Shown here: positions 1 to 64,000 of the stretch, one piece after another
Position numbering within the stretch: the first letter of the stretch is position 1
Layout of the letters: each line of letters begins with the position of its first letter
Source of the DNA: Escherichia phage vB_EcoM_NBG2
Reading direction: 5' to 3' (one strand)
DNA length: 64,000 nucleotides
Sequence record: NC_054925.1
The notes under the pieces: model-generated
What the model saw: the letters and a program-made list of their open reading frames with translations, nothing else
Told to the model about the DNA's origin: nothing
The model's database searches: none
Position numbers and translations under genes: made by a program

Positions 1-74
1 TTCCTTTTAATGTATCTTTTAGACCATTCTATCATATCATCATAATCTAAAAAGTATTCATCAAATTCAGCCAT
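1..74 (-). CDS. hypothetical protein, partial (N-terminus in window, runs past window start)
   Basis: ATG at 74..72 opens frame MAEFDEYFLDYDDMIEWSKRYIKR that stays open to position 1; weak SD; same orientation as flanking early genes. Confidence 0.25.
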   Translation of the reverse strand, partial: MAEFDEYFLDYDDMIEWSKRYIKR

Positions 75-177
75 GCAAACAACGCCTTGTGCTGCTTTTG
101 ATGTGATATAAATTATTCCAACATATCTAGAATCTTCTTCGGTGTAATCAATATTTGCTATGAATTCATCGTTAATG

Positions 178-441
178 TCAAATGTCGAAAACTTCACAGT
201 ATGCATCCTTAATACAAGATACAGCCATATCTTGTAATGATTTAGGTGTGTCATTATCTAAAATGTTGAAGTTAAAAGATACAGCCCAATCTGTACAGAC
301 CGTAACCTTTTTAATACAATTATCTTCAACCTCTAGCGGTTCAAACCAGTATTCAATAGTTTCTTTATGCCCAATATCATCTTTTACTTCGCATTCAAAA
401 TGCTGACTCATCATAACATTTTTAAATTCATCAAAAGTCAT
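178..441 (-). CDS. hypothetical protein (87 aa)
   Basis: ORF track; stop abuts gene 47 start region; no recognisable motif. Confidence 0.5.
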   Translation of the reverse strand: MTFDEFKNVMMSQHFECEVKDDIGHKETIEYWFEPLEVEDNCIKKVTVCTDWAVSFNFNILDNDTPKSLQDMAVSCIKDAYCEVFDI

Positions 442-1457
442 TGTGTTGCCTCTACATATAACTGATTTGCATATTGAATAAGTGCTTCACGGTCAGAATC
501 AGTGATGTCTGGAATTGCATTAATGTATTCTTCCATCAATGTCTGAAGCGATTGAACTTCAACTTCTTCACTGTCATCTGACTCGACAGAGTTATCAATC
601 TTTGACACAACTCGTAATGAATGCACAACTTTTTCTAGTTCAGATTCGAACTTCGTTAGATTTTTGTCTACTTCAGTTACTATAACACGTACTGATAGAT
701 TTGTAAAATCTTTATAGTCAATTTTTCCTTTAAATGGATAATGAATTCTACGATGCCAGGTAGTATTGTTTGGAATAAATTCCATTCGTTCTGTTTCTGT
801 ATCAAACATCCAGAACCCACGAGGGTCATTCTCGTCACCTGCAGTTAGTGTCCATGGTGTCCCAATATATCTGACGTTTGCAGCCTCAGAAATAGTATGG
901 AAGTGACCAGACCACACTTCTTTATAAGTCTTAAGGAAATCGGGTTCAAGACCGTGAGATTTCATTCCTTTATAAAAATAAAATCCATTCAGTTCCCAGT
1001 GACCAACACAAAAAGAAGCAGATGAAGTTTTGATGTGTTCAAGAATTTCACCAGTGTTTTCTTCACACATCCAAGGAATCAAATCAATCAAACACCCGTC
1101 AAACTCTACTGTAGTAGGCTTATCATATACTTTAACATTAGGATATTTAGCCAAAAGCTCAGTAGAGGCATTTGGATGCATTACATTTTTATAGTGGAGA
1201 TCGTGATTTCCTACAATAGTGTGTAATGTAATTCCAGCATCATCAAGCGTTTGAACTATTTCACGGGCAAACTCCATAGTTTTATGTGTGATCGCTTTTC
1301 TCACATCAAAAATATCACCATATTGAATCCAGGTAGTAATTCCATTTTTCTTAGAATATTCTATTGCTTGTTTAATTCCATCAATTTGAATACCGCGAAT
1401 CCACTCATCATCAGCTTTAACGCCTAAATGCCAATCACCCAAGTTTAGTATTTTCAT
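438..1457 (-). CDS. 47: recombination endonuclease subunit gp47 (Mre11-like phosphoesterase)
   Basis: 339 aa; calcineurin-type phosphoesterase motifs (GDWHLG, GDIFD, GNHD, GHWE, GHFH); length matches T4 gp47. Confidence 0.93.
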   Translation of the reverse strand: MKILNLGDWHLGVKADDEWIRGIQIDGIKQAIEYSKKNGITTWIQYGDIFDVRKAITHKTMEFAREIVQTLDDAGITLHTIVGNHDLHYKNVMHPNASTELLAKYPNVKVYDKPTTVEFDGCLIDLIPWMCEENTGEILEHIKTSSASFCVGHWELNGFYFYKGMKSHGLEPDFLKTYKEVWSGHFHTISEAANVRYIGTPWTLTAGDENDPRGFWMFDTETERMEFIPNNTTWHRRIHYPFKGKIDYKDFTNLSVRVIVTEVDKNLTKFESELEKVVHSLRVVSKIDNSVESDDSEEVEVQSLQTLMEEYINAIPDITDSDREALIQYANQLYVEATQ

Positions 1458-2058
1458 GGTGTCTTTTCCATCCTAATTTAGCTGCTTTTGAAACTAGTTC
1501 TTTAATTTTTCCTTTTGTCCATTCAGGACCAGGAGGTTCATGACATAACATTTGCTTAACTCCGTTATTATACCATTTTTTACCTTTATTATGTGATGAA
1601 GCTTTAAATTTATTTGACCTTCCTTTTACATAACCTTCTGGAATATAAGGCAAAAAGGCAGATTTTCCTGTTAATGGATCATGTGAATGTATATTTCCTT
1701 TACAATTATGAGAACCATATAATGGATGATTTTGTCCTTTATTATCTCTTCCAAATGAACCTTTTGGAGCAGCATATGACATATTAAAGAATAATGGATT
1801 TTTAACTGCATCATGCAATCGTTGATAATATAACTCGCATTTAATAGCTTCTTCACGCGTATCAAATTTAGCTAAAATGCATGAATCAAATAAGTGAGGA
1901 TTATCTGAAAGCTCTTTATTATAAATTTTCTTATACTTTTTAGATAAAACTGAACCATGATATCCAGCTAAATGCCTATCTAAAGACGTAGATCCAATAT
2001 AAAAAGGAGGAAGTTTATCTCCACTATATATTGTTAAATAAGTTATATATTTTTTCAT
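1435..2058 (-). CDS. putative GIY-YIG family endonuclease-like protein (free-standing, Seg-like)
   Basis: 207 aa; N-terminal YLTIYSGDK..FYIGSTS then R, E and N at GIY-YIG-like spacing; basic Gly/His/Lys-rich C-terminal half; overlaps gene 47 start by 23 nt. Confidence 0.55.
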   Translation of the reverse strand: MKKYITYLTIYSGDKLPPFYIGSTSLDRHLAGYHGSVLSKKYKKIYNKELSDNPHLFDSCILAKFDTREEAIKCELYYQRLHDAVKNPLFFNMSYAAPKGSFGRDNKGQNHPLYGSHNCKGNIHSHDPLTGKSAFLPYIPEGYVKGRSNKFKASSHNKGKKWYNNGVKQMLCHEPPGPEWTKGKIKELVSKAAKLGWKRHHENTKLG

Positions 2059-2234
2059 ATATCAAGAACCGTCATTGAAATGCAAAATAAAATTATTGAA
2101 ATAAACCCATCTGGTGTGCTAAAGAACCCAATCCAACATGCTCTAGTGAATAGATAAAATGCAAGAAAAAGTATCACATATCCAAGAAATATCATTATAT
2201 CAAACTCCGCATAAAGCTAAAGGGCCGAAGCCCT

Positions 2235-3437
2235 TTATTTTGTAATAATGTCAAACTGTTCTTTAAAACAGAAGCTTGAATCTTGGTGCTGATACAAAAA
2301 TTCATATGCTTTTTCTCGCTCACGGTCATAAAGAGCTCGGTCAGATGACAGTTCTTTAATACGTTCAAACGTTGATTCCATATCATTTTCATCAAACCAA
2401 ATGATACCGCTATCATGCGAGGTCAAAGGAGTATTATCAACACGGAATTTTAAATTTTCGCCAGTAGATTTCCAAAATACCGGAATTGTTCCACATGCAC
2501 CAAGCTCGAGATGAGTATATTCTAAAGAACGTTGTAGATATTTTTTGTCCAACTTACTCAGCTGATAACCAAATCCGGATTTACTCATGCGTTCAAGCAT
2601 TTCGCTATTTACATAACGATCAAGAATTTGCGTTGGCAAATTAGGAGCAATTTTAATTTGGTCTACTTGATGAAGACGATAATACTCGTATGGAATTCCT
2701 TTTTCTTTAATAGGAATGAACGCTGGAGAACGTTCCAGACCTTCCATAATAGTACTTAGTCCTGCAGGTTTAAGATGTTTTTCATGAAAATCAAACATCT
2801 GATAAAAACCTTTCCATGTAGTCGTACGACCAATCCAACGGTTAACATTCATGTTAATTTCAGAAACATCTTTCCAGTAGGTTGACCGAACCTTCGCAAT
2901 ATCCATAGGAGGCTGAAAGTTATATACTGTCGGTGCTTCTTCAATATCATCAAACAGAGAAACAGTTTCTGGATACCATTCTTTCATCAGAACTTTATTA
3001 AAATCACCATTATCAGAATGACTAAAAATAACATCAGCTCGACGAACAGTTTCTTCTAATCCCAAATTTCGACGCAAAGAAAGAGAAGAATGGTCATGTT
3101 GATAAACTACAACACGAACAGAAGGTTTAATGTTATCAATAATTTTTTTATAGTTATTAATAGTGTCTTCTTCAACCGAAGTAGCAGGAACTGAATTGAT
3201 AATTAGAATATCACAATCATTTACCAGCTTAAGTGTTTTATCATATTCTTTTGCCAATAAAACCGGAATTGAAAATGATTTATAATCATGCGCGCAATTA
3301 CGAGTAAATGATTTATCTTTAGCATAAACCAAAGTTACTTCATGACCATTCTTAATAAACCAATCACGTTGCTCAAGAGAAAATTTAGTTACACCACAAC
3401 CTTCAAGACCTCGAGCCATAAAAATACATACTTTCAT
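2235..3437 (-). CDS. a-gt: DNA alpha-glucosyltransferase
   Basis: 400 aa; near-identical over its length to T4 alpha-glucosyltransferase as recalled. Confidence 0.93.
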   Translation of the reverse strand: MKVCIFMARGLEGCGVTKFSLEQRDWFIKNGHEVTLVYAKDKSFTRNCAHDYKSFSIPVLLAKEYDKTLKLVNDCDILIINSVPATSVEEDTINNYKKIIDNIKPSVRVVVYQHDHSSLSLRRNLGLEETVRRADVIFSHSDNGDFNKVLMKEWYPETVSLFDDIEEAPTVYNFQPPMDIAKVRSTYWKDVSEINMNVNRWIGRTTTWKGFYQMFDFHEKHLKPAGLSTIMEGLERSPAFIPIKEKGIPYEYYRLHQVDQIKIAPNLPTQILDRYVNSEMLERMSKSGFGYQLSKLDKKYLQRSLEYTHLELGACGTIPVFWKSTGENLKFRVDNTPLTSHDSGIIWFDENDMESTFERIKELSSDRALYDREREKAYEFLYQHQDSSFCFKEQFDIITK

Positions 3438-3461
3438 TTAATATCCTCTTTGTTTTGGTTT

Positions 3462-3488
3462 ATTTTACCAAAAATTTATAAAGCAATA
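3462..3488 (-). promoter_or_regulatory. candidate middle (MotA-dependent) promoter upstream of a-gt
   Basis: On minus strand tatTGCTTTA (MotA-box-like) then about 11 nt then TAAAAT. Confidence 0.4.
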
Positions 3489-3503
3489 TAGGAGCCGAAG
3501 CTC

Positions 3504-3620
3504 CTATCCACATAATACGCCATACAGAGGCTCGTTAGAACTTTTAAATTTTATGCGCTTATATTTTATAGTTCCTTCTGCTTTAGCTTTATCATGAGAC
3601 GCTTTAAAGAGTCTCATCAT
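3504..3620 (-). CDS. small basic ORF (38 aa), below ORF-track cutoff
   Basis: ATGATG preceded by AAAGAGGAA SD; frame MMRLFKASHDKAKAEGTIKYKRIKFKSSNEPLYGVLCG; followed by UUCG hairpin. Confidence 0.35.
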   Translation of the reverse strand: MMRLFKASHDKAKAEGTIKYKRIKFKSSNEPLYGVLCG

Positions 3621-3680
3621 TTCCTCTTTAGAGGAACGAATTTTATTATAATCTATTTCAGAAGTCTGGGTGTTCATCTT

Positions 3681-3887
3681 TCATAACTGCCACCATTTTT
3701 TGACTTGATAAGAATCAACCCACACTTTCATATTAGGGTCTGCTCTTACAATAGGAGGATTAACTTCTTTAATTGAACTATCATGGTATTCTTTTTCAGA
3801 AATTTTCACACAAAGATGACCATTCAAAGATTCAGTAAATCCTGCATTAATTTTAAGACGCTTGAATTTTACGTGTGTAAGCATCAA
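3681..3887 (-). CDS. hypothetical protein (68 aa)
   Basis: ORF track; early-gene orientation. Confidence 0.4.
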   Translation of the reverse strand: MMLTHVKFKRLKINAGFTESLNGHLCVKISEKEYHDSSIKEVNPPIVRADPNMKVWVDSYQVKKWWQL

Positions 3888-4170
3888 TCATATCCTCAAT
3901 TTGCGATCTAGTAGTCTTCCAAAGAATACTGATGAGTTCATCGTTATATGGCTGTTTTAGAATATCCCGACTTTTCTTGATAGCATATTCGTATTGAGCA
4001 AAATTATTGTTTTCAGCTGCAATCTGAGCGTGCTTATAAAGACGATTCAGTTCGCGTTTGTTTTTAGACAATAACTTATTTGCTTTTCTTTCTGCTTCAA
4101 GACGGTTCTTTTCTTCAATAGAAGAAATAAGCTTTTCCACTTCATCATTAATTTCGGGTTTATCAGTCAT
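3853..4170 (-). CDS. hypothetical coiled-coil protein (105 aa)
   Basis: ORF track; charged helical sequence. Confidence 0.45.
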   Translation of the reverse strand: MTDKPEINDEVEKLISSIEEKNRLEAERKANKLLSKNKRELNRLYKHAQIAAENNNFAQYEYAIKKSRDILKQPYNDELISILWKTTRSQIEDMIDAYTRKIQAS

Positions 4171-4171
4171 A

Positions 4172-4390
4172 TTATTTCTCTAATATAAAATAAAAATCAT
4201 CATCTGTTAAATGATACCTGTAATTTAATTCTACACCATTAGATTTAAAAGCGGTATCATACGGATTTTCTGGATCAATATCAATGTCAAGAGCTAAAAC
4301 TTCCCTGAGATACATTTTAAGTAAATAGGGAATAGCTTCAACTTCAGGTATTTCTTCCAAGAATCCGGAGAGGTTAATCGTTAGCCTCAT
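4172..4390 (-). CDS. hypothetical protein (72 aa)
   Basis: ORF track; overlaps gene 55 stop by 17 nt. Confidence 0.45.
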
Positions 4391-4931
4391 ATAAAAAATC
4401 CAAACTAGGAGAATCGTCTACAACACTTTTCTTTTCAGCCCCCGGTGTTCTATAGGTTGATTCTTCGTAATGCGTCATTTTATCGTAGATGTCTTGAATA
4501 AAAGTTTCATCTACTAACGCAACCATATCGTCGTCACGGCTGTCATAGACATTGTGAACGAAGTAACTGTATTTCTTTGCAACTTCCTTACGTTCTTTTT
4601 TAATACGTTGGACGAATGCATTAAAACAAGCTTGAGTTATATATGCATGCGGGTTTTTATATTTCGTTTCATCAAAATTGTGAAGCCCCTTAATAGAAGC
4701 TTCTATACCATCTGCAATCATTTCTTGTTTCCAAGACTGGGTGTATCCTGAAAAGTTGAAACGTTTAGATAAGCCTTCTGCAATAAGCATAATGGCTAAT
4801 CCGATAGTATCATTCTGACGAACTACTTTATTTGGGTCTTTATTATTTGCTAATTCTGTTTTCCAATCAATAATAGCTTGTAAAAGCTCTTTATTGTTTA
4901 CGTAATTATATTTAGGCTTAGTTTCTGACAT
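4374..4931 (-). CDS. 55: late-transcription sigma factor gp55
   Basis: Start moved to second Met ([17 protein letters not shown]) with AAGAGGTGA SD; 185 aa as in T4 gp55. Confidence 0.9.
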
Positions 4932-5009
4932 TTTCACCTCTTAGCTCAATTCATAGATCTATTATATCATAATATTTGAAGATCTATCTTAAAGCATAGA
5001 GGATATCAG

Positions 5010-5279
5010 TTATCTAAGTAAACAGTATGCTTGGAATACTTTCTCCATCATCTTTTTAAATTCATGAATATCTATGTAATGACTAGTTAAATCAGCATGA
5101 TATAAAAAGTCTAAAAACTTTTCATGTGTGCTAACATATTCGCTTTCATTTAATTCAGAAACATGGCTTTCCCAATATCCAACACCAGTCTTATTTGGGA
5201 AAAATGAAATTTTCATATATTGGTCAACATAGAAAATTCCATAATTTTCAATAGTAATAGAAATATTAATAAATTTCAT
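5010..5279 (-). CDS. hypothetical protein (89 aa)
   Basis: ORF track. Confidence 0.45.
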   Translation of the reverse strand: MKFINISITIENYGIFYVDQYMKISFFPNKTGVGYWESHVSELNESEYVSTHEKFLDFLYHADLTSHYIDIHEFKKMMEKVFQAYCLLR

Positions 5280-5491
5280 ACATTCATCAACTTAGCCGCT
5301 TCGAGAGCTGCATCTAGTGAATCAAATTGATCGACATATTCAATTAATTCGCCATAATTAGCATATAACCACCATTGGCTAAATTCATACTCAAGGATAA
5401 ATCCATTTCCTTCAATTTGAGTTAAACCAATACCGTTTGTATTTACTTCATATCCGGCAAGACGTAAATCGTTAATAAGAGCTTCATTCAT
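5276..5491 (-). CDS. hypothetical protein (71 aa)
   Basis: ORF track; 4-nt overlap with downstream gene. Confidence 0.45.
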   Translation of the reverse strand: MNEALINDLRLAGYEVNTNGIGLTQIEGNGFILEYEFSQWWLYANYGELIEYVDQFDSLDAALEAAKLMNV

Positions 5492-5493
5492 AA

Positions 5494-5820
5494 TTATACC
5501 TTAGTAATTTTCAGGTCAGCAAATTTTTTCTTGCGTTGATTTTTCATACGACGAATAGTTTTATCAGAAATTTCATGCTTCTGATAAGCTTTAGATTCTA
5601 CACCAAAAGCTTTAACATCAAATTCTGACAAGATATATTGAACCAACAATTCACGGACAGTATTTCGTCCAATTTTCTGATCATTCTGTTTCATCATCTG
5701 ATGAAGCTCTTTTTCCCATTTATCCAAAATTTGAGGAGTTACAATATCGCCTTTTTCTAGCAAAGAAACTACTTTATCATATGCGTAAGAATTGATGGCG
5801 TTTTTAATTTGAATAGTCAT
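5494..5820 (-). CDS. hypothetical protein (108 aa)
   Basis: ORF track. Confidence 0.45.
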   Translation of the reverse strand: MTIQIKNAINSYAYDKVVSLLEKGDIVTPQILDKWEKELHQMMKQNDQKIGRNTVRELLVQYILSEFDVKAFGVESKAYQKHEISDKTIRRMKNQRKKKFADLKITKV

Positions 5821-5854
5821 ACATTATCCTCAATTACATTAAAATTTTATTATC

Positions 5855-5878
5855 CAAAAAGGGCCGAAGCCCTTAGCT
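5855..5878 (-). terminator. intrinsic terminator-like hairpin (UUCG tetraloop) plus T-run
   Basis: Minus strand AAGGGC-TTCG-GCCCTT followed by TTTTGG. Confidence 0.5.
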
Positions 5879-6073
5879 AAACTGTTTGGCACCCTTCCAG
5901 CCTTCGTACATCATTGCAGCTGATATTAATATTGCTCCTGCGCATTTTGAGTATTTGTGATTCCAAAACCAGTTCAGAAAAACTTCGTCATCAATACCTT
6001 GGGCTATCATATTTTCAAAGAACTGACGACGAGCTTCGGCAATTCGTTGCGATAATTTAGATTCAGGATTCAT
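5873..6073 (-). CDS. hypothetical protein (66 aa)
   Basis: ORF track; followed by hairpin plus T-run. Confidence 0.4.
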   Translation of the reverse strand: MNPESKLSQRIAEARRQFFENMIAQGIDDEVFLNWFWNHKYSKCAGAILISAAMMYEGWKGAKQFS

Positions 6074-6205
6074 TTAAATTTTCCAGTTACCGTTTTCATC
6101 AATAAATTTAATCCAGTCATTTACTGACCACTTGGTCGTATCGCCTTTTGGAGCAACATTTAAAGTGTATAATCCTTGTTTAAAAAGCATGCGTTTGATA
6201 TTCAT
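6074..6205 (-). CDS. hypothetical small protein (43 aa, start revised)
   Basis: Internal Met MNIKRMLFKQ with GAGGAAA SD removes overlap with upstream ORF. Confidence 0.35.
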   Translation of the reverse strand: MNIKRMLFKQGLYTLNVAPKGDTTKWSVNDWIKFIDENGNWKI

Positions 6206-6212
6206 ATTTTCC

Positions 6213-6506
6213 TCAGCTATAACGATAACACTCGTTTGATTTGCGCTTAGCAACTCGTTGAGAAGTATTGTAATCAAAATCATCGTCAATGTAAACTGAT
6301 TTTTTCAACTTTCTTACTTCACTACGTAATTGACGATTTAGCTCATCTTTAACTTCTGAATCAATGCCTTTCATTCTACGCCATTTATCAGAGCGAAAAA
6401 TGTTTTCAACCATATCTTTATGACTTACACCATCAGGAGCTTTACGCTTTCCGAAATAGTCATAATCACGTACTTTTAAATCTTTACGACGATACGTTTT
6501 ACCCAT
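6213..6506 (-). CDS. hypothetical basic protein (97 aa, start revised)
   Basis: Start at MGKTYRR, coupled to upstream stop (ATGGGTAA). Confidence 0.4.
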   Translation of the reverse strand: MGKTYRRKDLKVRDYDYFGKRKAPDGVSHKDMVENIFRSDKWRRMKGIDSEVKDELNRQLRSEVRKLKKSVYIDDDFDYNTSQRVAKRKSNECYRYS

Positions 6507-6681
6507 GGAGTTTAATTTCCTTAGCAACTGAACTAAATACAGCACGATCACAAATCATCTGTTTATGTAACTTGAGTATAAGATAATAAACTTCAAAACC
6601 GTTTACATAAGTAACACGAACAACATTACCATTAATAAAATAATATTGTCCCTTTTTAATCTCTTTATCAACCACAACCAT
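6499..6681 (-). CDS. hypothetical protein (60 aa)
   Basis: ORF track; early promoter immediately upstream. Confidence 0.4.
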   Translation of the reverse strand: MVVVDKEIKKGQYYFINGNVVRVTYVNGFEVYYLILKLHKQMICDRAVFSSVAKEIKLHG

Positions 6682-6702
6682 ATCAAATCCTCAAAGGCAA
6701 TT

Positions 6703-6745
6703 CATATGTTAATAATACCACAGTTTGAACTTGTTGTAAACAACT
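6703..6745 (-). promoter_or_regulatory. early promoter
   Basis: Minus strand GTTTAC (6741..6736), 15-nt spacer, TGGTATTAT (6720..6712). Confidence 0.5.
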
Positions 6746-6838
6746 TTGTGAAATTATTTTAGGGAATGATAAGAAGGGAACGATAGCTTAGAATGGTAAT
6801 ATACAGAATGTGAGAAAGAAAGGCCCAGAGGGCCCGTC

Positions 6839-7147
6839 TTAGTCTTCTATGATATCTCTATCATATCCAAGTGAAATGAGAGTTTCTTTGAAGTGTTTAA
6901 TGTTCTTTTGTCTAGAATCATTAATGAAAATGACTGGATAACGAATGTTAAGAGATGTGAATCCAGCGCGTTTAGCAAGAGATACAATCAGTGGACGATC
7001 ATACTCAATCTTACCATTATTTGTAAGAACTTTATAGAAAGTAAAAGGAGCATTGAGCTCCTTTAGAAGTTTTGTAACTGATTGACATCCAGGACAACGA
7101 CCTACTTCATCTGGAATTCCATAGACTTCAATCTTGTTTTGTTTCAC
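6839..7147 (-). CDS. nrdH: glutaredoxin-like redoxin (NrdH-type)
   Basis: 102 aa; CPGC redox motif near N-terminus; sits just upstream of nrdG/nrdD. Confidence 0.7.
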   Translation of the reverse strand: MKQNKIEVYGIPDEVGRCPGCQSVTKLLKELNAPFTFYKVLTNNGKIEYDRPLIVSLAKRAGFTSLNIRYPVIFINDSRQKNIKHFKETLISLGYDRDIIED

Positions 7148-7149
7148 AA

Positions 7150-7362
7150 CTATTCCTTACTAAGAGCAGCATTCAGCTTGTTAGTAATTTTATCCAGACG
7201 CTCATTGAATTCGCTAGAAGATAAGCCTTTTTCTGGAGAAATCAAACTAATCACGAAAAATATAGCAATAAAAGGAATAAGGAAAATAGCTCCAACTGCC
7301 ATAAACAGAAAGAATGTTACAGTTGTAAGAAAATCAGCTAAACCTTTACGAAATTTATACAT
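7150..7362 (-). CDS. small membrane protein (70 aa)
   Basis: One long hydrophobic helix (FFLFMAVGAIFLIPFIAIFFVISLI). Confidence 0.45.
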   Translation of the reverse strand: MYKFRKGLADFLTTVTFFLFMAVGAIFLIPFIAIFFVISLISPEKGLSSSEFNERLDKITNKLNAALSKE

Positions 7363-7477
7363 ATTTTACCCTTAATTGATTAACCAAGCATTGATAAGCA
7401 CTAAACTATACTGCGAATAAAATTCTGGACCAAAATGAAAAATCATATCATTTATAGTATCCATAATGTAATTCAAT

Positions 7478-7948
7478 TTAATCATGTGTCCACACCCCAT
7501 CGGTATTTGACCAAAGTCGCTGATTATCTGATCCTCGCCACAGCTTTTTGGTCGGAAGATTTTTCTCATACTTCCCATCAATAATAACATCAACATATTT
7601 AAGCATTTCTAGTTGTTTAATATCTTCAAACTTATATCCTGTCCACAACCAAATGCTTTTATTCGGATAAAGATTTTTTACTGTTTGAACAATGCAATGA
7701 ACAACATCTCGGTTATCAGGATAAAGAGGGTCTCCTCCAGTTATAGTTAATCCTTCTATATAATCATTATTCAAACATTCAATTAATTGTTCTAGCGTTT
7801 CACCAGTGAATGGAACGCCATTTCTAGCATTCCATGTTGATTTATTATAACACCCTTCACATTTATGCAAACAACCTGTAACGAAAAGAACGACCCTGCA
7901 TCCAGGGCCATTCACAAAATCGCAGGGATAAAATCTATCGTAATTCAT
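7478..7948 (-). CDS. nrdG: anaerobic ribonucleotide reductase activating protein (radical SAM)
   Basis: 156 aa; Cys cluster GCLHKCEGCYN; 4-nt overlap with nrdD. Confidence 0.9.
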   Translation of the reverse strand: MNYDRFYPCDFVNGPGCRVVLFVTGCLHKCEGCYNKSTWNARNGVPFTGETLEQLIECLNNDYIEGLTITGGDPLYPDNRDVVHCIVQTVKNLYPNKSIWLWTGYKFEDIKQLEMLKYVDVIIDGKYEKNLPTKKLWRGSDNQRLWSNTDGVWTHD

Positions 7949-9762
7949 TGGTGTTTAACCCTATGCATGATTTCTTTATTTTTTCCAAGATTAAATCCGC
8001 GTTCATTCGGATTTCCCAAATAACCACAAGTTCTTCTTATGGTGTTCATCTTTTTAGGATCAGTTTCTCCACAAATAGAACAAACAAATCCGTTTTCAGT
8101 AGGAGTCATTTCATGGGTACTTCCGCATGTAAAACATTTATCTACTGGCATATTAACACCAAAATAATCTAAATGTTGTGCAGCATAATCCCATACAGCC
8201 TCAAGACCTTTTAGGTTATTTTTCATATCAGGAAGTTCAACATAAGAAATGTGACCACCTGTCGCAATGAAATGATACGGTGCTTCGCGAGAAATCTTTT
8301 CAAACGGAGTAATATTTTCTTCTACTGAAACGTGGAAACTGTTAGTGTACCAGCCTTTATCGGTAACATCTTTTACACTTCCATATTTTTCGGTATCAAG
8401 TTTACAGAAGCGATAGCACAGATTTTCAGCAGGAGTAGAATACAAACTAAAAGCAAAACCAGTTCTTTCAGTCCACTGCTTAAGATGAGTATTCATTTTA
8501 GTTAAAATTTCCTGTCCAATATCACGACCGACAAGAATATTCAATTCGTGAATACCAATGTATCCTAGGGATACTGAACTTCTACCGTTTTTAAATAACT
8601 CAATTATATCGTCATCAGGTTTAAGACGGACCCCGAATGCACCTTCTTGGTAAAGAATAGGAGCAACAGTAGCTTTAACTCCTTTTAAGGAACTAATTCT
8701 ACACAGCAAAGCTTCAAAACATAAATCCATTCGTTCATTGAACAATTCGGCAAATTTCTGTTCATTGAACTGTGTTCCAATATAAGAATCTAATGCAATA
8801 CGAGGAAGATTCAGTGTTACAACGCCAAGATTATTACGTCCATCAAGAATTTCACTACCAGTCGAATCTTTCCATACACCCAAGAAACTACGGCAACCCA
8901 TTGGAGAAACAGGAATAGATGAACCTGTGATAGCTTTATTGTTCTTAGCCGAAATGATGTCAGGATACATTCTTTTGCTTGCACACTCTAGAGCAAGCTG
9001 CTTAATATCATAGTTCGGGTCGTCTTTATAAAGATTAACACCTTCTTCAACGAACATAACAAGCTTAGGGAAAATAGGAGTTATCCCATCACGACCGAGA
9101 CCTTTAATACGATTTTTCAGAATTGCTTTCTGAATCATTCGTTCAGTCCAGTCAGTTCCCGTGCCAAATGTAATTGTTACAAAAGGCGTTTGTCCGTTTG
9201 AACTAAAGAGAGTATTTACTTCATATTCATAAGCTTGGAATGCATCGTATACATCTTTTTCTGTTTTAGATTGAGCATAATTTAACGCATCAGCGATTTG
9301 CCATTTTTCTGCATCCTCAATATGTTTTGCATAGGTGCGTTTAACATAAGGAGAAAGTACTTTATCTACATTAGCAAAAGTCGTTCCGCCATATTGATGG
9401 GAAGCAACTTGCGCAGTAATTTGTGCCATAATTGCAGTAGCAACGCCAATTGATTTAGGAGTTTCAATCTGCGCATTACCAAGCTTAAATCCGTTCTCAA
9501 GCATTCCTTTTAAATCTACTAAACAGCAATTAGTAAATGGAAGAGCAGGGGAATAATCAATATCATGAAAATGAATAATTCCGCTTTCATGCGCTTTCAT
9601 AATAAAAGACGGGACCATATTTTTGGCAATGTGTTTAGACACAATACCAGCCATAAGGTCCCGTTGAGTTGGAAAAACACGAGAATCTTTATTAGCATTC
9701 TCGTTTAAAAGGTCTTTATTAGTTTTATGAATCAATCCTTCAATTTCTTTTTCAATTGTCAT
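7945..9762 (-). CDS. nrdD: anaerobic ribonucleoside-triphosphate reductase (class III), uninterrupted
   Basis: 605 aa continuous ORF; C-terminal glycyl-radical motif RRTCGYLG and Cys-rich zinc site. Confidence 0.93.
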   Translation of the reverse strand: MTIEKEIEGLIHKTNKDLLNENANKDSRVFPTQRDLMAGIVSKHIAKNMVPSFIMKAHESGIIHFHDIDYSPALPFTNCCLVDLKGMLENGFKLGNAQIETPKSIGVATAIMAQITAQVASHQYGGTTFANVDKVLSPYVKRTYAKHIEDAEKWQIADALNYAQSKTEKDVYDAFQAYEYEVNTLFSSNGQTPFVTITFGTGTDWTERMIQKAILKNRIKGLGRDGITPIFPKLVMFVEEGVNLYKDDPNYDIKQLALECASKRMYPDIISAKNNKAITGSSIPVSPMGCRSFLGVWKDSTGSEILDGRNNLGVVTLNLPRIALDSYIGTQFNEQKFAELFNERMDLCFEALLCRISSLKGVKATVAPILYQEGAFGVRLKPDDDIIELFKNGRSSVSLGYIGIHELNILVGRDIGQEILTKMNTHLKQWTERTGFAFSLYSTPAENLCYRFCKLDTEKYGSVKDVTDKGWYTNSFHVSVEENITPFEKISREAPYHFIATGGHISYVELPDMKNNLKGLEAVWDYAAQHLDYFGVNMPVDKCFTCGSTHEMTPTENGFVCSICGETDPKKMNTIRRTCGYLGNPNERGFNLGKNKEIMHRVKHQ

Positions 9763-10232
9763 TTTAAACTCTTTCTAAGCTGCTTCTTAAATGAAGCTAT
9801 TAATTGTGTTTTAGTGTCAGATTCATTATATTCAAATCCTCTTTGAAGCATCTCGGCCATCATTTCCTCTTTTCCTAAACGAGAAAATTCCTTTGATTTA
9901 TCTCCAACAAAGTTAGGGTGAATATTATTTTGGGTGTAATCGGATTTTAAATAAGTAAGTAAATTTTCTAACCATTCAAGATAATCAACACCTTGTCCCT
10001 TTAAGCCAGAACGATTAAATTTATGTTTCATTTGACCTTCTGCCGCATTACAGAGATTACAGAGCAATCCACGTACCTTTCCAGCTTTCGGTCCATTTAA
10101 TTCATGGTCATGGTCAAGATGATTAGCTTGAACATCAGGATTTAATTCTCGTTGGCAAATTAAGCATTTACCATTTTGTGCATTATAAAATTTTTGTTTT
10201 TCTTCTTTGTATAATTTGCCAGTCAATAACAT
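9759..10232 (-). CDS. 49: endonuclease VII (Holliday-junction resolvase)
   Basis: 157 aa; MLLTGKLYKEEKQKFY.. with CxxC zinc site and HLDHDHE motif, matches T4 gp49 as recalled. Confidence 0.9.
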   Translation of the reverse strand: MLLTGKLYKEEKQKFYNAQNGKCLICQRELNPDVQANHLDHDHELNGPKAGKVRGLLCNLCNAAEGQMKHKFNRSGLKGQGVDYLEWLENLLTYLKSDYTQNNIHPNFVGDKSKEFSRLGKEEMMAEMLQRGFEYNESDTKTQLIASFKKQLRKSLK

Positions 10233-10274
10233 AATAAAACCCTTACCTTAAATAGATAAGGGTATTTATTATTT

Positions 10275-10451
10275 TCAAGTATTGTAAAACATTCGATGCA
10301 ATCGCTTATATTGCCGAATCATCTTTTTAGTAGGACGAGAATAAGTTCCTACACAAGTGGTCATATTAGGGTCTGTAGAATTTCCTTTAATAAAAAGTTT
10401 CCAAACCTTACCACCATTTAACTTTTCAGTATAAATCAATTCAGTTTTCAT
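10275..10451 (-). CDS. small ORF (58 aa), below ORF-track cutoff
   Basis: ATG overlaps upstream stop (TAATG); frame MKTELIYTEKLNGGKVWKLF. Confidence 0.35.
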   Translation of the reverse strand: MKTELIYTEKLNGGKVWKLFIKGNSTDPNMTTCVGTYSRPTKKMIRQYKRLHRMFYNT

Positions 10452-10897
10452 TAAAATGCTCGGTCAGAAAAAGAAATTTGAGTTTCAAGCCATTCAATAT
10501 ATTCTGCCGCAGCTTGCATCAAATTTCCTTCATAACCATCGTTATTTTCTTGCGCAGCCAATTTAGCTAATGCATATGAAATGCGTTCACCTTGAAAAGC
10601 GGCTTTAGGTTTATGAATAGCTTGATCAACTCGTTCTACAACTTCTTCAATTTCGCCATTTTCTACTGATTCAGTATTCCACAAGCACCAATACGTAATT
10701 GGCTTATCATAGATGTTAATAATCTTTCCGTCATAAAGTTCAATTTCAATAATTCCAGTATCAGGTTCTATATCATCTTCGCATTCTTTTGCAAGTTCAC
10801 GAACTTTAAAGACAGTACCTGCACTAAGTTCCGGCCAGTAATTACACAGCCCTTTATCAGCACGATTAATTCTAAACCACTTATCTACTGTAATCAT
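10451..10897 (-). CDS. hypothetical protein (148 aa, start revised)
   Basis: Start at MITVDKWF with GGAGATGG SD. Confidence 0.5.
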   Translation of the reverse strand: MITVDKWFRINRADKGLCNYWPELSAGTVFKVRELAKECEDDIEPDTGIIEIELYDGKIINIYDKPITYWCLWNTESVENGEIEEVVERVDQAIHKPKAAFQGERISYALAKLAAQENNDGYEGNLMQAAAEYIEWLETQISFSDRAF

Positions 10898-11020
10898 GTC
10901 CCATCTCCATATCAATTATGTCATTTATTGTAGGTTCATTATATACTGTTTCTTCATCAGTGTAAACCGGTTCTTCCGGCTCTGGCTCTACAGTTTCCCA
11001 TCTAGCCGCCCACCAGGGTT

Positions 11021-11329
11021 TTATAGCGTAATCCATTCTCGTATTGTCTGAGTTACTACACGTTCACGGGGTTCGACTAATTCAACAGTCGGAACTGCAT
11101 AATACCAGTCAGAATGATAAGAACCTGAACGGCATTCATTTACGGAAACATGTACATTATGTTTTGGGCTAAAATAAACACATTGCCGATATTGGCATTT
11201 GCCATCTTGTACCCAGTCTTCTATTTCGATAGGTTTAAGATAATCCGAAAAATCGAAATCATAATTTTCTGAAAATGCATCATGGTCTTCGATTATTTCG
11301 CTCAAAACTGCATCAACATCGTAAATCAT
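11021..11329 (-). CDS. hypothetical acidic protein (102 aa)
   Basis: ORF track. Confidence 0.45.
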   Translation of the reverse strand: MIYDVDAVLSEIIEDHDAFSENYDFDFSDYLKPIEIEDWVQDGKCQYRQCVYFSPKHNVHVSVNECRSGSYHSDWYYAVPTVELVEPRERVVTQTIREWITL

Positions 11330-11331
11330 AT

Positions 11332-11547
11332 TTACCCCAATTTAACCATGCAATCGCCATATTTCCATTTAGAAATAGACTTTTCACCGTTAGAATAATA
11401 AACTTCGAGTTTAGCGCGGCCATTTTTAATTTGAATAACCTTTGCTGTCATCAAAGTTCCATACCCATAGTAAACTGCAACCTCATCACCCACATATACC
11501 GCGCTTCCGCGGTAGTCATGGATATAATCAGTTCCTTCAAGCATCAT
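11332..11547 (-). CDS. hypothetical protein (71 aa)
   Basis: ORF track; 4-nt overlap with nrdC. Confidence 0.45.
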   Translation of the reverse strand: MMLEGTDYIHDYRGSAVYVGDEVAVYYGYGTLMTAKVIQIKNGRAKLEVYYSNGEKSISKWKYGDCMVKLG

Positions 11548-11807
11548 TTAAAGTATTCCCGCAATTGGTCAAATCCACCAATATGACTTCCATCAGGAGC
11601 AAATACCTGAGGCATCGTCAATCCGATTTGAGTATCACGACCCAGTTTAGTCAGAAGCTCAGCGATTTTCTCATCATCAAAAACACCTTTTTCCGGCATA
11701 ATATTGATAAATTCAAACGGCTGTTTCTTCACAGTCAAGAGACGTTTTGCATTATCGCAATACACACATTTGTGGATGTTGCTATCATAACCATATACTT
11801 TAAACAT
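11544..11807 (-). CDS. nrdC: phage thioredoxin/glutaredoxin
   Basis: 87 aa; MFKVYGYDSNIHKCVYCDNAKRLL with CVYC active site, matches T4 NrdC as recalled. Confidence 0.9.
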   Translation of the reverse strand: MFKVYGYDSNIHKCVYCDNAKRLLTVKKQPFEFINIMPEKGVFDDEKIAELLTKLGRDTQIGLTMPQVFAPDGSHIGGFDQLREYFK

Positions 11808-11808
11808 A

Positions 11809-12099
11809 TTATTCCTTAATTCCTAGTACTTGTTTAAAAATCTCGTCATAATCAAGACTTTGGCCCGTTTGTTCTTTATGTTTGTATATAATATCACTTA
11901 CTTCTGATAGCATATTTTTATATGAACGAGTTAAAGCAGATTTAAGAACGCTATATCTATCAGGAAATTTACCATGTTCATTATAATAAGCTATTGCTAA
12001 TTCACGGACTGCTTTTTCAGCAATCTCCATATATTCTTTACGCTTGGTCATTTTCTTCTCTCTCAAATCGGTGTTTGCAATGACGACATTTATATTCAA
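11809..12099 (-). CDS. hypothetical protein (96 aa)
   Basis: ORF track. Confidence 0.45.
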
Positions 12100-12355
12100 G
12101 CTCTGGTTTACGCCAGTTAATCAATTGTACCTGTTCAGTACCACATTTTGGACAGTTCGGAACATTCTTAGAAGCTCTTTCGCGGCGTTCAACCATAACC
12201 ATAATGGCATCCCAAGCAGGAGGTTTAAAGTCTAGATCGTCACAGCCATGAATCTTTCCACGCATTTCCAGATCGTCTTCTTCGCCAGCCATAATAATTT
12301 TAATTAGACTAGAATTACTTGAAGCTGCAATATCTTCTAATAAGCGCTTTTTCAT
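12038..12355 (-). CDS. hypothetical zinc-ribbon protein (105 aa)
   Basis: CPKCG..(x17)..CRHCKH four-Cys motif; overlaps neighbours. Confidence 0.45.
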
Positions 12356-13281
12356 TTCAATACCTCAATAGCATTACGTAAACCATTTGCTTTTGCATTA
12401 AGAGCTTTTAACAATTTAGTGTGTTCGGCAATCTGGGCTTCAACTTCAATCAAACGAGCATTGAGATATTCGCGTTCTTCGCTCAGGTTATCAACCTTTT
12501 CTACTTTAGGTTCTTTTACAACTGGCTTATATGTATTAGGGTTCTTCAGTTTAATTAGAATGCGTGAACTGTACAGCATTGAACCATTATCTTCGGTTTC
12601 GTCATACATTTCCACTACGTCCATCATCTCCACCATCGTGCAGAGTTTATAAGACAACGAACGAATAATTTTGTTGTGCTTATTAATTTCTCTAGCTGTC
12701 ATGGTGCCGAGATTACGTGAGTAATAATAAGGAACCTGGATATTAATTAATACTGATGAACCACCTGGCTTGTGTGTTACTTCATCAGCAATAACCCAAT
12801 CCTTAACATGAACTGTATTTGTACGGTCATCGCCCGCGGTAAATAGTTTACGAGCATGCTTAAAAAGCATATTCACTTGGTCATTGAATTGACAAGCGAA
12901 TTTATCAGCAAATTTAGTTTCGGGAATGGTAGATAACCAATCAGCCAAATGGGTCTTTTTAACATCGTTAACAATAGTAAATTCAACCAAATCGGTTATA
13001 GATGTCTCAGATTTAATGAAGCTCGGCTTCATAAAGTTTTTAATGTTATCACTAGCTACAGTAGAAGATAACAGACGAGAACGTTTAAACCATTGAAGCA
13101 AATTGCCTAACGAATGAGAATAAGCGTTTTGAGTATCTTTACAGATATGATTTTCCTGGCCAACATATTGAAGGAAATCACGAAGAATATTATTGATTAC
13201 TGCTCTGTGTCCGATCTGATAATTACGGTGTTTAGTAATAAGACTGTCAAAATAATCAATATAATGTTTACGAGTTTTCAT
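12352..13281 (-). CDS. hypothetical protein with C-terminal coiled coil (309 aa), paralog family member 1
   Basis: ORF track; C-terminal heptad region EEREYLNARLIEVEAQIAEHTKLLKALNAKANGL. Confidence 0.6.
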   Translation of the reverse strand: MKTRKHYIDYFDSLITKHRNYQIGHRAVINNILRDFLQYVGQENHICKDTQNAYSHSLGNLLQWFKRSRLLSSTVASDNIKNFMKPSFIKSETSITDLVEFTIVNDVKKTHLADWLSTIPETKFADKFACQFNDQVNMLFKHARKLFTAGDDRTNTVHVKDWVIADEVTHKPGGSSVLINIQVPYYYSRNLGTMTAREINKHNKIIRSLSYKLCTMVEMMDVVEMYDETEDNGSMLYSSRILIKLKNPNTYKPVVKEPKVEKVDNLSEEREYLNARLIEVEAQIAEHTKLLKALNAKANGLRNAIEVLK

Positions 13282-13335
13282 GTTCTTCTCACTTGGTTAA
13301 TGGTTTATACTCCGAGCCATCCTTGGCTTTAAATT

Positions 13336-14337
13336 TTACTTAATTAACTGTAAAGCTTGTTCAAGACGATCCAGGCGATTAACAGATTCTTCCCAAATCC
13401 TTTTAGCCTGCTCATATTCTTTCTGTGCTTTATTAGAAATTTCTAGAACTTCTTTATAAGCTTTTTCTAATGCAATAACTTCTGGACGAATTTCTATCGG
13501 TTCAGGTGAATCGTCAAGACATTCCATTAGTTCCTCAAGGGTAGTTTCTTCTTTAGGAGTATTCACAATTTCATCACATTTTTGCTGGTAAATTTCTTTA
13601 TCAGTCGGTGAGTACGCACACTTTACTTCACGAAGACTAACTACAATTTTATATCCTTCCCAGCCGCATATATTCTTAAAAGGATATGTATGAATATTTT
13701 CTACTGTTTCCATACAAAGTAATGCGGTCTCTAATTGACGAGTTATAGTACTAGCAATTGAGAAAAATTTATTAATGTTCTTTTGGTTAGCTTCTGGTGT
13801 AAAAAATCTGTAATTAATAAAAATAGCTACTTTGTTTTTATCAAGCTCATATTCTTCTGCTATAATCATATCATCAGCTAAGGGATGAATTGTACGATAA
13901 TCACCATAACATAATTTAGAAGCTGATTTTAGAATCTGTCCTTTGAAAAGTCTGAAATTACTAATCCAACGACGAGTAAAAATATTCTCGGTGTCTTCTT
14001 TGACATTAAGATGATAAGAATTAACATCACCGAACCAATTATATCCTACTACATCTTTGGTTCGTTTAATTTCTTTCCCAAAATTACCAAGAATATCCCG
14101 ATTAACCAAATATGAAAGAAGACGAGACTCTTTAAAGGCTTTCTTGATAACATCTTTATCTACACGGCTAGAAATTTTACGAATTTCATGAATAAATTTA
14201 ACAGAAGAAACAATACTTGCGTCAACACTATTGAGCCATTGATTGATAATGGAAATAACGCTATTTTGGCCAAACAACGGTATAGCTTTATCATCAATAA
14301 CGCTATTGAATGATTTGATATATTCGTTACGAGTCAT
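13336..14337 (-). CDS. hypothetical protein with C-terminal coiled coil (333 aa, start revised), paralog family member 2
   Basis: Start at MTRNEY with GGAG SD, downstream of an early promoter; C-terminal coiled coil. Confidence 0.6.
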   Translation of the reverse strand: MTRNEYIKSFNSVIDDKAIPLFGQNSVISIINQWLNSVDASIVSSVKFIHEIRKISSRVDKDVIKKAFKESRLLSYLVNRDILGNFGKEIKRTKDVVGYNWFGDVNSYHLNVKEDTENIFTRRWISNFRLFKGQILKSASKLCYGDYRTIHPLADDMIIAEEYELDKNKVAIFINYRFFTPEANQKNINKFFSIASTITRQLETALLCMETVENIHTYPFKNICGWEGYKIVVSLREVKCAYSPTDKEIYQQKCDEIVNTPKEETTLEELMECLDDSPEPIEIRPEVIALEKAYKEVLEISNKAQKEYEQAKRIWEESVNRLDRLEQALQLIK

Positions 14338-14359
14338 ATTAATCTCCTCAGTAGAAAGT

Positions 14360-14400
14360 AAGAACATTATACCACATCCTTGTGGTAAAGTAAACTAGTT
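14360..14400 (-). promoter_or_regulatory. early promoter
   Basis: Minus strand GTTTAC (14395..14390) and TGGTATAAT (14374..14366). Confidence 0.55.
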
Positions 14401-15423
14401 CAGTGCATTTAGTGCATTGTTCAGTTTAGAACGTTGCTTCGTGAGATTTTTGACTTTTTCTTGAGCTTTTTCTAACATCTTTTCAGCTTCTAACACTTCA
14501 TTAGTTGCTTTAACGAGTTCATCATCTACTGCCTTGATAGACTTCTCAATCGCATCAGCATGCCATTTTTCAACAGGTTTAAGACTCGGATTTTCAACAG
14601 GAAGAAAATTCACTTTATTGAATTTCCATGCATCCTTATTACCTGAACTATACATCCAAAATTTAGGATCGTTTGATGAGTAATTGGATAAATTTAAATT
14701 TAAGTTATCTTGCACTTCCTGCTTTTTCTCTTGCGTGACTTCATCCTTTCTCAAAAAATCGTATTTAAATGAAACGATCATATCAAGTTCATATGTTGTT
14801 GTGTCTAATTTAAATCGTTCGAAATGCTTTGAAATCTTAGACTGAACAGCGGCAACAACATCCATATACTTAAATGCTTCTGTCAACTGCGATTTAAGGC
14901 ATTCACAAATTGAAAGAGAATTTTTTGTATTAGGTTTAAAGCTAATTCGTGCAGTTCTATTATTTTCTTTTAATGGTCTTACTTCCATCTGAAGAGTATA
15001 ACCATCAAATTTCAGATTCTTTAAGTTAATATCAGAACCTTTTAATCGACTCGCAGTTGATAAAATTTGCTTTAATTGTCTACGGAACAGAGCAATAAAT
15101 CTCCATTCAATACGATAATGATTTGGATTGAAAAATCCAGATGATAAATCAACCTTACTCTGACCAACGCCTTGAACAAATAGAGGATTTTTATAATCAA
15201 TAGTTTTACAGAAATCGGTGAGCTGCTCACGAGCAGTCATTTGCGTAATATACCCTGCTTTACTAAAATTACGCACCCATTCACTGCTATTCTTATACTT
15301 AAAGTGATGAATAGTACGATTAACTTTATCAAGGTCTAAATTATTTTCACACAAAAATGTCATAACATCACGAGTATCGCTGGCATTACGAACCATATCT
15401 TCAATTTGAGAACGAGTTTTCAT
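14395..15423 (-). CDS. hypothetical protein with C-terminal coiled coil (342 aa), paralog family member 3
   Basis: ORF track; C-terminal coiled coil ...EAEKMLEKAQEKVKNLTKQRSKLNNALNALN. Confidence 0.6.
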   Translation of the reverse strand: MKTRSQIEDMVRNASDTRDVMTFLCENNLDLDKVNRTIHHFKYKNSSEWVRNFSKAGYITQMTAREQLTDFCKTIDYKNPLFVQGVGQSKVDLSSGFFNPNHYRIEWRFIALFRRQLKQILSTASRLKGSDINLKNLKFDGYTLQMEVRPLKENNRTARISFKPNTKNSLSICECLKSQLTEAFKYMDVVAAVQSKISKHFERFKLDTTTYELDMIVSFKYDFLRKDEVTQEKKQEVQDNLNLNLSNYSSNDPKFWMYSSGNKDAWKFNKVNFLPVENPSLKPVEKWHADAIEKSIKAVDDELVKATNEVLEAEKMLEKAQEKVKNLTKQRSKLNNALNALN

Positions 15424-15431
15424 AGTGTTCC

Positions 15432-16337
15432 TTAAGATTTAAGTAAATCAACAATTTTAATTAACTTTTCACGCTCAGATTTAGCTTTACTACTCAATCC
15501 AGATAGTCTGAAAATTTCATCGTCATACTGTTGAATAGAAATATTCAGCTCTTCAATCTGTTTATTAAAATAATCAATTTGTTCAGAGTGTTTTTCGTTA
15601 CTACGAACTGGTACAGGTTTCGTAGGCAATTTAGTTGAACTGGATTCATCCGGGCGATAAATCAAAATGCAATTTGAACCAATCGGGCATTTAGCACCAG
15701 ACGTATATTCTAATGTTCCAGCTTCTTTTAAAACTTCAAAAGCTAAACAGAGATGATGCCCCATATTAGCATAATCTGTAGAGTAAGCTCTGATGTAATA
15801 ATCATCTCCACGAATACTAAATTTAAAGCATTTAAGGTCTTCTGTATTATTGGTCTTAAAAATCATTTGTTTATCTAGACCTTTAGCTAATCGAGCGCCT
15901 AATGCTAATAATCGTCTTTGATTTTCCCACAAATCCGCAATCATTTGATCGAATGATAATTTTGGCATTAGTCGACCATAAAGGTCATATCCTTTATTAT
16001 AATTACGAAGGATTTCACTCGCATTAATGCGAGACAACGCTCCAATTTTATTAAGGGCTTTCATAATACGATTAGATAAACTCATTCCAGACCCATTTGT
16101 TCGCTGTAGATGTTTTTCTAATCCAAATCCAATATCAACTTTAAACTTATCTAAAATTTCGGCATGAACATCTCTATCAATAACATTCAAATCCAAAGTT
16201 GGGTTAAATCTATGAAAAAATTTATCTGGCTCTCCACGACGAAATACAGTCCATTCATTCATCATTTTTTTATTAACTAAAGATTTAATTACTGCATTGA
16301 CATTATTAATTACTACTGACATATTTTCCTCACTCAA
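15432..16337 (-). CDS. hypothetical protein with C-terminal coiled coil (301 aa), paralog family member 4
   Basis: ORF track; C-terminal coiled coil QIEELNISIQQYDDEIFRL... Confidence 0.6.
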   Translation of the reverse strand: MSEENMSVVINNVNAVIKSLVNKKMMNEWTVFRRGEPDKFFHRFNPTLDLNVIDRDVHAEILDKFKVDIGFGLEKHLQRTNGSGMSLSNRIMKALNKIGALSRINASEILRNYNKGYDLYGRLMPKLSFDQMIADLWENQRRLLALGARLAKGLDKQMIFKTNNTEDLKCFKFSIRGDDYYIRAYSTDYANMGHHLCLAFEVLKEAGTLEYTSGAKCPIGSNCILIYRPDESSSTKLPTKPVPVRSNEKHSEQIDYFNKQIEELNISIQQYDDEIFRLSGLSSKAKSEREKLIKIVDLLKS

Positions 16338-16731
16338 TTTTACTAATTACGCGAAATAAGATTGAACAGACTACATAAGCACCGCACACAGATTGAACTA
16401 ATACCATTCCAAAGAACCAAATAATATTATCAAACCATGTCTGTTTTACGTCGAAAGGACGTAAACTTACAGTAATATTATCGCCTTTTTCTATTGAAGA
16501 ATACATCTCTGGTGAAATATATTCACTAAATCTATAACCGTCATTTAGTTCATATACAGCAATAAACGATAAACTAGACCCCTTTCCTTGAGTTCCTGTA
16601 AGGGTATTAACTACAGTAACATCATAATCTTTATAATGCATATAATCATTAATAGCATAATAACCATATGCAATTACTATACATAAACAACATATCAATA
16701 AATTCAATCTTTTAATTATCAACTGTTTCAT
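16330..16731 (-). CDS. membrane protein (133 aa, two predicted TM helices)
   Basis: Hydrophobic segments at N- and C-termini. Confidence 0.5.
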   Translation of the reverse strand: MKQLIIKRLNLLICCLCIVIAYGYYAINDYMHYKDYDVTVVNTLTGTQGKGSSLSFIAVYELNDGYRFSEYISPEMYSSIEKGDNITVSLRPFDVKQTWFDNIIWFFGMVLVQSVCGAYVVCSILFRVISKIE

Positions 16732-16786
16732 AATAATCTCAATTAAAAGGGCTTAGAACCATTATACCATCCTTGGTATAAAGCAG

Positions 16787-17314
16787 TTATGCGAGTACCG
16801 TCTTTAACCGTTCTTCAAACTTCCGAAGAGTATTTTGGCGTTCAGCTCTTTGCTTTTTGTAAGTTTCAATACGCTCTGAAATGAGAGTGTATCGTTCATT
16901 TACTGATTCTTTCATAAAATCAGGAATTTCACGAGAAGCTTTAATCTCATCAAATTTATCAATAACAGCTTGCTCTTCAGCAATTAAGTTATCATACATT
17001 AAAATATCTTTCTTGATGAACTCAATATCTTCTTGAGTTACACGAGATAATTTAGATACTTTATCCTTTTTGTACTGTTCGTTAGTATCACGAGACCAGT
17101 GCAATGTACGATTTTTATTCGTATTCTTGTAAATTTCTACAATACCAATCTCATCGATAATAACGATCCAATTCCAACGGGATTTGTAAATTTGTCCTCC
17201 ATCAACAGTGATTTCACCTCCGATTGAGATGTCATTAAAGAACTTACTTTGTGCTTCAGATTTAAATTTACCATCGTTGTAATTTACCAAGTTGAAAATA
17301 TCTTTAGCGTTCAT
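16787..17314 (-). CDS. hypothetical protein (175 aa)
   Basis: ORF track; early promoter and GGAGGA SD upstream. Confidence 0.55.
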   Translation of the reverse strand: MNAKDIFNLVNYNDGKFKSEAQSKFFNDISIGGEITVDGGQIYKSRWNWIVIIDEIGIVEIYKNTNKNRTLHWSRDTNEQYKKDKVSKLSRVTQEDIEFIKKDILMYDNLIAEEQAVIDKFDEIKASREIPDFMKESVNERYTLISERIETYKKQRAERQNTLRKFEERLKTVLA

Positions 17315-17332
17315 TTTGTGTTCCTCCGTAGT

Positions 17333-17375
17333 TGATAGTTGTATAGTACCACAGAGGAACAGTCTTGTAAACCAC
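17333..17375 (-). promoter_or_regulatory. early promoter with conserved leader
   Basis: Minus strand GTTTAC (17372..17367) and TGGTACTATAC; leader CAACTATCAAC repeated at other promoters. Confidence 0.55.
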
Positions 17376-17677
17376 TAAAAGAAACTTCTTTCACAATTTT
17401 TTCCACTGAACCATGCGCTTACCGCTTTCTTAGTCTCAGGAGCAGTGTTATCCATAAACCATTCAAAGGCAGCCTTTTTATGATTCTGGAGGGCTTCTCG
17501 GGCTTTAATCTGCTCACGGTCTATTAACACTAACATATGAGCCTTTCTTGTCACCATGGGCTTCTTATGATTTTTTGAATACTCCCAGTCATTTGTCCAT
17601 CGCATTGTCGTTGCAAATTGAAATACAGCTTCTTTAATCTTAGTTTCGTAAATTTCACGAGCCTTTGAGTATAACAT
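17375..17677 (-). CDS. hypothetical protein (100 aa, start revised)
   Basis: Start at MLYSKAREIY with GGAGGT SD. Confidence 0.5.
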   Translation of the reverse strand: MLYSKAREIYETKIKEAVFQFATTMRWTNDWEYSKNHKKPMVTRKAHMLVLIDREQIKAREALQNHKKAAFEWFMDNTAPETKKAVSAWFSGKNCERSFF

Positions 17678-17778
17678 CACTACCTCCATTTACCAGTTTA
17701 ATTCTAGTCATCTTTTTAATGGCAGTCCATATAATCTATTTCTGAACTGCCTTTTTGTCATAGAAGTCCTCTTATGAA

Positions 17779-18747
17779 TTATTTCAGAAGAGTAACCTCA
17801 GCAATTTCTTCCCAACCGTTTTTGTCGGTCATAATAAAGTCAGCAAGATAAAGAGCAGTACGCAGTGAAACATTGCGTAAACGATTAACATTGACTTTCA
17901 TCCATGATAATGCTTTATAAGTTTCTTCATCAGAAAGACCGCGCTTTTGCATCATGTCAGTTGAAAGAATAACATCTTCAACCCTGACCATAATTTCTTC
18001 ATTAGTGTGAACACCCAAATCTAAATAAACCGAGCGGGACACTAATGCTTGTAAATGTGGAGCAAGTTTAGTACCGCGGTCTAATTCGCGGTCAATGTCA
18101 ACGTTTGTGATAAAAACAATCGTTCCTTTAAATTCAAACTCACGGTCAATGCCTTTTTCTTCTAAGTAAGAAGATGCAGTGCTCCAGCAGACTTTACGGG
18201 TCTCTCCAGTGTCCAGAGCAGCTTTTAGAAGATTAAGAATGTCCATATCAGAGAAAACATCCACATCATCAATCAAAAGGACAGAGTTCTCTTCACGATT
18301 ATACCAAAGCTGCTCATAAAGACCAATACCAGAGATTTTACCATTAATGCTTTTATATTCAATGTATCCAATATCGTTTGCTTTATTTAAAGCTTTATCT
18401 AAAGAATACGTTTTACCAATACCTGCTGCGCCAGAGATAATTAATGAACGAATATTTCCATTAATAATACCATTCGTCATCATTCCCATAACATTAAATC
18501 TTTTATTAATGCGGGTTTTCATATCTTCATATGATTCTTTAACTTCTTCAACTTTTACACCATCATATGAAATATCTGATTTGTAAACCCAAACACCACG
18601 ACGTTTACCGTCAATTTCAACAAAAACTTTACCATCTCCTTGTGCATCTACCGGAGCATTATCTGGGAACCATTCGCCTAAGAGCTCAAAAGTTCCAGAG
18701 ATTTCTTTACCGAAGTAGATACCCTTATTGATAGTTACAGTTTTCAT
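17779..18747 (-). CDS. P-loop NTPase (AAA-like ATPase) of unknown function (322 aa, start revised)
   Basis: Walker A SGAAGIGKT, Walker B VLLIDDVD; start at MKTVTINKG with GGAGA SD and early promoter upstream. Confidence 0.65.
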   Translation of the reverse strand: MKTVTINKGIYFGKEISGTFELLGEWFPDNAPVDAQGDGKVFVEIDGKRRGVWVYKSDISYDGVKVEEVKESYEDMKTRINKRFNVMGMMTNGIINGNIRSLIISGAAGIGKTYSLDKALNKANDIGYIEYKSINGKISGIGLYEQLWYNREENSVLLIDDVDVFSDMDILNLLKAALDTGETRKVCWSTASSYLEEKGIDREFEFKGTIVFITNVDIDRELDRGTKLAPHLQALVSRSVYLDLGVHTNEEIMVRVEDVILSTDMMQKRGLSDEETYKALSWMKVNVNRLRNVSLRTALYLADFIMTDKNGWEEIAEVTLLK

Positions 18748-18774
18748 TTTATTCTCCAAATCCGTATCAGTTGA

Positions 18775-18815
18775 TAGTTGTATAGTACCATAAAGCTTTA
18801 TGCTTGTAAACAGTT
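18775..18815 (-). promoter_or_regulatory. early promoter with conserved leader, preceded by terminator hairpin
   Basis: Minus strand GTTTAC (18811..18806) and TGGTACTATAC (18790..18781). Confidence 0.55.
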
Positions 18816-18834
18816 TTGTGAAAAATTTTTGAAA

Positions 18835-18862
18835 TAAAAAAGGGAGCCCGAAGGCTCCCTTA
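18835..18862 (-). terminator. intrinsic terminator after NTase-fold gene
   Basis: Minus strand GGGAGCC-TTCG-GGCTCCC followed by TTTTTT. Confidence 0.65.
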
Positions 18863-19876
18863 TCATTTATAATAACTTCGGTGGTTTTCAAGATAAACCC
18901 TCTCAAGGAAGTCATCCCAGAAACCCATGTCTACTTTTTGCTGCATACCGTTCTTAGAAGCTTCAATGGATGCTGCTTCTACTTGATCGACCACATCTTC
19001 CAAAAACTCTTGGACAGTTTTAAATGGATGTTTACCCAACTTCACGTCGAGAATAAATGGAGCATCTTGGAGTGGATAAACCAAATCACCAGTTTTGTAA
19101 ATTTCCAATAGTTGGAGTCCACCACGGCAAGCATGACTAAGAGCTTTCCAGTCAATGCCCTCATTCGCTTCAGCCTTACGAGCACGTTCGCCGTATTCAG
19201 CATCTAATTTGTTCAGTGACTGCTTAAGCTCAATAAGAGAAAGCGTTGTCTGATATTTACGACCCAACACAGTATAGAACGTTTGCGGGCCTGTTTTCTC
19301 GTGATTATGGAACACCCATTCACAGAACTCGTTCTCTGGAAGACGATGCTTAATATCTTCAACTTTAGTGCGACGCTGCTTAATGGAACCGTCTTCTTGA
19401 TAATCAACCCACTGATCGGGGATTTGATTAACTACTTTCAATACATCACGCAATGCGGCCAAACGAGAACCCTTAACACCATATTTAGAAGCTTGCTTGC
19501 GAACATATCCTAAATAGGATTTCATGTTAGTTGTATAAAACCGTGAACGATTGTCTTGAATAAACTTCCATACATCAGGCAAATCTGATTTAACTACTAG
19601 TTCAGGTGGAGTGTGGAGCATATCCAATGCTACAGTTTCACCATCTGCTGCTAATTTAAAGAAATACTTAAGACTGTATAGTTCATGGTCAATATCATCT
19701 TTAGTGTTTTTAGATGATGTGTTGTTAGTGTTTTTACTCATATGCTCTTTAACATTTCCGATAAGAATATCGCGAGCAGGAGGAACAAAGATTTCTTTAA
19801 AATCTACATCAGATTCTGGAGTAGAAGTTCCATAAAGATGACTACCAAAATAGCTTTTCATTACTGTTTTCATCAT
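18863..19876 (-). CDS. nucleotidyltransferase-fold protein (337 aa)
   Basis: N-terminal YFGSHLYGTSTPESDVDF fits the Pol-beta-type NTase signature G-S-x10-D-x-D; hairpin plus T6 terminator just downstream. Confidence 0.6.
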   Translation of the reverse strand: MMKTVMKSYFGSHLYGTSTPESDVDFKEIFVPPARDILIGNVKEHMSKNTNNTSSKNTKDDIDHELYSLKYFFKLAADGETVALDMLHTPPELVVKSDLPDVWKFIQDNRSRFYTTNMKSYLGYVRKQASKYGVKGSRLAALRDVLKVVNQIPDQWVDYQEDGSIKQRRTKVEDIKHRLPENEFCEWVFHNHEKTGPQTFYTVLGRKYQTTLSLIELKQSLNKLDAEYGERARKAEANEGIDWKALSHACRGGLQLLEIYKTGDLVYPLQDAPFILDVKLGKHPFKTVQEFLEDVVDQVEAASIEASKNGMQQKVDMGFWDDFLERVYLENHRSYYK

Positions 19877-20334
19877 TCAGCCTTATATTCAATAACAGGA
19901 CATACTTTAGCTTTACGAGCTTTTAAAAATTCGACGATAATAGATTTCTTGGGTTGAATAGGAGGTAAACCTTTATACGCCCTATCAATATTTTCTACAT
20001 GTAAAGCATAATCCTTTTTCCATTTATAATCTTTATATTTTTCATGCAGTTGTGCAGGAATAACACATGAACCGATAATAAGTAAAACAAGCAAAATAGC
20101 AAGTATAAATGCTGATGGAATAAGAGTCCATAAACTACCAAAAATAAGCCATTTCTGTATGATTTCTGCACAGATGATAGTTAGACCTGCGAGTATAGTA
20201 CATCCGAAAAAAGAAACGAAAAATGTAGGAATAACAATAGACCAAAAATACGCGCACAGTGTCTTAGGTCGTTTCCATTCATCATTAAACATTTTGAATA
20301 ATTTATAATGCCAAGAGTTTTCATTAATAATCAT
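19873..20334 (-). CDS. integral membrane protein (153 aa)
   Basis: Three or four hydrophobic helices. Confidence 0.5.
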   Translation of the reverse strand: MIINENSWHYKLFKMFNDEWKRPKTLCAYFWSIVIPTFFVSFFGCTILAGLTIICAEIIQKWLIFGSLWTLIPSAFILAILLVLLIIGSCVIPAQLHEKYKDYKWKKDYALHVENIDRAYKGLPPIQPKKSIIVEFLKARKAKVCPVIEYKAE

Positions 20335-20336
20335 AA

Positions 20337-20858
20337 TTATCCTTTCATTGAAGGTGTAACAGTTGTTAAATACTTAATCATAGCTTCAGCTTCTGATTTT
20401 GATAATGAAATTTCTCCATTGTTTTGACGAATAGAAATAAAATCCGGATGACGGTCACCACCAGCTTTTAAAACACACATATAAGTATCAGTTTCATCTT
20501 CAATATTTGAAATGATTGAAGCAGTTCCACATGAATGTGGTTTTTGATAAATCAATACAGCTTTTCTTCCACCGTTTGACTGTTCATAAACTTTTAACAC
20601 ATCAAACAAATCACTTCTTTTATCAATAGCTAAGATGTTGTTTTCATCTTCAATGTTAAATCCTTCGGATACTTCATAAAGCGTTACCCATAAATCACCT
20701 ATATCGATAGTAGCATTTTCCTTTCCATGACTTTCAAGAGCATGACAAATTTTCTTGATTTCATCATAACTCATTTTAATAATATCATCTCCTTGAATAA
20801 GGAAGATGTCATTTTTAAATTCAACACGAATTAAACCGCTTCCACTTGAAATAAACAT
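20337..20858 (-). CDS. hypothetical protein (173 aa), tandem paralog A
   Basis: C-terminus SKSEAEAMIKYLTTVTPSMKG resembles that of the next gene. Confidence 0.55.
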   Translation of the reverse strand: MFISSGSGLIRVEFKNDIFLIQGDDIIKMSYDEIKKICHALESHGKENATIDIGDLWVTLYEVSEGFNIEDENNILAIDKRSDLFDVLKVYEQSNGGRKAVLIYQKPHSCGTASIISNIEDETDTYMCVLKAGGDRHPDFISIRQNNGEISLSKSEAEAMIKYLTTVTPSMKG

Positions 20859-20864
20859 ATTTCC

Positions 20865-21431
20865 TCACTTTGAAATCATAGTTGGAATGACAGAATCAAG
20901 ATAAGTCTTTAGCGCAATAGCTTCGTCTTTTGTAAATGTAACAATATGTGCTCGAAAATCGTCAATTTGGCGAATAGTTAAGACATCTCCTTCTTCATAA
21001 CATTTTGATACATTTAAAACAGTTTCATCATTCTGATCGCACTGATCGCAAGCGTTAGTAATAATAGCATTGCAATTTTTGAGCCATTTTAAACTATGTT
21101 TTCTTTCATTAGAATAATAAAAATATTTAATCTTAGCTATAAAACTATCCCAATGGATAACTGATAAACACATTGACTCACTTTTAATATTAAATCCTGG
21201 GCATGAAGAATAAAAATGAATTTTGTGCTCATCATTGATGCTTACTATTTTATCAGTATAAGGATATTCAATTTGGATTAAATGAACGATTTCACTAGGC
21301 GTAAAATATAGCATATCGTCTTCTTGCGTCAAACGATACATGTTATTTACTTTTTCTATAGCCAATTCACCAAAAAGCGGACTAACTTCTAATACTAATC
21401 GTTTCATATTGATTCTCTTCGACTCACTCAC
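20865..21431 (-). CDS. hypothetical protein (188 aa), tandem paralog B
   Basis: C-terminus TKDEAIALKTYLDSVIPTMISK resembles previous gene; first codon in track is GTG so true start uncertain. Confidence 0.5.
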   Translation of the reverse strand: MSESKRINMKRLVLEVSPLFGELAIEKVNNMYRLTQEDDMLYFTPSEIVHLIQIEYPYTDKIVSINDEHKIHFYSSCPGFNIKSESMCLSVIHWDSFIAKIKYFYYSNERKHSLKWLKNCNAIITNACDQCDQNDETVLNVSKCYEEGDVLTIRQIDDFRAHIVTFTKDEAIALKTYLDSVIPTMISK

Positions 21432-21559
21432 AATTACATACTCCTTTGAATAATATCAATAATGTTGTTCACCAGATTATAAGTAAACATTGGGTAATTA
21501 TATTGAATCATCACATACACAACAAACAAAACTTTCATTCTCTTCTCCTTGACCGTTGA

Positions 21560-21600
21560 CAAGATTACTATACCATAACCTTGTCAACTTGTAAACCATT
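21560..21600 (-). promoter_or_regulatory. early promoter
   Basis: Minus strand GTTTAC (21596..21591) and TGGTATAGT (21575..21567). Confidence 0.5.
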
Positions 21601-21772
21601 AAATGACGTTTTCAATAAAATTCTGAAGCTTTGTGTGAGCATCAACCATAATTTTCATTTCTTCCTTTGCGAAAGCTGTACCTCTTTCCCGAGCAGAATA
21701 CTCATAGTCAGAAACTGCATTAGCATATTCTTCAATTAGCTTCATTAAAAACATTTGCTTTTCAGTTTTCAT
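21599..21772 (-). CDS. small ORF (57 aa), below ORF-track cutoff
   Basis: Frame MKTEKQMFLMKLIEEYANAVSDYEYSAREGTAF...; lies between promoter and downstream genes. Confidence 0.35.
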   Translation of the reverse strand: MKTEKQMFLMKLIEEYANAVSDYEYSARERGTAFAKEEMKIMVDAHTKLQNFIENVI

Positions 21773-21956
21773 TATTCCACCTAATCATTTCAAGATATTG
21801 AACTAACTTAGCTTTGGATTTATCCAAATCCTTTTTAGCTGCTTCTATACCGTCGTATGAATATCCTTCACAGTGCTCAACTGCCAATTGATATGAATCT
21901 ATTTCAATATCACGTGCTAATTTAATGATTTTTTCAAACTGTTCACGTGTTAGCAT
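21762..21956 (-). CDS. hypothetical protein (64 aa)
   Basis: ORF track. Confidence 0.4.
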   Translation of the reverse strand: MLTREQFEKIIKLARDIEIDSYQLAVEHCEGYSYDGIEAAKKDLDKSKAKLVQYLEMIRWNNEN

Positions 21957-21958
21957 AA

Positions 21959-22162
21959 TTAAACTCTCGTATTATGATCGATAATTTCATCAAGAAACAT
22001 ATCTAACGCTTCTAAAGCATTATCAACTTTAGCTTCAAATTTTTCAATACCTTTATTTGCAATGCCTGCCGAAAACCAAGCAAAGTCACTAAGTTCCTCA
22101 TCTGCTTTGCGAATTAAAGCTACCAATTCTTTAATTTTATCTGCTTGTTCAATTCTAGTCAT
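21959..22162 (-). CDS. hypothetical protein (67 aa, start revised)
   Basis: Start MTRIEQADK coupled to upstream stop (TAATG). Confidence 0.4.
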   Translation of the reverse strand: MTRIEQADKIKELVALIRKADEELSDFAWFSAGIANKGIEKFEAKVDNALEALDMFLDEIIDHNTRV

Positions 22163-22350
22163 TATTCCACCACATATGAAAGAGAGAATATTGCACACGC
22201 CATATGAGTTGCAGCTTCATCACACATATCATAACGTTTCTTAAGAAGTTCTACAAGTTCTTCACTAGTAACTTCATCCATGTCGACGAAAAAATCACCA
22301 TTAATGATGACGTAGATATTTCCTTCTTGATTAAGTGCTTCAATTTTCAT
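22162..22350 (-). CDS. hypothetical protein (62 aa, start revised)
   Basis: Start [10 protein letters not shown] with GAGGAGA SD downstream of early promoter. Confidence 0.45.
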
Positions 22351-22369
22351 GATGTTCTCCTCTTTATCC

Positions 22370-22410
22370 GATAGTTGTATAGTATCACAGCTCAAATGGA
22401 AAGTAAACCG
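22370..22410 (-). promoter_or_regulatory. early promoter with conserved leader, preceded by terminator hairpin
   Basis: Minus strand GTTTAC (22408..22403) and TGATACTATAC. Confidence 0.55.
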
Positions 22411-22417
22411 GTAAAAT

Positions 22418-22445
22418 GAAAAAAGTCTCCCGAAGGAGACTAATG
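22418..22445 (-). terminator. intrinsic terminator
   Basis: Minus strand AGTCTCC-TTCG-GGAGACT followed by TTTTTT. Confidence 0.65.
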
Positions 22446-22832
22446 TTATTCGAGGGAAAGAAGATATTTACTCTGGTAAAACATCCCAGTAATATCATCT
22501 ATCGTGCTTTGAATGGCTGGAGGCATTTCTTTATAAATGCTGTTAGATTGGTCTAGTATGCGATCAATCATTTTAATTGTGTCAGTAGGAAGTTTACTGG
22601 CATCTGGAATAGAAGGCGTGTATTTTCTACCAGAATACCCCAAATATTGCTCACCAAATTTATCAATCAAATCTGGCAACTCAGAGAAAATAAAATCGTA
22701 TGCTTTGTGTCTAGCATAACTTTTAGTTTCAAAATGCGCAGAATGAAAATAAGCTTGTGTAGCCATTAATAAACCTAAGTATTCATCTGCCTTTGAAGGT
22801 TTTCCACTTTGTGAAAAGTCGCTGAATTTCAT
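22446..22832 (-). CDS. hypothetical protein (128 aa)
   Basis: ORF track; hairpin plus T6 terminator downstream. Confidence 0.5.
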
Positions 22833-23122
22833 TCAGTCTCCAATTTAATGTTCATAATTCTAGCGTATGATTGTGCCATCTCCGCGCCTCGCTCTATACA
22901 TTCAAAATCGGAAGAGCACGGGTCATTTTTATAAGTCGTTCGCATAAAACTATAGAACTGTTCAGATGATTCTACGCTTTTGTTTTCAAAAAGCATATAA
23001 ACGTGTCTAATACCAGATTCCATAAATTTATCAAAATGAGGATCGACATTCGCTTCAATTGGTGGAGATAAAGCAAACGCTAATCCTAGCATGGCAAATA
23101 GTGCCGTTGCTTTTAAGGCCAT
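22829..23122 (-). CDS. rI: lysis-inhibition regulator rI (signal-anchored periplasmic protein)
   Basis: 97 aa; MALKATALFAMLGLAFALS signal-anchor followed by conserved periplasmic domain; position next to tk. Confidence 0.85.
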   Translation of the reverse strand: MALKATALFAMLGLAFALSPPIEANVDPHFDKFMESGIRHVYMLFENKSVESSEQFYSFMRTTYKNDPCSSDFECIERGAEMAQSYARIMNIKLETE

Positions 23123-23134
23123 AAAGGCCTCCTA

Positions 23135-23347
23135 TCATTTTTGTCCTGTATTTACTTTATGCCGATGCACGGCCTTAACTTTATCAAGGTATTTTTCAAA
23201 ATTTCGCAATCTAGTATAGTCTGCCGGAGATTGGTTGAGTGATACTTCTCGACGCAAAGCTGAAATGATATTTCCAACTTCCCTACGAATTTCATCTAAT
23301 TGAAGCACAGTAAGATTGCGAAGTTGCTTTTCAGTTAATTGTAGCAT
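23135..23347 (-). CDS. hypothetical protein (70 aa)
   Basis: ORF track. Confidence 0.45.
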
Positions 23348-23389
23348 ATATACCCCTTTAGTTAGATAAACCTATTTATAACTTTTGCA

Positions 23390-23971
23390 CTAACCGAGCT
23401 TTTTAGTTAATTCATTCCAATGTTTTCTACACAAAGAAACATAAATTTCATCACCAATACAGATTTGATTACCTTCTTTAACTGGTGTTCCATCTTCCGT
23501 TAATCGAGCTGTCATAATCGCTTTTTTACCGCAATGACAAACCGCCTTTAGTTCAATAAGTTTATCTGCAATCGCTAAAAGTTCTTTAGAACCTTCAAAC
23601 AATTTTCCAGCGAAATCAGTCCTTAATCCATAAGCCATAACAGGAACATTATATGTATCAACAATTCGACTTAATTGATGCACCTGTTCAGTTTTTAAAA
23701 ACTGAGCTTCATCTACAAATACGCAATGAATATCTTTTTGTGCTTCAGCCCATTTATAGAACTCGAAAATATCCATATCATCTGTAATAATATTTGCTTC
23801 CTGCCTAATTCCAATGCGAGAAACGACTTCACAGACAGAATCGCGAGTATCAATAGCAGGCTTAAGAACTAATACACTCATTCCACGTTCTTTATAATTA
23901 TGTGCAGCAGTCAAAAGAGAAGCAGATTTTCCAGCATTCATTGCTGCATAAGTAAAAATTAAACTCGCCAT
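23390..23971 (-). CDS. tk: thymidine kinase
   Basis: 193 aa; P-loop AAMNAGKS, Walker B FVDEAQF, C-terminal Cys zinc cluster. Confidence 0.92.
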   Translation of the reverse strand: MASLIFTYAAMNAGKSASLLTAAHNYKERGMSVLVLKPAIDTRDSVCEVVSRIGIRQEANIITDDMDIFEFYKWAEAQKDIHCVFVDEAQFLKTEQVHQLSRIVDTYNVPVMAYGLRTDFAGKLFEGSKELLAIADKLIELKAVCHCGKKAIMTARLTEDGTPVKEGNQICIGDEIYVSLCRKHWNELTKKLG

Positions 23972-23980
23972 ATCACCTTC

Positions 23981-24166
23981 TTAAAGCGTATTCACATAAG
24001 CTATTAATTCATTTTCTTTCTTATCAAACCGATCAGCAAATTCTTCCTGCTGTTCGGGAGATAACGGGCCGTATTCATCATAAAAGGTGTTTGCTTCTGT
24101 ATGCTCATCTAGAAGTTCATGGATAAGCTCAAATAATTTATCTTTTTGTTCTTTACTCAGACTCAT
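23981..24166 (-). CDS. hypothetical acidic protein (61 aa)
   Basis: ORF track. Confidence 0.4.
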   Translation of the reverse strand: MSLSKEQKDKLFELIHELLDEHTEANTFYDEYGPLSPEQQEEFADRFDKKENELIAYVNTL

Positions 24167-24332
24167 ATATTAATTTCCAAAAGTTTTAAAATAATTCGCT
24201 TTTGCTTAAATATTTCCACAGTTAAATGATCAGTATCTTTTTGACCGATTCCAATGGCAAAACCTTTATTAACAGCGAGTTCAATTAAATTATCAAGCTC
24301 ACGTAACACTTCGTATTGTAACTCAGAACTAT

Positions 24333-24539
24333 TCATTTCGGTTTACCTTCTTTAACGAAATCTGAATAAGGATAAAATCCCGAATAAAATCCTTCACCTT
24401 TATGATTGATGCATCCTTTATTAGAACAATAGCACCAATAATCGAAATCACAAACCATTTCATCGTTGCATAAAGCAAAAACAACCGGCCACTTACACTT
24501 TTCACAATGGGCATTTTTAAGAATACTAGTTTGGCTCAT
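24333..24539 (-). CDS. Cys-rich small protein (68 aa, start revised)
   Basis: Start coupled to upstream stop (ATGA); 9 Cys including CEKC. Confidence 0.45.
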   Translation of the reverse strand: MSQTSILKNAHCEKCKWPVVFALCNDEMVCDFDYWCYCSNKGCINHKGEGFYSGFYPYSDFVKEGKPK

Positions 24540-24748
24540 AACCATGTCACCTTCAAGCAATATTCTTCTACGTGCTGTTTGCGACCTTTCTTATCAATAA
24601 AGGTATATTCAACGAATGTTCCAATGTAGTCTTTATCTACATCATGTAGGCTATTAATTGGGCATTTAGTACGGCAAATGCGTTCCCATTGACGAATAAT
24701 TACTGCCTTATTCTTTGGGTCATATGGATGTGGATAATGTATATTCAT
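24536..24748 (-). CDS. hypothetical protein (70 aa, start revised)
   Basis: Start coupled to macro-domain gene stop (ATGA). Confidence 0.45.
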   Translation of the reverse strand: MNIHYPHPYDPKNKAVIIRQWERICRTKCPINSLHDVDKDYIGTFVEYTFIDKKGRKQHVEEYCLKVTWL

Positions 24749-25212
24749 AATAACGGTTCCCAATCAACAATCACAATTTCTAATTTAGAGGAATATGTAT
24801 CTAAAATCCCCTCAATAATATCCCAGTTCCCTTTACCTATGCCTGCACCAATCCTAGGCATATAGATTGTAGGTTTAATCAGTTTATTTTCACCAAACTC
24901 ATTTAATTCTAACATACAATTCATTAAAGCGGAATACTCAAAATTTGGCCCTGGTTGAAATTGAGTATAAAGATTAAAGCAGTAAGCTTTATGAGTCCTA
25001 AAGTATTTTTCATAAACTGAGTAAGAACCAAGTTTAGTTACATCACCCCATTCAGTCTGTAATTTATCAGCTTCCAAAATTTTAGGGAAAGCTTTAGTTA
25101 ATTGACCCGCTACGCCTGAACCCATAGTATGAAAACAATTGCATCCATGCGCAATATTTTTACCTTCAGCGAAAAGGGCGACAATATCGCCCTTGATATA
25201 TTTTACAATCAT
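24745..25212 (-). CDS. macro-domain protein (putative ADP-ribose binding/processing)
   Basis: 155 aa; KGDIV..IAHGCNCFHTMGSGVAGQL and PRIGAGIGKG resemble macro-domain Gly-rich loops. Confidence 0.6.
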   Translation of the reverse strand: MIVKYIKGDIVALFAEGKNIAHGCNCFHTMGSGVAGQLTKAFPKILEADKLQTEWGDVTKLGSYSVYEKYFRTHKAYCFNLYTQFQPGPNFEYSALMNCMLELNEFGENKLIKPTIYMPRIGAGIGKGNWDIIEGILDTYSSKLEIVIVDWEPLL

Positions 25213-25550
25213 CTAGTACTCAATCCTCGATTATAAGAATCTACCAAACGGTCAACCATTGAATGACAAGCGGCTTTATCTTTCTCCTCCGCAACTGAAC
25301 ATTCTAAGGTATTCCACTTTTTAGCATATCGTTTTAATAATGTATCGTTTTTGTATCTGCTTGATTTATCTCTTTCTCCGTCTTTATATGCATATATTAA
25401 TTTCTGTGCAAATTCAGCTTGGCATGCTTTATTTTTCCCACAATAATCTGCCGCAGTGCGGTTTACATATTCTCTAATTTCAGTATATGATGTATCTGCT
25501 GACGCAGAAAATGAAATTAATCCTATACATAAAACCAAAATTTTAGTCAT
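25209..25550 (-). CDS. secreted/periplasmic protein with signal peptide (113 aa)
   Basis: N-terminal MTKILVLCIGLISFSASA signal-like sequence. Confidence 0.5.
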   Translation of the reverse strand: MTKILVLCIGLISFSASADTSYTEIREYVNRTAADYCGKNKACQAEFAQKLIYAYKDGERDKSSRYKNDTLLKRYAKKWNTLECSVAEEKDKAACHSMVDRLVDSYNRGLSTR

Positions 25551-26088
25551 TTACTATTTCCAAAAGTTTATTATTTTTAAGGTAATTAGCCTTTTCTAGG
25601 ACTTCAGAAGCATATTTAGAACCTGCTTTAACATTCCATCCCGAATTATAAGAGGATATTGCTTTTCTTATATCGCCCTTATGTATATTTAACCAATAAG
25701 AAAGTTCAATGTACGCCCAGGAAGCTGAATTGGACCGTTTATTCAACATTCTTTTTATTTCAGCATCGGTCATATTATAACCAAGTTCCTTAACTCTTGC
25801 TCGCATAGTAGGCAAATAATTTTGGAACATTCCATAAGCGTGATGCTTTGGTTTAGATTTTAAATTAACTCCGCCAGAGCTTTCTTGCCATAAAATAGCA
25901 GCCATTATATGACCTAATCCGCTCTTGTGGATATTTTTGTGTGTTTTATATTTTCCATCCTTAGAAAATTGTTCCCCGAATTGATACGCGTAACGCATGT
26001 TATCGAGTTGGACATTACTGAAAGTATGCTCGGAGCTATGTGCCATCATTGAAATGGCCAATAGACCAGCGAGTAGTGCTTTTCTCAT
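25543..26088 (-). CDS. secreted lytic-transglycosylase-like (SLT domain) protein
   Basis: 181 aa; signal peptide MRKALLAGLLAISMMAHS; ESSGG...GMFQ motifs typical of SLT/goose-type lysozyme folds. Confidence 0.55.
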   Translation of the reverse strand: MRKALLAGLLAISMMAHSSEHTFSNVQLDNMRYAYQFGEQFSKDGKYKTHKNIHKSGLGHIMAAILWQESSGGVNLKSKPKHHAYGMFQNYLPTMRARVKELGYNMTDAEIKRMLNKRSNSASWAYIELSYWLNIHKGDIRKAISSYNSGWNVKAGSKYASEVLEKANYLKNNKLLEIVND

Positions 26089-26095
26089 GCTTACC

Positions 26096-26557
26096 TCATT
26101 GAGTTTTAATTACTGCTTTAGAAGCCTTTCCTGGTAAACGACGACTATTGATAATTGCCATCCTGCATTGAAGCGACGGGTCTTTGAACTTCGCATTAGG
26201 TTTACAAACTGTAAATCCAAGCCAAAGATTTCCATCTGTGATTTCTAAACGTCCAGGACGGTATTCAACCCCATCAATAAAATCCTCATCAATGTCAGGA
26301 CGCGGAGGCATACTCAGGAATTCATTAACTTCTAAAACATGGTCTTTTATTTTGTGGAATAATTCAAAAACATATGTCTCATCAATCTCCCGTTGAATTG
26401 CACGATCAAGAAGATGCTGAGAATATTTTAGATGAAACGATGAGACCCCTGCTGCTTTTGATGCCTCACGAATCTCATTGTTAATTTGACGAAACTCCGA
26501 CTCAAAATGACGACGAAGCTTATTTCGACGGATAAAAACTTCTGTATTGATAGTCAT
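26096..26557 (-). CDS. regB: sequence-specific endoribonuclease RegB
   Basis: 153 aa; MTINTEVFIRRNKLRRHFESEFRQ... matches T4 RegB as recalled; early promoter and GGAGA SD upstream. Confidence 0.88.
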   Translation of the reverse strand: MTINTEVFIRRNKLRRHFESEFRQINNEIREASKAAGVSSFHLKYSQHLLDRAIQREIDETYVFELFHKIKDHVLEVNEFLSMPPRPDIDEDFIDGVEYRPGRLEITDGNLWLGFTVCKPNAKFKDPSLQCRMAIINSRRLPGKASKAVIKTQ

Positions 26558-26579
26558 GTTGTTCTCCTCTTAACTGATA

Positions 26580-26618
26580 GAAAAATTATACCACAGTCAA
26601 GAGGAAAAGTAAACAGTT
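26580..26618 (-). promoter_or_regulatory. early promoter upstream of regB
   Basis: Minus strand GTTTAC (26614..26609) and TGGTATAAT (26593..26585). Confidence 0.55.
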
Positions 26619-26895
26619 ATTCTTTAAATCTAATCAATTTATTCATAGACTTTGAAACTTCTGCACGAACCTCATGTAGATTTTTGAGCTGTTCAAGACG
26701 CTGCGTATAGTAAGCAATTTCATCTTCTTCGAGACAGTCCTGTGAATCTTCTTTAAGATACCGTGCATAGTCCTGGAAAGCGTTACGGACTACTTCCTGG
26801 AAGTCATCAAGACTTTGAATTTTCTTAGGAGCAGCAGACACACGACGAGGGGCAGTATAATACTCATAACCAAACCCTGCGCTTAATTGAGCCAT
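26617..26895 (-). CDS. hypothetical protein (92 aa, start revised)
   Basis: Start [13 protein letters not shown] coupled to upstream stop (TAATG). Confidence 0.45.
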
Positions 26896-27161
26896 TAGTA
26901 TTTTTCCTCTGGTTGGAACACAGCACGACAAGCCCACATACTGGCTTCTTTGAGTTTCGTTTTAGCAATAGCTAACTGATCGAGGCTTTCAGCATAATTC
27001 TTCGCGAGTTCAAAGTCTTCGCAATTATCTAGTGCTTCCCAGAATTCATCATATAAAGCATCAAAGATAAGTCCTAAACGAACTTCAGCGTCTTTAATAG
27101 CATTTACTTTACCGATTTTTTCGTCGGTATGTGGCTTATAACCTTTAATATCTTCAATCAT
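26895..27161 (-). CDS. hypothetical protein (88 aa, start revised); by gene order this slot corresponds to T4 vs.4 (Acb2 anti-CBASS sponge), unverified
   Basis: Start MIEDIKGYK with GAGGAAG SD; positional inference only. Confidence 0.4.
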
Positions 27162-27375
27162 ATTTGACTTCCTCACCAGTACATAAATCGTATTCAACTA
27201 AACGAATAGGTTCATGAATGCCATATCCTTGAACAGAAATTTCTGTCGTAGGATAAATTCCATTAATATCACCCATGTTCCATGCTTCGTTAAATTGCTG
27301 TTCGCCTGAATTACTAAACCACTCGGCGAAAGCATTTAGCACATCTTCAGAACCTTCAATAATTATCTTTGCCAT
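27154..27375 (-). CDS. hypothetical acidic protein (73 aa)
   Basis: ORF track. Confidence 0.45.
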   Translation of the reverse strand: MAKIIIEGSEDVLNAFAEWFSNSGEQQFNEAWNMGDINGIYPTTEISVQGYGIHEPIRLVEYDLCTGEEVKYD

Positions 27376-27737
27376 TACAAACTCTCGGTGAAGGTACGAG
27401 CGATAACGTCGCGCTGCTGTTCCGGAGTCAGAGAGTTAAAGCGAACTGCATAACCGGATACACGGATGGTCAGCTGCGGATATTTTTCCGGATGCTTAAC
27501 TGCATCTTCCAGAGTTTCACGACGCAGAACGTTAACGTTCAGGTGTTGACCACCTTCAATTTTAACTGTAGGCTGTTGCTCAATTTCAATTTCACGGGCA
27601 TGCAAACCATAGAAAATTTCTGGGTCTACAAAAGAGTCCTCTTTAAAGGTTTTAGAGACAATAATTCGTGCTTGAATACCATCTTCAAAATAAATAGTAC
27701 CTTTATGTGTGCCTTCAAGAATTTGATATGCTTTCAT
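27375..27737 (-). CDS. grcA: autonomous glycyl-radical cofactor (GrcA/YfiD-like), chimeric
   Basis: 120 aa; C-terminal ~58 aa including [29 protein letters not shown] matches the E. coli GrcA C-terminus as recalled; 3' half of the gene is visibly GC-richer than surrounding phage DNA. Confidence 0.85.
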
Positions 27738-27743
27738 ATAACC

Positions 27744-28070
27744 TCAATTAGAAAATAAATTTATCCAAGATTGTTCTTTAATTAAAAATGGCTCAGAATC
27801 ATATGCCATTAAACTCTGTGTGATTAGTCCTTTAAAAGGCCCATCAATAAATTCCATGGTAAAATATGGAATTTTATTCATTAGCCGTGCATTAGGAGCC
27901 GTGCACAAAACTCTGCATCCTTTGAATACGCCTTTTTGTAATTTGTATTGCTTGGGATAAAATTCGCTCAAAATGTTATTTTTTGCCAAAATTTCAAAAT
28001 GATTCACCAATTTATTTTTAATAGTTTTTGGCGAAAAATAAAGATATTCGAAAAGCTGAGTGTCTGTCAT
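27744..28070 (-). CDS. hypothetical protein (108 aa, start revised)
   Basis: Start MTDTQLFEYLYF coupled to upstream stop. Confidence 0.45.
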   Translation of the reverse strand: MTDTQLFEYLYFSPKTIKNKLVNHFEILAKNNILSEFYPKQYKLQKGVFKGCRVLCTAPNARLMNKIPYFTMEFIDGPFKGLITQSLMAYDSEPFLIKEQSWINLFSN

Positions 28071-28657
28071 CATTGCATTCCGATTACGAAAAACTGTGGA
28101 CGAGTAATACCACCAATGCAACATTTAATATTACAGCAGCAGTGTACAGTGTCAATATGGACACTATAAATCTTATCCATATCAGGAGATTTGACAGGCT
28201 CATCAATTATATACAAAATTCGCGAAAGCGATAAACCTCTGAACTTACTTCCTTTATTACCGATAAAACTGCGCACAGAATCAGTAAATAAACGAAAACG
28301 TATATCATCATTAGAATAACGCGAAAATTCCTTTTTGATGTTATTTGCAGAAATTTTAGCGTAAGCTGAAGTATTAGAAAGAACAATAACTGTTCCACCG
28401 TCATACAACCAATTAGCGGCAAAATTAGTTACTGCAGTTGATTTACCAGATTGACGCCCACCATCTAGTCGAAGTGTACAATACTGCTTAAGTAAGTCTT
28501 CAAATGGTGGGATATAATCGTTTTTACAAATTTCTTCTACTCTAGCATCAGAATGGTGTGTAAAAGCATTCATCAGGGATAGATAAGGACCAGTTAAAAA
28601 TGTTCTCATTTTATTCTCTCTAAATTTGGGCCATTCCATGGCGCATGAATTGTCCAT
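28070..28657 (-). CDS. small P-loop NTPase-like protein (195 aa, start uncertain)
   Basis: Walker A-like GGRQSGKST and Walker B-like ILYIIDEP. Confidence 0.5.
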   Translation of the reverse strand: MDNSCAMEWPKFRENKMRTFLTGPYLSLMNAFTHHSDARVEEICKNDYIPPFEDLLKQYCTLRLDGGRQSGKSTAVTNFAANWLYDGGTVIVLSNTSAYAKISANNIKKEFSRYSNDDIRFRLFTDSVRSFIGNKGSKFRGLSLSRILYIIDEPVKSPDMDKIYSVHIDTVHCCCNIKCCIGGITRPQFFVIGMQ

Positions 28658-28762
28658 TTCTGTATTTACCCATTACCGCACTCAGGCTCGACCTTATTAC
28701 AGGTTGGCGGGAATCCCTCATAGAATCATGAGGTCCAGTTTGTTCCCATATTTCTTATTTGC

Positions 28763-29236
28763 TTATTTGAACGATTTAACGTACTGAATAGAACCTTTAC
28801 TATTTACAAAGGCAATTTTACCATTTTTATTATACATTGTAGCAGTACGTTGATAGCCATAAGTTTGTTTACCAGATTGATAACCAACTAATGCAAAATT
28901 ATCTTCACCCATTTTATTCTGTTTAGCGCGAATGCGTTCATGACCATGTGCCATAAGAACCTTAGCATCACCAGTTGCAATGGATCGACGAGTTTTTTCA
29001 TCTTCAACTGTATTAACAAAGTCGTCAAATGAATCAAATTTAGCATGAGATTTATTATACAGTTTTCCATCTACTGCATAATTATATCCCTGTACATCCA
29101 TCTCAACTTCTGTACCATCATCCAATACAGCAGTAATTTTTTGACCTTTTTTAAATTTCAAAAGATCAGTAAAAGATTCAGCGATAATTTGAGAATTAAT
29201 AGCTGCTTCAGTGATAAATTCTTGATATGTTTTCAT
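28763..29236 (-). CDS. internal (capsid-injected) protein with capsid-targeting sequence
   Basis: 157 aa; begins MKTYQEFITEA, the T-even capsid-targeting sequence pattern; adjacent to e as ip genes are in T4. Confidence 0.7.
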   Translation of the reverse strand: MKTYQEFITEAAINSQIIAESFTDLLKFKKGQKITAVLDDGTEVEMDVQGYNYAVDGKLYNKSHAKFDSFDDFVNTVEDEKTRRSIATGDAKVLMAHGHERIRAKQNKMGEDNFALVGYQSGKQTYGYQRTATMYNKNGKIAFVNSKGSIQYVKSFK

Positions 29237-29284
29237 ATGTTTCCTTTAAATATTTTAATTAGTAATTTGTCTCTTCAAGCAACT

Positions 29285-29322
29285 GTGAATATACTATCAC
29301 AATTCTAGGAGAAAGTAAACAA
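29285..29322 (-). promoter_or_regulatory. early promoter upstream of internal protein gene
   Basis: Minus strand GTTTAC (29320..29315) and TGATAGTATAT. Confidence 0.5.
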
Positions 29323-29324
29323 CT

Positions 29325-30293
<969 letters not shown>

Positions 30294-30297
<4 letters not shown>

Positions 30298-30782
30298 TTT
30301 AATTTCCTGCATTCAGTGATAAAGTTATTTAAATTTTGAGTATATTTCTTTTCATCAAAAATCTTTTGTTGTCTGCGTAAACGCCATGGCATTTCAATGA
30401 ACATACGCCATATTCCTGATAATACTGCTGCTGTAAAAATATTAACAAGTATAGTTAAAAGAACCCAATCTCCTATTCTGTCCATTGGATTTTTTATAAA
30501 AAAGTAAAATACGAACGATGATATAGGAAGACTAATGATATACCACAGAAGAACCTTCTTATCTGTGAACCAATCAGCATTCGTTAACTTAGCGCGACCG
30601 TTTTGAATACATACGAACTTATCATCTGTTACAGTAAATGGCTTAGCTGCTTGATATCCCATTCTAAACTCCCTAATTAATCGTTTCTTTGTATCTTCAG
30701 AACAACCATTCCAGTCAACTCTATCAACTGGAATGCCATCATCCCCATCATCTAAATCATACCAGCGAGTTTTTAAAATCAT
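30294..30782 (-). CDS. membrane protein (162 aa), tandem family member 1
   Basis: Soluble N-domain then two TM helices; C-terminal motif FITECRKLK shared with next two genes. Confidence 0.5.
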
Positions 30783-31141
30783 TTAATTTTCCTACAATCA
30801 CTCACAAACTCTTTCATTGACTCATTTTCAATATAAGACATGTAGCTATTATATTCCTTTAATTGTATTTTGTAATCCTTTTTTCTTTGCCAATTTATTT
30901 TAAAATTATCATAATGAAAATATAAAATGATACCAAAGAATGAAAACAATGAAATAATTTTAGTATAACAAAGCTCATTCCAAACTTCTGTTATATTTAC
31001 TGTGCCGTCGATGTTTAAAATAAGACAGTCAATTAACAATCCAAAAAGACTACCCGCAAGAGCTGCAGCCAACGCCACAGCAAAAATTAAAAATGACTCA
31101 GAAAACGAATATTTGACTTTATTTAGTTTTGGCTTTTGCAT
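30779..31141 (-). CDS. membrane protein (120 aa), tandem family member 2
   Basis: Two TM helices; C-terminal FVSDCRKIK. Confidence 0.5.
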   Translation of the reverse strand: MQKPKLNKVKYSFSESFLIFAVALAAALAGSLFGLLIDCLILNIDGTVNITEVWNELCYTKIISLFSFFGIILYFHYDNFKINWQRKKDYKIQLKEYNSYMSYIENESMKEFVSDCRKIK

Positions 31142-31536
31142 CGTGATTCCTTAACAAATTTCATAATTTCATTAAATTCATACTCAGCAAGTTTAAGCTG
31201 GTGTTCCTTTTTAATCTTTTTACACTGAGCTTTCCAATCGTGTACACGTTTACGATAATGTCTTCCTTGATACCAGTATCCTACCCAATTTACGGGTACT
31301 AATAAAAGTGGAACTACCAATGGAAGAATTAGCATTAACACAAGTATTTCGCCAGAATCAATATCAGTCATAACATCTAAAACACCTCCAATAATCAATA
31401 GAATTACAAATGATATAAGTATAACAGGACCTATTAATACATCAGTAGAAATTATCTGGTGCTTTGATTCATACTTCAAAGGTTTACTTGGAAGGTATAG
31501 TGATGGTTTTGACATATTCTCTACATTCCTTAACAA
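31123..31536 (-). CDS. membrane protein (137 aa), tandem family member 3
   Basis: Two TM helices; C-terminal FVKESRCKSQN. Confidence 0.5.
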   Translation of the reverse strand: MLRNVENMSKPSLYLPSKPLKYESKHQIISTDVLIGPVILISFVILLIIGGVLDVMTDIDSGEILVLMLILPLVVPLLLVPVNWVGYWYQGRHYRKRVHDWKAQCKKIKKEHQLKLAEYEFNEIMKFVKESRCKSQN

Positions 31537-32092
31537 ATTTTTCTAATAATAAATCGCTTTCAAAATTGGGATTTTCCACGAATTTATCAAAAAGATCATC
31601 AACAATAGTTAAGATATTCTTTTTACTAAGAATACGCTTATTTTCATGCTTCGTTTCAGAATCAACTATAAGAGTAAAGAAATATTTCTTGCCCTGAAAT
31701 TTTACAGTAGTATCAATATAGAATAAATTTGACTTTTGTAAATTACGTTTAAACCATGCGTCACTTAAACTATAAACACCGAGATAATCATAATCGTCGT
31801 TTAAATAACATACTGTCCATTCAGGAGAAATGAAATCAGTAAATTCAACATCAAAATCACGCGTCAATGAATGAATTGATTCAATACTGTTAATAAGTAT
31901 TCCAGGACGTATTAAAGACTTTTTACCTCTGGAAAATCTTCCAGAAAGACTTTCATCAGTTTCATATGAAGAACCCCAATAATAATTACGTCCTTCTGCC
32001 ATACGTTTAAGAGCATTTAATAATTGGTCTGGAACATCAACCTGCCTTTGGAACTCTTCAAACATTGAATTGAAATCACTTTGCATTCTCAT
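31484..32092 (-). CDS. hypothetical protein (202 aa)
   Basis: ORF track; C-terminal EKFVKECREYVK echoes the motif of the three downstream membrane genes. Confidence 0.5.
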   Translation of the reverse strand: MRMQSDFNSMFEEFQRQVDVPDQLLNALKRMAEGRNYYWGSSYETDESLSGRFSRGKKSLIRPGILINSIESIHSLTRDFDVEFTDFISPEWTVCYLNDDYDYLGVYSLSDAWFKRNLQKSNLFYIDTTVKFQGKKYFFTLIVDSETKHENKRILSKKNILTIVDDLFDKFVENPNFESDLLLEKFVKECREYVKTITIPSK

Positions 32093-32133
32093 TCCTATTT
32101 ACTCCAAGTAATAGGGGCCGAAGCCCCTTATCA

Positions 32134-32727
32134 TTATTTCAGAGAATTAATGTATTCCTGAACATCGGCAGAGGTAGTTTCAACCCCAGAAATATTACCG
32201 TTAAAGGTTTCAACTCGAGCAAGAGTATCTTCAATATCAACCTTAGTCAGTGCTGCAATTTCAACTACATCATCAGCAGTACTAATTCCAAGGGCATTTG
32301 CTGCACGAGTTTCACGGATATATTCCAATTTAACCGCAAGTTCTTGGCGTGCATCATCCAATTCAACTACTTTCTTAGCGATTTCAATTCGCATTTCAGC
32401 ATAACCATCAGCTTTAGTAGTCAACTGCTCAGCTGTTCGACGATATAGTAAACCGAGTTTAGCATGCATTGTTACATCTTGACCTTCGGAAAGAAGCTTG
32501 CGAATTTCACGCTCTTTTGATTCAGCCTGCTTATTCTTTTCGACAATAAGTTCACGAATACGTTTTTCTTCATTAATAGATTTAACAGAAGCAGTTTTTA
32601 GATCTTTAATCTTATCAAGTAGTTTTGCTGCTGCAGCAGTATACTGTTCTTCAACAGATAGATTTTTAGCCATAGCAGAACCAAGTTTAGTGCGAATAAA
32701 CTCAACAATTTTCTTCAGTGTGTTCAT
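32134..32727 (-). CDS. coiled-coil protein (197 aa), possibly PspA/IM30-like
   Basis: Continuous charged heptad-rich helices with N-terminal amphipathic segment; assignment to PspA family is tentative. Confidence 0.45.
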
Positions 32728-32764
32728 AGTATTTCCTTAGGTTAATTAAGATTTAAAATCCATG

Positions 32765-32797
32765 AGAGTATTATACTCCGGATAGTTTGTAAACTAT
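32765..32797 (-). promoter_or_regulatory. early promoter
   Basis: Minus strand GTTTAC (32794..32789) and GAGTATAAT. Confidence 0.5.
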
Positions 32798-33015
32798 GTT
32801 AACATCGCCTTTTGCTGCTTTATAACCTTCAGCCCAAGATACAACCGAGTTTTTATCTGAAGATTCAAATTCTGGCATTGGGCTTTCGCCAATGTTCACG
32901 CAGTATGTTTCTTCATTTTCGTCGAACCAAATAATTAAAGTAGTCATTTATTTCTCCGTTTCTGTATTTGTTTTGATAAGTCTATAATAACACCATCCTT
33001 GGTGTTTGTACACAA

Positions 33016-33279
33016 TTATTTCATATTATTGAAATATTCTTCTGCGATTTCGTCGTTATCATGGTAAACTTTAGAAGACAGTTTAACATAACCTTCAGCA
33101 GTGAACATGTTAATCACAACCTTTACAGTATACCACTGACCATCTTCATTACCCATTACTGCGTAAGTTTCAAACATCGGATGATCAGGACCGATAACTT
33201 TAATATCATTCACTGTACGACCGAAATCTTCTGAAACACATTTCATAAAGAAGTTGAACAGTTCGCCGTAATTATCCAT
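33016..33279 (-). CDS. hypothetical protein (87 aa, start revised)
   Basis: Start MDNYGELFNFF with GGAGA SD downstream of early promoter. Confidence 0.45.
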   Translation of the reverse strand: MDNYGELFNFFMKCVSEDFGRTVNDIKVIGPDHPMFETYAVMGNEDGQWYTVKVVINMFTAEGYVKLSSKVYHDNDEIAEEYFNNMK

Positions 33280-33314
33280 TTCATTCTCCAAGTTGTTTTC
33301 TGTATCAGTAGTTG

Positions 33315-33355
33315 ATAGTTGTATAGTACCATGGAAGGACAAGGATGTAAACAGT
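33315..33355 (-). promoter_or_regulatory. early promoter with conserved leader
   Basis: Minus strand GTTTAC (33352..33347) and TGGTACTATAC (33331..33321). Confidence 0.55.
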
Positions 33356-33485
33356 TTTGTGAAAAAAATTTTTAAAAAGTTTTAGGGAATTCTAGGGTCA
33401 GGAGGGGCAATTAAAAGGTAGGATAATATATTATAAAGGGTATAAACTAAATGATGCCTAGAGAGGCCCGGAAAGGCCTAGATAC

Positions 33486-33516
33486 CAAAAAGCCCCAACC
33501 TTTCGGTCGGGGCTAA
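33486..33516 (-). terminator. intrinsic terminator (copy 1 of identical 31-bp element)
   Basis: Minus strand GCCCCGACC-GAAA-GGTTGGGGC followed by TTTTT; identical to 34042..34073 element. Confidence 0.6.
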
Positions 33517-33521
33517 GAATG

Positions 33522-33995
33522 TTATTTGATTTGTTTAGCAGACCAAATGCGGTCTTTAATAATTTTTTGGATGTCTTCAACATACTCAAGAGAGTGAGCA
33601 TGTGGATTATCTTTGAAACTATAAGCACGAGCTAGTTTTTGGCCTTCAGTTTTGATTACTAAAAGCTCTTTAAGGATAGCTTCATATTTGGAGATAATTC
33701 CTTTAACAATATTTTTTTCTTGTGCAGCTTTAGGATCTGCTTTAGGAGCAGGTTTACCCGAAGCCTTTGCAAAAGCAGCGCCAGTAGCAACTAGACTTTT
33801 CCAGGCCATACTAACCGCATTTCCTGTAAATCCTTCTGCTTTCATGTCGCGAGCAAATTGGAATCGCGATTCGTCAGAAGCATCTTTATAAGAATATTTA
33901 CCCGCTGCAATGGCTGCTTTTGCGACAGCTTGAATTTCGGTGCTAGATGCTTCATTTAACACCGCTTCATTTAAAAATTGAGTATATGATTTCAT
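33522..33995 (-). CDS. internal-protein-like protein with capsid-targeting sequence (158 aa, start revised)
   Basis: Start at MKSYTQFLNEA (CTS-like); Ala/Lys-rich; flanked by identical 31-bp terminator hairpins. Confidence 0.55.
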   Translation of the reverse strand: MKSYTQFLNEAVLNEASSTEIQAVAKAAIAAGKYSYKDASDESRFQFARDMKAEGFTGNAVSMAWKSLVATGAAFAKASGKPAPKADPKAAQEKNIVKGIISKYEAILKELLVIKTEGQKLARAYSFKDNPHAHSLEYVEDIQKIIKDRIWSAKQIK

Positions 33996-34041
33996 CTTAT
34001 TTCCTGTTTTAATTCGTGGATTTAATATACTAATATTTATA

Positions 34042-34073
34042 CTAAAAAGCCCCAACCTTTCGGTCGGGGCTAA
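34042..34073 (-). terminator. intrinsic terminator at end of tRNA/stable-RNA unit (copy 2 of identical 31-bp element)
   Basis: Minus strand GCCCCGACC-GAAA-GGTTGGGGC followed by TTTTT. Confidence 0.6.
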
Positions 34074-34099
34074 GCCTTGCGGCAACCTTGTCGGGGTTC

Positions 34100-34387
34100 C
34101 ACCTGCTAAGGCAAGTGTTTGTACGAAACGCCGGGATTCGAACCCGGTTATTAAGTAGTTGACGCTACTCAATATTTTTAAAAGGCCATATCTCGACCAT
34201 ATCCGAACGTTCCGTCAAAAACGCTACTCGGCTTATGGCAAAGATATTTCCTCGAATCGATAATTCGGTGCGCCGTTTCTGCTGTGATATAAGGGGACAT
34301 TAACAAAACATAAAGATTTATTAATGCCAGTCCTTAAACAGGGAACATCAGTCCGACGACTTGCCGGTAGCGACCCGGCTTCTTGTC
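34100..34387 (-). ncRNA. candidate small stable RNA region downstream of the tRNAs (T4 species 1/2 RNA equivalents?)
   Basis: No protein-coding frame; contains a tRNA-like T-arm (CCGGGTTCGAATCCCGG at 34131-34147) without a matching acceptor stem; lies between tRNA-Arg and a terminator. Confidence 0.3.
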
Positions 34388-34463
34388 TGGTCGAGGCAGT
34401 AGGGATCGAACCTACGACCCAGGACTTAGAAGGTCCTTGCTCTTCCTTCTGAGCTATGCCTCG
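34388..34463 (-). tRNA. tRNA-Arg (anticodon UCU)
   Basis: Cloverleaf read by hand: acceptor CGAGGCA/TGCCTCG, anticodon loop CTTCTAA, T-loop TTCGATC, encoded CCA. Confidence 0.8.
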
Positions 34464-34467
34464 TATT

Positions 34468-34542
34468 TGGCGGACGTGATAGGATTCGAACCTATAACCA
34501 ATCGCTTAACAGGCGATCGCTCTGCCATTGAGCTACACATCC
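34468..34542 (-). tRNA. tRNA-Asn (anticodon GUU)
   Basis: Acceptor GGATGTG/CACGTCC, anticodon stem ATCGC/GCGAT with loop CTGTTAA, T-loop TTCGAAT, encoded CCA. Confidence 0.7.
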
Positions 34543-34546
34543 AAAT

Positions 34547-34633
34547 TGGTGGGGAGTGGTGGAGTCGAACCACCCGAGTCGCAATGACAATGAATTTACA
34601 GTCCACACCGCTACCCCTACGGGATAACTCCCC
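34547..34633 (-). tRNA. tRNA-Tyr (anticodon GUA), type II with long variable arm
   Basis: Acceptor GGGGAGT/ACTCCCC, anticodon loop CTGTAAA, long variable arm, T-loop TTCGACT, encoded CCA. Confidence 0.65.
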
Positions 34634-34642
34634 AAATTAATT

Positions 34643-34717
34643 TGGTGGCCCTGGGTGGAATTGAACCACCATCTGGCGATTATGAGTCGCGTGCTTGAAC
34701 CTTCCAGCTACAGGGCC
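34643..34717 (-). tRNA. tRNA-Ile/Met (anticodon CAU; probably the AUA-reading tRNA-Ile as in T4)
   Basis: Acceptor GGCCCTG/CAGGGCC, anticodon loop CTCATAA, T-loop TTCAATT, encoded CCA. Confidence 0.7.
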
Positions 34718-34718
34718 T

Positions 34719-34794
34719 TGGTGCTGATTGACGGAATCGAACCGCCGACCTTCTCATTACAAGTGAGTTGCTCTACCTACTGAGCTAAATCAGC
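34719..34794 (-). tRNA. tRNA-Thr (anticodon UGU)
   Basis: Acceptor GCTGATT/AATCAGC, anticodon loop CTTGTAA, T-loop TTCGATT, encoded CCA. Confidence 0.8.
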
Positions 34795-34799
34795 AAAAC

Positions 34800-34889
34800 T
34801 GGCGGAGGCGATAGGATTTGAACCTATGAGTCGCCGGAGCGACTGCCGGTTTTCAAGACCGGTGCATTAAACCACTCTGCCACGCCTCC
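34800..34889 (-). tRNA. tRNA-Ser (anticodon UGA), type II
   Basis: Acceptor GGAGGCG/CGCCTCC, anticodon loop CTTGAAA, long variable arm, T-loop TTCAAAT. Confidence 0.8.
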
Positions 34890-34891
34890 AG

Positions 34892-34965
34892 TCTCCATAC
34901 AAGGATTTGAACCTTGGACCTCCTGATCCCAAATCAGGCGCTCTACCAAACTGAGCTACACGGAG
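34892..34965 (-). tRNA. tRNA-Pro (anticodon UGG), CCA not encoded
   Basis: Acceptor CTCCGTG/TATGGAG, anticodon loop TTTGGGA, T-loop TTCAAAT; 3' end followed by AC rather than CCA. Confidence 0.75.
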
Positions 34966-34975
34966 TAAATTAAAT

Positions 34976-35049
<74 letters not shown>

Positions 35050-35054
35050 AAATT

Positions 35055-35141
35055 TGGTGCGAGAAGTGGGACTCGAACCCACAAGGAAATCATTCCGCAG
35101 CATTTTAAGTGCTGTGCCTTTACCAATTTGACCATTCTCGC
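35055..35141 (-). tRNA. tRNA-Leu (anticodon UAA), type II
   Basis: Acceptor GCGAGAA/TTCTCGC, anticodon loop CTTAAAA, long variable arm, T-loop TTCGAGT, encoded CCA. Confidence 0.8.
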
Positions 35142-35142
35142 G

Positions 35143-35215
35143 CTGGGAATAAAGGACTCGAACCTTTGCATCCTGGAATCAAAATCCAGTGCCTTACCAA
35201 CTTGGCTAATTCCCA
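35143..35215 (-). tRNA. tRNA-Gln (anticodon UUG)
   Basis: Acceptor TGGGAAT/ATTCCCA, anticodon loop TTTTGAT, T-loop TTCGAGT; 1-nt spacer to tRNA-Leu (dimeric precursor arrangement). Confidence 0.8.
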
Positions 35216-35312
35216 ATTATTAACAAAGGCTCTTTAGCAAGAACCCTTGATGATAGAGGGTATTAATCAGTGCGGTATGAGTTAATAATAACAAATAATT
35301 CTTAAAGCATAT

Positions 35313-35606
35313 TTACCATTTATGATAATACATATTTACGATGCATTCAAGACCCAAAGGATTCTTGAAAATATCATATTCAAGAGGACCTTTTTCTGTT
35401 TCAATAAAGAAATCAAAATTTACTGTATTAAATTTACGGTCTTCCTTTACTAATTTAACTTGAGAAGATGAACGGTCAATGTAAACCTTTTCAACTTCAA
35501 AACATGTTAAAATGCCATAATCATCAATCAAGGCTTTAGCTGCTTCTTGATCATATTTATATCCATTTTCAATGGATGATACTTTAGCATAAAGAATCAT
35601 TATCAA
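35313..35606 (-). CDS. hypothetical protein (97 aa)
   Basis: ORF track. Confidence 0.45.
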   Translation of the reverse strand: MIMILYAKVSSIENGYKYDQEAAKALIDDYGILTCFEVEKVYIDRSSSQVKLVKEDRKFNTVNFDFFIETEKGPLEYDIFKNPLGLECIVNMYYHKW

Positions 35607-35986
35607 CCTTCATCAACAATAGTATGAGTATGGGCATTTACAATTTGCCACCAATCAAAGCGATTAGAACCATACATCGGTTTGTTTTCATTTTCTTTGA
35701 TAATATCACGAAGTTCATCTTCAGTAGCGGCTTTCGCGATTAAATCAGCATATCCACCACGAGGATAATAATTATCACCTGCAAAAAGTAAAAAGTTTGG
35801 TTTAATGTTATTGAACTCTTCAAGAGTAATAACTGTTCCTGATGGTAGTTGAACAATCTCTACATATTTATATCCTAATTTTTGAGCAGCATCTACTGCT
35901 TCAAGCAAAGTATCATGAGCCCATCCAATTTGACAACCTGGCTTTTCAGATGGATTAGCCTGATAATCCGCATACACTTTGTACAT
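35603..35986 (-). CDS. hypothetical protein (127 aa, start revised)
   Basis: Start MYKVYADYQ with AAAGGTGA SD. Confidence 0.5.
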   Translation of the reverse strand: MYKVYADYQANPSEKPGCQIGWAHDTLLEAVDAAQKLGYKYVEIVQLPSGTVITLEEFNNIKPNFLLFAGDNYYPRGGYADLIAKAATEDELRDIIKENENKPMYGSNRFDWWQIVNAHTHTIVDEG

Positions 35987-35987
35987 T

Positions 35988-36173
35988 CTATTCACCTTTA
36001 GAAATTTTATCCATAACGATAGCAATTAAACCAATTAAAAATGCTACTACAAGTGAAAACACATTTTCTGCTGTAGTCAATAATCCGCATATAAATCCAA
36101 CAAACATTGAAAAACTAAAAGCAGAAGCAGAAATTGCAATAGCAACATTTCGAATTAATTCACAACGTTTCAT
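35988..36173 (-). CDS. small membrane protein (61 aa)
   Basis: Two hydrophobic helices; early promoter upstream. Confidence 0.45.
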   Translation of the reverse strand: MKRCELIRNVAIAISASAFSFSMFVGFICGLLTTAENVFSLVVAFLIGLIAIVMDKISKGE

Positions 36174-36194
36174 TTTATTCTCCTCGGTAGTTGA

Positions 36195-36235
36195 TAGGGT
36201 AATAGTATCACAACTAAAACCCTATGTAAACAACT
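36195..36235 (-). promoter_or_regulatory. early promoter inside an inverted repeat
   Basis: Minus strand GTTTAC (36230..36225) and TGATACTAT; flanked by TAGGGT/ACCCTA inverted repeat. Confidence 0.55.
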
Positions 36236-36249
36236 TTGTGAAATATTTA

Positions 36250-36537
36250 TTACAAAAGATTTTTAGCAATAATCTTGAGATGTGCCGCAGAAATGTGTTT
36301 AGCTTTAAACAACGCAGTTTCTTCAGCAGGAGAGATAACGATTGTAGCACCATCCTTTTTAGCAGACCACCCATCACCTAGGTAAACAGTACCTTTGATT
36401 TCTTCGCCATCAACCAGACTAATCATTGGTTTACCTTCTCGTCCTTTATTTGCTTTAATAACTTCAGAAGTAAGAGTAGCCTCGGTAATGGTAGAAACCG
36501 GGGTAGTTGTAGAAGTAAATTCTTTAAATGTTTTCAT
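36250..36537 (-). CDS. ipI: internal protein I (capsid-injected; anti-restriction against GmrSD-type enzymes in T4)
   Basis: 95 aa; MKTFKEFTSTTTPVSTITEA... capsid-targeting sequence and overall match to T4 IPI as recalled; early promoter upstream. Confidence 0.85.
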   Translation of the reverse strand: MKTFKEFTSTTTPVSTITEATLTSEVIKANKGREGKPMISLVDGEEIKGTVYLGDGWSAKKDGATIVISPAEETALFKAKHISAAHLKIIAKNLL

Positions 36538-36559
36538 TTTATTTTCCTAATTAATTTTG

Positions 36560-36600
36560 ATGAGGTAATAGTATCACTACCTCATCAACGTGTAAACAAC
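36560..36600 (-). promoter_or_regulatory. early promoter upstream of ipI, inside an inverted repeat
   Basis: Minus strand GTTTAC (36597..36592) and TGATACTAT; TGATGAGGTA/TACCTCATCA inverted repeat spans the -10. Confidence 0.55.
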
Positions 36601-36609
36601 TTTGTGAAA

Positions 36610-37306
<697 letters not shown>

Positions 37307-37307
<1 letters not shown>

Positions 37308-38032
37308 TATAGTACCTTTAGTGTATTTTTAATTTTAGAAAAAAGTTCTTCAAGAGAACCATCGTTTGTAATTACTAAATCGCCATCACGAATTGGCAAT
37401 CCAGCTTCTGTAATATGTGTATCATTGGATTTTTGACCAGGACGAACTACATGAATTACTGTAGCACCCATCGCCCTAGCCGCATCCATTTCATGATCTT
37501 GACGAGTATCAGGAACGATATAATAATCATAACCTGGGTTAAATTTATCAAGATAATCTAAAGCAAATAATTTTACCCAATACATGCGGTCGAAGTTATT
37601 AACAATCAAATCCGTACCTAGGGCTTGCATCAGACGACGGACTGACCATTGGTCTTCAATATTATTTATAACGTCAATAATCTTGTTAAATGCTACGGAA
37701 TTAACTGATTCTTTTCCTTCGTCATCAAAAACAAACACGCCTTTAATTGGGCTTTTACTATTAAGATAGCAAAATGCTTGTTCCATAATCGTAATTACTT
37801 CTAATTTAGTCAGATTTAAATTAGTCTCACGATCATAGTCAATTCCTTCAAACTCTTTACGAGTTAAGCAAGGATAGTCAGTGTTTGCTGCGAATACGCC
37901 CCATGCATAAGCCAATGCATCTTTAATAGGACCAGCAAGTTGATATTTAACTGCAGAATAATTATTCATGATAAAATCTGCAGTAGTATCTTTTCCACTA
38001 CGCTTTACACCACTCAAAAAGATTAGTTTCAT
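37307..38032 (-). CDS. 1: deoxynucleoside monophosphate kinase
   Basis: 241 aa; P-loop LSGVKRSGKDT; matches T4 gp1 as recalled. Confidence 0.92.
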
Positions 38033-38081
38033 ATGTTTCTCCTCAAATTTAGTTAAGATTATAACACATGAAACTGAAGCA

Positions 38082-38612
38082 TTAAACTTCTGCTATAATT
38101 TTACCATCTTTTTCTACTTGAAAATACGTATAAGGAATCGTTGCTGTACATACTAAAGCCGGGTCTGAATCTTCCGTGTAGCTAAATTCTACTTCAGACA
38201 GGTCAGAAACCCAAGGCTTATAAAAGTTTATTGACATCACGATTTCAGTTTTACTATTATCTAAAATGTAAAGCGTAATGTATTCAGGACCTGTTTTTTG
38301 GGCAGTATTTTCGCCTGTAAGATAGTTACTAGTTCCTAGCATCCATTCATACATTCCTATCCACGACTTAAGTTCTTCATCAACTATAAATCTCACGATG
38401 AGTGGATCGTACTCAAATGTAACTCCTGGACGCTGTGCTCGGCCTAGTCCAAACGGCCCAGTCACGGTATCAGTAACAGGTATCCTAATTCCCGGAATAG
38501 GAACTGACTGAGCATTTAAAGTAAAAGCAGATGTAGTATTACTATGCGGTATTGATACTACAAAGTTAGTTGTATTTGCTTGGTTAAAAATTTGTTGCAG
38601 AGCTTGCGACAT
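38082..38612 (-). CDS. 3: tail sheath stabiliser / tail completion protein gp3
   Basis: Start set at MSQALQQIFNQ (176 aa) as in T4 gp3; ORF-track start at 38693 is an upstream in-frame extension. Confidence 0.85.
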   Translation of the reverse strand: MSQALQQIFNQANTTNFVVSIPHSNTTSAFTLNAQSVPIPGIRIPVTDTVTGPFGLGRAQRPGVTFEYDPLIVRFIVDEELKSWIGMYEWMLGTSNYLTGENTAQKTGPEYITLYILDNSKTEIVMSINFYKPWVSDLSEVEFSYTEDSDPALVCTATIPYTYFQVEKDGKIIAEV

Positions 38613-38718
38613 ATATTCCTCATAATGCTTTATAAATGTTGGTGGTATAATGGGTCTAAGTCCCTTCCATTCAATTCCAATTAGAACAAACAATAGAAAA
38701 GAATGGAAGATAATAGAA

Positions 38719-39543
38719 TTAGATATTTGACCAGACTTTGTTTGCAGAGAAACGTTTTCCTTTTGAAACGAACTGCTGAAGTGGCATTAACACAACGTTC
38801 GCCCAGTCTTTCGGGGCGATTTCAACTAGGCTACCCATAATATTACCGGGTATATATGCCTTAATCATTTGGTCTGCACCCCTAAATCCTTTCACTTGAC
38901 TCCAATCAATTTTTAATTTCGTTTTATTAGTAATAGTAGGTGTATTCGAATATTGCTTTAAAAGCTCTTCTAGAAATTGCTGACGAGCTTTAGGTGGAAT
39001 ATAGTGCAAGTTCAATCCATACATTAAATTATGTTTACCTAAACCAAGATAAATTATCAAAGGAAATTTATCCCAGTAAGGAAGAGTTTCTTTGTGTTTA
39101 GCATCATAAGCAAAAGCATATATTCGTCCCGGCTGAGGGCGAACAACTTTATGTCCTTTTACCTGCTTAATAGTTTCAGCAAACCACTTTCTGGTTTTAT
39201 TATTAATTGCTGCACCTTCATTACGAATTTTATCGCGCAATGTTTGCCTGAATGAATTTATCATAAGCAGTTGTCTTTCTTGCTTATTGAGTTTATTCAT
39301 TGGTTTCGATTCAAGCTTTTGAATCTTTTCAGCTGTTTTAATTCCTGAAGCATATTTTGACATTGCCGAAGTAAACGTAGAATATTTAATTCCTCTTTCT
39401 TCAGCAAATTGCTTTCCTGTCATTCCTTTTGCTTTGGCCTTTTTGTATTCAAGACCTATCTGAATCCATTTCTTTTCGTTTAATGATTGCTTAACCTTTG
39501 GAACTTGGGGAGTGCTTTCATTAATTATTTGAAAAATAGCCAT
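38719..39543 (-). CDS. 2: DNA end-protector protein gp2
   Basis: 274 aa; size and position match T4 gp2. Confidence 0.85.
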
Positions 39544-39995
39544 TATGCCCCCTTAAAGCCAAGAGCTCGTAATCCATCTTCTGTTAGAATTCTAAATTTT
39601 ATTCCACGCTTTTCAGCTAAAGATTGTGCTGCTTTCCATTTGTCAGTATTAACGGAATATGTATAAATTTCATTCATAAATCTTTTCTTCGCTGCAGTTG
39701 TTAGATGTGCTGGTTTAACTGGTGGTTGTGTTTCTTTTTTAGGCTTTATTTCAATAAAAAATTCTTGTCCAGAAGAATCTTTCATCCAAATATCCATGAA
39801 GTATCTACGTTTTTTCCCTTCTGCATTACAAAAATAAGGAATTACTGCTGTTTCACTACCCCATGCAATAATTTCTGGATTTTTATCTAACCATTCAAAA
39901 AAGAATTTTTCCCAATTTGATCTATACGTAATTTTTTTAGGGTCACCTCTATATTTTGATATATTTTTAGGAACCCATTTTCCAGAATATGCCAT
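39543..39995 (-). CDS. 4: head completion protein gp4
   Basis: 150 aa; late promoter TATAAATA on minus strand just upstream. Confidence 0.85.
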
Positions 39996-40006
39996 TGGAT
40001 TCTCCT

Positions 40007-40014
40007 TATAAATA
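40007..40014 (+). promoter_or_regulatory. late promoter (TATAAATA) for gene 53
   Basis: Exact TATAAATA about 30 nt upstream of gene 53 start. Confidence 0.6.
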
Positions 40015-40021
40015 GATAATA

Positions 40022-40029
40022 TATTTATA
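40022..40029 (-). promoter_or_regulatory. late promoter (TATAAATA) for gene 4, divergent from gene 53 promoter
   Basis: Exact TATAAATA on minus strand 27 nt upstream of gene 4 start. Confidence 0.6.
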
Positions 40030-40042
40030 AACAGGAGGGCCC

Positions 40043-40633
40043 ATGCTCTTTACATTTTTTGATCCGATTGAATATGCGGCCAAAACGGTGAATAAAAACG
40101 CGCCGACTATTCCTATGACAGATATTTTTAGAAACTATAAAGACTATTTCAAACGCGCTCTTGCGGGATACCGTTTACGTACTTATTATATTAAAGGTTC
40201 ACCACGCCCGGAAGAATTAGCAAATGCTATATATGGAAATCCACAGTTGTATTGGGTTTTATTGATGTGTAATGATAATTATGATCCGTATTATGGATGG
40301 ATTACTTCGCAAGAAGCTGCTTATCAAGCATCTATACAAAAATACAAAAATGTAGGTGGAGACCAAATAGTATATCATGTGAATGAGAATGGTGAAAAAT
40401 TTTATAATTTAATATCATACGATGATAATCCATATGTTTGGTATGACAAAGGCGATAAAGCTAGAAAATATCCTCAATATGAAGGAGCACTTGCTGCGGT
40501 CGATACGTATGAAGCTGCTGTTCTTGAAAATGAAAAACTTCGTCAAATAAAAATAATAGCAAAATCAGACATCAATTCATTTATGAACGACCTTATACGT
40601 ATAATGGAGAAATCTTATGGAAATGATAAGTAA
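40043..40633 (+). CDS. 53: baseplate wedge protein gp53
   Basis: 196 aa; late promoter TATAAATA and GGAGGG SD upstream. Confidence 0.9.
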   Translation: MLFTFFDPIEYAAKTVNKNAPTIPMTDIFRNYKDYFKRALAGYRLRTYYIKGSPRPEELANAIYGNPQLYWVLLMCNDNYDPYYGWITSQEAAYQASIQKYKNVGGDQIVYHVNENGEKFYNLISYDDNPYVWYDKGDKARKYPQYEGALAAVDTYEAAVLENEKLRQIKIIAKSDINSFMNDLIRIMEKSYGNDK

Positions 40634-42344
40634 TAACCTTAATTGGTTTGTTGGTGTTGTTGAAGATAGAATGGACCCATTAAAATTAGGTCGTGTTCGT
40701 GTTCGTGTAGTTGGTCTGCATCCACCTCAAAGAGCACAAGGCGATGTAATGGGTATTCCAACTGATAAATTACCATGGATGTCAGTTATTCAACCTATAA
40801 CTTCTGCAGCAATGTCTGGAATTGGAGGCTCCGTTACTGGTCCGGTAGAAGGAACTAGAGTTTATGGTCATTTTTTAGACAAATGGAAAACTAACGGAAT
40901 TGTTCTTGGCACGTATGGTGGAATAGTTCGCGAAAAGCCTAATAGACTTGAAGGATTTTCTGACCCGACTGGACAGTATCCTAGACGTCTAGGAAATGAT
41001 ACTAACGTATTAAACCAAGGCGGAGAAGTAGGATATGATTCGTCTTCTAATATTATCCAAGATAGTAATTTAGATACTGCGATAAATCCCGATGATAGAC
41101 CACTATCAGAGATTCCAACTGATGATAATCCAAATATGTCAATGGCTGAAATGCTTCGCCGTGATGAAGGATTAAGACTAAAAGTTTATTGGGATACTGA
41201 AGGATATCCGACAATTGGTATTGGTCATCTTATCATGAAGCAGCCAGTTCGTGATATGGCCCAAATTAATAAAGTTTTATCAAAACAAGTTGGTCGTGAA
41301 ATTACCGGAAATCCAGGTTCTATTACAATGGAAGAAGCGGTAACTTTATTTGAACGTGATTTAGCTGATATGCAACGTGACATTAAATCACATTCTAAAG
41401 TTGGCCCAGTTTGGAAAGCAGTTAATCGTTCTCGTCAAATGGCATTAGAAAATATGGCATTTCAGATGGGTGTTGGCGGTGTAGCTAAATTTAACACAAT
41501 GTTAACAGCTATGTTAGCCGGAGATTGGGAAAAAGCATATAAAGCTGGTCGTGATTCATTGTGGTATCAACAAACAAAAGGCCGTGCATCTCGTGTTACC
41601 ATGATTATTCTTACAGGGAATTTGGAATCATACGGTATTGAAGTGAAAACACCAGCTAGGTCTTTGTCGGCAATGGCTGCTACTGTAGCAAAGTCTTCTG
41701 ATCCAGCTGACCCTCCTATTCCGAATGATTCGAGAATTTTATTTAAAGAACCTGTTTCTTCATATAAAGGTGAATATCCGTATGTTCATACAATGGAAAC
41801 TGAAAGCGGTCATATTCAGGAATTTGATGATACCCCTGGGCAAGAACGATATAGATTAGTTCATCCGACTGGAACGTATGAGGAAGTGTCACCGTCAGGA
41901 AGAAGAACAAGAAAAACTGTTGATAATTTGTATGATATAACAAACGCTGACGGTAATTTTTTGGTAGCCGGCGATAAAAAGACTAACGTCGGTGGATCAG
42001 AAATTTATTACAACATGGATAATCGTCTTCACCAAATAGATGGAAGCAATACGATATTTGTGCGTGGCGATGAAACTAAGACGGTTGAAGGTAATGGAAC
42101 TATCCTAGTCAAAGGTAATGTTACTATTGTAGTTGAAGGTAATGCTGACATTACAGTTAAAGGGGATGCTACTACTTTAGTTGAAGGAAACCAGACTAAT
42201 ACAGTAAATGGAAATCTTTCTTGGAAAGTTGCTGGAACAGTTGATTGGGATGTTGGTGGTGATTGGACAGAAAAAATGGCATCTATGAGTTCTATTTCAT
42301 CTGGTCAATACACAATTGATGGATCGAGGATTGACATTGGCTAA
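40617..42344 (+). CDS. 5: baseplate hub / tail-associated lysozyme gp5
   Basis: 575 aa; central T4-lysozyme-like domain (EGLRLKVYWDTEGYPTIGIGHL) and C-terminal VxGxxxx beta-helix repeats. Confidence 0.95.
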   Translation: MEMISNNLNWFVGVVEDRMDPLKLGRVRVRVVGLHPPQRAQGDVMGIPTDKLPWMSVIQPITSAAMSGIGGSVTGPVEGTRVYGHFLDKWKTNGIVLGTYGGIVREKPNRLEGFSDPTGQYPRRLGNDTNVLNQGGEVGYDSSSNIIQDSNLDTAINPDDRPLSEIPTDDNPNMSMAEMLRRDEGLRLKVYWDTEGYPTIGIGHLIMKQPVRDMAQINKVLSKQVGREITGNPGSITMEEAVTLFERDLADMQRDIKSHSKVGPVWKAVNRSRQMALENMAFQMGVGGVAKFNTMLTAMLAGDWEKAYKAGRDSLWYQQTKGRASRVTMIILTGNLESYGIEVKTPARSLSAMAATVAKSSDPADPPIPNDSRILFKEPVSSYKGEYPYVHTMETESGHIQEFDDTPGQERYRLVHPTGTYEEVSPSGRRTRKTVDNLYDITNADGNFLVAGDKKTNVGGSEIYYNMDNRLHQIDGSNTIFVRGDETKTVEGNGTILVKGNVTIVVEGNADITVKGDATTLVEGNQTNTVNGNLSWKVAGTVDWDVGGDWTEKMASMSSISSGQYTIDGSRIDIG

Positions 42345-42378
42345 TATACTTCCAATGAGCGCTGATTTAGGAGAATCC

Positions 42379-42873
42379 ATGGAAGGTTCTTCTATCGACG
42401 TCACCTTTACCGCTCAATTAGAAACAGGTGAAACGTTAGTATCTATAAATATAACTAGTTACGAAGAAACTCCTGGGGTTTTAGTAGAAGAAAATCGTTT
42501 ATATGGAACGTATGAATCTGTATTTGGATTTGGAAATGACGCATTGAAATATCGTTTAGATGATGAATTTAAAACTGCTGCTTCATGGGAAGACCTTCCA
42601 ACTGATTCTAATACTCAGTTATATTTATGGAAAGCTCCTCAAAACCTCCAGAAGACATTCACTTACGAAGTAACATTAATATATGACTACCAAGAACAAA
42701 GTGAATCTGGAGGTTCTGGTAGTAATTCTAGGTCATCTTCTGATACTACTGAACCAACGGATCCTCCTGCTCCAATAAGAAAAACTCTTGTTAAAAATTA
42801 CACAAAAACTATAGTTGGAAATTGGAGCCGTTGGGCTAATAAATTGAGAAGCTACGTATATGAGAGGCAATAA
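42379..42873 (+). CDS. hypothetical protein gp5.1 (164 aa, start revised)
   Basis: Start MEGSSIDV with AGGAGA SD. Confidence 0.6.
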
Positions 42874-43166
42874 TGTCAGGATTAAGTTATGATAAGTGTG
42901 TCACTGCTGGCCATGAAGCGTGGCCTCCAACAGTTGTGAATGCTACACAAAGTAAAGTATTCACTGGAGGAATTGCTGTTCTCGTAGCAGGTGATCCAAT
43001 TACAGAACATACAGAAATTAAAAAGCCATATGAAACACATGGCGGAGTGACACAACCTAGAACTTCTAAGGTATATGTCACTGGAAAGAAAGCTGTTCAA
43101 ATGGCTGATCCAATATCATGCGGTGATACTGTGGCTCAGGCATCATCTAAAGTATTCATTAAATAG
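42873..43166 (+). CDS. 5.4: PAAR-repeat spike tip protein gp5.4
   Basis: 97 aa; size and position match T4 gp5.4. Confidence 0.8.
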
Positions 43167-43174
43167 GATTTAAA

Positions 43175-45157
43175 ATGGCAAATACCCCTGTAAATTATCA
43201 ATTAACAAGAACAGCAAATGCTATTCCCGAGATATTCGTCGGGGGTACATTTGCTGAAATAAAACAAAACCTCATTGAATGGCTTAATGGTCAAAATGAA
43301 TTTTTGGATTATGATTTTGAAGGCTCAAGATTAAACGTTCTGTGCGACCTTTTGGCTTATAACACATTATACATTCAGCAGTTTGGTAATGCTGCCGTGT
43401 ATGAAAGCTTTATGCGTACTGCTAACTTACGTAGTTCAGTAGTTCAAGCGGCACAAGATAATGGATATTTACCTACTTCAAAATCAGCTGCTCAAACTGA
43501 AATTATGCTAACTTGCACAGACGCATTGAATAGAAATTACATTACTATTCCTCGTGGTACTCGCTTTTTAGCATATGCAAAAGATACTTCCGTTAATCCT
43601 TACAACTTTGTATCTACCGAAGATGTTATTGCTATTCGCGATAAAAATAACCAATATTTTCCGCGTTTAAAATTAGCCCAGGGACGTATAGTAAGAACTG
43701 AAATCATTTATGATAAATTAACACCTATTATCATTTATGACAAAAATATAGATAGAAACCAAGTTAAACTATACGTTGATGGAGCAGAATGGATTAACTG
43801 GACAAGAAAGTCAATGGTTCATGCTGGTTCTACATCAACAATTTACTACATGCGTGAAACTATTGATGGAAATACTGAATTTTATTTTGGTGAAGGTGAG
43901 ATTTCTGTTAACGCGGCAGAAGGAGCATTGACCGCTAATTATATTGGGGGTCTTAAACCTACCCAGAACTCTACGATTGTTATTGAGTACATCAGTACTA
44001 ACGGTGCAGATGCGAATGGTGCAGTCGGATTTTCATACGCAGATACATTAACAAATATAACTGTCATCAATATTAACGAAAATCCAAATGATGACCCAGA
44101 TTTTGTTGGGGCAGATGGCGGCGGCGATCCAGAAGATATTGAGCGTATTCGCGAATTGGGTACTATTAAACGCGAAACCCAGCAACGCTGCGTAACTGCG
44201 ACTGATTATGATACATTCGTTTCAGAAAGATTCGGTTCTATTATTCAAGCGGTTCAGACTTTCACTGATTCTACTAAACCTGGTTATGCATTTATTGCTG
44301 CTAAACCTAAATCAGGACTATATTTAACTACTGTACAACGTGAAGATATTAAAAATTATCTCAAAGATTATAATTTAGCTCCTATTACACCATCAATTAT
44401 TTCTCCTAATTATCTTTTTGTTAAGACTAATTTAAAAGTCACATATGCTTTAAATAAGCTGCAAGAATCAGAACAGTGGCTAGAAGGTCAAATAATTGAT
44501 AAAATTGATCGTTATTATACCGAAGATGTAGAAATTTTTAACTCATCTTTCGCTAAATCTAAGATGCTGACATACGTAGATGATGCAGATCATTCTATCA
44601 TTGGCTCATCCGCGACAATTCAAATGGTACGTGAAGTACAAAACTTCTATAAAACGCCTGAAGCGGGTATTAAATACAATAATCAAATAAAAGATCGTTC
44701 TATGGAATCTAATACGTTTTCATTTAATTCCGGACGAAAGGTTGTAAATCCTGATACTGGCTTAGAAGAAGATGTATTATATGACGTTCGTATAGTATCA
44801 ACAGACCGAGATTCTAAAGGAATTGGTAAAGTTATTATTGGTCCATTTGCTTCGGGTGATGTTACAGAAAATGAAAACATTCAGCCATATACAGGCAATG
44901 ATTTTAATAAATTAGCAAGTTCCGATGGACGTGACAAATACTATGTTATCGGTGAAATAAATTATCCAGCTGACATGATTTATTGGAATATCGCTAAAAT
45001 TAATTTAACATCCGATAAATTTGAGGTTCAGACTATTGAGCTATATTCTGATCCAATAGACGATGTTATTTTCACACGCGATGGTTCACTGATCGTATTT
45101 GAAAATGATTTACGTCCACAATACTTAACTATCGATTTGGAGCCTATATCACAATGA
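43175..45157 (+). CDS. 6: baseplate wedge protein gp6
   Basis: 660 aa; size and order as in T4. Confidence 0.92.
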   Translation: MANTPVNYQLTRTANAIPEIFVGGTFAEIKQNLIEWLNGQNEFLDYDFEGSRLNVLCDLLAYNTLYIQQFGNAAVYESFMRTANLRSSVVQAAQDNGYLPTSKSAAQTEIMLTCTDALNRNYITIPRGTRFLAYAKDTSVNPYNFVSTEDVIAIRDKNNQYFPRLKLAQGRIVRTEIIYDKLTPIIIYDKNIDRNQVKLYVDGAEWINWTRKSMVHAGSTSTIYYMRETIDGNTEFYFGEGEISVNAAEGALTANYIGGLKPTQNSTIVIEYISTNGADANGAVGFSYADTLTNITVININENPNDDPDFVGADGGGDPEDIERIRELGTIKRETQQRCVTATDYDTFVSERFGSIIQAVQTFTDSTKPGYAFIAAKPKSGLYLTTVQREDIKNYLKDYNLAPITPSIISPNYLFVKTNLKVTYALNKLQESEQWLEGQIIDKIDRYYTEDVEIFNSSFAKSKMLTYVDDADHSIIGSSATIQMVREVQNFYKTPEAGIKYNNQIKDRSMESNTFSFNSGRKVVNPDTGLEEDVLYDVRIVSTDRDSKGIGKVIIGPFASGDVTENENIQPYTGNDFNKLASSDGRDKYYVIGEINYPADMIYWNIAKINLTSDKFEVQTIELYSDPIDDVIFTRDGSLIVFENDLRPQYLTIDLEPISQ

Positions 45158-48100
45158 CAGTAAAAGCACCTTCAGTCACTAGTCTCAGAATTTCCAAGTT
45201 ATCCGCAAATCAGGTGCAAGTACGCTGGGATGACGTTGGTGCTAATTTCTACTATTTTGTAGAAATCGCTGAGACAAAAACAGACTCGGGGGAAAATCTC
45301 CCGAGTAATCAATACAGATGGGTTAACTTAGGATATACTGCAAATAACAGCTTCTTTTTTGATGATGCCGACCCATTGACATCGTACATTATTAGAGTAG
45401 CTACAGCTGCGCAGGATTTTGAGCAGTCTGATTGGATTTATACTGAAGAGTTTGAAACTTTTGCTACAAACGCTTATACATTTCAAAACATGATTGAAAT
45501 GCAATTAGCTAATAAATTCATTCAGGAAAAATTTACTCTTAATAATTCTGACTATGTCAATTTTAACAATGACACTATAATGGCTGCATTGATGAATGAA
45601 TCGTTTCAATTCAGCCCATCATATGTTGATGTTTCATCAATAAGTAATTTTATTATTGGTGAAAATGAGTATCATGAAATACAAGGTTCTATTCAGCAAG
45701 TATGTAAGGATATTAACCGAGTTTATTTGATGGAATCAGAAGGGATTCTATATCTTTTTGAGCGTTATCAACCTGTAGTTAAAGTATCTAATGATAAAGG
45801 ACAAACCTGGAAAGCTGTAAAGCTCTTCAATGACCGCGTAGGATATCCTTTATCTAAGACTGTATATTACCAATCTGCGAACACAACATATGTTCTAGGA
45901 TACGACAAGATTTTCTACGGCCGCAAATCTACTGATGTTAGATGGTCAGCTGATGATGTCAGATTTAGTTCGCAGGATATAACATTCGCTAAACTTGGCG
46001 ACCAATTACATCTAGGATTTGATGTAGAAATTTTTGCCACTTACGCGACTTTACCAGCTAATGTATATCGCATTGCAGAAGCTATTACTTGCACCGATGA
46101 TTACATTTACGTTGTCGCCAGAGACAAAGTTAGATACATAAAAACGAGTAATGCACCTATAGATTCTGATCCATTATCTCCAACGTATTCGGAAAGGCTA
46201 TTTGAACCTGATACGATGACTATAACTGGAAATCCTAAAGCAGTATGTTATAAAATGGATTCTATTGGTGATAAAGTTTTTGCTCTTATTATTGGTGAAG
46301 TTGAAACATTAAATGCTAATCCTAGAACATCAAAAATAATTGATTCTGTTGATAAAGGAATATATGTTTTAAATCATGACACAAAAACGTGGAAAAGAGT
46401 TTTTGGCAACACTGAAGAAGAAAGAAGACGTATTCAACCAGGGTATGCGAATATGTCAACTGATGGTAAATTAGTTTCTTTATCTTCTAGTAATTTTAAA
46501 TTTTTAAGCGATAACGTTGTTAATGACCCTGAAACTGTGGTGAAGTATCAGTTAATCGGTGCTGTTAAATATGAATTTCCTCGTGAATGGCTAGCTGATA
46601 AGCATTATCATATGATGGCATTTATAGCAGATGAAAAATCTGATTGGGAAACTTTTACACCTCAGCCGATGAAATACTACGCAGAACCATTCTTTAACTG
46701 GTCTAAAAAATCTAACACACGCTGTTGGATAAACAACTCTGATAGAGCTGTAGTAGTTTATGCTGATTTAAAATACACCAAAGTTATAGAAAATATTCCG
46801 GAAACATCACCAGATAGATTAGTTCATGAATACTGGGATGATGGTGATTGTACGATAGTAATGCCAAATGTTAAATTCACGGGATTTAAAAAATACGCAT
46901 CTGGGATGCTTTTTTATAAGTCTTCTGGTGAAATAATTTCTTACTATGATTTTAACTATCGAGTGAGAGACACGGTTGAAATAATTTGGAAGCCAACTGA
47001 AATATTTTTAAAAGCATTTTTACAAAACCAAGAGCGTGAAACTCCTTGGTCCCCGGAAGAAGAGCATGGATTAACTGATCCTGATTTAAGACCATTGATT
47101 GGCACAATGATGCCTGATTCTTATCTGCTACAGGATTCTAATTTTGAGGCATTCTGCGAAGCATATATTCAGTATCTTTCTGATGGATATGGAACTCAGT
47201 ATAATAATTTACGAAATTTAATTCGTAACCAATATCCGCGAGAAGAGCACGCGTGGGAATATTTGTGGTCAGAGATATATAAAAGAAACATTTATTTAAA
47301 TGCTGATAAACGTGATGCTGTTGCAAGATTTTTTGAATCACGTAGCTATGATTTTTATTCTACTAAAGGAATTGAAGCATCATACAAATTTCTTTTTAAA
47401 GTTCTTTATAATGAAGAAGTTGAAATTGAAATTGAATCTGGGGCTGGTACTGAATATGATATAATCGTTCAATCTGATTCTTTAACCGAAGACTTAGTAG
47501 GACAAACGATTTATACAGCTACAGGAAGATGTAATGTTACTTATATAGAAAGAAGCTATTCTAATGGTAAATTGCAATGGACCGTAACTATTCATAATCT
47601 TTTAGGAAGATTAATTGCCGGTCAAGAAGTTAAAGCAGAAAGACTCCCTAGTTTCGAAGGAGAAATTATTCGCGGGGTTAAAGGAAAGGATTTGCTTCAA
47701 AATAATATAGACTATATTAATAGAAGTAGATCATATTATGTAATGAAAATTAAATCCAATTTACCTTCTTCCCGCTGGAAATCTGACGTTATTCGTTTTG
47801 TTCATCCAGTAGGATTTGGATTTATAGCAATTACCCTTTTAACAATGTTTATTAATGTTGGTTTAACTCTTAAACATACAGAGACTATAATTAATAAATA
47901 CAAAAACTATAAATGGGATTCTGGATTGCCTACTGAATATGCTGATAGAGTAGCCAAATTGACTCCAACCGGTGAAATTGAGCATGATTCAGTAACAGGC
48001 GAAGCAATTTATGAACCTGGCCCAATGGCTGGTGTAGAATATCCTCTTCCTGATGACTATAATGCTGAAAATAATAATTCAATATTTCAAGGTCAATTGC

Positions 48101-48252
48101 CATCTGAACGACGTAAATTAATGAGTCCTCTATTTGATGCATCTGGAACAACATTTGCGCAATTTAGGGATTTAGTTAATAAACGTCTAAAAGATAATAT
48201 AGGAAATCCAAGAGACCCTGAAAATCCAACACAGGTTAAAATAGATGAATGA
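45154..48252 (+). CDS. 7: baseplate wedge protein gp7
   Basis: 1032 aa; size and order as in T4. Confidence 0.92.
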   Translation: MTVKAPSVTSLRISKLSANQVQVRWDDVGANFYYFVEIAETKTDSGENLPSNQYRWVNLGYTANNSFFFDDADPLTSYIIRVATAAQDFEQSDWIYTEEFETFATNAYTFQNMIEMQLANKFIQEKFTLNNSDYVNFNNDTIMAALMNESFQFSPSYVDVSSISNFIIGENEYHEIQGSIQQVCKDINRVYLMESEGILYLFERYQPVVKVSNDKGQTWKAVKLFNDRVGYPLSKTVYYQSANTTYVLGYDKIFYGRKSTDVRWSADDVRFSSQDITFAKLGDQLHLGFDVEIFATYATLPANVYRIAEAITCTDDYIYVVARDKVRYIKTSNAPIDSDPLSPTYSERLFEPDTMTITGNPKAVCYKMDSIGDKVFALIIGEVETLNANPRTSKIIDSVDKGIYVLNHDTKTWKRVFGNTEEERRRIQPGYANMSTDGKLVSLSSSNFKFLSDNVVNDPETVVKYQLIGAVKYEFPREWLADKHYHMMAFIADEKSDWETFTPQPMKYYAEPFFNWSKKSNTRCWINNSDRAVVVYADLKYTKVIENIPETSPDRLVHEYWDDGDCTIVMPNVKFTGFKKYASGMLFYKSSGEIISYYDFNYRVRDTVEIIWKPTEIFLKAFLQNQERETPWSPEEEHGLTDPDLRPLIGTMMPDSYLLQDSNFEAFCEAYIQYLSDGYGTQYNNLRNLIRNQYPREEHAWEYLWSEIYKRNIYLNADKRDAVARFFESRSYDFYSTKGIEASYKFLFKVLYNEEVEIEIESGAGTEYDIIVQSDSLTEDLVGQTIYTATGRCNVTYIERSYSNGKLQWTVTIHNLLGRLIAGQEVKAERLPSFEGEIIRGVKGKDLLQNNIDYINRSRSYYVMKIKSNLPSSRWKSDVIRFVHPVGFGFIAITLLTMFINVGLTLKHTETIINKYKNYKWDSGLPTEYADRVAKLTPTGEIEHDSVTGEAIYEPGPMAGVEYPLPDDYNAENNNSIFQGQLPSERRKLMSPLFDASGTTFAQFRDLVNKRLKDNIGNPRDPENPTQVKIDE

Positions 48253-49249
48253 TTCAAGTGTTATCTATCGTGCGATAGTTACTTCAAAATTTAGAACAGA
48301 AAAAATGTTGAATTTTTATAATTCAATTGGAAGTGGTCCGGATAAAAACACTATCTTTATTACATTTGGAAGATCAGAACCGTGGTCATCAAACGAAAAT
48401 GAGGTGGGATTTGCCCCACCTTATCCCACCGATTCTGTGTTAGGTGTAACTGACATGTGGACTCATATGATGGGAACCGTGAAGGTTCTTCCATCTATGC
48501 TTGATGCAGTTATTCCTCGTCGAGATTGGGGGGATACTAGATATCCGGATCCATACACATTTAGAATTAACGATATTGTAGTGTGTAACTCAGCTCCTTA
48601 CAACGCTACCGAATCAGGCGCAGGCTGGTTAGTATATCGTTGTTTAGATGTTCCTGATACCGGAATGTGCTCAATTGAGTCTTTAACTAATAAGGATGAA
48701 TGCCTTAAGTTAGGTGGAAAATGGACTCCTTCTGTTAGGTCAATGACTCCTCCTGAAGGTCGAGGAGACGCGGAAGGAACAATCGAACCTGGAGACGGGT
48801 ATGTATGGGAATATCTTTTTGAGATTCCGCCTGATGTATCTATAAACAGATGCACAAATGAATATATCGTAGTTCCTTGGCCTGAGGAATTAAAAGAAGA
48901 CCCAACTAGATGGGGGTATGAAGATAACCTCACCTGGCAGCAAGATGATTTTGGATTAATTTACCGGGTTAAGGCAAATACTATTCGTTTTAAAGCATAC
49001 TTAGATTCAGTGTATTTTCCTGAAGCTGCATTGCCAGGAAATAAAGGATTTAGACAAATATCGATAATCACGAATCCTCTTGAAGCTAAAGTTCATCCAA
49101 ATGACCCAAACGTTAAAGCTGAAAAGGATTACTATGATCCGGAAGATTTAATGAGGCATTCGGGCGAAATGATTTATATGGAAAATAGGCCACCTATTAT
49201 TATGGCAATGGATCAAACAGAAGAAATCAATATTCTGTTTACATTTTAA
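48245..49249 (+). CDS. 8: baseplate wedge protein gp8
   Basis: 334 aa; followed by hairpin plus T-run terminator. Confidence 0.92.
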   Translation: MNDSSVIYRAIVTSKFRTEKMLNFYNSIGSGPDKNTIFITFGRSEPWSSNENEVGFAPPYPTDSVLGVTDMWTHMMGTVKVLPSMLDAVIPRRDWGDTRYPDPYTFRINDIVVCNSAPYNATESGAGWLVYRCLDVPDTGMCSIESLTNKDECLKLGGKWTPSVRSMTPPEGRGDAEGTIEPGDGYVWEYLFEIPPDVSINRCTNEYIVVPWPEELKEDPTRWGYEDNLTWQQDDFGLIYRVKANTIRFKAYLDSVYFPEAALPGNKGFRQISIITNPLEAKVHPNDPNVKAEKDYYDPEDLMRHSGEMIYMENRPPIIMAMDQTEEINILFTF

Positions 49250-49254
49250 ATTAA

Positions 49255-49280
49255 GGGAGCCCATGGGCTCCCTTTTTCTT
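49255..49280 (+). terminator. intrinsic terminator after gene 8
   Basis: GGGAGCCC-ATG-GGCTCCC followed by TTTTTCTTT. Confidence 0.7.
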
Positions 49281-49288
49281 TATAAATA
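49281..49288 (+). promoter_or_regulatory. late promoter (TATAAATA) for gene 9
   Basis: Exact TATAAATA between gene 8 terminator and gene 9. Confidence 0.6.
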
Positions 49289-49312
49289 CTATAAACTCAT
49301 AAGGAAACCGCT

Positions 49313-50179
49313 ATGTTCATTCAAGAACCAAAGAAATTGATTGATACCGGCGAAATTGGTAACGCTTCTACTGGTGATATCTTATTCGACGGTGGTAATA
49401 AAATTAATAGTGATTTTAACGCAATTTATAACGCGTTTGGCGATCAGCGTAAAATGGCAGTAGCAAATGGCACTGGTGCTAACGGCCAAATTATCCATGC
49501 TACTGGATATTATCAAAAACACTCTATTGCAGAGTACGCAACTCCAGTAAAAGTTGGTACTAGACATGATATTGATACCTCTACTGTTGGTGTTAAAGTT
49601 ATCATTGAAAGAGGCGAACTTGGCGACTGCGTTGAATTTATTAACTCAAATGGATCAATATCAGTTACTAATCCTTTAACGATTCAAGCTATTGATTCAA
49701 TTAAAGGCGTTTCAGGTAATTTGGTAGTAACTAGCCCATATAGTAAAGTTACTTTACGTTGTATTTCATCTGATAATTCTACGTCAGTTTGGAATTATTC
49801 TATTGAAAGTATGTTTGGCCAAAAGGAATCACCGGCCGAAGGTACATGGAATATTTCTACATCTGGGTCAGTTGACATTCCATTATTTCATCGTACTGAA
49901 TATAACATGGCTAAATTGTTAGTTACATGCCAATCAGTAGATGGAAGAAAAATTAAAACAGCAGAAATAAATATTCTTGTAGATACTGTTAATTCAACGG
50001 TCATTTCTTCTGAATATGCTGTCATGCGGGTTGGGAATGAAACCGAAGAAGACGAAATCGCTAATATTGCATTTAGTATTAAAGAAAATTATGTAACGGC
50101 GACTATAAGTTCTTCAACTGTCGGTATGAGAGCAGCAGTTAAAGTTATCGCTACGCAGAAAATCGGGGTGGCTCAATAA
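49313..50179 (+). CDS. 9: baseplate wedge protein gp9 (long tail-fibre socket)
   Basis: 288 aa; late promoter TATAAATA upstream. Confidence 0.92.
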   Translation: MFIQEPKKLIDTGEIGNASTGDILFDGGNKINSDFNAIYNAFGDQRKMAVANGTGANGQIIHATGYYQKHSIAEYATPVKVGTRHDIDTSTVGVKVIIERGELGDCVEFINSNGSISVTNPLTIQAIDSIKGVSGNLVVTSPYSKVTLRCISSDNSTSVWNYSIESMFGQKESPAEGTWNISTSGSVDIPLFHRTEYNMAKLLVTCQSVDGRKIKTAEINILVDTVNSTVISSEYAVMRVGNETEEDEIANIAFSIKENYVTATISSSTVGMRAAVKVIATQKIGVAQ

Positions 50180-51984
50180 TGAAACAAAATATTAATATCG
50201 GTAATGTTGTTGATGATGGTACCGGTGACTACCTGCGTAAAGGTGGTATAAAAATAAATGAAAACTTTGATGAACTTTATTATGAACTTGGTGATGGAGA
50301 TGTTCCATATTCAGCCGGTGCCTGGAAAACTTATGATGCTTCATCTGGACAAACACTAACGGCAGAATGGGGAAAATCATACGCTATTAATACCTCTTCT
50401 GGAAGAGTAACTCTACAACTTCCTAAAGGAACTGTTAATGATTACAACAAGGTAATTAGAGCTAGAGACGTATTCGCTACATGGAACATCAATCCAGTTA
50501 CTTTAGTAGCTGCTTCCGGAGATACAATTAAAGGGTCGTCATCGTCAGTTGAAATTAATATTCAATTTAGTGATTTAGAGCTCGTTTATTGCGCTCCAGG
50601 ACGCTGGGAGTATGTCAAAAATAAGCAAATTGATAAAATTATTAGTTCAGACATTAGTAATGTAGCTCGCAAAGAATTTTTAGTTGAAGTTCAAGGGCAA
50701 ACAGACTTTTTAGATGTTTTCAATGGAACTAGTTATAATGTCAATAACATCAGAGTAAAACATCGTGGTAACGAATTGTATTACGGTGATGTATTTAGCG
50801 AAAATAGTGACTTTGGCTCTCCGGGCGAAAATGAAGGCGAATTAGTTCCTCTTGATGGATTTAATATTCGATTAAGACAGCCTTGTAATATTGGTGACAC
50901 CGTTCAAATTGAAACATTTATGGATGGTGTATCACAATGGAGAAGTTCATATACAAGACGCCAAATAAAAGTACTAGATTCAAAACTAACATCAAAGACT
51001 TCTTTAGAAGGAAGCATTTATGTTACTGATTTATCGGCGATGAAATCAATTCCATTTTCTGCATTTGGATTAATTCCTGGTGAACCCATTAATCCTAATT
51101 CTCTTGAGGTTCGTTTTAATGGAATTTTACAGCAGCAGGCTGGAACCGCTGGATATCCTCTGTTTTTGTGTGAAGGCGCTAGTTCAGATACGCGAGAAGG
51201 TTGTATATCTCTTGGTGGTGAATGGAAAGAATCAAACACAGATTATTCTATAGAATATGAAGATGGAAAACCTACCAGTCTTTTATTTGATAGAAAATTT
51301 GAATCAGGTGATATAATCGTTATAACGTGGTTCAATAATGATTTAGGAACTCTTTTAGAAAAAGATGACATTATTGAATTAACGGATGACCGTTATGTTA
51401 GCAAAGGATCATCTACCGAAGTTACTGGTGATGTAGCCTTAACAGATTTTGATAAAATCGGTTGGCCAAATGTTGAAAAAGTTGATTCTTATACTAGAAT
51501 GTATAATTCAATATCATCTATTTTCGACAGCATTTATCCTGTTGGTTCAATTTATGAAAATGCTATAAATCCAAATAATCCGGTGACTTATATGGGATTT
51601 GGTTCATGGAAATTATTTGGTAAAGGACAAGTTTTAGTAGGATGGAATGATGATGTTACGGATCCAAACTTTGCTTTAAACAATAATGATTTAGATTCTA
51701 GCGGAAATCCTTCACATACTGCCGGTGGAACAGTTGGAACAACAACGGTGACACTTGAAAACGCAAATCTTCCTGCAACTAAAACCGACGAAAGAGTTTT
51801 AATTGAAGACGAAAACGGATCAGTTATTATTGGAGGTTGCCAATATGACCCAGATGAAACTGGTCCTATATATACAAAATATCGTGAAGACTACGCAACA
51901 ACAAACTCTTCACATACTCCTCCTGCTAATATTAGTAATATTCAACCGTCTATTACTGTATACCGTTGGATAAGGATTGCATAA
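50179..51984 (+). CDS. 10: baseplate protein gp10
   Basis: 601 aa; size and order as in T4. Confidence 0.92.
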
Positions 51985-52643
51985 TGAGTTTACTTAATAA
52001 TAAAGCGGGAGTTATTTCCCGCTTAGCAGATTTTCTTGGTTTTAGAACTAAGAAAAATGATATTTCGGTTATGAATAATCAGCCAGTAGGCGCTGTAACA
52101 ATTTCACAAATAGCAAAAGGTTTTTATGACCCAAATGTAGAATCTGCTATCAATGATGTTAGAAATATGGCAGAGCAACAAGTTGGAGCTGTATTAGTTA
52201 ATATAAGCGGCGTATCTCCTACTGGCGTGCAGCAAACAGACTATTGGTCATTTGAAGGAACTGTCAATGATACTTCAGCCAAACCAGGTGACCCAGTTAT
52301 TGTTAACATGTTTGGCATTCCTGTTAAAGCTACTAATGGAATGACTTCAATCGAATTTACCAGTGCCGTTAGAACAGCTCTGCAGGAAATGGTTGCAAAA
52401 TTTATTGCAATTGATTCATTTGAAGACCATCCTACCATAGGAAATAAAATACAAGTTAAGTATTTAGATAACCAAGAACATATCTTAGAACAATACTCTG
52501 ATAAAGGAATTACTTTCAAACAAGAAATAATTTCTCCTTCTAAACCTGGATACGGAACTTGGCAATTATTAGGTGCGCAAACTGTCACGCTAGATAGTCA
52601 CACACAACCTACGGTATTTTATTATTTTGAGAGAATAGCATGA
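51984..52643 (+). CDS. 11: baseplate protein gp11 (short tail-fibre attachment)
   Basis: Start set at [20 protein letters not shown] (219 aa) as in T4 gp11; coupled to gene 10 stop (TAATG). Confidence 0.9.
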
Positions 52644-54196
52644 GTAACAATACATATCAGCACGTATCAAATGAATCAAAATATGTTAAATTCGATCCTA
52701 CTGGATCGAATTTTCCTGACACTGTCACGACAGTGCAGTCTGCATTATCAAAAATAAGTAATATCGGCGTAAATGGTATTCCTGATGCAACTATGGAAGT
52801 TAAAGGAATAGCAATGATTGCGTCAGAGCAAGAGGTTTTAGATGGAACTAATAATTCTAAAATCGTTACACCAGCTACATTAGCAACAAGATTATTGTAT
52901 CCAAATGCTACTGAAACTAAGTATGGTTTAACGCGCTATTCAACAAATGAAGAAACATTAGAAGGCTCAGATAATAATTCATCAATAACGCCGCAAAAAC
53001 TGAAATACCATACTGACGATGTGTTCCAAAATAGATATTCGTCTGAGTCATCAAACGGGGTTATTAAAATATCATCTACACCTGCAGCTTTAGCTGGAGT
53101 TGATGATACTACGGCGATGACTCCATTAAAAACGCAAAAACTTGCAATAAAATTAATTTCACAAATAGCTCCTTCCGAAGATACTGCATCAGAATCTGTG
53201 AGAGGTGTAGTTCAATTATCTACTGTTGCGCAAACTCGTCAAGGAACTCTCCGCGAAGGATATGCAATTTCTCCGTATACCTTTATGAATTCTGTTGCAA
53301 CACAAGAATATAAGGGTGTTATACGTTTAGGAACACAATCGGAAATTAACAGTAATTTAGGAGATGTTGCAGTAACAGGTGAAACACTAAATGGTCGAGG
53401 AGCTACTGGTTCTATGCGTGGGGTGGTAAAATTAACGACGCAAGCCGGTATTGCCCCTGAAGGTGATAGCTCTGGTGCATTAGCATGGAACGCAGATGTA
53501 ATTAATACTCGTGGTGGACAAACTATTAATGGTTCTTTAAATTTAGACCATCTTACAGCAAACGGAATTTGGTCGCGCGGCGGAATGTGGAAAAATGGCG
53601 ATCAACCTGTTGCCACTGAAAGATATGCGTCAGAAAAGGTTCCAGTTGGAACTATTATGATGTTTGCGGGAGATTCAGCACCTCCGGGTTGGATTATGTG
53701 CCATGGTGGAACAGTGTCAGGAGATCAATATCCTGATTATAGAAACACAGTTGGAACAAGATTTGGTGGTGATTGGAATAATCCTGGTATTCCTGATATG
53801 CGAGGTCTTTTCGTCAGAGGAGCCGGCACGGGCGGTCATATTTTAAATCAACGAGGACAAGATGGTTATGGGAAGGATAGACTTGGTGTAGGATGTGACG
53901 GAATGCATGTTGGTGGCGTTCAGGCACAACAAATGTCATACCATAAACATGTTGGTGCCTGGGGGGAAAATGGAAATAACAGAGGTTATGCACCGTTTGG
54001 CGCATCTAATGGCAGTGGATATTTAGGCAATGGTAGAAGCGCCGACTGGGACAACCATTTGTTCTTTACTAACGACGGATTTGAAATGGGTGGTGCTCGT
54101 GACTCGTTTGGCACGTTAAACCGTGAAGGATTAATTGGTTATGAAACTAGACCATGGAATATATCATTAAACTATATTATTAAAGTTCATTACTAA
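52640..54196 (+). CDS. 12: short tail fibre protein gp12
   Basis: 518 aa; position and repeat-rich sequence. Confidence 0.9.
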
Positions 54197-54205
54197 GGAT
54201 TACAA

Positions 54206-55663
54206 ATGATTGAATTAAAAGAGTTACCTTTTGTTGATAGCGTTCCTGGCGAAGGTCAGGAACGTATTTCATGGATTAAAAATGGTGAAGAAATATTAGG
54301 AGCTAGTACTAAGTATGGAAACGATGGGTCAATGAATAGACCAACTGTTTCCGTGTTTAAAAATGTCGAGGTTCTCGACGAAAATGTAGGAATTCTTAAA
54401 ACTGCCATTGAAACATCTCAGGAAGATATTAAAACAATTCAAGGAGTTTTAGATGTATCAGGAGATATAGAAGCACTATCGCAGATCAGCATTAATAAAA
54501 ATGATATATCAAATTTAAAGACACTTACTAATGAACACACTGATATATTAACTGGAACTAATAATACAGTTGATAATATTCTTTCTGATATTGGTCCATT
54601 TAATTCGCAAGCAAATTCAGTTTATAGAACGATTAGAAATGATTTGTTATGGATTAAAAGAGAATTAGGACAATATGCTGGGCAAGACATTAATGGTCTT
54701 CCTGTTGTAGGAAATAGCAGCACGGGTATGAAGCACCGCATCATTAATAATACAGATGCTATAACTTCCCAAGGAATACGTCTAAGTGATTTGGAAGAAA
54801 AATTTATTGAATCTGATGTAGGTTCACTGACAATTGAAGTCGGAAATCTTAGACAAGAACTTGGACAAAGACCATCTTCATTCAGTGAAAGCATATATTC
54901 ACGTGTTCATAATTTAGATCAATCGCAGATTAATCTTAGTTCCGAAATTAAATCTATCAAAACTTCTATTGGATATCCAGGAAATACTTCAATAATCACA
55001 GATGTTAACACTAATACACGAGAAGTTTCAGCTTTAAATGATGAACTAAATAAAAGCGGAGGTATTAAACAACGATTGACTGTCATTGAAACGTCAATTG
55101 GCTCAGATGATATTCCTTCTAGTATTAAAGGTAGAATTAAAGATAATACCACATCAATTGAGTTTTTAAATGGAATTGTTGGTGAAAACACTTCATCTGG
55201 ACTACGAGCAAACGTTTCATGGCTAAACCAAATCGTTGGAACTGATTCTAGTGGAGGTCAGCCTTCTCCTCCTGGGTCTCTTTTAAATAGGGTTTCAACT
55301 GTTGAAACTTCAGTTAATAGACTGAACAATGATGTTCAAAACTTACAAGTTGAAATTGGTAATAACACTACTGGAATTAAAGGCCAAGTTGTTGCACTAA
55401 ATAAACTAGTAAGCGGCACAAATCCAAATGGTTCAACAGTAGAAGAGCGCGGATTAACTAATTCAATAAAAGCTAATGAAACTAACATTTCTTCTATTAA
55501 TCAAGAAATGCGTAGTATTAAAAGTAATGTATCTTCATTACAGGGGGATGTTCAGACTTTACAGGAAGCAGGTTATATCCCTGAAGCTCCAAAAGATGGC
55601 CAAGCTTACGTTCGTAAAGACGGCGAATGGGTACTACTTTCTACCTTTTTATCACCAGCATAA
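54206..55663 (+). CDS. wac: fibritin (whiskers)
   Basis: 485 aa segmented coiled coil ending in [27 protein letters not shown] foldon. Confidence 0.93.
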
Positions 55664-55666
55664 CAT

Positions 55667-55682
55667 GGGGCCGCAAGGCCCC
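55667..55682 (+). terminator. stable hairpin after wac (GCAA tetraloop); terminator or RNA-stability element
   Basis: GGGGCC-GCAA-GGCCCC; no immediate T-run. Confidence 0.35.
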
Positions 55683-55695
55683 AAAGGATTTTTAA

Positions 55696-57397
<1,702 letters not shown>

Positions 57398-57438
57398 TAA
57401 ATATTATAAACTAATTAAAGCCCAGATTAGGAGAAATC

Positions 57439-60579
<3,141 letters not shown>

Positions 60580-60607
60580 TATTAAAGCATATTAAAGAGG
60601 ATTAAAA

Positions 60608-62587
60608 ATGACTTTATTATCTCCGGGCATTGAGCTCAAAGAAACTACGGTTCAAAGCACCGTGGTTAATAACTCTACTGGTACAGCAGCTTTGGCCGGT
60701 AAATTCCAGTGGGGTCCTGCTTTTCAGATCAAACAGGTTACAAATGAAGTAGATTTAGTTAATACTTTTGGTCAACCTACAGCTGAAACTGCTGACTATT
60801 TTATGTCTGCAATGAATTTCTTACAATATGGAAATGATTTGCGAGTTGTGCGTGCTGTCGATAGAGATACCGCTAAAAACTCATCTCCGATTGCTGGTAA
60901 TATTGAATACACTATTTCTACCCCAGGTAGTAACTACGCGGTTGGAGATAAAATCACAGTTAAGTATGTTTCAGAAGACATTGAAACGGAAGGTAAAATT
61001 ACCGAAGTAGATGCTGATGGAAAAATTAAGAAAATTAATATTCCTACCGCAAAAATTATCGCTAAAGCGAAAGAAGTCGGTGAATATCCAGCATTAGGTT
61101 CTAACTGGACCGCGGAAATTTCTTCGTCTTCCTCTGGTTTAGCTGCAGTAATAACTCTTGGAAAAATTATTACTGATTCTGGTATTTTATTAGCTGAAAT
61201 TGAAAATGCCGAAGCTGCTATGACAGCGGTTGAATTTCAAACAAATCTCGAAAAATATGGAATTCCAGGAGTAGTAGCTCTTTATCCAGGCGAGTTGGGC
61301 GATAAAATCGAAATCGAAATCGTATCTAAAGCTGACTACGCAAAAGGAGCTTCTGCATTACTCCCAATTTATCCAGGTGGCGGAACACGCGCATCTACTG
61401 CCAAAGCAGTGTTTGGATATGGACCACAAACTGATTCGCAATACGCTATTATAGTTCGTCGTAATGATGCTATTGTTCAAAGCGTTGTTCTTTCAACAAA
61501 GCGTGGTGAAAAAGATATTTACGATAGTAACATCTACATTGATGACTTTTTCGCAAAAGGCGGTTCAGAATATATTTTCGCAACTGCACAAAACTGGCCA
61601 GAAGGATTCTCTGGAATTTTAACTCTGTCTGGTGGATTATCATCAAATGCTGAAGTAACAGCAGGAGATTTGATGGAAGCTTGGGACTTCTTTGCTGACC
61701 GTGAATCTGTTGACGTTCAGTTGTTTATTGCGGGTTCTTGTGCCGGTGAATCTTTAGAAACAGCATCTACTGTCCAAAAACACGTCGTTTCAATTGGGGA
61801 TGCTCGCCAGGATTGCTTAGTATTGTGCTCACCACCGCGCGAAACTGTAGTTGGAATTCCTGTAACTCGCGCTGTTGATAACTTAGTCAATTGGAGAACC
61901 GCAACAGGTTCATACACTGATAATAACTTTAATATCAGTTCAACCTACGCAGCAATTGATGGTAACTACAAATATCAGTATGACAAATATAATGATGTCA
62001 ATCGCTGGGTTCCATTAGCAGCTGATATTGCCGGTTTATGTGCAAGAACCGATAACGTTTCTCAGACTTGGATGTCTCCAGCTGGTTATAATCGCGGCCA
62101 GATTCTTAACGTTATTAAACTTGCTATTGAAACTCGCCAAGCTCAGCGCGACCGTTTATATCAAGAAGCTATCAACCCAGTAACTGGTACAGGTGGTGAT
62201 GGTTACGTATTATATGGTGATAAAACAGCTACTTCTGTTCCTTCTCCATTTGATCGTATTAACGTTCGTCGTCTGTTTAATATGTTGAAAACGAATATCG
62301 GACGTAGTTCAAAATATCGTTTGTTCGAATTAAACAACGCGTTTACTCGTTCATCATTCCGCACAGAAACTGCCCAATACTTACAGGGAATTAAAGCTCT
62401 CGGTGGAATTTATGAATATCGTGTAGTTTGCGATACAACAAATAACACTCCGTCAGTAATTGATAGAAATGAGTTTGTTGCAACATTCTACATCCAACCG
62501 GCTCGTAGTATAAATTATATCCAACTTAATTTCGTCGCAACTGCTACTGGTGCAGATTTTGATGAGTTAACTGGTCTTGCAGGTTAA
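60608..62587 (+). CDS. 18: tail sheath protein
   Basis: 659 aa; late promoter TATAAATA upstream. Confidence 0.95.
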   Translation: MTLLSPGIELKETTVQSTVVNNSTGTAALAGKFQWGPAFQIKQVTNEVDLVNTFGQPTAETADYFMSAMNFLQYGNDLRVVRAVDRDTAKNSSPIAGNIEYTISTPGSNYAVGDKITVKYVSEDIETEGKITEVDADGKIKKINIPTAKIIAKAKEVGEYPALGSNWTAEISSSSSGLAAVITLGKIITDSGILLAEIENAEAAMTAVEFQTNLEKYGIPGVVALYPGELGDKIEIEIVSKADYAKGASALLPIYPGGGTRASTAKAVFGYGPQTDSQYAIIVRRNDAIVQSVVLSTKRGEKDIYDSNIYIDDFFAKGGSEYIFATAQNWPEGFSGILTLSGGLSSNAEVTAGDLMEAWDFFADRESVDVQLFIAGSCAGESLETASTVQKHVVSIGDARQDCLVLCSPPRETVVGIPVTRAVDNLVNWRTATGSYTDNNFNISSTYAAIDGNYKYQYDKYNDVNRWVPLAADIAGLCARTDNVSQTWMSPAGYNRGQILNVIKLAIETRQAQRDRLYQEAINPVTGTGGDGYVLYGDKTATSVPSPFDRINVRRLFNMLKTNIGRSSKYRLFELNNAFTRSSFRTETAQYLQGIKALGGIYEYRVVCDTTNNTPSVIDRNEFVATFYIQPARSINYIQLNFVATATGADFDELTGLAG

Positions 62588-62593
62588 TTGATT

Positions 62594-63232
62594 ATGGGGC
62601 TTCGGCCCCTATTCTCGAGGAAACAAGTGATTATTTCTAAGTTTGTTACAATAAAACCAAGAAATCATTCAAAAATGTGGTCGACAATTCTGGGATATAA
62701 AGTATCATATCATGATACAGTATCTGTTCCAATAGAATTAATGCCAAAGAATAGTAATAAAATAGTTGACGCTAAGTGTGATTTGTGTGGTATTAAATTT
62801 AGTAGAAGCATTCAGCTTTTAAATAGAACACCCACGCATGCATGTAGAAAATGTAGCATTAAACAAGTTGCTATTAAAAATTCGGAAGTTCAATCTGGAA
62901 TAAGCAGACCATGGCAAAGAGGTGATAAACATCCTCGATGGACTGGTAAAAGAAAAGAGTTTGCATTATATGCTAGTAGAGTTCATTCTATAACTAAGTC
63001 AGCTAAAATAAGAAAAATCTGGTCAAAATGGCCGAATGCTGATAAAATAGGAGTGTGTGGTACAAAAGGTGCTTACCAACTCGATCATAAGGTATCTATC
63101 AAATATGGATTTGATAATTTAATTCCGCCGGAAATTATAGCAAGCGTAAAAAATTTAGAAATAATCACTTGGGAATCTAACCGAGAAAAGTCAAAAAGAA
63201 ATAGCGTAGATCTTTGGGATTTACTAGAATGA
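62594..63232 (+). CDS. putative HNH-family nuclease with N-terminal zinc ribbon (inserted between genes 18 and 19)
   Basis: CDLCG..(x15)..CRKC zinc ribbon; C-terminal LDHKVSIKYGFDNL...ITWESNREK resembles HNH core; ORF-track start is a TTG at 62588, first ATG at 62594 lies in a GGGGCttcgGCCCC hairpin, so start is uncertain (ATG at 62675 is an alternative). Confidence 0.55.
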   Translation: MGLRPLFSRKQVIISKFVTIKPRNHSKMWSTILGYKVSYHDTVSVPIELMPKNSNKIVDAKCDLCGIKFSRSIQLLNRTPTHACRKCSIKQVAIKNSEVQSGISRPWQRGDKHPRWTGKRKEFALYASRVHSITKSAKIRKIWSKWPNADKIGVCGTKGAYQLDHKVSIKYGFDNLIPPEIIASVKNLEIITWESNREKSKRNSVDLWDLLE

Positions 63233-63317
63233 TTCTAAAGGCCTGTTTCGGCAGGCCATATAAATACACTATATCCTTAATTCTTTAATTCTATATGCCC
63301 TAGGTTAAACATAGGGA

Positions 63318-63325
63318 TATAAATA
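63318..63325 (+). promoter_or_regulatory. late promoter (TATAAATA) for gene 19
   Basis: Exact TATAAATA 15 nt upstream of gene 19 start. Confidence 0.6.
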
Positions 63326-63339
63326 CTACAGAGGCTAAT

Positions 63340-63831
63340 ATGTTTGTAGATGATGTAACACGAGCGTTTGAATCTGGTGATTTTGCTCGACCTAACTTAT
63401 TCCAAGTAGAAATTTCTTATCTTGGACAAAATTTTACGTTTCAATGCAAAGCCACTGCTTTACCAGCTGGTATTGTAGAAAAAATTCCAGTCGGATTTAT
63501 GAACCGTAAAATTAACGTAGCAGGCGATCGTACATTCGATGACTGGACTATTACAGTAATGAATGATGAGGCACATGATGCACGCCAGAAGTTTGTTGAC
63601 TGGCAAAGCATTGCTGCTGGGCAAGGAAACGAAATTACTGGTGGAAAACCAGCAGAGTATAAAAAGAGTGCTATTGTACGCCAATATGCTCGTGACGCTA
63701 AAACTGTAACAAAAGAAGTCGAAATTAAAGGCCTGTGGCCTACTAACGTGGGTGAACTTCAGTTAGATTGGGATTCAAACAATGAAATCCAAACCTTTGA
63801 AGTAACTCTCGCTCTCGATTATTGGGAATAA
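63340..63831 (+). CDS. 19: tail tube protein
   Basis: 163 aa; MFVDDVTRAFESGDFARPNLFQVEISYLG as in T4 gp19; late promoter upstream. Confidence 0.95.
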   Translation: MFVDDVTRAFESGDFARPNLFQVEISYLGQNFTFQCKATALPAGIVEKIPVGFMNRKINVAGDRTFDDWTITVMNDEAHDARQKFVDWQSIAAGQGNEITGGKPAEYKKSAIVRQYARDAKTVTKEVEIKGLWPTNVGELQLDWDSNNEIQTFEVTLALDYWE

Positions 63832-63863
63832 AATGAATGGGGAGAAATCCCCATCCTGCTTAA

Positions 63864-64000
<137 letters not shown>

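Follow-up and report, generated by a model that had tools for sequence, protein, structure and literature searches.

Gene content and organization of the locus

The window, i.e. the complete 64-kb stretch of DNA that was analysed, belongs to a Tequatrovirus (a T4-like phage), and gene names were taken from the T4 and RB18 annotations. Three genes for small proteins, e.4 (31123-31515, minus strand), e.3 (30779-31141, minus strand, 120 aa) and e.2 (30294-30782, minus strand, 162 aa), form a block between e.5 (31484-32092, minus strand), which codes for a soluble protein of 202 aa, and the pair formed by nudE and lysozyme gene e. The nudE gene (29857-30297, minus strand) codes for a 146-aa Nudix hydrolase (PF00293, E=3e-13) and is context rather than a member of the family described here; lysozyme gene e is found at 29325-29819 on the minus strand. 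On the other side, e.5 is preceded by e.6 (32134-32727, minus strand), which codes for a protein of 197 aa that is helical by sequence. Of the genes in the module e.6 is the best conserved, with 60-98% identity between genera, and it always occurs immediately upstream of e.5. The only hairpin of the module, which is G+C-rich, is located between these two genes (32113-32128).

An initial annotation had described three ORFs of 162, 120 and 137 aa beside lysozyme and nudE, with each stop overlapping the next start. The neighbourhood and the overlaps were recovered, the latter from e.5 down to nudE: 32 nt for e.5/e.4, where the final 10 codons of e.5 overlap the e.4 start in a different frame, 19 nt for e.4/e.3, and 4 nt (ATGA) for both e.3/e.2 and e.2/nudE. 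The first two lengths also stand, but the third had to be revised. The 137-aa version of e.4 is a TTG-to-stop ORF reaching 31536, while the T4 and RB18 annotation and the conserved N-terminus MSKPSLYLPSKP place the start at the ATG at 31515, which results in a protein of 130 aa.

The four genes are orthologues of T4 e.2, e.3, e.4 and e.5 (~85-99% identity; gene order and overlaps agree), which were originally named msp7, msp6, msp5 and msp4, respectively (GenBank L13089). Databases keep them as separate families without assigned function: phrog_2203 ('membrane protein') and PF26896 for e.2, phrog_2330 for e.3 (3e-58, plus a weak full-length match to phrog_2604), phrog_2604 (3.6e-69) and PF26873 (precomputed on all e.4 homologues) for e.4, and phrog_2607 for e.5. 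The T4 annotation of e.2-e.4 reads 'conserved hypothetical, predicted membrane protein'. Many GenBank records call e.3 and e.4 a sulfurtransferase, yet no Pfam or NCBIfam match to a rhodanese or sulfurtransferase domain was obtained even at E<=1; this name seems to be noise that was passed on from one annotation to the next. Pfam, NCBIfam, PADLOC-independent and PDB sequence searches gave no useful match, and comparison of e.2-e.6 with Pfam, NCBIfam and PDB returned only sub-threshold noise. Literature searches with gene names and accessions retrieved nothing relevant. None of the annotations and none of the literature searched mentions the e.3/e.4 paralogy, the recombination at the junctions or the occurrence of the tail in e.5 and in soluble proteins from other genera, all of which are described below.

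Predicted membrane hairpins

Hydropathy analysis agrees with the earlier prediction of two transmembrane (TM) helices per protein, as e.2, e.3 and e.4 each have two Kyte-Doolittle hydrophobic segments; no such segment is found in e.5. The e.3 protein has a basic N-terminus (MQKPKLNK), TM1 at about aa 16-43, an acidic loop, TM2 at about aa 59-76 and a basic tail of 44 aa which ends with KEFVSDCRKIK. The organization of e.4 is N-terminus MSKPSLYLPSKP, TM1 at about aa 25-46, an acidic loop, TM2 at about aa 57-76 and a basic tail of 54 aa which ends with MKFVKESRCKSQN. In e.2, a soluble N-terminal part of ~75 aa is followed by TM helices at about aa 77-97 and 105-128 and by a basic tail. Charge counts are +3 for the N-terminus, -3/-4 for the loop and +3/+8 for the tail, a distribution which predicts for the hairpin family that both termini are cytoplasmic and that the acidic loop is periplasmic. 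AF2 models were of low confidence (pLDDT 49 for e.2 from a 25-sequence alignment, with helices at 72-95 and 103-161; pLDDT 40 for e.5 from the single sequence).

A common C-terminal tail

All four proteins have tails that end F-[IV]-x-x-[CS]-R, that of e.5 (LLEKFVKECREYVK) being of the same type as those of the hairpin genes. The tail sequences, including EKFVKECREYVK, are as given in the initial annotation, which had reported a motif common to the three genes and a similar end of the upstream 202-aa gene. When the six-frame translation of the window was searched for F[IV].[DE][CS]R, five occurrences were found, four of them being the ends of the consecutive genes e.2-e.5. In 30 shuffles, the mean was 0.37 occurrences and the maximum was 3. 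Searching for a looser motif near ORF ends added no further real gene in the window or in the T4 regions 1-50 kb and 150-169 kb.

In each gene the motif also carries the Shine-Dalgarno sequence of the next gene. The e.5 motif (31520-31537, minus strand; TTT GTT AAG GAA TGT AGA, F-V-K-E-C-R) contains AAGGAA (31526-31531, minus strand) for e.4 with its ATG at 31515. The e.4 motif (31141-31158, minus strand; TTT GTT AAG GAA TCA CGA, F-V-K-E-S-R) provides AAGGAA (31147-31152, minus strand) with its codons 3-4 for e.3 (ATG at 31141). An exact 16-nt stretch, AAATTTGTTAAGGAAT, is common to the e.5/e.4 and e.4/e.3 junctions. In e.3 (30791-30808, minus strand; TTT GTG AGT GAT TGT AGG, F-V-S-D-C-R), AGGAAA (30788-30793, minus strand) starts from the Arg codon and serves e.2 (ATG at 30782), and in e.2 (30306-30323, minus strand; TTT ATC ACT GAA TGC AGG, F-I-T-E-C-R), AGGAAA (30303-30308, minus strand) likewise starts from the Arg codon and serves nudE (ATG at 30297). 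Part of the nucleotide similarity within the window is thus due to the Shine-Dalgarno sequences, since these are embedded in the motif of all four genes.

It could be argued from this arrangement that the shared C-terminus is a mere by-product of the ribosome-binding site and start of the next gene, in proteins which are otherwise unlike. AAGGAA or AGGAAA lies inside the motif in 4 of 4 window genes, the next ATG is only -1 to 8 nt past the Arg codon, and K-E at positions 3-4 is written AAG GAR exactly where the ATG is close. However, a wider collection of tails contradicts this reading already, and we give it very little credence. We gathered 48 distinct tails from at least seven Tevenvirinae lineages by a regular expression; the family alignments, which were built without it, show the same conserved columns. 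The first position is F in 46 tails and W in two, followed by I, V or L; C is present in 38, and the last position is R in 45 and K in three. All six Arg codons (AGA 16, AGG 11, CGT 11, CGC 4, CGA 2, CGG 1) and both Cys codons (TGT 21, TGC 17) are in use, and the codons for F, I/V and C are never within the Shine-Dalgarno sequence. Among 36 tails, the Shine-Dalgarno starts at codon 3 in 10, at codon 6 in 11, and entirely downstream of the motif in 15. The motif positions which carry it are the variable ones (KE, TE, SD, ME, AE, DQ, KH, KY, ES, DD). The next ATG is found -1 to 332 nt from the Arg codon, and for some tails the next gene is 38-332 nt away. In addition, the homology between e.3 and e.4 extends along the entire proteins (see below). 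The concern raised with the initial annotation, that the similarity might come solely from downstream ribosome-binding sites, is therefore dispelled: conserved residues lie outside the Shine-Dalgarno, their synonymous codons vary freely, and the motif is kept where the Shine-Dalgarno is elsewhere.

As the tail is the best-conserved part of every family while its codons vary synonymously, the sequences indicate that it is held by selection at the protein level; the same codon variation excludes an RNA-level element. Among eight genus-level sequences of e.5, the only invariant residues are M1, N98, F186, C190 and R191. Tequatrovirus tails are 95-97% conserved, compared to 64-85% for TM1 and the loop of e.3 and e.4. 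The Shine-Dalgarno of the next gene occupies tolerant positions of the motif, either codons 3-4 (AAG GAR) or the Arg codon (AGG/AGA followed by A). The motif is looser in the e.4 lineage, in which S, I, V, M or A takes the place of Cys. These replacements make thiol chemistry unlikely, and a catalytic or metal-binding thiol at the motif Cys was rejected. A strong membrane-targeting amphipathic helix in the tail was also rejected, as the hydrophobic moment is marginal compared to shuffles (muH 0.40-0.49, P 0.04-0.22).

Conservation at the amino-acid level would also be expected if the tail were a cis-acting nascent peptide that tunes elongation or termination for the overlapping downstream gene. 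On unrelated proteins, the motif is always 0-15 residues from the stop, and the following start is usually no more than ~30 nt away. Nevertheless, we consider such a role extremely unlikely. Neither the distance to the stop nor that to the following start is constant, in some cases there is no downstream gene close by (332 nt in PhAPEC2), and a ribosome paused on C-R would presumably cover the Shine-Dalgarno and ATG with its footprint rather than free them.

Relationships among the four families

Pairwise BLASTP and hhalign restricted to Tequatrovirus gave nothing significant beyond the 13-aa tail and an N-terminal MxKPxL, the underlying alignments being shallow (Neff about 1.2-1.4). This problem was solved by collecting sequences from other genera via the conserved neighbour e.6. 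With the deeper alignments, comparison of the e.3 family by hhalign with e.4-like proteins from other genera gave a probability of 95.7% (E=9e-9, 104 columns). The e.3 profile matches e.4 members at E=7e-5 to 9e-4 (Z=260) and the e.4-like profile matches e.3 members at 8e-5, so that reciprocal matches overall are in the range of E about 1e-4 to 1e-9; no reversed decoy was matched in these cross-genus searches. Phage PM2 has two tandem copies which are related to each other at E=1e-5. Among 1.84 billion representatives, the hairpin family comprises nine clusters at E<=1e-3. These profile comparisons identify e.3 and e.4 as diverged tandem paralogues of a family that is restricted to T4-like (Tevenvirinae) phages.

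The case of e.2 is different. Its hhalign match to the e.3/e.4 superfamily (84%, E=8e-6) covers TM2 and the tail only. The e.2 protein of the window scores 7.4 bits against the family, a value which is reached by 166 of 2000 segment-preserving shuffles (P about 0.08), while one e.2 variant scores 17.4 bits. Homology of e.2 to the hairpin family is marginal, and paralogy is no more than plausible. The e.2 protein consists of an unrelated soluble N-terminal domain joined to a similar hairpin-plus-tail. Thus, the earlier view of a tandemly amplified membrane-protein family can be upheld for e.3 and e.4, on the basis of the profiles, the hhalign result and a copy number of 1-3, whereas in e.2 only TM2 and the tail match.

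The long basic tail at the C-terminus of the family members is capped by hydrophobic-x-x-F-[I/V]-x-x-C-R-(basic). This tail is all that the family has in common with e.5 and with ~100-aa soluble proteins from other genera, and it is therefore a portable module.

Copy number and recombination at gene junctions

The number of hairpin genes differs among related phages, ranging from 1 to 3 between genera. Closely related genomes provide examples of how such differences may arise. In VEc74 and L005, e.2 is missing; where e.3 now meets nudE, the e.3/e.2 and e.2/nudE junctions are combined into an exact chimera. The crossover in these e.2-less relatives lies inside the e.3 motif repeat (30791-30808) and its twin (30306-30323). 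L012 and L014 lack e.4, with a crossover between the two initiation regions. A further natural variant, UFV11, has an e.4::e.2 fusion. In roughly 11% of the Tequatrovirus records e.2 is missing, and it is truncated in the T4 reference, so that at least the e.2 copy is dispensable. Because the tail and the initiation region are repeated at successive gene junctions, whole genes can be gained or lost, and the chimeric junctions indicate that in-register unequal recombination between junctions removes and adds whole genes and sets the copy number (1-3). Next to invariant ends, TM1 and the loop are hypervariable; they show indels and occur as allelic cassettes (P0132-P0135).

A related phenomenon is known from the hyperplastic regions of T4-type phages, where promoter/stem-loop (PeSL) cassettes mediate modular shuffling (Arbiol et al. 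2010, PMC2839356; Comeau et al. 2014, PMC4122927). In both cases short conserved gene-boundary sequences serve as crossover points for the gain or loss of single genes among close relatives, as seen here from the chimeric junctions for the loss of e.2 (VEc74, L005) and of e.4 (L012, L014). In contrast to PeSL, the repeat described here is in-operon and coding, consisting of the final 6-9 codons of a gene together with the Shine-Dalgarno and ATG of its successor, and recombination occurs in frame and yields chimeric tails. No unit of promoter and stem-loop terminator is present at the e.5/e.4, e.4/e.3, e.3/e.2 and e.2/nudE junctions, which are overlapping and fully coding.

One may ask whether the tail is nothing but a junction cassette that was spread by recombination and kept for translational coupling and cassette exchange, the peptide itself being functionless. 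The same tail is found on unrelated N-terminal modules, crossovers in the junction repeats delete genes precisely, the exact 16-nt repeat links two of the junctions, and PeSL cassettes show that T4-like phages shuffle genes via conserved boundary elements (PMC2839356, PMC4122927). We still consider this improbable, as between genera the nucleotides drift at synonymous sites while the residues F, I/V, C and R persist, contrary to the prediction for a DNA or RNA element, and as the tail is the best-conserved part of e.5.

Functional considerations

Superinfection exclusion, lysis timing and anti-defence had been suggested with the initial annotation as possible roles. The architecture of the hairpin proteins resembles that of class II holins and pinholins such as S21-68 of phage 21: hydropathy and charge predict two TM helices with cytoplasmic termini and a charged, basic C-terminal tail. 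The proteins have 120-160 aa, and in Tequatrovirus the genes are close to that of the endolysin, being two genes from e. We nonetheless consider a holin, antiholin or lysis-timing role very unlikely. For its lysis T4 relies on holin t, which is annotated far away from the block, and e.2 is often deleted or truncated. The linkage to the endolysin is lost in other genera, as the genes do not adjoin e in Mosigvirus and Gaprivervirus. Holins are expressed late together with the endolysin, whereas the RNAs of T4 e.2-e.5 are classed as early (PMC9697503, supplementary files 4 and 6); the proteins were detected as well, those of e.4 and e.5 being early (PMC9697503 supplements). A holin role is thus disfavoured already.

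Alternatively, the three proteins may be superinfection-exclusion or anti-defence membrane effectors like T4 Imm and Sp, with the variable hairpin following a target in the host or in a rival phage. The proteins are small, early, of the inner membrane and non-essential-looking, TM1 and the loop are hypervariable next to invariant ends, and copy number differs between host groups. They share with Imm the size, early expression, two hydrophobic helices and an accessory nature, and the hairpin profile matches Imm weakly (13 bits, shuffle P about 0.006). However, this match is confined to the hydrophobic hairpin. The inter-helix loop of Imm is basic rather than acidic, which implies the opposite charge pattern, and Imm lacks the F-x-x-x-C-R tail. 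Homology to Imm was therefore rejected, the match (E=0.0017 among 467 ORFs) being attributed to hairpin composition only. An exclusion function would agree with the anatomy favoured here, but on the present evidence we consider it rather unlikely.

As our best guess, the tail may be a short docking peptide of helical structure through which, early in infection, the soluble e.5 protein and the hairpins in the membrane would both reach a common partner on the cytoplasmic side of the inner membrane. Candidate partners are the tailed proteins themselves, the adjacent conserved e.6 protein or a host factor. The function would be a non-essential interaction with the host, whose specificity would reside in the fast-evolving hairpin and loop. 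For this explanation as a whole, comprising a selected portable tail, e.3/e.4 paralogy, junction recombination and a docking peptide, we see about an even chance of being correct.

A more specific version is proposed tentatively and is, in our judgement, possible rather than probable: the tail may be a portable docking tag, one C-terminal helix that recruits unrelated early proteins to a single inner-membrane hub, while its coding sequence doubles as an in-register recombination site. The e.2/e.3/e.4 hairpins would be tagged, as would the soluble e.5 and the ~100-aa soluble proteins, with e.6 or a host protein as the hub, and the recombination site would enable the phage to acquire, lose or exchange tagged modules. 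Interaction peptides that are portable and sit at the C-terminus of unrelated proteins are known from the clamp-binding tails of T4 gp43, gp55 and gp33 and from the SSB tail. These also have few invariant residues at the extreme C-terminus of unrelated bodies, but the analogy is one of logic only, as F-[I/V]-x-x-C-R matches none of those motifs. A resemblance of the tail to FtsZ C-terminal or clamp-binding motifs, which would need gaps, was considered and rejected.

About half of the T4 genes, this block included, are still without function 30 years after sequencing. The finding alone reveals no new mechanism and answers no long-standing question. What it does is link at least four 'hypothetical' families via one protein-level C-terminal motif, with two of them recognized as paralogues, and identify the motif-coding repeats as breakpoints of natural gene gain and loss. 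They represent a coding, in-operon counterpart of the promoter/terminator cassettes that shuffle genes in T4-like phages. The junctions are also an example of a Shine-Dalgarno sequence that is fitted into tolerant positions of a selected peptide. As a concrete handle for experiments, there are six residues to mutate, natural deletion variants to compare, and e.5, e.6 and the hairpins as a defined set of candidate partners.

Locus and gene identities

By its sequence, the phage is a Tequatrovirus, and window region 29300-32800 shares 92-98% identity with hundreds of T4-like coliphages. Lysozyme gene e and the Nudix gene nudE were unmistakable at the locus in ORF and domain searches. Gene names were assigned from the RB18 and T4 annotations. 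On the minus strand, e.6 (32134-32727) precedes e.5 (31484-32092, 202 aa), which lies upstream of e.4 (31123-31515, 130 aa), e.3 (30779-31141, 120 aa) and e.2 (30294-30782, 162 aa). Genes e.2 to e.5 are already known hypothetical T4 genes; the original T4 entry (L13089) names the genes of this block msp4 to msp8. The length of 137 aa initially annotated for the third tandem ORF is that of a TTG-to-stop ORF, while e.4 itself has 130 codons: its real start is the ATG at 31515, from which the N-terminus, MSKPSLYLPSKP, is conserved. The other basic features were recovered as annotated. Kyte-Doolittle windows give two hydrophobic helices each for e.2, e.3 and e.4 and none for e.5, and stops overlap starts by 32 nt (e.5/e.4), by 19 nt (e.4/e.3) and as ATGA (e.3/e.2 and e.2/nudE).

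Gene e.6 is by far the best-conserved of the block: between genera its protein is 60-98% identical, and its DNA is about 79% identical to that of Mosigvirus. It always directly precedes e.5 in the genera compared. It has no match in Pfam, NCBIfam or PDB, and the label 'host specificity protein' in some records has no visible basis. Many deposited genomes and bacterial assemblies name e.3 and e.4 'sulfurtransferase' (once 'DNA primase'). As neither rhodanese nor sulfurtransferase models match these proteins, the name 'sulfurtransferase' is a propagated misannotation.

The C-terminal tail is maintained as protein

Translated in six frames, the 64 kb contain five matches to the pattern F[IV].[DE][CS]R, against a mean of 0.37 expected from shuffles, and four of the five are the ends of e.5, e.4, e.3 and e.2, which bears out the shared C-terminal motif originally noticed in these genes. 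A looser pattern, applied at ORF ends of the window and of T4 (1-50 kb and 150-169 kb), yielded no further real gene. Blocks from other genera were fetched via the highly conserved neighbour e.6, among them those of PhAPEC2 (Mosigvirus), SP18 (Gaprivervirus), Pectobacterium phage PM2 (locus L021) and Klebsiella phage KPV15 (locus L024). Across these blocks, the tail ends the e.5-like gene and every two-helix gene after it, and in other genera it is also borne by soluble proteins of about 100 aa.

Residues and codons were tallied for 48 distinct tails. Position 1 is F in 46 (TTT 37, TTC 9) and W in two (TGG); position 2 is I (32), V (11) or L (5); positions 3-4 are variable (KE, TE, SD, ME, AE, DQ, KH, KY, ES, DD); position 5 is C in 38 (TGT 21, TGC 17), else V, M, I, S or A; and position 6 is R in 45 (AGA 16, AGG 11, CGT 11, CGC 4, CGA 2, CGG 1) and K in three. 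Only M1, N98, F186, C190 and R191 are invariant among eight genus-level e.5 sequences, and the motif F (93%) and R (86%) are the top-conserved columns of the hairpin (two-helix) superfamily. Within Tequatrovirus, conservation reaches 95-97% in the tail compared to 64-85% in the first helix (TM1) and loop of e.3/e.4, which also carry indels.

The initial annotation had named constraint on the downstream ribosome-binding sites as a possible sole cause of the C-terminal likeness. Part of the motif's nucleotide identity inside the window does, as read from the sequence, derive from the Shine-Dalgarno: AAGGAA forms the K-E codons of the motif region in e.5 and e.4, while AGGAAA forms the R-K codons in e.3 and e.2, so that its position within the motif differs between the two pairs. 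Among 36 tails, it starts at codon 3 in 10, at codon 6 in 11 and lies entirely downstream of the motif in 15; among the 48, the distance from the Arg codon to the next ATG ranges from -1 to 332 nt. Residue conservation, codon variation and the shifting Shine-Dalgarno show that the motif is maintained at the protein level, with its tolerant positions accommodating the Shine-Dalgarno; ribosome-binding constraint alone does not explain it. A portable protein-level tail common to hairpin and soluble proteins appears to be new.

An internal WKAQCKKIK at about residues 94-102 of e.4 (31204-31236) resembles the C-termini of e.3 and e.2 (CRKIK, CRKLK), and e.4 continues for 28 residues to an e.5-like tail. 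This match is short and lysine-rich; it would tentatively fit an ancestral end, the e.5-type tail having been acquired later.

Kinship of the proteins

Comparisons of e.2-e.4 within Tequatrovirus gave nothing significant past the tail and an N-terminal MxKPxL. Across genera, the profile of the e.3 family matches e.4 members (E=7e-5 to 9e-4) and, conversely, that of the e.4-like group matches e.3 members (E=8e-5); no reversed decoy scored in these searches. PM2 has two tandem copies (mutual E=1e-5) that bridge the two families. These reciprocal matches, together with hhalign of e.3 against e.4-like proteins (95.7% probability, E=9e-9, 104 columns), identify e.3 and e.4 as diverged paralogues, which appears to be new. 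The proposed tandem membrane-protein family thus holds for e.3 and e.4, while membership of e.2 is no more than plausible: hhalign aligns it with the superfamily over TM2 and tail (84%, E=8e-6), but window e.2 itself scores only 7.4 bits, which 8% of segment-preserving shuffles reach. Window-type and SP18-type e.5 are homologous (hhalign 90.6%), and the small soluble proteins have the tail alone in common with e.5 and the hairpins. An exhaustive HMMER search with the e.3+e.4 profile retrieved just 9 clusters out of 1.84 billion representatives; on this evidence the family does not extend beyond T4-like phages.

Copy number and recombination at gene junctions

One hairpin gene follows e.5 in comparison loci L012/L014, L018-L020 and L022, two in PhAPEC2 and SP18, and three in Tequatrovirus, PM2 and KPV15. 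Phage records with a tblastn match number 642 for e.5, 663 for e.4, 604 for e.3 and 532 for e.2; at the Tequatrovirus level, e.2 has about 446 matches versus about 500 for other genes. VEc74 and locus L005 are devoid of e.2. Their e.3/nudE junction equals the window e.3/e.2 junction through GATTG and the e.2/nudE junction from TGCAGGAAATTAAAATG onwards, and the e.3 tail there reads CRKLK. L012 and L014 lost e.4 through a crossover between the two initiation regions (TAAAG[G/A]GGTTC..AATG). In UFV05 and UFV11, an in-frame e.4::e.2 fusion is joined inside TM1 and e.3 is lost. These resolved rearrangements indicate that the repeated tail plus initiation region is a substrate of in-register unequal recombination. 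That the tail repeat serves as a site of in-frame recombination appears to be new; in this it parallels, within coding sequence, the PeSL cassettes (PMC2839356, PMC4122927).

Some Tequatrovirus e.4 alleles (alignment rows P0132-P0135) have a wholly different TM1-loop (VEIIPVIMFTISTIIGFIILEHNKNASRE), flanked by an N-terminus and a tail that are identical in sequence, which looks like an allelic cassette swapped by recombination.

A second tandem family, of three to six small soluble proteins (65-105 aa, RB69 ORF136c-139c type), lies just downstream of the hairpin genes in PhAPEC2 (L003, 2233-3027, minus strand), SP18 (L004, 1711-2736, minus strand) and L009-L023, and is absent from the window. 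Each member ends in G-x-W-[VI]-S-S-S-x-x-C, with TAAGGAA and the ATG of the next gene immediately after it. The family is thus a further array with a common C-terminal motif at gene junctions.

Topology, expression and possible function

Net charges in e.3/e.4 (N-terminus +3, inter-helix loop -3 or -4, tail +3 or +8) predict that both termini are cytoplasmic (N-in/C-in) and that the acidic loop lies in the periplasm. A low-confidence structure model of e.2 would continue TM2 into the tail as a single helix. In e.4-type tails, Cys is replaced by aliphatic residues, which suggests a hydrophobic helix position rather than a reactive thiol.

In PMC9697503 (supplementary files 4 and 6), the T4 e.2-e.5 RNAs belong to the early class; of the proteins, e.4 and e.5 were detected early, e.2 in the middle period and e.3 late. 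In entry L13089, promoters are placed upstream of e.8, e.7 and e.6 but not of e.5, and a stem-loop follows e.6. The window has a G+C-rich hairpin at 32113-32128.

Homology searches (Pfam, NCBIfam, PHROG, PDB sequence) yield no clue to the function of e.2-e.5. Against a holin role stand the early expression, a linkage to e that is not conserved and the fact that holin t exists, and a weak match to Imm reflects hairpin composition only. As the best reading, though one less likely than not, we tentatively envisage that the tail might be a docking helix recruiting e.5 and the hairpins to one common partner at the inner face of the membrane, where the fast-evolving hairpin would supply specificity in a non-essential host-interaction role.

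In the T4 reference (NC_000866, locus L002), e.2 (2153-2461) is a truncated 102-aa ORF: relative to the window, an A-run is shorter by one base (-1, A6 to A5) and, 74 nt further on, one base is inserted (+1). Genuine decay and an old sequencing error are both conceivable. Other phages also have e.2 truncated to 102 or 122 aa (rows P0188-P0193). A terminator scan flagged an inverted repeat of 13 pairs (CATTCCAGTTGATAGAGTTGACTGGAATG; 30707-30735, minus strand) inside e.2, where it falls in the coding region of the N-terminal domain (GIPVDRVDWNG).

Follow-up and report, generated by a model that had tools for sequence, protein, structure and literature searches.

Organization of the Region between e.8 and rnaC

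The window, that is, the whole 64-kb stretch of DNA that was analysed, contains a small gene, here named gene A, between the genes e.8 and rnaC. The sequence-only reading had described a gene between two repeats with a product starting MKSYTQFLNEA. This gene was recovered as an ATG-initiated open reading frame on the minus strand (33522..33995) encoding 157 aa, a candidate internal protein of phrog_2280, and its 474-nt coding sequence is also annotated in GenBank relatives. All 60 of the 60 sampled records label it "hypothetical protein".

The fixed upstream neighbor of the gene A cassette is the region with the rnaD and rnaC homologs (34075..34387, minus strand), which were placed at approximately 34267-34385 and 34122-34260, respectively, by alignment to the annotated T4 rnaC and rnaD; no Rfam family matched this region. 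It is preceded by 10 tRNA genes (Arg, Asn, Tyr, Met, Thr, Ser, Pro, Gly, Leu, Gln; 34388..35215, minus strand) without segB. The downstream flank of the cassette is the intergenic region upstream of e.8 (33280..33481, minus strand) with a match to a sigma-70/early-like promoter at 33323-33351, and the annotation of phages fPS-65 and fPS-90 also has a 'predicted early promoter' upstream of e.8. The e.8 homolog itself (33016..33279, minus strand, 87 aa from ATG) is the conserved flanking gene downstream. All neighboring genes, the tRNAs and the transcribed hairpins described below share the minus strand.

The window also harbors ipI (36250-36537), Acb1 (36610-37065) and a DUF7412 protein with a targeting sequence (28763-29236). 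These genes had been grouped with gene A into an anti-defence and injected-protein island. The members are indeed present, but the label is a loose one, as they are scattered across 8.3 kb with about 15 other conserved genes, ordered as in T4, in between.

Gene A Is Flanked by Twin Predicted Terminator Hairpins

The 64-kb window contains exactly two copies of the 31-mer AAAAAGCCCCAACCTTTCGGTCGGGGCTAAG (33487-33517 and 34044-34074), and no third copy with up to three mismatches was found there. The earlier claim of twin identical 31-nt repeats was thus correct, while its coordinates were off by 1-2 nt and spanned 32 nt for the second copy. When widened to 36 nt, the repeat has 35/36 identity (33482-33517 versus 34039-34074). 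The RB32 copies have 2 mismatches to each other, while the 31 nt are identical in the window.

On the minus strand, each copy folds into AGCCCCGACC-GAAA-GGUUGGGGCU followed by UUUUU, that is, a stem of 10 bp (7 of them G-C) with a GAAA loop and a U-run on the transcribed strand. The folding energies were -22.5 and -24.9 kcal/mol, with z-scores of -3.6 and -3.8 in a 61-nt context. By its structure, each repeat copy is a predicted intrinsic (Rho-independent) terminator. The two hairpins were the top two terminator-like matches in 28-37 kb, in line with what the sequence-only reading had proposed; no Rfam family matched the hairpin. In the upstream copy (34039..34074, minus strand), the stem-loop spans 34048-34071 and the U-run 34043-34047; it is the counterpart of the single hairpin of T4, T6 and PST and is predicted to close the tRNA-rnaD-rnaC transcription unit. 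The stem-loop of the downstream copy (33482..33517, minus strand) spans 33491-33514 and lies 7 nt past the stop codon of gene A.

We considered whether the hairpins may be independent terminators that became similar by convergence, so that the repeat would have neither a common origin nor significance. A 28-nt version of the hairpin, a TTCC variant, was also found close to rI in Mosigvirus Av-05, as well as in viral contigs otherwise unrelated to T4-like phages, indicating that the sequence can recur. Against convergence, the 35/36 identity covers, in addition to the stem, the loop and the A/T run as well as the flanking ATAC, none of 100 dinucleotide shuffles had a match to AAAAAGCCCCAACCTTTCGGTCGGGGCTAAG, and the copies sit at the exact ends of the insertion or deletion that distinguishes related phages. 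These results effectively refuted convergence. A generic terminator was also rejected as explanation, since the hairpin in Tequatrovirus genomes, with one or two copies per genome, was always found at the e.8-rnaC locus. It had been stated beforehand that a repeat found at every terminator would speak against an exchangeable module; this is not the distribution of the hairpin in Tequatrovirus.

Gene A Has Its Own Predicted Late Promoter

A T4-type late promoter, TATAAATA (34034..34041, minus strand), lies 46 nt upstream of the gene A ATG. Its first 3 nt (TAT) overlap the last 3 nt of the upstream repeat. All examined Tequatrovirus loci with gene A have the promoter at this place, and the annotation of fPS-65 and fPS-90 has a 'predicted late promoter' at this position. 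We read AGGAA (34001..34005, minus strand), 5 nt ahead of the ATG, as the ribosome-binding site. The cassette of 557 bp therefore consists of one hairpin, the late promoter, the ribosome-binding site and gene A.

From the promoter sequence, gene A is predicted to be expressed late, alongside the head genes. The slot of the cassette extends from the terminator of the tRNA-rnaD-rnaC unit to the e.8 promoter. Early and middle transcripts arriving from the tRNA cluster would end at the upstream hairpin, TATAAATA directly past this hairpin would turn on gene A, and the second hairpin would end the gene A transcript ahead of e.8.

The Gene A Product Resembles T-Even Internal Proteins

Codons 1-10 of gene A (33966..33995, minus strand) encode MKSYTQFLNE, a capsid-targeting-like propeptide. 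The start of T4 IPII and IPIII is MKTYQEFIAE|A, compared to MKSYTQFLNE|A for A. In T4, residues 4 and 7 determine targeting and residues 8 and 10 processing, according to a review of the mutagenesis by Mullaney and Black (PMC9026906). All of these positions (Y4, F7, L8, E10) are kept in A, which bears out the capsid-targeting-like start noted earlier. The (I/L)-x-E site of the gp21 prohead protease is present as L8-N9-E10, followed by A11, and cleavage is predicted after E10. From Ala11 on, the protein reads AVLNEASSTEIQAVAK, and from Ala16 on ASSTEIQAVAK; a second LNE|A motif is found at residues 13-16 and an LKE|L at residues 108-111. Other A alleles start with MKTYAQFL, MKSYAEFLTE or MKTYNEFLNE. 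Only two open reading frames in the window have starts that match the targeting motif.

The composition of A (pI 9.46, 17% Ala, no Cys) is close to that of IPII (pI 9.33, 15.8% Ala, no Cys) and IPIII (pI 9.54, 13.9% Ala, no Cys). A was predicted to be all-helical with long helices at residues 88-124 and 131-154, and the AlphaFold2 model (pLDDT 73, pTM 0.40) has six helices. The model had no fold match in PDB, and in BFVD it matched only the ortholog of A itself. Searches of A against Pfam, NCBIfam and PDB sequences gave no meaningful match; a match to dPPR10 was rejected as a helical-repeat artefact, with no stretch passing alone. The phrog_2280 profile, for which the PHROG function label is unknown, matched A over residues 1-157 (E=2.2e-60) and also the product of gene B (E=1.2e-53), a second gene found at this locus in relatives. 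When the alignment of A was compared to B by hhalign, only the propeptide was aligned, and neither BLASTP nor hhalign detected similarity of A to IPI, IPII, IPIII or B past the propeptide (first ~11 residues). No similarity to IPI (PF11634) or to another characterised inhibitor was found.

For virion association, we considered published data for Yersinia phage fD1 (phiD1), whose virion dataset is public as PXD026812 and whose Gp140 is identical to A at 156 of 157 residues. Gp140 was listed as particle-associated by LC-MS/MS of purified virions at the stricter threshold, in a list of low specificity that includes non-structural proteins, and its table entry reads 'hypothetical protein, PPAP' only. 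The neighboring g138 and g139 (e.8) are absent from the particle-associated list. The match is weak proof, since the list also comprises 113-137 of the 277 phage proteins, among them DenV, lysozyme e and NudE, together with 672 host proteins. The paper on fPS-2, fPS-65 as well as fPS-90 contains no proteomics.

Taken together, the targeting determinants, the late promoter, the IPII/IPIII-like composition and the unspecific fD1 mass spectrometry match support that A is an internal protein, which, judged from its sequence, is probably packed into the head and injected with the DNA. Given the MKSYTQFLNE|A propeptide, A would most likely be incorporated into the prohead core, be cleaved by the gp21 protease after Glu10 and possibly also after Glu15, and then stay in the filled head to be injected with the DNA like T4 IPI-III. 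Its likely job, by analogy, would be to disarm a host defence acting on incoming DNA. As A had no match in Pfam, NCBIfam, PDB sequences or fold searches, an anti-defence role is pure analogy.

Alternatively, A may be a late gene with an internal protein-like N-terminus whose product does not act as an injected effector. This product could be an accessory of the prohead core or scaffold that is degraded by gp21, or a cytoplasmic late protein that acquired its N-terminus by recombination with an internal protein gene. The similarity to characterised internal proteins ends with the propeptide, LKE|L at 108-111 and LNE|A at 13-16 could be extra gp21 sites, the long predicted helices would also suit a scaffold-like protein, and the fD1 mass spectrometry is unspecific. 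However, the 10-residue targeting sequence of T4 alone is enough to package foreign proteins (PMC9026906), and peptides of the ortholog were detected in mature fD1 particles at the stricter threshold. Moreover, A is dispensable: T4, T6, T2 and PST lack it and the fPS-65 copy is frameshifted, which fits accessory internal proteins and not core scaffold parts. We therefore consider a non-effector function unlikely and favor an injected internal protein.

The Locus Exists in Different States in Related Phages

The locus is an empty site with one hairpin in T4, T6 and PST, and in such phages the intergenic region upstream of e.8 runs straight into the hairpin. Only A, between two hairpins, is present in the window, RB32, G10400 and fD1. 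RB69 has only B, a targeting-sequence gene (187 aa) that differs from A and lies directly past a single hairpin. Both A and B were found in ECML-134, fPS-65, fPS-90 and IMG/VR contigs, and Mosigvirus-like and JS98-like (170.5-kb) contigs have more targeting-sequence genes at the locus. Among about 742 GenBank records carrying the locus, A was present in 510 phage records, in a single copy each, and B in 165; both together were found at a coverage of at least 80% in 128. The comparison of T-even genomes that had been proposed in advance was hence positive, with none, A, B or A+B at the hairpin, and agrees with the exchangeable module suggested by the sequence-only reading.

The hairpin was the sole sequence common to all junction types. 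Two kinds of 5' flank and three kinds of 3' flank were distinguished at the junctions, and all five sensible combinations were seen. In 17+ loci, A was always located directly downstream of the rnaC terminator, indicating that it is not mobile between loci.

We asked whether loss alone may account for these states. A and B would then be ancestral to Tevenvirinae, the repeats would be the terminators of the individual genes with no role as joints for exchange, and only occasional precise deletion, by slippage or recombination, would have occurred. An exhaustive HMMER search of 1.84 billion representatives returned 10 relatives of A, and the informative ones were all from T4-like phages. Tequatrovirus, Mosigvirus (JK36, L018) and Mosigvirus-like IMG/VR contigs (L011, L013, L015) have homologs of A, and the N-terminal domain is also found in Klebsiella and Yersinia T4-like phages, suggesting an old gene. 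Its constant position is also in favor of loss, and the empty sites are clean single-hairpin junctions, as predicted for deletion between repeats. T4 readily deletes DNA between short homologies, and among 13 T4 deletions that were mapped, GGGC/GCCC motifs were involved in about half; the stem of the hairpin contains GGGGC/GCCCC. The pattern of states could come from deletions alone, without insertion or exchange.

Other results spoke against this explanation. All four states occur among close relatives, and hairpin variants (GACC/AGCC) are found in either copy, depending on the phage (L003/L004 versus L008). One locus (L007) carries a diverged A allele. Its identity to the window was 97.8% through the upstream hairpin inclusive, dropped to 56% in the 5'UTR and 70% in codons 1-78, was 88% in codons 79-157 and returned to 97% from the downstream hairpin on. 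Flanks that are 97-100% identical thus enclose a 5'UTR and N-terminal half of 56-70% identity. The divergence begins exactly at the upstream hairpin, and this switch indicates replacement, not deletion. Loss as the only process is therefore rather unlikely in our opinion.

Another possible cause of the distribution is a homing endonuclease: a cut by SegB in the tRNA cluster would be repaired by copying the donor flanks, including the slot. SegB is known to drive preferential inheritance of the T4 tRNA region, and in T4, T6, PST, RB32, G10400 and fPS-90, segB is 0.4-1 kb away from the slot. However, phages with segB have an empty site (T4, T6, PST), A (RB32, G10400) or A+B (fPS-90), and those without segB have A (the window) or A+B (fPS-65). 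Since the presence of segB does not track the state of the cassette, a SegB-linked distribution was rejected. Co-conversion would also leave the breakpoints exactly at the hairpin unexplained, and it is very unlikely to have shaped the locus.

Probable Turnover of the Cassette at the Hairpins

We conclude, with a probability of roughly 70%, that gene A is part of a self-contained late-gene cassette for a candidate injected protein of the capsid-targeting type, which is swapped or lost at the hairpins of a slot in Tequatrovirus. The two hairpin copies would serve as joints of the cassette. Recombination or replication slippage between them would lead to a clean deletion of the cassette and result in the state of T4, T6 and PST. 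Co-infecting phages would recombine through the hairpin/rnaC side together with either the e.8 side or the gene's conserved 3' half, and such events would add, remove or replace cassettes. Deletion and inter-phage recombination at the joints would together explain that the locus holds none, A, B or A+B. Efficient homologous recombination in T4 reportedly needs about 50 bp, and a repeat of 31-36 bp is short for this process.

We also considered that the hairpin of the tRNA-rnaC unit may act as a dedicated capture site for injected anti-defence cassettes, somewhat like an integron attachment site. The cruciform or hairpin would be preferentially cut, with T4 endonuclease VII as one candidate, or stalled, as at replication forks. 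Cassettes for A, B or a targeting-sequence protein of 205 aa would be inserted, excised as 557-bp circles and swapped at rates far above those that a homology of 31-36 bp would otherwise allow. We regard this idea as unlikely. If it were true, the e.8-rnaC slot would be a third, unlisted arsenal locus that helps to set the host range.

Comparison to Known Exchange Systems

We compared A to the internal proteins of T-even phages as described by Repoila et al. (1994, EMBO J), Mullaney and Black (1996), Bair and Black (2007) and Silas et al. (2025). A shares with IPI-III the type of propeptide with the determinants Tyr4/Phe7 and (I/L)8-x-Glu10. Like these proteins, it has a late promoter and is small, basic, Ala-rich, Cys-free and dispensable, and its gene likewise varies between close relatives within conserved non-coding flanks. 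In contrast, the mature part of A is unrelated to the named internal proteins, and the gene sits between e.8 and rnaC, while the known loci are ipI (57B to tRNA.4) and ipII/ipIII (denV to e). The literature describes two loci only, with an 'absence of IP genes elsewhere'. Our literature searches found no named internal protein at the e.8-rnaC site, and the sequences of A and B were not found in the supplements of Silas et al. (2025). The site is thus not among the two recognised loci and was previously unlisted for such turnover. If A is an internal protein, genes of this type also exist outside the two described loci.

The principle of shuffling is already known from Repoila 1994, Arbiol 2010 and a GenBank note for RB32. 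Conserved elements flanking internal protein genes were proposed to mediate the shuffling. Promoter-early stem-loops (PeSL) are involved in shuffling in RB49/phi1, PST/T4 and nt-1/KVP40 (Arbiol 2010, PMC2839356; Comeau 2014, PMC4122927). In PeSL cassettes, a single gene lies between two conserved promoter/terminator elements, as A lies between the repeats, and the cassette has its own expression signals and is transcriptionally insulated, which also applies to the A cassette. In a sister genome, one PeSL element replaces the cassette; here, T4, T6 and PST have one hairpin and RB69 has a hairpin followed by B. The elements themselves differ. PeSL are about 100 nt long with a sigma-70-like early promoter, while the repeat of 31-36 nt is essentially only a terminator, and the promoter is the late TATAAATA, of which only 3 nt are inside the repeat.

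Phage morons are also autonomous transcription units in intergenic slots, as is the A cassette. However, their insertion is attributed to illegitimate recombination with no conserved flanks, whereas the flanks of A are a duplicated resident terminator. The locus is a clean natural example, with joints resolved to the base pair, of a terminator that can double as a seam for cassette turnover in a virulent phage.

In T4, Ip1, Ip2 and Ip3 are inhibitors of GmrSD type IV restriction enzymes, each acting on a distinct one (Silas et al. 2025). As the three internal proteins neutralise distinct enzymes, injected proteins represent a first-line counter-defence and shape the host range. About 500 sequenced T4-like phages, including many candidates for therapy, carry gene A and about 165 carry B, and both genes were 'hypothetical' in every sampled record. 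A and B are ready-made candidates for new injected inhibitors, and T4, T6 and PST, whose site is otherwise identical but has no cassette, provide natural controls.

The gene has been annotated at the same place in RB32 as RB32ORF133c (NC_008515), with the GenBank note 'flanked by 34 bp imperfect direct repeat'. Unlike our interpretation, this annotation is that of a hypothetical protein, without a link to internal proteins or cassette exchange.

A Duplicated Terminator-Like Hairpin Flanks Gene A

Scanning of the whole 64 kb revealed an exact 31-mer that occurs twice in the window, at 33487-33517 and 34044-34074. The twin repeats of the sequence-only reading therefore exist, with coordinates that were off by 1-2 nt. 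A third copy with up to 3 mismatches is absent from the window, and 100 shuffles yielded no match. The repeat stretches to 36 nt with 35/36 identity. On the minus strand, each copy reads AGCCCCGACC-GAAA-GGUUGGGGCU, followed by UUUUU. The folding energies of the two hairpins were -22.5 and -24.9 kcal/mol (z about -3.7), and the two copies were the best two terminator-like sites within 28-37 kb. Copy 1 (stem 34071-34048, minus strand) is located 3' of the rnaC homolog, and copy 2 (33514-33491, minus strand) 7 nt past the stop codon of A, a candidate internal-protein gene.

The hairpin sequence was found at 529 places in 428 GenBank records. Depending on the phage, either copy can be a variant, whose 5' arm has GACC or AGCC and whose loop is GAAA or AAAA. 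We considered that the hairpin is a generic terminator, repeated at every terminator of this phage family, and rejected this: there are two copies in the window and one or two (535-559 nt apart) in each T4-like genome of IMG/VR, all of them 3' of rnaC.

A TTCC variant of the 28 nt of the hairpin (AGCCCCTTCCGAAAGGTTGGGGCTTTTT) is also present near rI in the Mosigvirus Av-05, an Escherichia phage (L028:5104-5131), which represents a second locus. This variant was also detected in viral metagenome contigs (L027:2726-2753, L033:6962-6989, L032:937-964), which have nothing else in common with T4-like phages and match over only about 34 nt. Its recurrence at these places points either to a mini-terminator that spread horizontally or to striking convergence.

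Gene A Lies Behind a Predicted Late Promoter

The window is a Tequatrovirus (T4-like) segment, and across 33300-34400 it matches hundreds of T4-like phages of Escherichia, Shigella, and Yersinia at 96-98% identity. The gene order from ipIII/e to ipI-57B-57A, tRNA cluster included, is that of T4, and every gene here is on the minus strand. Ten tRNA genes (35215-34388) are followed by rnaD and rnaC homologs (stable RNAs in T4; about 34387-34122) and by hairpin copy 1. The last bases of the repeat provide the first three bases of a T4 late-promoter consensus, TATAAATA (34041-34034). An AGGAA (34005-34001) precedes the ATG at 33995 of the 157-codon ORF of A, which ends at 33522. Downstream of copy 2 are the e.8 upstream region with an early-like promoter match (33351-33323) and e.8 itself (33279-33016). 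From the order hairpin, late promoter, ORF, hairpin, we infer that A occupies a transcriptionally insulated slot, with the late promoter as its sole promoter. The GenBank records of fPS-65 and fPS-90 show identical predicted features at this locus.

The e.8-rnaC Site Exists in Different States

We compared the interval across T-even genomes, as had been proposed, and found the cassette (one hairpin, late promoter, ribosome-binding site, and A) present or absent at the repeats. In T4, T6, and PST, the site is empty, with 252 nt, a single hairpin, and no remnant of A. The window, RB32, G10400, fD1, and IMG/VR contigs harbor only A, with a hairpin on each side. RB69 harbors only B, a different gene with a targeting sequence, right after a single hairpin. 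B of RB69 encodes 187 aa starting with MKTYAEFLTE/A (the slash marks the predicted cut), has its own, different terminator, and is frameshifted as ORF149c+148c. A followed by B is present in ECML-134, fPS-65 (A frameshifted), fPS-90, and several IMG/VR contigs.

JS98-like contigs of 170.5 kb carry a gene for a 205-aa targeting-sequence protein (MKTYNEFLNESVLNEA...) together with a 184-aa membrane-like ORF, and Mosigvirus-like contigs carry the latter beside an A-like gene. This 184-aa ORF (MKLLKYLSWILLVPLDF...), located between rnaC and e.8 in L012, L013, L014, L015, and L024, has a hydrophobic N-terminus, lacks a targeting sequence, and is preceded by TATAAATA. Therefore, the slot is not reserved for targeting-sequence proteins.

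A was detected by tblastn in 510 GenBank phage records, in one copy every time; B was present in 165 records, and both were present at ≥80% coverage in 128. About 742 GenBank records carry the locus, and an evenly spaced sample of their ranking comprised all four states. Every annotation of A among 60 sampled GenBank records was "hypothetical protein" or equivalent. In some reference genomes the cassette genes are disrupted: frameshifts cut A to 112 aa in fPS-65 (g136c, L005:2119-2457) and split B in two in RB69 (ORF148c/149c, L020:7429-7991). The cause is either the decay of dispensable genes or sequencing error.

The Hairpin as Probable Joint of Exchange

When the junctions were aligned, the hairpin core was the sole common sequence. 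Its 5' side is of the rnaC type or the A-3'-end type, its 3' side is the 5'UTR of A, the e.8 intergenic region, or the 5'UTR of B, and all five sensible combinations of flanks were seen. The IMG/VR contig L007 has e.8 (100% identity) and rnaC (98.4%) in common with the window and harbors a diverged allele of A. Identity is 97.8% on the upstream side through the upstream hairpin, 56% in the 5'UTR of A, 70% in codons 1-78, 88% in codons 79-157, and 97% from the downstream hairpin on. Since identity drops at the upstream hairpin, a segment sharply bounded there was replaced; the other crossover lies within the conserved 3' half of A. Judged from these alignments, the locus undergoes exchange and not loss alone. 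In line with the suggested exchangeable module, the site is polymorphic, both by insertion/deletion and by allele, and its joints coincide with the hairpin. The presence or absence of segB, a homing endonuclease gene beside the tRNA genes, is independent of the cassette state.

The 31-36-nt repeats may allow deletion, through recombination or slippage from one to the other, and homologous recombination between co-infecting phages in the conserved flanks may account for gain or replacement. T4 is known to delete DNA between short homologies, and its deletion endpoints often carry GGGC/GCCC motifs.

Protein A Resembles Internal Proteins

A starts with MKSYTQFLNE/A, compared to MKTYQEFIAE/A in IPII and IPIII of T4 and MKTYQEFITE/A in the protein encoded at 28763-29236 of the window. 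Residues 1-10 of IPIII are sufficient for packaging, with residues 4 and 7 mainly responsible for targeting and residues 8 and 10 for processing (review of Black's work, PMC9026906). Y4, F7, L8, and E10 are all kept in A, in agreement with the capsid-targeting-like start noticed in the sequence-only reading. Other A alleles, starting with MKTYAQFL, MKSYAEFLTE, or MKTYNEFLNE, form a bridge to the canonical motif. Across the six reading frames of the 64-kb window, the motif is matched by just two ORF starts.

Like IPII and IPIII, A is basic (pI 9.46), rich in alanine (17%), and free of cysteine. A Pfam search assigned no family, and A belongs to phrog_2280, "unknown function". The family is confined to T4-like phages and tiny, with 13 clusters among 5.8 billion proteins and 10 representatives among 1.84 billion. 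The AlphaFold2 model is all-helical, of moderate confidence, and matched none of the known folds compared.

The g140 protein of Yersinia phage fD1, identical to A in 156/157 residues, was listed as particle-associated by LC-MS/MS. This hit is of limited weight, since 113-137 of the 277 phage proteins were flagged in the same study, DenV, lysozyme, and NudE among them, together with 672 host proteins.

The upstream hairpin would end transcription of the tRNA unit, and A would be expressed late. Its propeptide would bring the product into the prohead, where gp21 is predicted to cut after E10; A may then be injected and act against a host defence.

A has the propeptide cleavage motif LNE/A twice, at residues 8-11 and 13-16 (window 33966-33950, codons 11-16). 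Shorter alleles (153-154 aa) lack exactly that segment of 3-4 residues, which suggests slippage or recombination within the leader-coding region. The protein encoded at 28763-29236 (minus strand), between denV and e, is a single 157-aa protein that replaces T4 ipII/ipIII. It has DUF7412 and belongs to phrog_3155, "internal virion protein", and its fD1 homolog g129 was listed as "Head protein, PPAP". It equals A in length and is unrelated to A past the propeptide.

Relation to Known Cassette Systems

Comeau et al. reportedly counted "more than 30 IP variants" in 2007. In the literature searched, we found no capsid-targeting sequence described for the A family, and Comeau et al. 2007 might list A or B. 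Neither the e.8-rnaC slot as a third cassette locus for targeting-sequence genes nor a tRNA-unit terminator as repeated joint, with a late and not an early promoter, was found in that searched literature. The principle itself is not new, the concept being 30 years old. As summarised in later papers, Repoila et al. (1994) described IP genes with a conserved leader and conserved non-coding blocks alongside, for which a role in shuffling was proposed. The PeSL mechanism (Arbiol 2010, PMC2839356; Comeau 2014, PMC4122927) is analogous and includes the comparison of a cassette against a single element. The RB32 record already carries the remark "flanked by 34 bp imperfect direct repeat" for the same ORF. 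We conclude that the feature is real and that its initial reading holds, the function of A being putative. As candidates for new injected counter-defence proteins, A and B are well controlled, and the locus is a tidy example of cassette turnover mediated by a terminator.

Other Features of the Region

The tRNA cluster (34388-35215) comprises 10 genes including Asn and Tyr, has Met-CAT where T4 has Ile, and lacks segB. The T4 cluster has 8 tRNAs with segB inside, and the inspected relatives differ widely in content (RB69 has only 2).

Even in Mosigvirus and related contigs (L015, L018, L020), the rnaC side (window 34075-34260, including the 3' trailer) keeps 97.8-100% identity, compared to only 70-80% for the neighbouring protein gene e.6. 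By this measure, rnaC, a stable RNA that is covered by no Rfam family, is under very strong constraint. In several GenBank records, short protein ORFs were annotated across the hairpin, rnaC/rnaD, or the e.8 upstream region (G10400_00136, L002:6692-6874; RB32ORF132w, L004:1796-1885; RB69ORF150c, L020:8421-8765); they are probably spurious and overlie regulatory sequence or non-coding RNA.

T4 e.7 (111 aa) is swapped for an unrelated 58-aa ORF (window 32771-32947, minus strand; phrog_5461) that corresponds to PST ORF130 and fD1 g138. It adds a further small replacement polymorphism at a distance of 100 nt from e.8.

Follow-up and report, generated by a model that had tools for sequence, protein, structure and literature searches.

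Probable orthologues of the T4 species 1 and species 2 RNAs in Escherichia phage vB_EcoM_NBG2, and a tRNA-shaped fold predicted for rnaC

The interval between the last tRNA gene of Escherichia phage vB_EcoM_NBG2 and the terminator of its tRNA operon very probably contains the orthologues of rnaD and rnaC of phage T4: stable non-coding RNAs which are cut from the 3' end of the tRNA-operon transcript. The T4 RNAs, species 1 (rnaC) and species 2 (rnaD), have been known since the 1970s as small stable RNAs, and the two genes themselves are textbook features of T4. What we consider worth carrying forward is the covariation-backed structure of rnaC, its kissing loop and the widespread mis-annotation of the locus. 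All coordinates refer to the window, a stretch of 64,000 nucleotides of record NC_054925.1. The original prediction, made from this sequence alone, had seen a tRNA T-arm in a non-coding segment and proposed either a tRNA remnant or a tRNA-like stable RNA. It also pointed to the two small stable RNAs which T4 carries at the equivalent place. The identity with the T4 species 1 and 2 RNA genes makes this interpretation essentially correct.

The locus and its counterparts in T4

A blastn search of 50,697 phage records with the region 34040-34400 finds matches in 800 of them. Identity is 100% with vB-Eco-KMB39; over 361 nt it is 98% with RB27 and 93% with T4. Judged from these matches, the window comes from a Tequatrovirus. 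In RB27 the homologous bases carry the ncRNA labels rnaD ('species II RNA') and rnaC, and the T4 GT7 record describes rnaC as 'small, stable RNA; species 1 RNA'. The original record of the T4 tRNA region, X03016, has a 'species 2 RNA' of 120 nt with the 3' end ...GCGCACCA, and a 'species 1 RNA' of 137 nt, CGAUUCG...CGUUUCGU, then a 'pot. terminator'. X03016 places both RNAs on bases homologous to this interval. The window aligns end to end with T4 rnaC over 34123-34260, and rnaD is identical or near-identical to T4 in its first 45 and last 25 nt. The ends of rnaC differ by 1 nt on each side between X03016 (137 nt) and the GenBank annotations of RB27 and T4 (139 nt). The sequence of a northern probe for T4 RNAC matches the 5' end of rnaC, and both RNAC and RNAD are visible on northern blots (PMC9697503).

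The whole locus lies on the minus strand. ARAGORN finds ten tRNA genes at 34388-35215; the tenth and final one is tRNA-Arg(UCU) (34388..34463), which scores 65.8 bits with Rfam RF00005 and has an encoded CCA. The rnaD orthologue comes next (34266..34386, 121 nt), located by mapping the RB27 annotation, by X03016 and by our alignment A2. A spacer GAAUUA-U (34260..34265), whose U34260 is position -1 of rnaC, separates it from the rnaC orthologue (34123..34259, 137 nt with the X03016 boundaries), which has the shape of a tRNA-like four-way junction. The 3' trailer at 34072..34122 forms two or three small hairpins and is conserved in T4 and JS98. The predicted terminator is indeed found at 34071..34043: it has a 10-bp stem, a GAAA loop and a tract of five U, and corresponds to the 'pot. 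terminator' of X03016. rnaC is recognized by its full-length T4 homology and by its place on the strand of the tRNA cluster, upstream of the operon terminator; rnaD by its homology with T4 species 2 and its place between tRNA-Arg and rnaC.

Order (tRNA-Arg, rnaD, rnaC, terminator), strand and lengths are those of T4. Only point differences separate the RNAs from their T4 counterparts, for example a rnaD 3' end ...CACCG instead of ...CACCA; rnaD has a central hairpin of the RB27 type. The tRNA cluster differs from that of T4 in being uninterrupted (no segB) and in having additional Tyr, Asn and Met/Ile(CAU) genes. In T4 one middle-promoter transcript spans the tRNA cluster and stops after the species I gene; the tRNAs and both species I and II derive from it (PMC2330249). 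The late-promoter motif TATAAATA was not found directly upstream of rnaD or rnaC. The two RNAs are the final products of the tRNA operon, ahead of a strong terminator.

Standard annotation passes over the interval. ARAGORN makes no tRNA or tmRNA call in 34074-34387, and Rfam at gathering threshold finds only tRNAs in the window. At E <= 10 the interval has Rfam matches at chance level only (tRNA-Sec with 17 bits, isrK, anti-hemB and permuted tmRNA); RF00005 has no match there even at this threshold. A covariance-model search had been suggested: Rfam has no family for these RNAs, but a purpose-built model (R1, from the first 22 rnaC sequences) has a single match in the window, with 160 bits. 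Since there is no Rfam family, the locus is unannotated or mis-annotated in hundreds of phage genomes; GenBank records often present it as small ORFs or as a tRNA.

The conservation of rnaC extends from Tequatrovirus as far as Marfavirus, Gelderlandvirus and Mosugukvirus. Outside the T4 group it lies between two tRNA genes, with spacers of 7-9 nt. rnaD is restricted to the Tequatro/Mosig/Gapriver/Dhaka group, and in the other genera rnaC is present without it. The Dhakavirus JS98 has rnaD and the trailer, and rnaC is absent. Of the matches in two pattern scans of IMG/VR, 14 were true rnaC loci and 13 were due to chance. A search for the arm II/T-arm pattern in 185,579 prokaryotic species (one genome each) gave one chance match, inside a coding region, so that within the limits of the pattern rnaC looks phage-specific.

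Fold of rnaC and conservation of rnaD

Homologues of rnaC were gathered by blastn walking, by the two IMG/VR scans and with R1. The set contains 32 distinct sequences of 137-141 nt from at least 11 genera: Tequatrovirus, Gaprivervirus, Kagamiyamavirus, Moonvirus, Karamvirus, Tegunavirus, Kanagawavirus, Gelderlandvirus, Marfavirus and Mosugukvirus, together with unclassified MY742, Erwinia COW86c and Citrobacter Ursula. From a plain MAFFT alignment RNAalifold recovers, unguided, a four-way junction formed by an acceptor, arm I, arm II and a T-arm. The minimum free energy structure of the single sequence is the same fold (-50.5 kcal/mol, z = -4.98). Among 22 sequences aligned with MAFFT (A1), 95.1% of the cells are paired, against about 40% with slid partners, and 26 of the 47 pairs show double changes: none of 500 shuffles was as good. 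When all 32 sequences are aligned with the covariance model, 93.2% of the cells are paired (37-49% in slid controls) and double compensatory changes are present in 35 of 51 pairs, which 0 of 500 shuffles reached; the nested-pair percentages of alignments A5 and A6 are inflated, because these were fitted to the nested structure of rnaC, and A1, made with MAFFT only, gives 95%. The relatives share a covarying secondary structure, as it should be for a stable RNA of the kind proposed. By this comparative evidence rnaC is shown to have a tRNA-shaped fold in which two non-tRNA arms replace the D and anticodon arms.

The T-arm reported earlier (CCGGG-UUCGAAU-CCCGG, 34147..34131) is the 3' domain of the species 1 orthologue. 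It is 100% paired in the 32 sequences, with double changes in two of its five pairs; the loop is UUCRANN in 31 of them. With at most one mismatch allowed, the 64-kb window has 8 matches with the T-loop core GGTTCGAATCC, where 0.62 would be expected. They are all on the minus strand, from 34134 to 35164: seven in tRNAs and one in rnaC. The T-arm had been described as lacking a matching acceptor stem, but we find a 7-bp helix between 34259-34253 (CGAUUCG) and 34130-34124 (CGUUUCG). The T-arm is no orphan, since its acceptor partner sits about 130 nt upstream. In sequences of the T4 type the acceptor has five Watson-Crick pairs and two central U.U. Compensatory changes are found at four of the seven pairs in the 32 sequences; the third pair is A-U in 10 of them and G-C in 21. 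The tandem U.U is present in most lineages, one of the two is repaired in TH15, and the stem is fully Watson-Crick in Tegunavirus (CAGUCCG/CGGACUG) and in Pectobacterium phage PM2 (AGGUUCG/CGAAUCU). The discriminator, at 34123, is U in 32/32, and position -1 is U in 27/32 and A in 5/32.

Arm I (34183..34252), as defined by RNAalifold and pair counts, has a base helix AGG/CCU, an internal loop with a conserved UGG and a long irregular hairpin. Its main helix shows double changes in 14 of 15 pairs. The inner part is swapped for unrelated hairpins in Kanagawa-, Marfa- and Gelderlandviruses and in some Karamviruses. A single-stranded, A-rich linker of about 8-10 nt, here UUUAAAAA (34175..34182), joins the two arms; its AAAA(A) is nearly invariant. 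Arm II (34149..34174) is a 10-bp stem with a 6-nt loop and double changes in 8 of its pairs; X03016 labels it 'pot. stem-loop structure'. An invariant A (34148) links it to the T-arm.

The apical loop of arm I (UUGACG, 34218..34213) is the exact reverse complement of the arm II loop (CGUCAA, 34164..34159). The chance that two given loops are complementary at 6 of 6 positions is about 7e-4. Of the 32 sequences, 31 have the six pairs intact, and PM2 retains the GACG/CGUC core. Two independent compensatory events have occurred at different positions, each in a single lineage: the Tegunavirus loops are UUGAUG and CAUCAA (C-G to U-A), those of Marfavirus UUGGCG and CGCCAA (A-U to G-C). The loop motif survives even in the Kanagawa-, Marfa-, Gelderland- and some Karamviruses, despite the replacement of arm I. 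The signal is not an artefact of alignment, since the covariance model contains no pseudoknot. Perfect complementarity together with covariation implies a kissing loop of 6 bp, which we read as intramolecular; the contact could instead be intermolecular, in a dimer. We have found no mention of this kissing loop in the accessible literature, which leaves aside the papers of the 1970s and 80s.

A second tertiary contact is suggested by the GG in the internal loop of arm I, next to the 3-bp AGG/CCU junction helix, which is kept in 31 of 32 sequences. MY742 is the sole exception, both for the GG, which is CG, and for the T-loop, which is UGCAUGC. Their joint change, in this one sequence, hints at a contact like that of D-loop and T-loop: the conserved GG of arm I probably takes the part of the tRNA D-loop and docks on the T-loop.

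In rnaD we find a different fold from that of rnaC, and a conservation which, as far as the 12 distinct sequences of alignment A2 indicate, lies mainly at the sequence level. The 5' region of about 45 nt (AAGAARCCGGGUCGCUACCGGYAAGUCGUCGGACUGAWGUUCCCUG) is invariant, as is the 3' region of about 25 nt, which includes UCACAGCWGAAACGGCGCAC. The RNA ends in ...GGCGCACCG in the window and in ...GCGCACCA in T4. The consensus fold has a 5' hairpin (GCCGG-GUCGCUA-CCGGC, 34379..34363) with one covarying pair, a long irregular hairpin and a closing helix of GUCGUCG with CGGCG-C-AC near the 3' end. The pairs of the closing helix are invariant, so that they say nothing about the fold. RNAalifold and pair counts give 96% paired, with double changes in 8 of 26 pairs, mostly in the central hairpin; this hairpin is hypervariable and has at least four unrelated versions. 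Outside the helices 70 nucleotides are invariant. No tRNA-like module is seen in rnaD; in T4 it ends in an encoded CCA, here in CCG.

Resemblance to tRNA and possible processing

rnaC has the acceptor, T-arm and discriminator of a tRNA and has no cloverleaf. Compared with canonical tRNA (RF00005), it shares the 7-bp acceptor joined without spacer to a 5-bp T-stem, the 7-nt T-loop UUCGAAU and the discriminator. It also shares the operon setting with tRNA-like spacing, the U at -1 and, possibly, a GG/T-loop elbow contact. However it has 137 nt and lacks a tRNA-type D-arm and a 5-bp/7-nt anticodon arm; it has instead a 70-nt arm I and a 10-bp arm II with mutually pairing loops. The A-rich linker and the tandem U.U of the acceptor are also features of its own. 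As it has neither the D arm nor the anticodon arm and the tRNA models fail, rnaC looks like a tRNA mimic and is not a tRNA.

The tRNA-like domain of tmRNA is similar in having an acceptor/T-arm module on a large non-tRNA insert, with maturation by RNase P implied. rnaC differs by having neither a tag reading frame nor pseudoknots of the tmRNA type. The tmRNA search with ARAGORN was negative, and the Rfam match with permuted tmRNA has 10 bits and covers the T-loop only. The alanine identity pair G3.U70 is replaced in rnaC by A-U or G-C. YrlA (a Y-RNA-like RNA of bacteria and phages), the viral 3' TLS and mascRNA are also non-decoding copies of the acceptor/T-arm which recruit tRNA-processing or tRNA-binding proteins; their resemblance to rnaC may be taken as a functional analogy, drawn from general knowledge. 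rnaC differs from them in its kissing arms I and II, in having no Rfam match and in showing no recognizable Ro/Rsr-binding helix.

RNase P recognizes an acceptor/T-arm minihelix and favours U at -1. The precursor of T4 species 1 is a substrate of this enzyme, and the mature RNA has 140 nt. rnaC has these features of a pre-tRNA, the minihelix and the U at -1 in 27/32 sequences, and the 5' boundary in X03016 falls exactly at the first acceptor base pair. Given the known recognition of such minihelices, RNase P would generate the 5' end by a cut between U-1 and C+1. At the 3' end the discriminator is followed by ACA, so that CCA is not encoded; the tRNA-Pro and tRNA-Gln of the same operon do not encode it either. 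The enzymes of the tRNA 3' pathway may finish rnaC as they would these two tRNAs, and such a tRNA-style route would explain its metabolic stability.

Alternative readings and possible role

The alternative offered by the original prediction, a tRNA gene decayed to its T-arm and no longer functional in itself, now appears most improbable. It would fit the lack of a call by ARAGORN or the Rfam tRNA model, and the missing D-arm and 7-nt anticodon loop. However the selection on structure extends to the whole RNA: all 137 nt are conserved in at least 11 genera, the non-tRNA arms included, with 35 of 51 pairs compensatory. An intact acceptor helix, covarying helices and a loop-loop pair are not expected in a pseudogene, and northern blots show the T4 orthologue to be abundant and stable (PMC9697503). 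There is just as little to be said for an unusual decoding tRNA formed by the 3' 94 nt, even though one record (G4507) annotates a tRNA-Lys(ttt) at L015 473-566 and another (G9062) a 'tRNA-OTHER'. In T4-type sequences an internal 8-nt segment ACGGAACG can pair with the 3' end, and Rfam aligns tRNA-Sec weakly with 34123-34215 (17 bits, E = 1.4). This score is far under the gathering score of 47 bits, and the would-be anticodon falls in the A-rich linker. The internal acceptor ACGGAACG/CGUUUCGU, on which the tRNA-Sec match depends, was rejected on covariation: it has 0 compensatory pairs and, in 11 of 22 sequences, is disrupted at the very place where the 5'-terminal acceptor covaries.

Small protein-coding genes are an equally remote prospect. 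'Hypothetical protein' CDSs underlie the match in dozens of records, the Marfaviruses have a CDS of 45 aa with a ribosome-binding site, and ORFs of 34-42 aa are present in the interval. Nevertheless several lineages have stops in every frame of both strands, lengths vary by 1-4 nt and the substitutions are paired compensatory changes. The claim that the interval holds no convincing ORF is upheld: the longest has 42 aa and no frame stays open across the homologues. We give somewhat more weight to a purely cis-acting element at the operon end, a processing platform or exonuclease barrier with rnaC and rnaD as stable by-products, yet we still regard it as unlikely. rnaC and rnaD are the last segments before the terminator, JS98 does without rnaC, and T4 deletions of the tRNA region are reportedly viable in laboratory hosts (Wilson and Abelson, 1970s). 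However the operon end is not where Karam-, Moon-, Kagamiyama-, Teguna-, Gelderland- and Mosugukviruses have rnaC: there it is flanked by tRNA genes. The invariance of its loops, linker and discriminator suggests that a partner recognizes them. Also against a cis element are the 70 invariant nucleotides of rnaD outside helices and a convergent SNP in rnaD, acquired by a T4-like phage during adaptation to a semi-permissive host (PMC12685909). For the trailer (34072..34122), a purely cis-acting operon-end function is possible.

The roles of RNAC and RNAD are stated to be unknown (PMC9697503, PMC3014915). As a working guess, held with low confidence, rnaC may mimic tRNA in order to bind a host or phage factor which recognizes tRNA, and not for decoding. 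A more specific version is rather doubtful: rnaC would be a dedicated tRNA mimic which occupies or diverts such a factor, its acceptor/T-arm module and a GG/T-loop elbow would offer a face like that of a tRNA, the kissing loop would lock the rest of its body in a compact form and rnaD would have a second, sequence-specific partner. Candidates for the diverted factor are a host defence nuclease which targets tRNA, a tRNA-modifying or repair enzyme, and the capacity of RNase P or of the CCA enzyme. If this were true, an RNA which has been an orphan for 50 years would be a counter-defence or host-takeover RNA throughout the enterobacterial Tevenvirinae, with the partner role of rnaD confined to the Tequatro/Mosig/Gapriver/Dhaka group. 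The comparative data on rnaC could back an Rfam family and targeted functional experiments, after some 50 years without an assigned role (PMC3014915, PMC9697503).

Some minor features may be added. The arm II loop was considered as an anticodon-like GUC or a site of the colicin-E5 type and rejected: it is 6 nt long, and the kissing partner accounts for the way in which it varies. The window has two copies of the 9-mer GAGUAGCGU, both in rnaC. An internal repeat and pairing with the rnaD loop GUCGCUAC were considered and discarded as its explanation: the copies have different structural contexts, and both are kept in genera without rnaD. In JS98, where rnaC is missing, the trailer adjoins rnaD directly.

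Variation of rnaC and rnaD among relatives

We will start with the Dhakavirus JS98, which differs from the window by the clean absence of rnaC, the orthologue of T4 species 1 RNA (34123–34259, minus strand). When positions 711–900 of its locus are compared with 34072–34386 of the window, rnaD, the species 2 orthologue, is found to abut the conserved 3' trailer and terminator. Since rnaD is joined directly to the trailer in this phage, rnaC appears as a module open to insertion and deletion, like the neighbouring tRNA genes.

In rnaD it is the central hairpin which varies (minus strand, about 34290–34335). In our alignment of 12 distinct rnaD sequences (columns 53–105) it has at least four unrelated sequence versions between invariant flanks: the types of T4, of RB27 and the window, of JS98 and of G4507. 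The upstream neighbour also changes: several phages have a protein-coding gene there instead of tRNA-Arg.

A peculiarity of rnaC is the 9-mer GAGUAGCGU, present on the minus strand in arm II (34162–34170) and again in arm I (34221–34229); no copy is found outside rnaC in the 64-kb window, where 0.2 are expected. The motif GUAGCG is complementary to CGCUAC, the invariant rnaD hairpin loop with its closing base. The rnaC of Enterobacter phage MY742 (498–636 of its locus) stands out as the only one with a non-canonical T-loop, UGCAUGC, and the only one in which CG replaces the conserved GG of arm I. This double change could represent a compensated tertiary contact of the G18:U55 type, or else a copy in decay.

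A second oversized tRNA-like element

Klebsiella phage KLB31 has a tRNA-like element of about 131 nt (654–784 of its locus) which adjoins the 3' side of rnaC; MY742 carries an identical sequence. It has a 7-bp acceptor with perfect pairing (GATTTGT/ACAAATC), a D-arm-like GTGGTGAAATTTGGTAGACAC, a canonical T-arm and about 75 nt at the position of the anticodon arm. Neither ARAGORN nor Rfam gives a call for it. Two possible readings of this element are an intron-containing tRNA and a further expanded tRNA mimic.

Annotation of the locus in public records

The rnaC/rnaD locus is wrongly annotated in G4507 (473–566), in the loci L048–L051 (about 316–454) and in many others. Some Tequatroviruses have it as 'tRNA-Lys(ttt)' or 'tRNA-OTHER', Marfaviruses as a 45-aa CDS with a ribosome binding site, and many other records as one to three 'hypothetical proteins'. 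Such errors go unprevented because there is no Rfam family for these RNAs.

The 3' trailer and the repeated terminator

Between rnaC and the terminator there is a trailer of 51 nt (34072–34122, minus strand), conserved in T4 and JS98, which forms small hairpins, one of them with a GCAA loop. It might be an RNA processing site. The 5' hairpin of rnaD, read as its reverse complement, gives a terminator-like score on the plus strand (34363–34379); this site is probably incidental.

The operon terminator is present twice in the window, as a 36-nt direct repeat with 97% identity (33482–33517 and 34039–34074). The two copies flank an ORF of 157 aa (33525–33995, minus strand), which belongs to phrog_2280 and has no Pfam match. 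It is found in RB27 and missing in T4, where e.8 directly follows the terminator. The ORF looks like an inserted gene cassette, the terminator having been duplicated along with the insertion. Immediately past the first terminator there is a late-promoter-like TATAAATA (34041..34034, minus strand).

Follow-up and report, generated by a model that had tools for sequence, protein, structure and literature searches.

The open reading frame between the tail sheath gene 18 and the tail tube gene 19 of Escherichia phage vB_EcoM_NBG2, here called ORF19.1, is probably a free-standing homing endonuclease gene that is, or until recently was, active and that belongs to a divergent HNH-like (His-Me finger) family. 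We put the probability of this reading at roughly two in three. The evidence is computational and consists of an insertion polymorphism with exact boundaries, the conservation of the protein, its domain architecture and fold similarity, horizontal transfer, and a patch of clustered differences in gene 18. All positions refer to the window, that is, the whole stretch of 64,000 nucleotides from sequence record NC_054925.1 that was analysed. The locus comprises the following features.

58744-60576: gene 17 (large terminase); ORF19.1 lies ~2 kb downstream of it.
60608..62587, + strand: gene 18 (tail sheath), a 659-aa ORF directly upstream of the insert.
62588..63231, + strand: the optional insert, 644 nt in place of 8 nt of T4 (TACGGTGC), right after the gene 18 stop codon.
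62627..63232, + strand: coding sequence of ORF19.1, 201 aa and a stop codon, a putative free-standing homing endonuclease.
63340..63831, + strand: gene 19 (tail tube), a 163-aa ORF that forms the downstream flank, 94.9% identical in nucleotides to T4 gene 19.

The ORF is real: the ORF listing holds a frame at 62588..63232 (+), 214 aa when counted from a TTG, between genes 18 and 19, where a first-pass annotation of this DNA had placed it. The motifs quoted in that annotation (LDHKVSIKYGFDNL, WESNREK and two CxxC pairs) were all located. Genes 17-19 are 94-96% identical to their T4 counterparts, with 94.3% nucleotide identity for gene 18, which is annotated as tail sheath in T6, RB3 and T4. Genes 18 and 19 had been described as adjacent in T4, and the T4 record agrees, showing a 116-nt spacer between them with no ORF within; the frame seen in the window is therefore not a T4 gene at this position. 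Comparison of the junction with T4 and RB3 gave exact insertion boundaries. The T4 junction reads ...GGTTAA TACGGTGC ATTCTAAAGGCCTGTTTCGGCAGGCC..., and that of the window reads ...GGTTAA, followed by the 644 nt at 62588-63231 and then by ATTCTAAAGGCC...; from ATTCTAAAGG up to the first 80 nt of gene 19, the window is identical to T4. An end at 63335, as initially proposed for the element, takes in 103 nt of ancestral intergenic DNA, since the insert itself ends at 63231. ORF19.1 is intergenic and splits no gene in the window.

The site was then found in different states among closely related phages. In ~500 T4-like coliphage records matching the T4 junction, it was empty in 382, occupied in 68 by the T6-type allele that this T6-like phage itself carries, and occupied by an RB3-type allele in about 50, the last count being an estimate from a spread sample. 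The T6-type allele is 97-99% identical throughout its 68 records, which include T6, PST, PP01 and ECML-134. The insertion point is homologous in Jiaodavirus and in three loci from another genus (L019-L021). In Jiaodavirus, 40 records carry the insert at this same point and about 100 do not, and the insert likewise sits between the gene 18 stop codon and an ancestral hairpin. Such a presence/absence polymorphism at one precise site among near-identical phages is characteristic of free-standing homing endonuclease genes.

The start of the gene and its surroundings contain the following elements.

62509..62516, + strand: TATAAATT, a 7-of-8 match to the late promoter TATAAATA, which arises from the carrier-type version of a patch in gene 18.
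62596..62609, + strand: leader hairpin GGGGCTTCGGCCCC (GGGGC-UUCG-GCCCC), part of the insert, overlapping an ATG at 62594.
62617..62629, + strand: Shine-Dalgarno sequence GAGG (62617-62620) and GTG start codon (62627-62629).
63240..63257, + strand: hairpin GGCCTGTTTCGGCAGGCC 3' of gene 18, ancestral, outside the insert and identical in T4.
63259..63325, + strand: two T4-type late promoters TATAAATA for gene 19, at 63259 and 63318, found by pattern search and 100% identical to T4.

The start codon had been described as ambiguous, with a first ATG lying inside a hairpin that might throttle translation. The ATG at 62594 is indeed overlapped by the leader hairpin, but the actual start is the GTG at 62627, and the worry about throttling disappears with it. 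AAGTGATTAT is kept in the leaders of T6, RB3, VR7 and Jiaodavirus. Moreover, the homologues in alignment A2 begin to align at this GTG, mostly with M/V-I-I-S/T-K, those predicted to reach further upstream have V or M at the aligned position, and T6 records annotate the same GTG as the start. Because the start is GTG 62627 and not the TTG or the ATG, the product of ORF19.1 has 201 aa, and residues are numbered on this product. A copy in phage WL-3, annotated with 59 aa and suspected to be decayed, turned out on translation to be an intact 201-aa ORF, so that the short fragment is an annotation artefact caused by the GTG start.

Hairpins bracketing the ORF had been reported, and both exist. However, only the 5' one, GGGGCUUCGGCCCC, arrived with the insert, and the pair does not mark a cassette. 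Downstream of the ORF, the hairpin and both gene 19 promoters are ancestral, because they are identical in T4, which lacks the ORF. The predicted stability of the leader hairpin (-12.7 kcal/mol) was not exceptional against shuffles (z -1.5), and the hairpin at 63240-63257 reached -12.8 kcal/mol with a z of -3.0. A stable leader hairpin was predicted in 7 of the 7 loci folded. It is unlike an intrinsic terminator, since no T-run follows it, and is possibly an attenuator of read-through from gene 18.

These hairpins bear on the idea that ORF19.1 is a passive cassette, namely a zinc-ribbon DNA- or RNA-binding protein with no nuclease function that is moved by general or PeSL-type stem-loop recombination, the hairpins serving as crossover points. 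Shuffling of modules by stem-loop cassettes has been described for T4-type phages (PMC2839356), a precedent that together with the hairpins on both sides of the ORF speaks for such a mode of transfer. Yet the sequences of these hairpins show no relationship, and the one on the 3' side is ancestral. A scan of the region found sigma-70-like promoters at no more than the level of shuffled sequences and no intrinsic terminators. A PeSL cassette proper, defined by an early promoter and GGGG...CCCC stem-loop repeats, was accordingly rejected, because no sigma-70-type promoter or terminator stood out above chance; the unrelated hairpins also disagree with this definition.

As for expression, a late promoter of gene 19 had been claimed downstream of the ORF, and the pattern search returned the two copies of TATAAATA listed above. 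The same search found no exact TATAAATA inside the insert, and the late promoter of gene 18 is a TATAAATA at 60572. The T4 counterpart of TATAAATT is CATTAACT, and to regard TATAAATT as a dedicated late promoter for ORF19.1 is speculative. ORF19.1 is probably transcribed late, either by read-through from the gene 18 promoter or from TATAAATT. Late expression is supported by other lineages, since a true TATAAATA is located just 5' of the ORF in VR7 (in a hairpin loop), Dhakavirus and HMGUkp2. Rfam scans of the region, of the locus in Campylobacter phage CP21 and of the Acj133 locus gave no match, and no group I intron was found in them.

We then considered the protein. It matches PHROG 5104 (phrog_5104; E 1.8e-81), a family with its function listed as unknown, and has homologues in 239 phage records, 231 of which are full length. 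An AlphaFold model, based on 39 homologues, had a pLDDT of 88.5 and showed two domains.

62627..62896, + strand: N-terminal domain, ~residues 1-90, a beta-strand plus treble-clef-like zinc ribbon with C51-x2-C54 and C73-x2-C76.
62939..63229, + strand: C-terminal nuclease-like domain, ~residues 105-201, with D153-H154 at 63083-63088, N176-L177 at 63152-63157 and N185 at 63179-63181.

The N-terminal domain is presumed to be a DNA-recognition module. Its CxxC...CxxC arrangement weakly resembles the DUF4379 treble-clef zinc finger (PF14311), which is present in the kinetoplastid mitoribosomal protein mS66. Weak matches to DUF4379 were obtained in 14 of 39 members of the family, and the window protein scored 14.2 bits, below the cut-off of 24.5 bits. 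Structural and sequence matches linked the N-terminal domain to the DUF4379 proteins mS66 and 6yxx_E2. The spacing of the two CxxC pairs and the structural matches to mS66 are suggestive only as to DUF4379 membership.

In the C-terminal domain, residues Y150, Q151, D153, H154, S157, G161, N176, L177, W182, N185, R186 and K188 are invariant in the ORF19.1 family (alignment A2). Conservation of D153-H154, N176-L177 and N185 was judged in alignments of 39, 54 and 65 sequences, and in the widest of these (n=65) only D-H and N-L were invariant, with the last N conserved at more than 90%. The protein has the residue pattern of His-Me fingers, an Asp-His pair followed by a structural Asn and a helix Asn. 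According to the predicted secondary structure, D-H ends one strand, N-L starts the next, and N185 is in the following helix. As modelled, this layout is that of a beta-beta-alpha-metal (HNH-type) site in its H-N-N variant.

The top structural matches of the C-terminal domain were the HNH endonucleases Gme HNH (4h9d) and phage GVE2 HNH (5h0o), with modest scores, and many further beta-beta-alpha-metal nucleases were found lower in the match lists. Foldseek against the PDB gave no significant match. Searches of Pfam and NCBIfam gave no HNH match for the window protein even at E <= 1 to 10, and PDB sequences searched with profiles of alignments A2 and A4 yielded only zinc-finger, mS66 and spurious LRR matches. 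On the same stretch, relatives showed sub-threshold Pfam HNH or HNH_4 matches (E 0.02-0.2), and several relatives are named 'McrA' by JGI. The first-pass annotation had seen an HNH-like core and a zinc ribbon in this ORF; the structural matches, the conserved residues and the CxxC pairs agree with that description, but a significant HNH profile match is lacking, and in Pfam neither domain scored above its cut-off in the window protein. Since the structural scores are modest and were confirmed neither by PDB profiles nor by Foldseek, we describe the C-terminal domain of the model as probably HNH-like. The absence of a significant HNH profile match, with the N-terminal zinc ribbon as the sole motif that has any Pfam support, would suit a binding protein carried along by recombination. 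Against this stands the D-H...N...N domain, which is the most conserved part of the protein, has its best structural matches in HNH nucleases and is joined to NUMOD partners in other proteins. We therefore give little credence to a protein without nuclease function.

The best matches of the C-terminal domain include the terminase-associated HK97 gp74 class, with 4h9d and 5h0o, and ORF19.1 is encoded ~2 kb past gene 17. We take structure 5h0o to belong to the HK97 gp74 terminase-helper functional class. A terminase-helper HNH role of this type was excluded for ORF19.1, because the gene is dispensable: T4 and 76% of close relatives do without it.

The family to which the C-terminal domain belongs is large, and Pfam and NCBIfam do not detect it. 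Its profile retrieved 5,316 cluster representatives at E <= 1e-3, and 3,269 at E <= 1e-10, from a search space of 1.84 billion proteins clustered at 50% identity. Among the matches listed, the domain is almost always at the C-terminal end of the protein; one protein, P0148, contains two tandem copies of it. N-terminal partners include NUMOD3 (E 3e-15), NUMOD1, resolvase-type and other HTH domains, DUF4379 (E 5e-8) and DUF7487, and relative P0235 has a significant DUF4379 match of 33.4 bits. NUMOD modules are characteristic DNA-binding modules of homing endonucleases. A modular make-up, in which a nuclease-like domain is combined with a separable DNA-binding domain, is apparent from the two-domain model, from a swap of the N-terminal domain between alleles and from these varied fusions.

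ORF19.1 could also be an inactive relic, that is, a former homing endonuclease that has lost its activity and persists via linkage to the essential tail genes. Two observations would fit a relic: classical HNH domains have CxxC pairs and a final His that are missing here, and each carrier lineage has its allele fixed at 97-99% identity. A relic is harder to reconcile with the full-length ORFs in 231 of 239 records and with catalytic-type residues that are invariant across thousands of divergent family members. Furthermore, H-N-N variants of HNH can be active, as in I-HmuI and T4 endonuclease VII. We regard loss of activity as the least probable of the readings weighed here.

Comparison of alleles showed the RB3-type one to be a mosaic whose N-terminal domain differs. 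In its leader and initial codons, RB3 is at least 97% identical to the window, the segment 62640-63006 is only about 45% identical in nucleotides, and the last 225 nt are again 87-100% identical, save one 30-nt block at 57%. Between T6 and RB3, gp18 is 99% identical and the C-terminal domain 76% identical in amino acids, compared to 37% for the N-terminal domain. The flanks of the swapped segment are 95-100% identical between T6-type and RB3-type alleles. Pairwise identities in seven lineages exposed a conflict between gp18 and the domains of the ORF. The N-terminal domain nearest to that of T6 is found in VR7 (55%, with gp18 at 72%), and the one nearest to that of RB3 in Jiaodavirus (61%, with gp18 at 71%); VR7 and Dhakavirus share 89% in gp18, 21% in the N-terminal domain and 47% in the C-terminal domain. 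The ORF tree disagrees with the gp18 tree, which indicates horizontal spread.

Members of the family were found directly 3' of gene 18 in Tequatrovirus (T6- and RB3-type), in Gaprivervirus VR7, whose copy is annotated "gp19.1", in Jiaodavirus, Dhakavirus and Karamvirus, and in Sinorhizobium phage phiM12. Two relatives occupy other settings. One, in Acinetobacter phage 133, is flanked by the two annotated halves of rnlA (rnlA-A and rnlA-B). The other, of 388 aa and from Campylobacter phage CP21, has annotated fragments of a gp18-like tail sheath gene on either side and adjoins other putative homing endonucleases.

This distribution has to be weighed against the possibility that ORF19.1 encodes an active accessory nuclease that has lost homing and is kept for the benefit of the phage, be it by excluding or degrading rival T-even genomes or by stimulating recombination. 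The patchy occurrence would then reflect vertical descent, frequent loss and ordinary recombination. Residence at the same locus in very distant T4-like phages, including phiM12 and Acinetobacter phages, is consistent with this: the range from coliphages to phiM12 also fits an old resident gene that was repeatedly lost. Every copy examined was intact, with conserved catalytic residues and no pseudogenes seen; among the phage homologues checked, we found no decayed copies, though the classical homing cycle predicts them. It has also been noted in the literature that homing-type nucleases can be co-opted (PMC10448857; PMC13096335), which gives an accessory role a precedent. However, the ORF and gp18 trees are in strong conflict, and two unrelated classes of N-terminal domain occur in near-identical genomes, which together require repeated site-specific horizontal acquisition, as homing yields. 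Relatives between the rnlA halves and between gp18 fragments are also hard to square with a resident gene, as is the dispensability of a gene that is absent from 76% of close relatives. Overall, we consider domestication unlikely and favor a homing endonuclease. The footprint of such an element, first recognized from the letters of the sequence, is borne out by the precise optional insert, the intact two-domain protein and the HNH structural matches, and it gains further support from the NUMOD/HTH fusions, the relatives between gene fragments and the tree conflict.

If ORF19.1 is a homing endonuclease, the DNA next to the insert may hold its target or a site of immunity. One segment of gene 18 attracted attention in this respect.

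62501..62539, + strand: patch of gene 18 that is hypervariable, with changes mostly synonymous; it codes for ARSINYIQLNFVA and lies 48-86 nt before the insert.

The patch has 14 differences from T4, nearly all of them synonymous, and the last 375 nt of gene 18 are otherwise almost identical. One codon has Gln in the T6 haplotype where T4 has Thr. No other 40-nt stretch in the 4305 coding sites of genes 17-19 has so dense a cluster of differences, and a permutation test (n=2000) gave a maximum of 12 and a mean of 7.2 versus the 14 observed. The peptide that it encodes, ARSINYI(Q/T)LNFVA, is conserved across genera. The T6 haplotype of the patch was present in 68 of 68 T6-type allele records, and the T4 patch was present in about 300 of the 382 empty sites. 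Similarly, and independently, in the trio from another genus, the ORF carrier L020 differed from the ORF-less L019 and L021 by about 15 clustered, mostly synonymous changes at the homologous position, with the 280 nt before the patch being nearly identical.

The codons follow the state of the site imperfectly. Carrier-type ATA-AAT-TAT adjoins the T6, RB3, VR7, Jiaodavirus and L020 alleles, and ATY-AAC-TAC is found in the empty sites of T4-like phages and of L019, L021, L022 and L023. As exceptions, the empty-site loci L012, L018 and L015 have carrier-type codons, and the Dhakavirus/HMGUkp2 subfamily adjoins T4-type codons. The signal is weaker in Jiaodavirus, in which carriers and non-carriers have only three fixed synonymous differences in the patch. 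A scan of IMG/VR with gp19 yielded 15 loci, too few for a formal test of association between patch and insert. On the basis of these sequence comparisons, the patch is a candidate recognition/cleavage or immunity site, which we treat as a lead and not as a result; linkage or a promoter role could be an alternative source of it. An argument from codon optimality was dropped, as, of the three carrier-type codons, only ATA is rare in gene 18, in which AAT and TAT are frequent.

We infer nuclease activity, target site, homing and mode of expression of ORF19.1 in the following scheme. The gene would be transcribed late, starting either at the gene 18 late promoter, with read-through of the leader hairpin, or at TATAAATT in the patch, and translation from a GTG start could hold expression low. 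The N-terminal zinc-ribbon domain would bind a specific DNA sequence, and the C-terminal D-H...N...N domain would nick or cut the 3' end of gene 18 or the 18/19 junction of an ORF-less co-infecting phage. Recombinational repair off the carrier genome would then copy the 644-nt insert, along with flanking markers, into the empty site. The carrier itself might be protected by the synonymous patch at 62501-62539 or by the disruption of the junction. The target probably lies at the end of gene 18 or at its junction with gene 19, which would make gene 18 the likely target gene. The literature searched contained no cleavage or homing data and no functional study of ORF19.1.

T-even phages are a model system for free-standing homing endonucleases, and ORF19.1 is an uncharacterised putative case of this well-known kind of element. 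To our knowledge, it is missing from the classic catalogue (Seg, Mob, I-Tev, Hef), and a review from 2010 on the mobile elements of T4-type phages is silent on it. ORF19.1 resembles T4 MobA-E and I-HmuI-type (HNH_3) enzymes in being free-standing, optional and inserted between conserved essential T-even genes, and in its apparent placement in the HNH/His-Me finger superfamily. I-HmuI has the Asp-His...Asn...Asn arrangement. MobA-E of T4 are HNH homing endonucleases that nick their targets (PMC13096335). In Mob-type proteins the HNH_3 domain is N-terminal and the zinc finger C-terminal (PMC10448857), whereas ORF19.1 has the reverse order, with the nuclease-like domain at the C terminus. Moreover, HNH_3 (PF13392) did not match the window protein or any of 39 relatives, which sets ORF19.1 apart from the T4 Mob family.

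Alternative endonuclease genes at one site, mobE/hef and mobC/segH, are said to have been described in T4-related phages by Sandegren et al. in 2005. ORF19.1 is similar in that one intergenic site holds different alleles or is empty, its states being T6-type, RB3-type and empty. In contrast to mobE/hef and mobC/segH, the leader and the catalytic domain are almost the same in both alleles of ORF19.1, and the difference is confined to the N-terminal domain, so that the change is a swap within the gene and not a replacement by an unrelated gene. Friedrich et al. reportedly described in 2007 how mobE, a free-standing endonuclease gene, splits nrdA of Aeromonas phage Aeh1. The relatives in Acinetobacter phage 133 (rnlA) and in CP21 (gp18-like) resemble that case, whereas ORF19.1 of the window is intergenic.

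T6 has the gene, as do roughly one in four of the T4-like coliphages sequenced. If active, ORF19.1 would account for some of the localised marker exclusion and mosaicism near genes 18-19, would provide a function for PHROG 5104 and for thousands of unannotated metagenomic proteins, and would represent a new nuclease scaffold with naturally swappable DNA-binding domains. A more far-reaching proposal, which we put forward tentatively and consider doubtful, is that ORF19.1 is the founding member of a very large His-Me finger clade (at least 5,316 clusters) undetected by Pfam and NCBIfam. In T4-like phages whose hosts range from enterobacteria to Sinorhizobium, this clade would be linked to the tail sheath gene; it would be re-targeted by swaps of its N-terminal zinc ribbon in an arms race against synonymous recoding of the 39-nt patch in gene 18. 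Should this hold, the modular re-targeting of a homing endonuclease could be traced in hundreds of sequenced phages.

Finally, the analysis has a bearing on annotation. Gene callers miss the GTG start of ORF19.1, and its labels in the records examined are inconsistent: 'head morphogenesis protein' in some, 'type II restriction endonuclease' in others, or else 'hypothetical protein'. For homologues, a few recent records use 'homing endonuclease', 'HNH endonuclease' or 'type II restriction endonuclease'.

Within the catalytic domain of ORF19.1, the putative HNH-like homing endonuclease encoded between the tail sheath gene 18 and the tail tube gene 19, divergence between the T6-type and RB3-type alleles was concentrated in a 30-nt block (window 63127-63156), which showed 57% identity against 93-100% in the rest of the domain. 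The block encodes PPEIIASVK in the T6-type allele versus PAKIIGGIN in the RB3-type allele and immediately precedes the invariant N-L. It is a candidate fine-scale mosaic or specificity-determining loop.

We also observed two IMG/VR contigs (L012 and L018) in which the 3' end of gene 18 carries the T6-like patch together with an exact T4-type empty junction, TACGGTGC. They may represent resistant alleles that the element has never entered; alternatively, they may be recombinants from which the ORF was precisely removed.

A second optional ORF was present in the gap between gene 19 and gene 20 of two other phages:

L007 (Dhakavirus vB_EcoM_005), 4184-4765, optional ORF in the gene 19-gene 20 gap
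L031 (Karamvirus Entb_43), 3236-3817, optional ORF in the gene 19-gene 20 gap

This ORF is annotated as "HNH endonuclease" in one of the records; its only Pfam match is a weak one to SegE GIY-YIG (E 0.005). The tail gene block thus seems to hold several insertion sites of this kind.

In Campylobacter phage CP21 (L032, HE815464.1; 1-6189), four annotated fragments correspond to a gp18-like tail sheath gene, with a member of the ORF19.1 nuclease family sited between gp18-like fragments:

CP21_075, L032 2083-3249, 388 aa, ORF19.1 nuclease family member

A search with Rfam found no intron at this locus, and three more genes annotated "putative homing endonuclease" lie downstream of CP21_075. In Acinetobacter phage 133 (L009, NC_015250.1; 2070-4147), Acj133p227 splits the RNA ligase gene rnlA into rnlA-A and rnlA-B, according to the annotation. 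Its membership in the ORF19.1 family resides in the C-terminal 75 residues, and the N-terminal 190 residues are without any Pfam match.

In phage WL-3 (L037, MT968995.1; 240-845), the 201-aa ORF is intact, but because it starts with GTG the annotation wrongly gives a product of 59 aa, named "putative head morphogenesis protein"; the ORF19.1 locus in T6 record AP018814.1 bears the same label.

Among metagenomic relatives, P0148 (268 aa) has a zinc-ribbon N-terminal domain, after which the ORF19.1-type C-terminal domain occurs twice in tandem, and could be a built-in pseudo-dimer capable of double-strand cuts. Another, P0043, combines DUF7487 with the ORF19.1 domain and is carried by metagenomic contigs of about 190 kb (L027-L029); it lies in a large phage-like contig on which nearly all genes are without a Pfam match and a ribosomal protein S21 homologue is also encoded.
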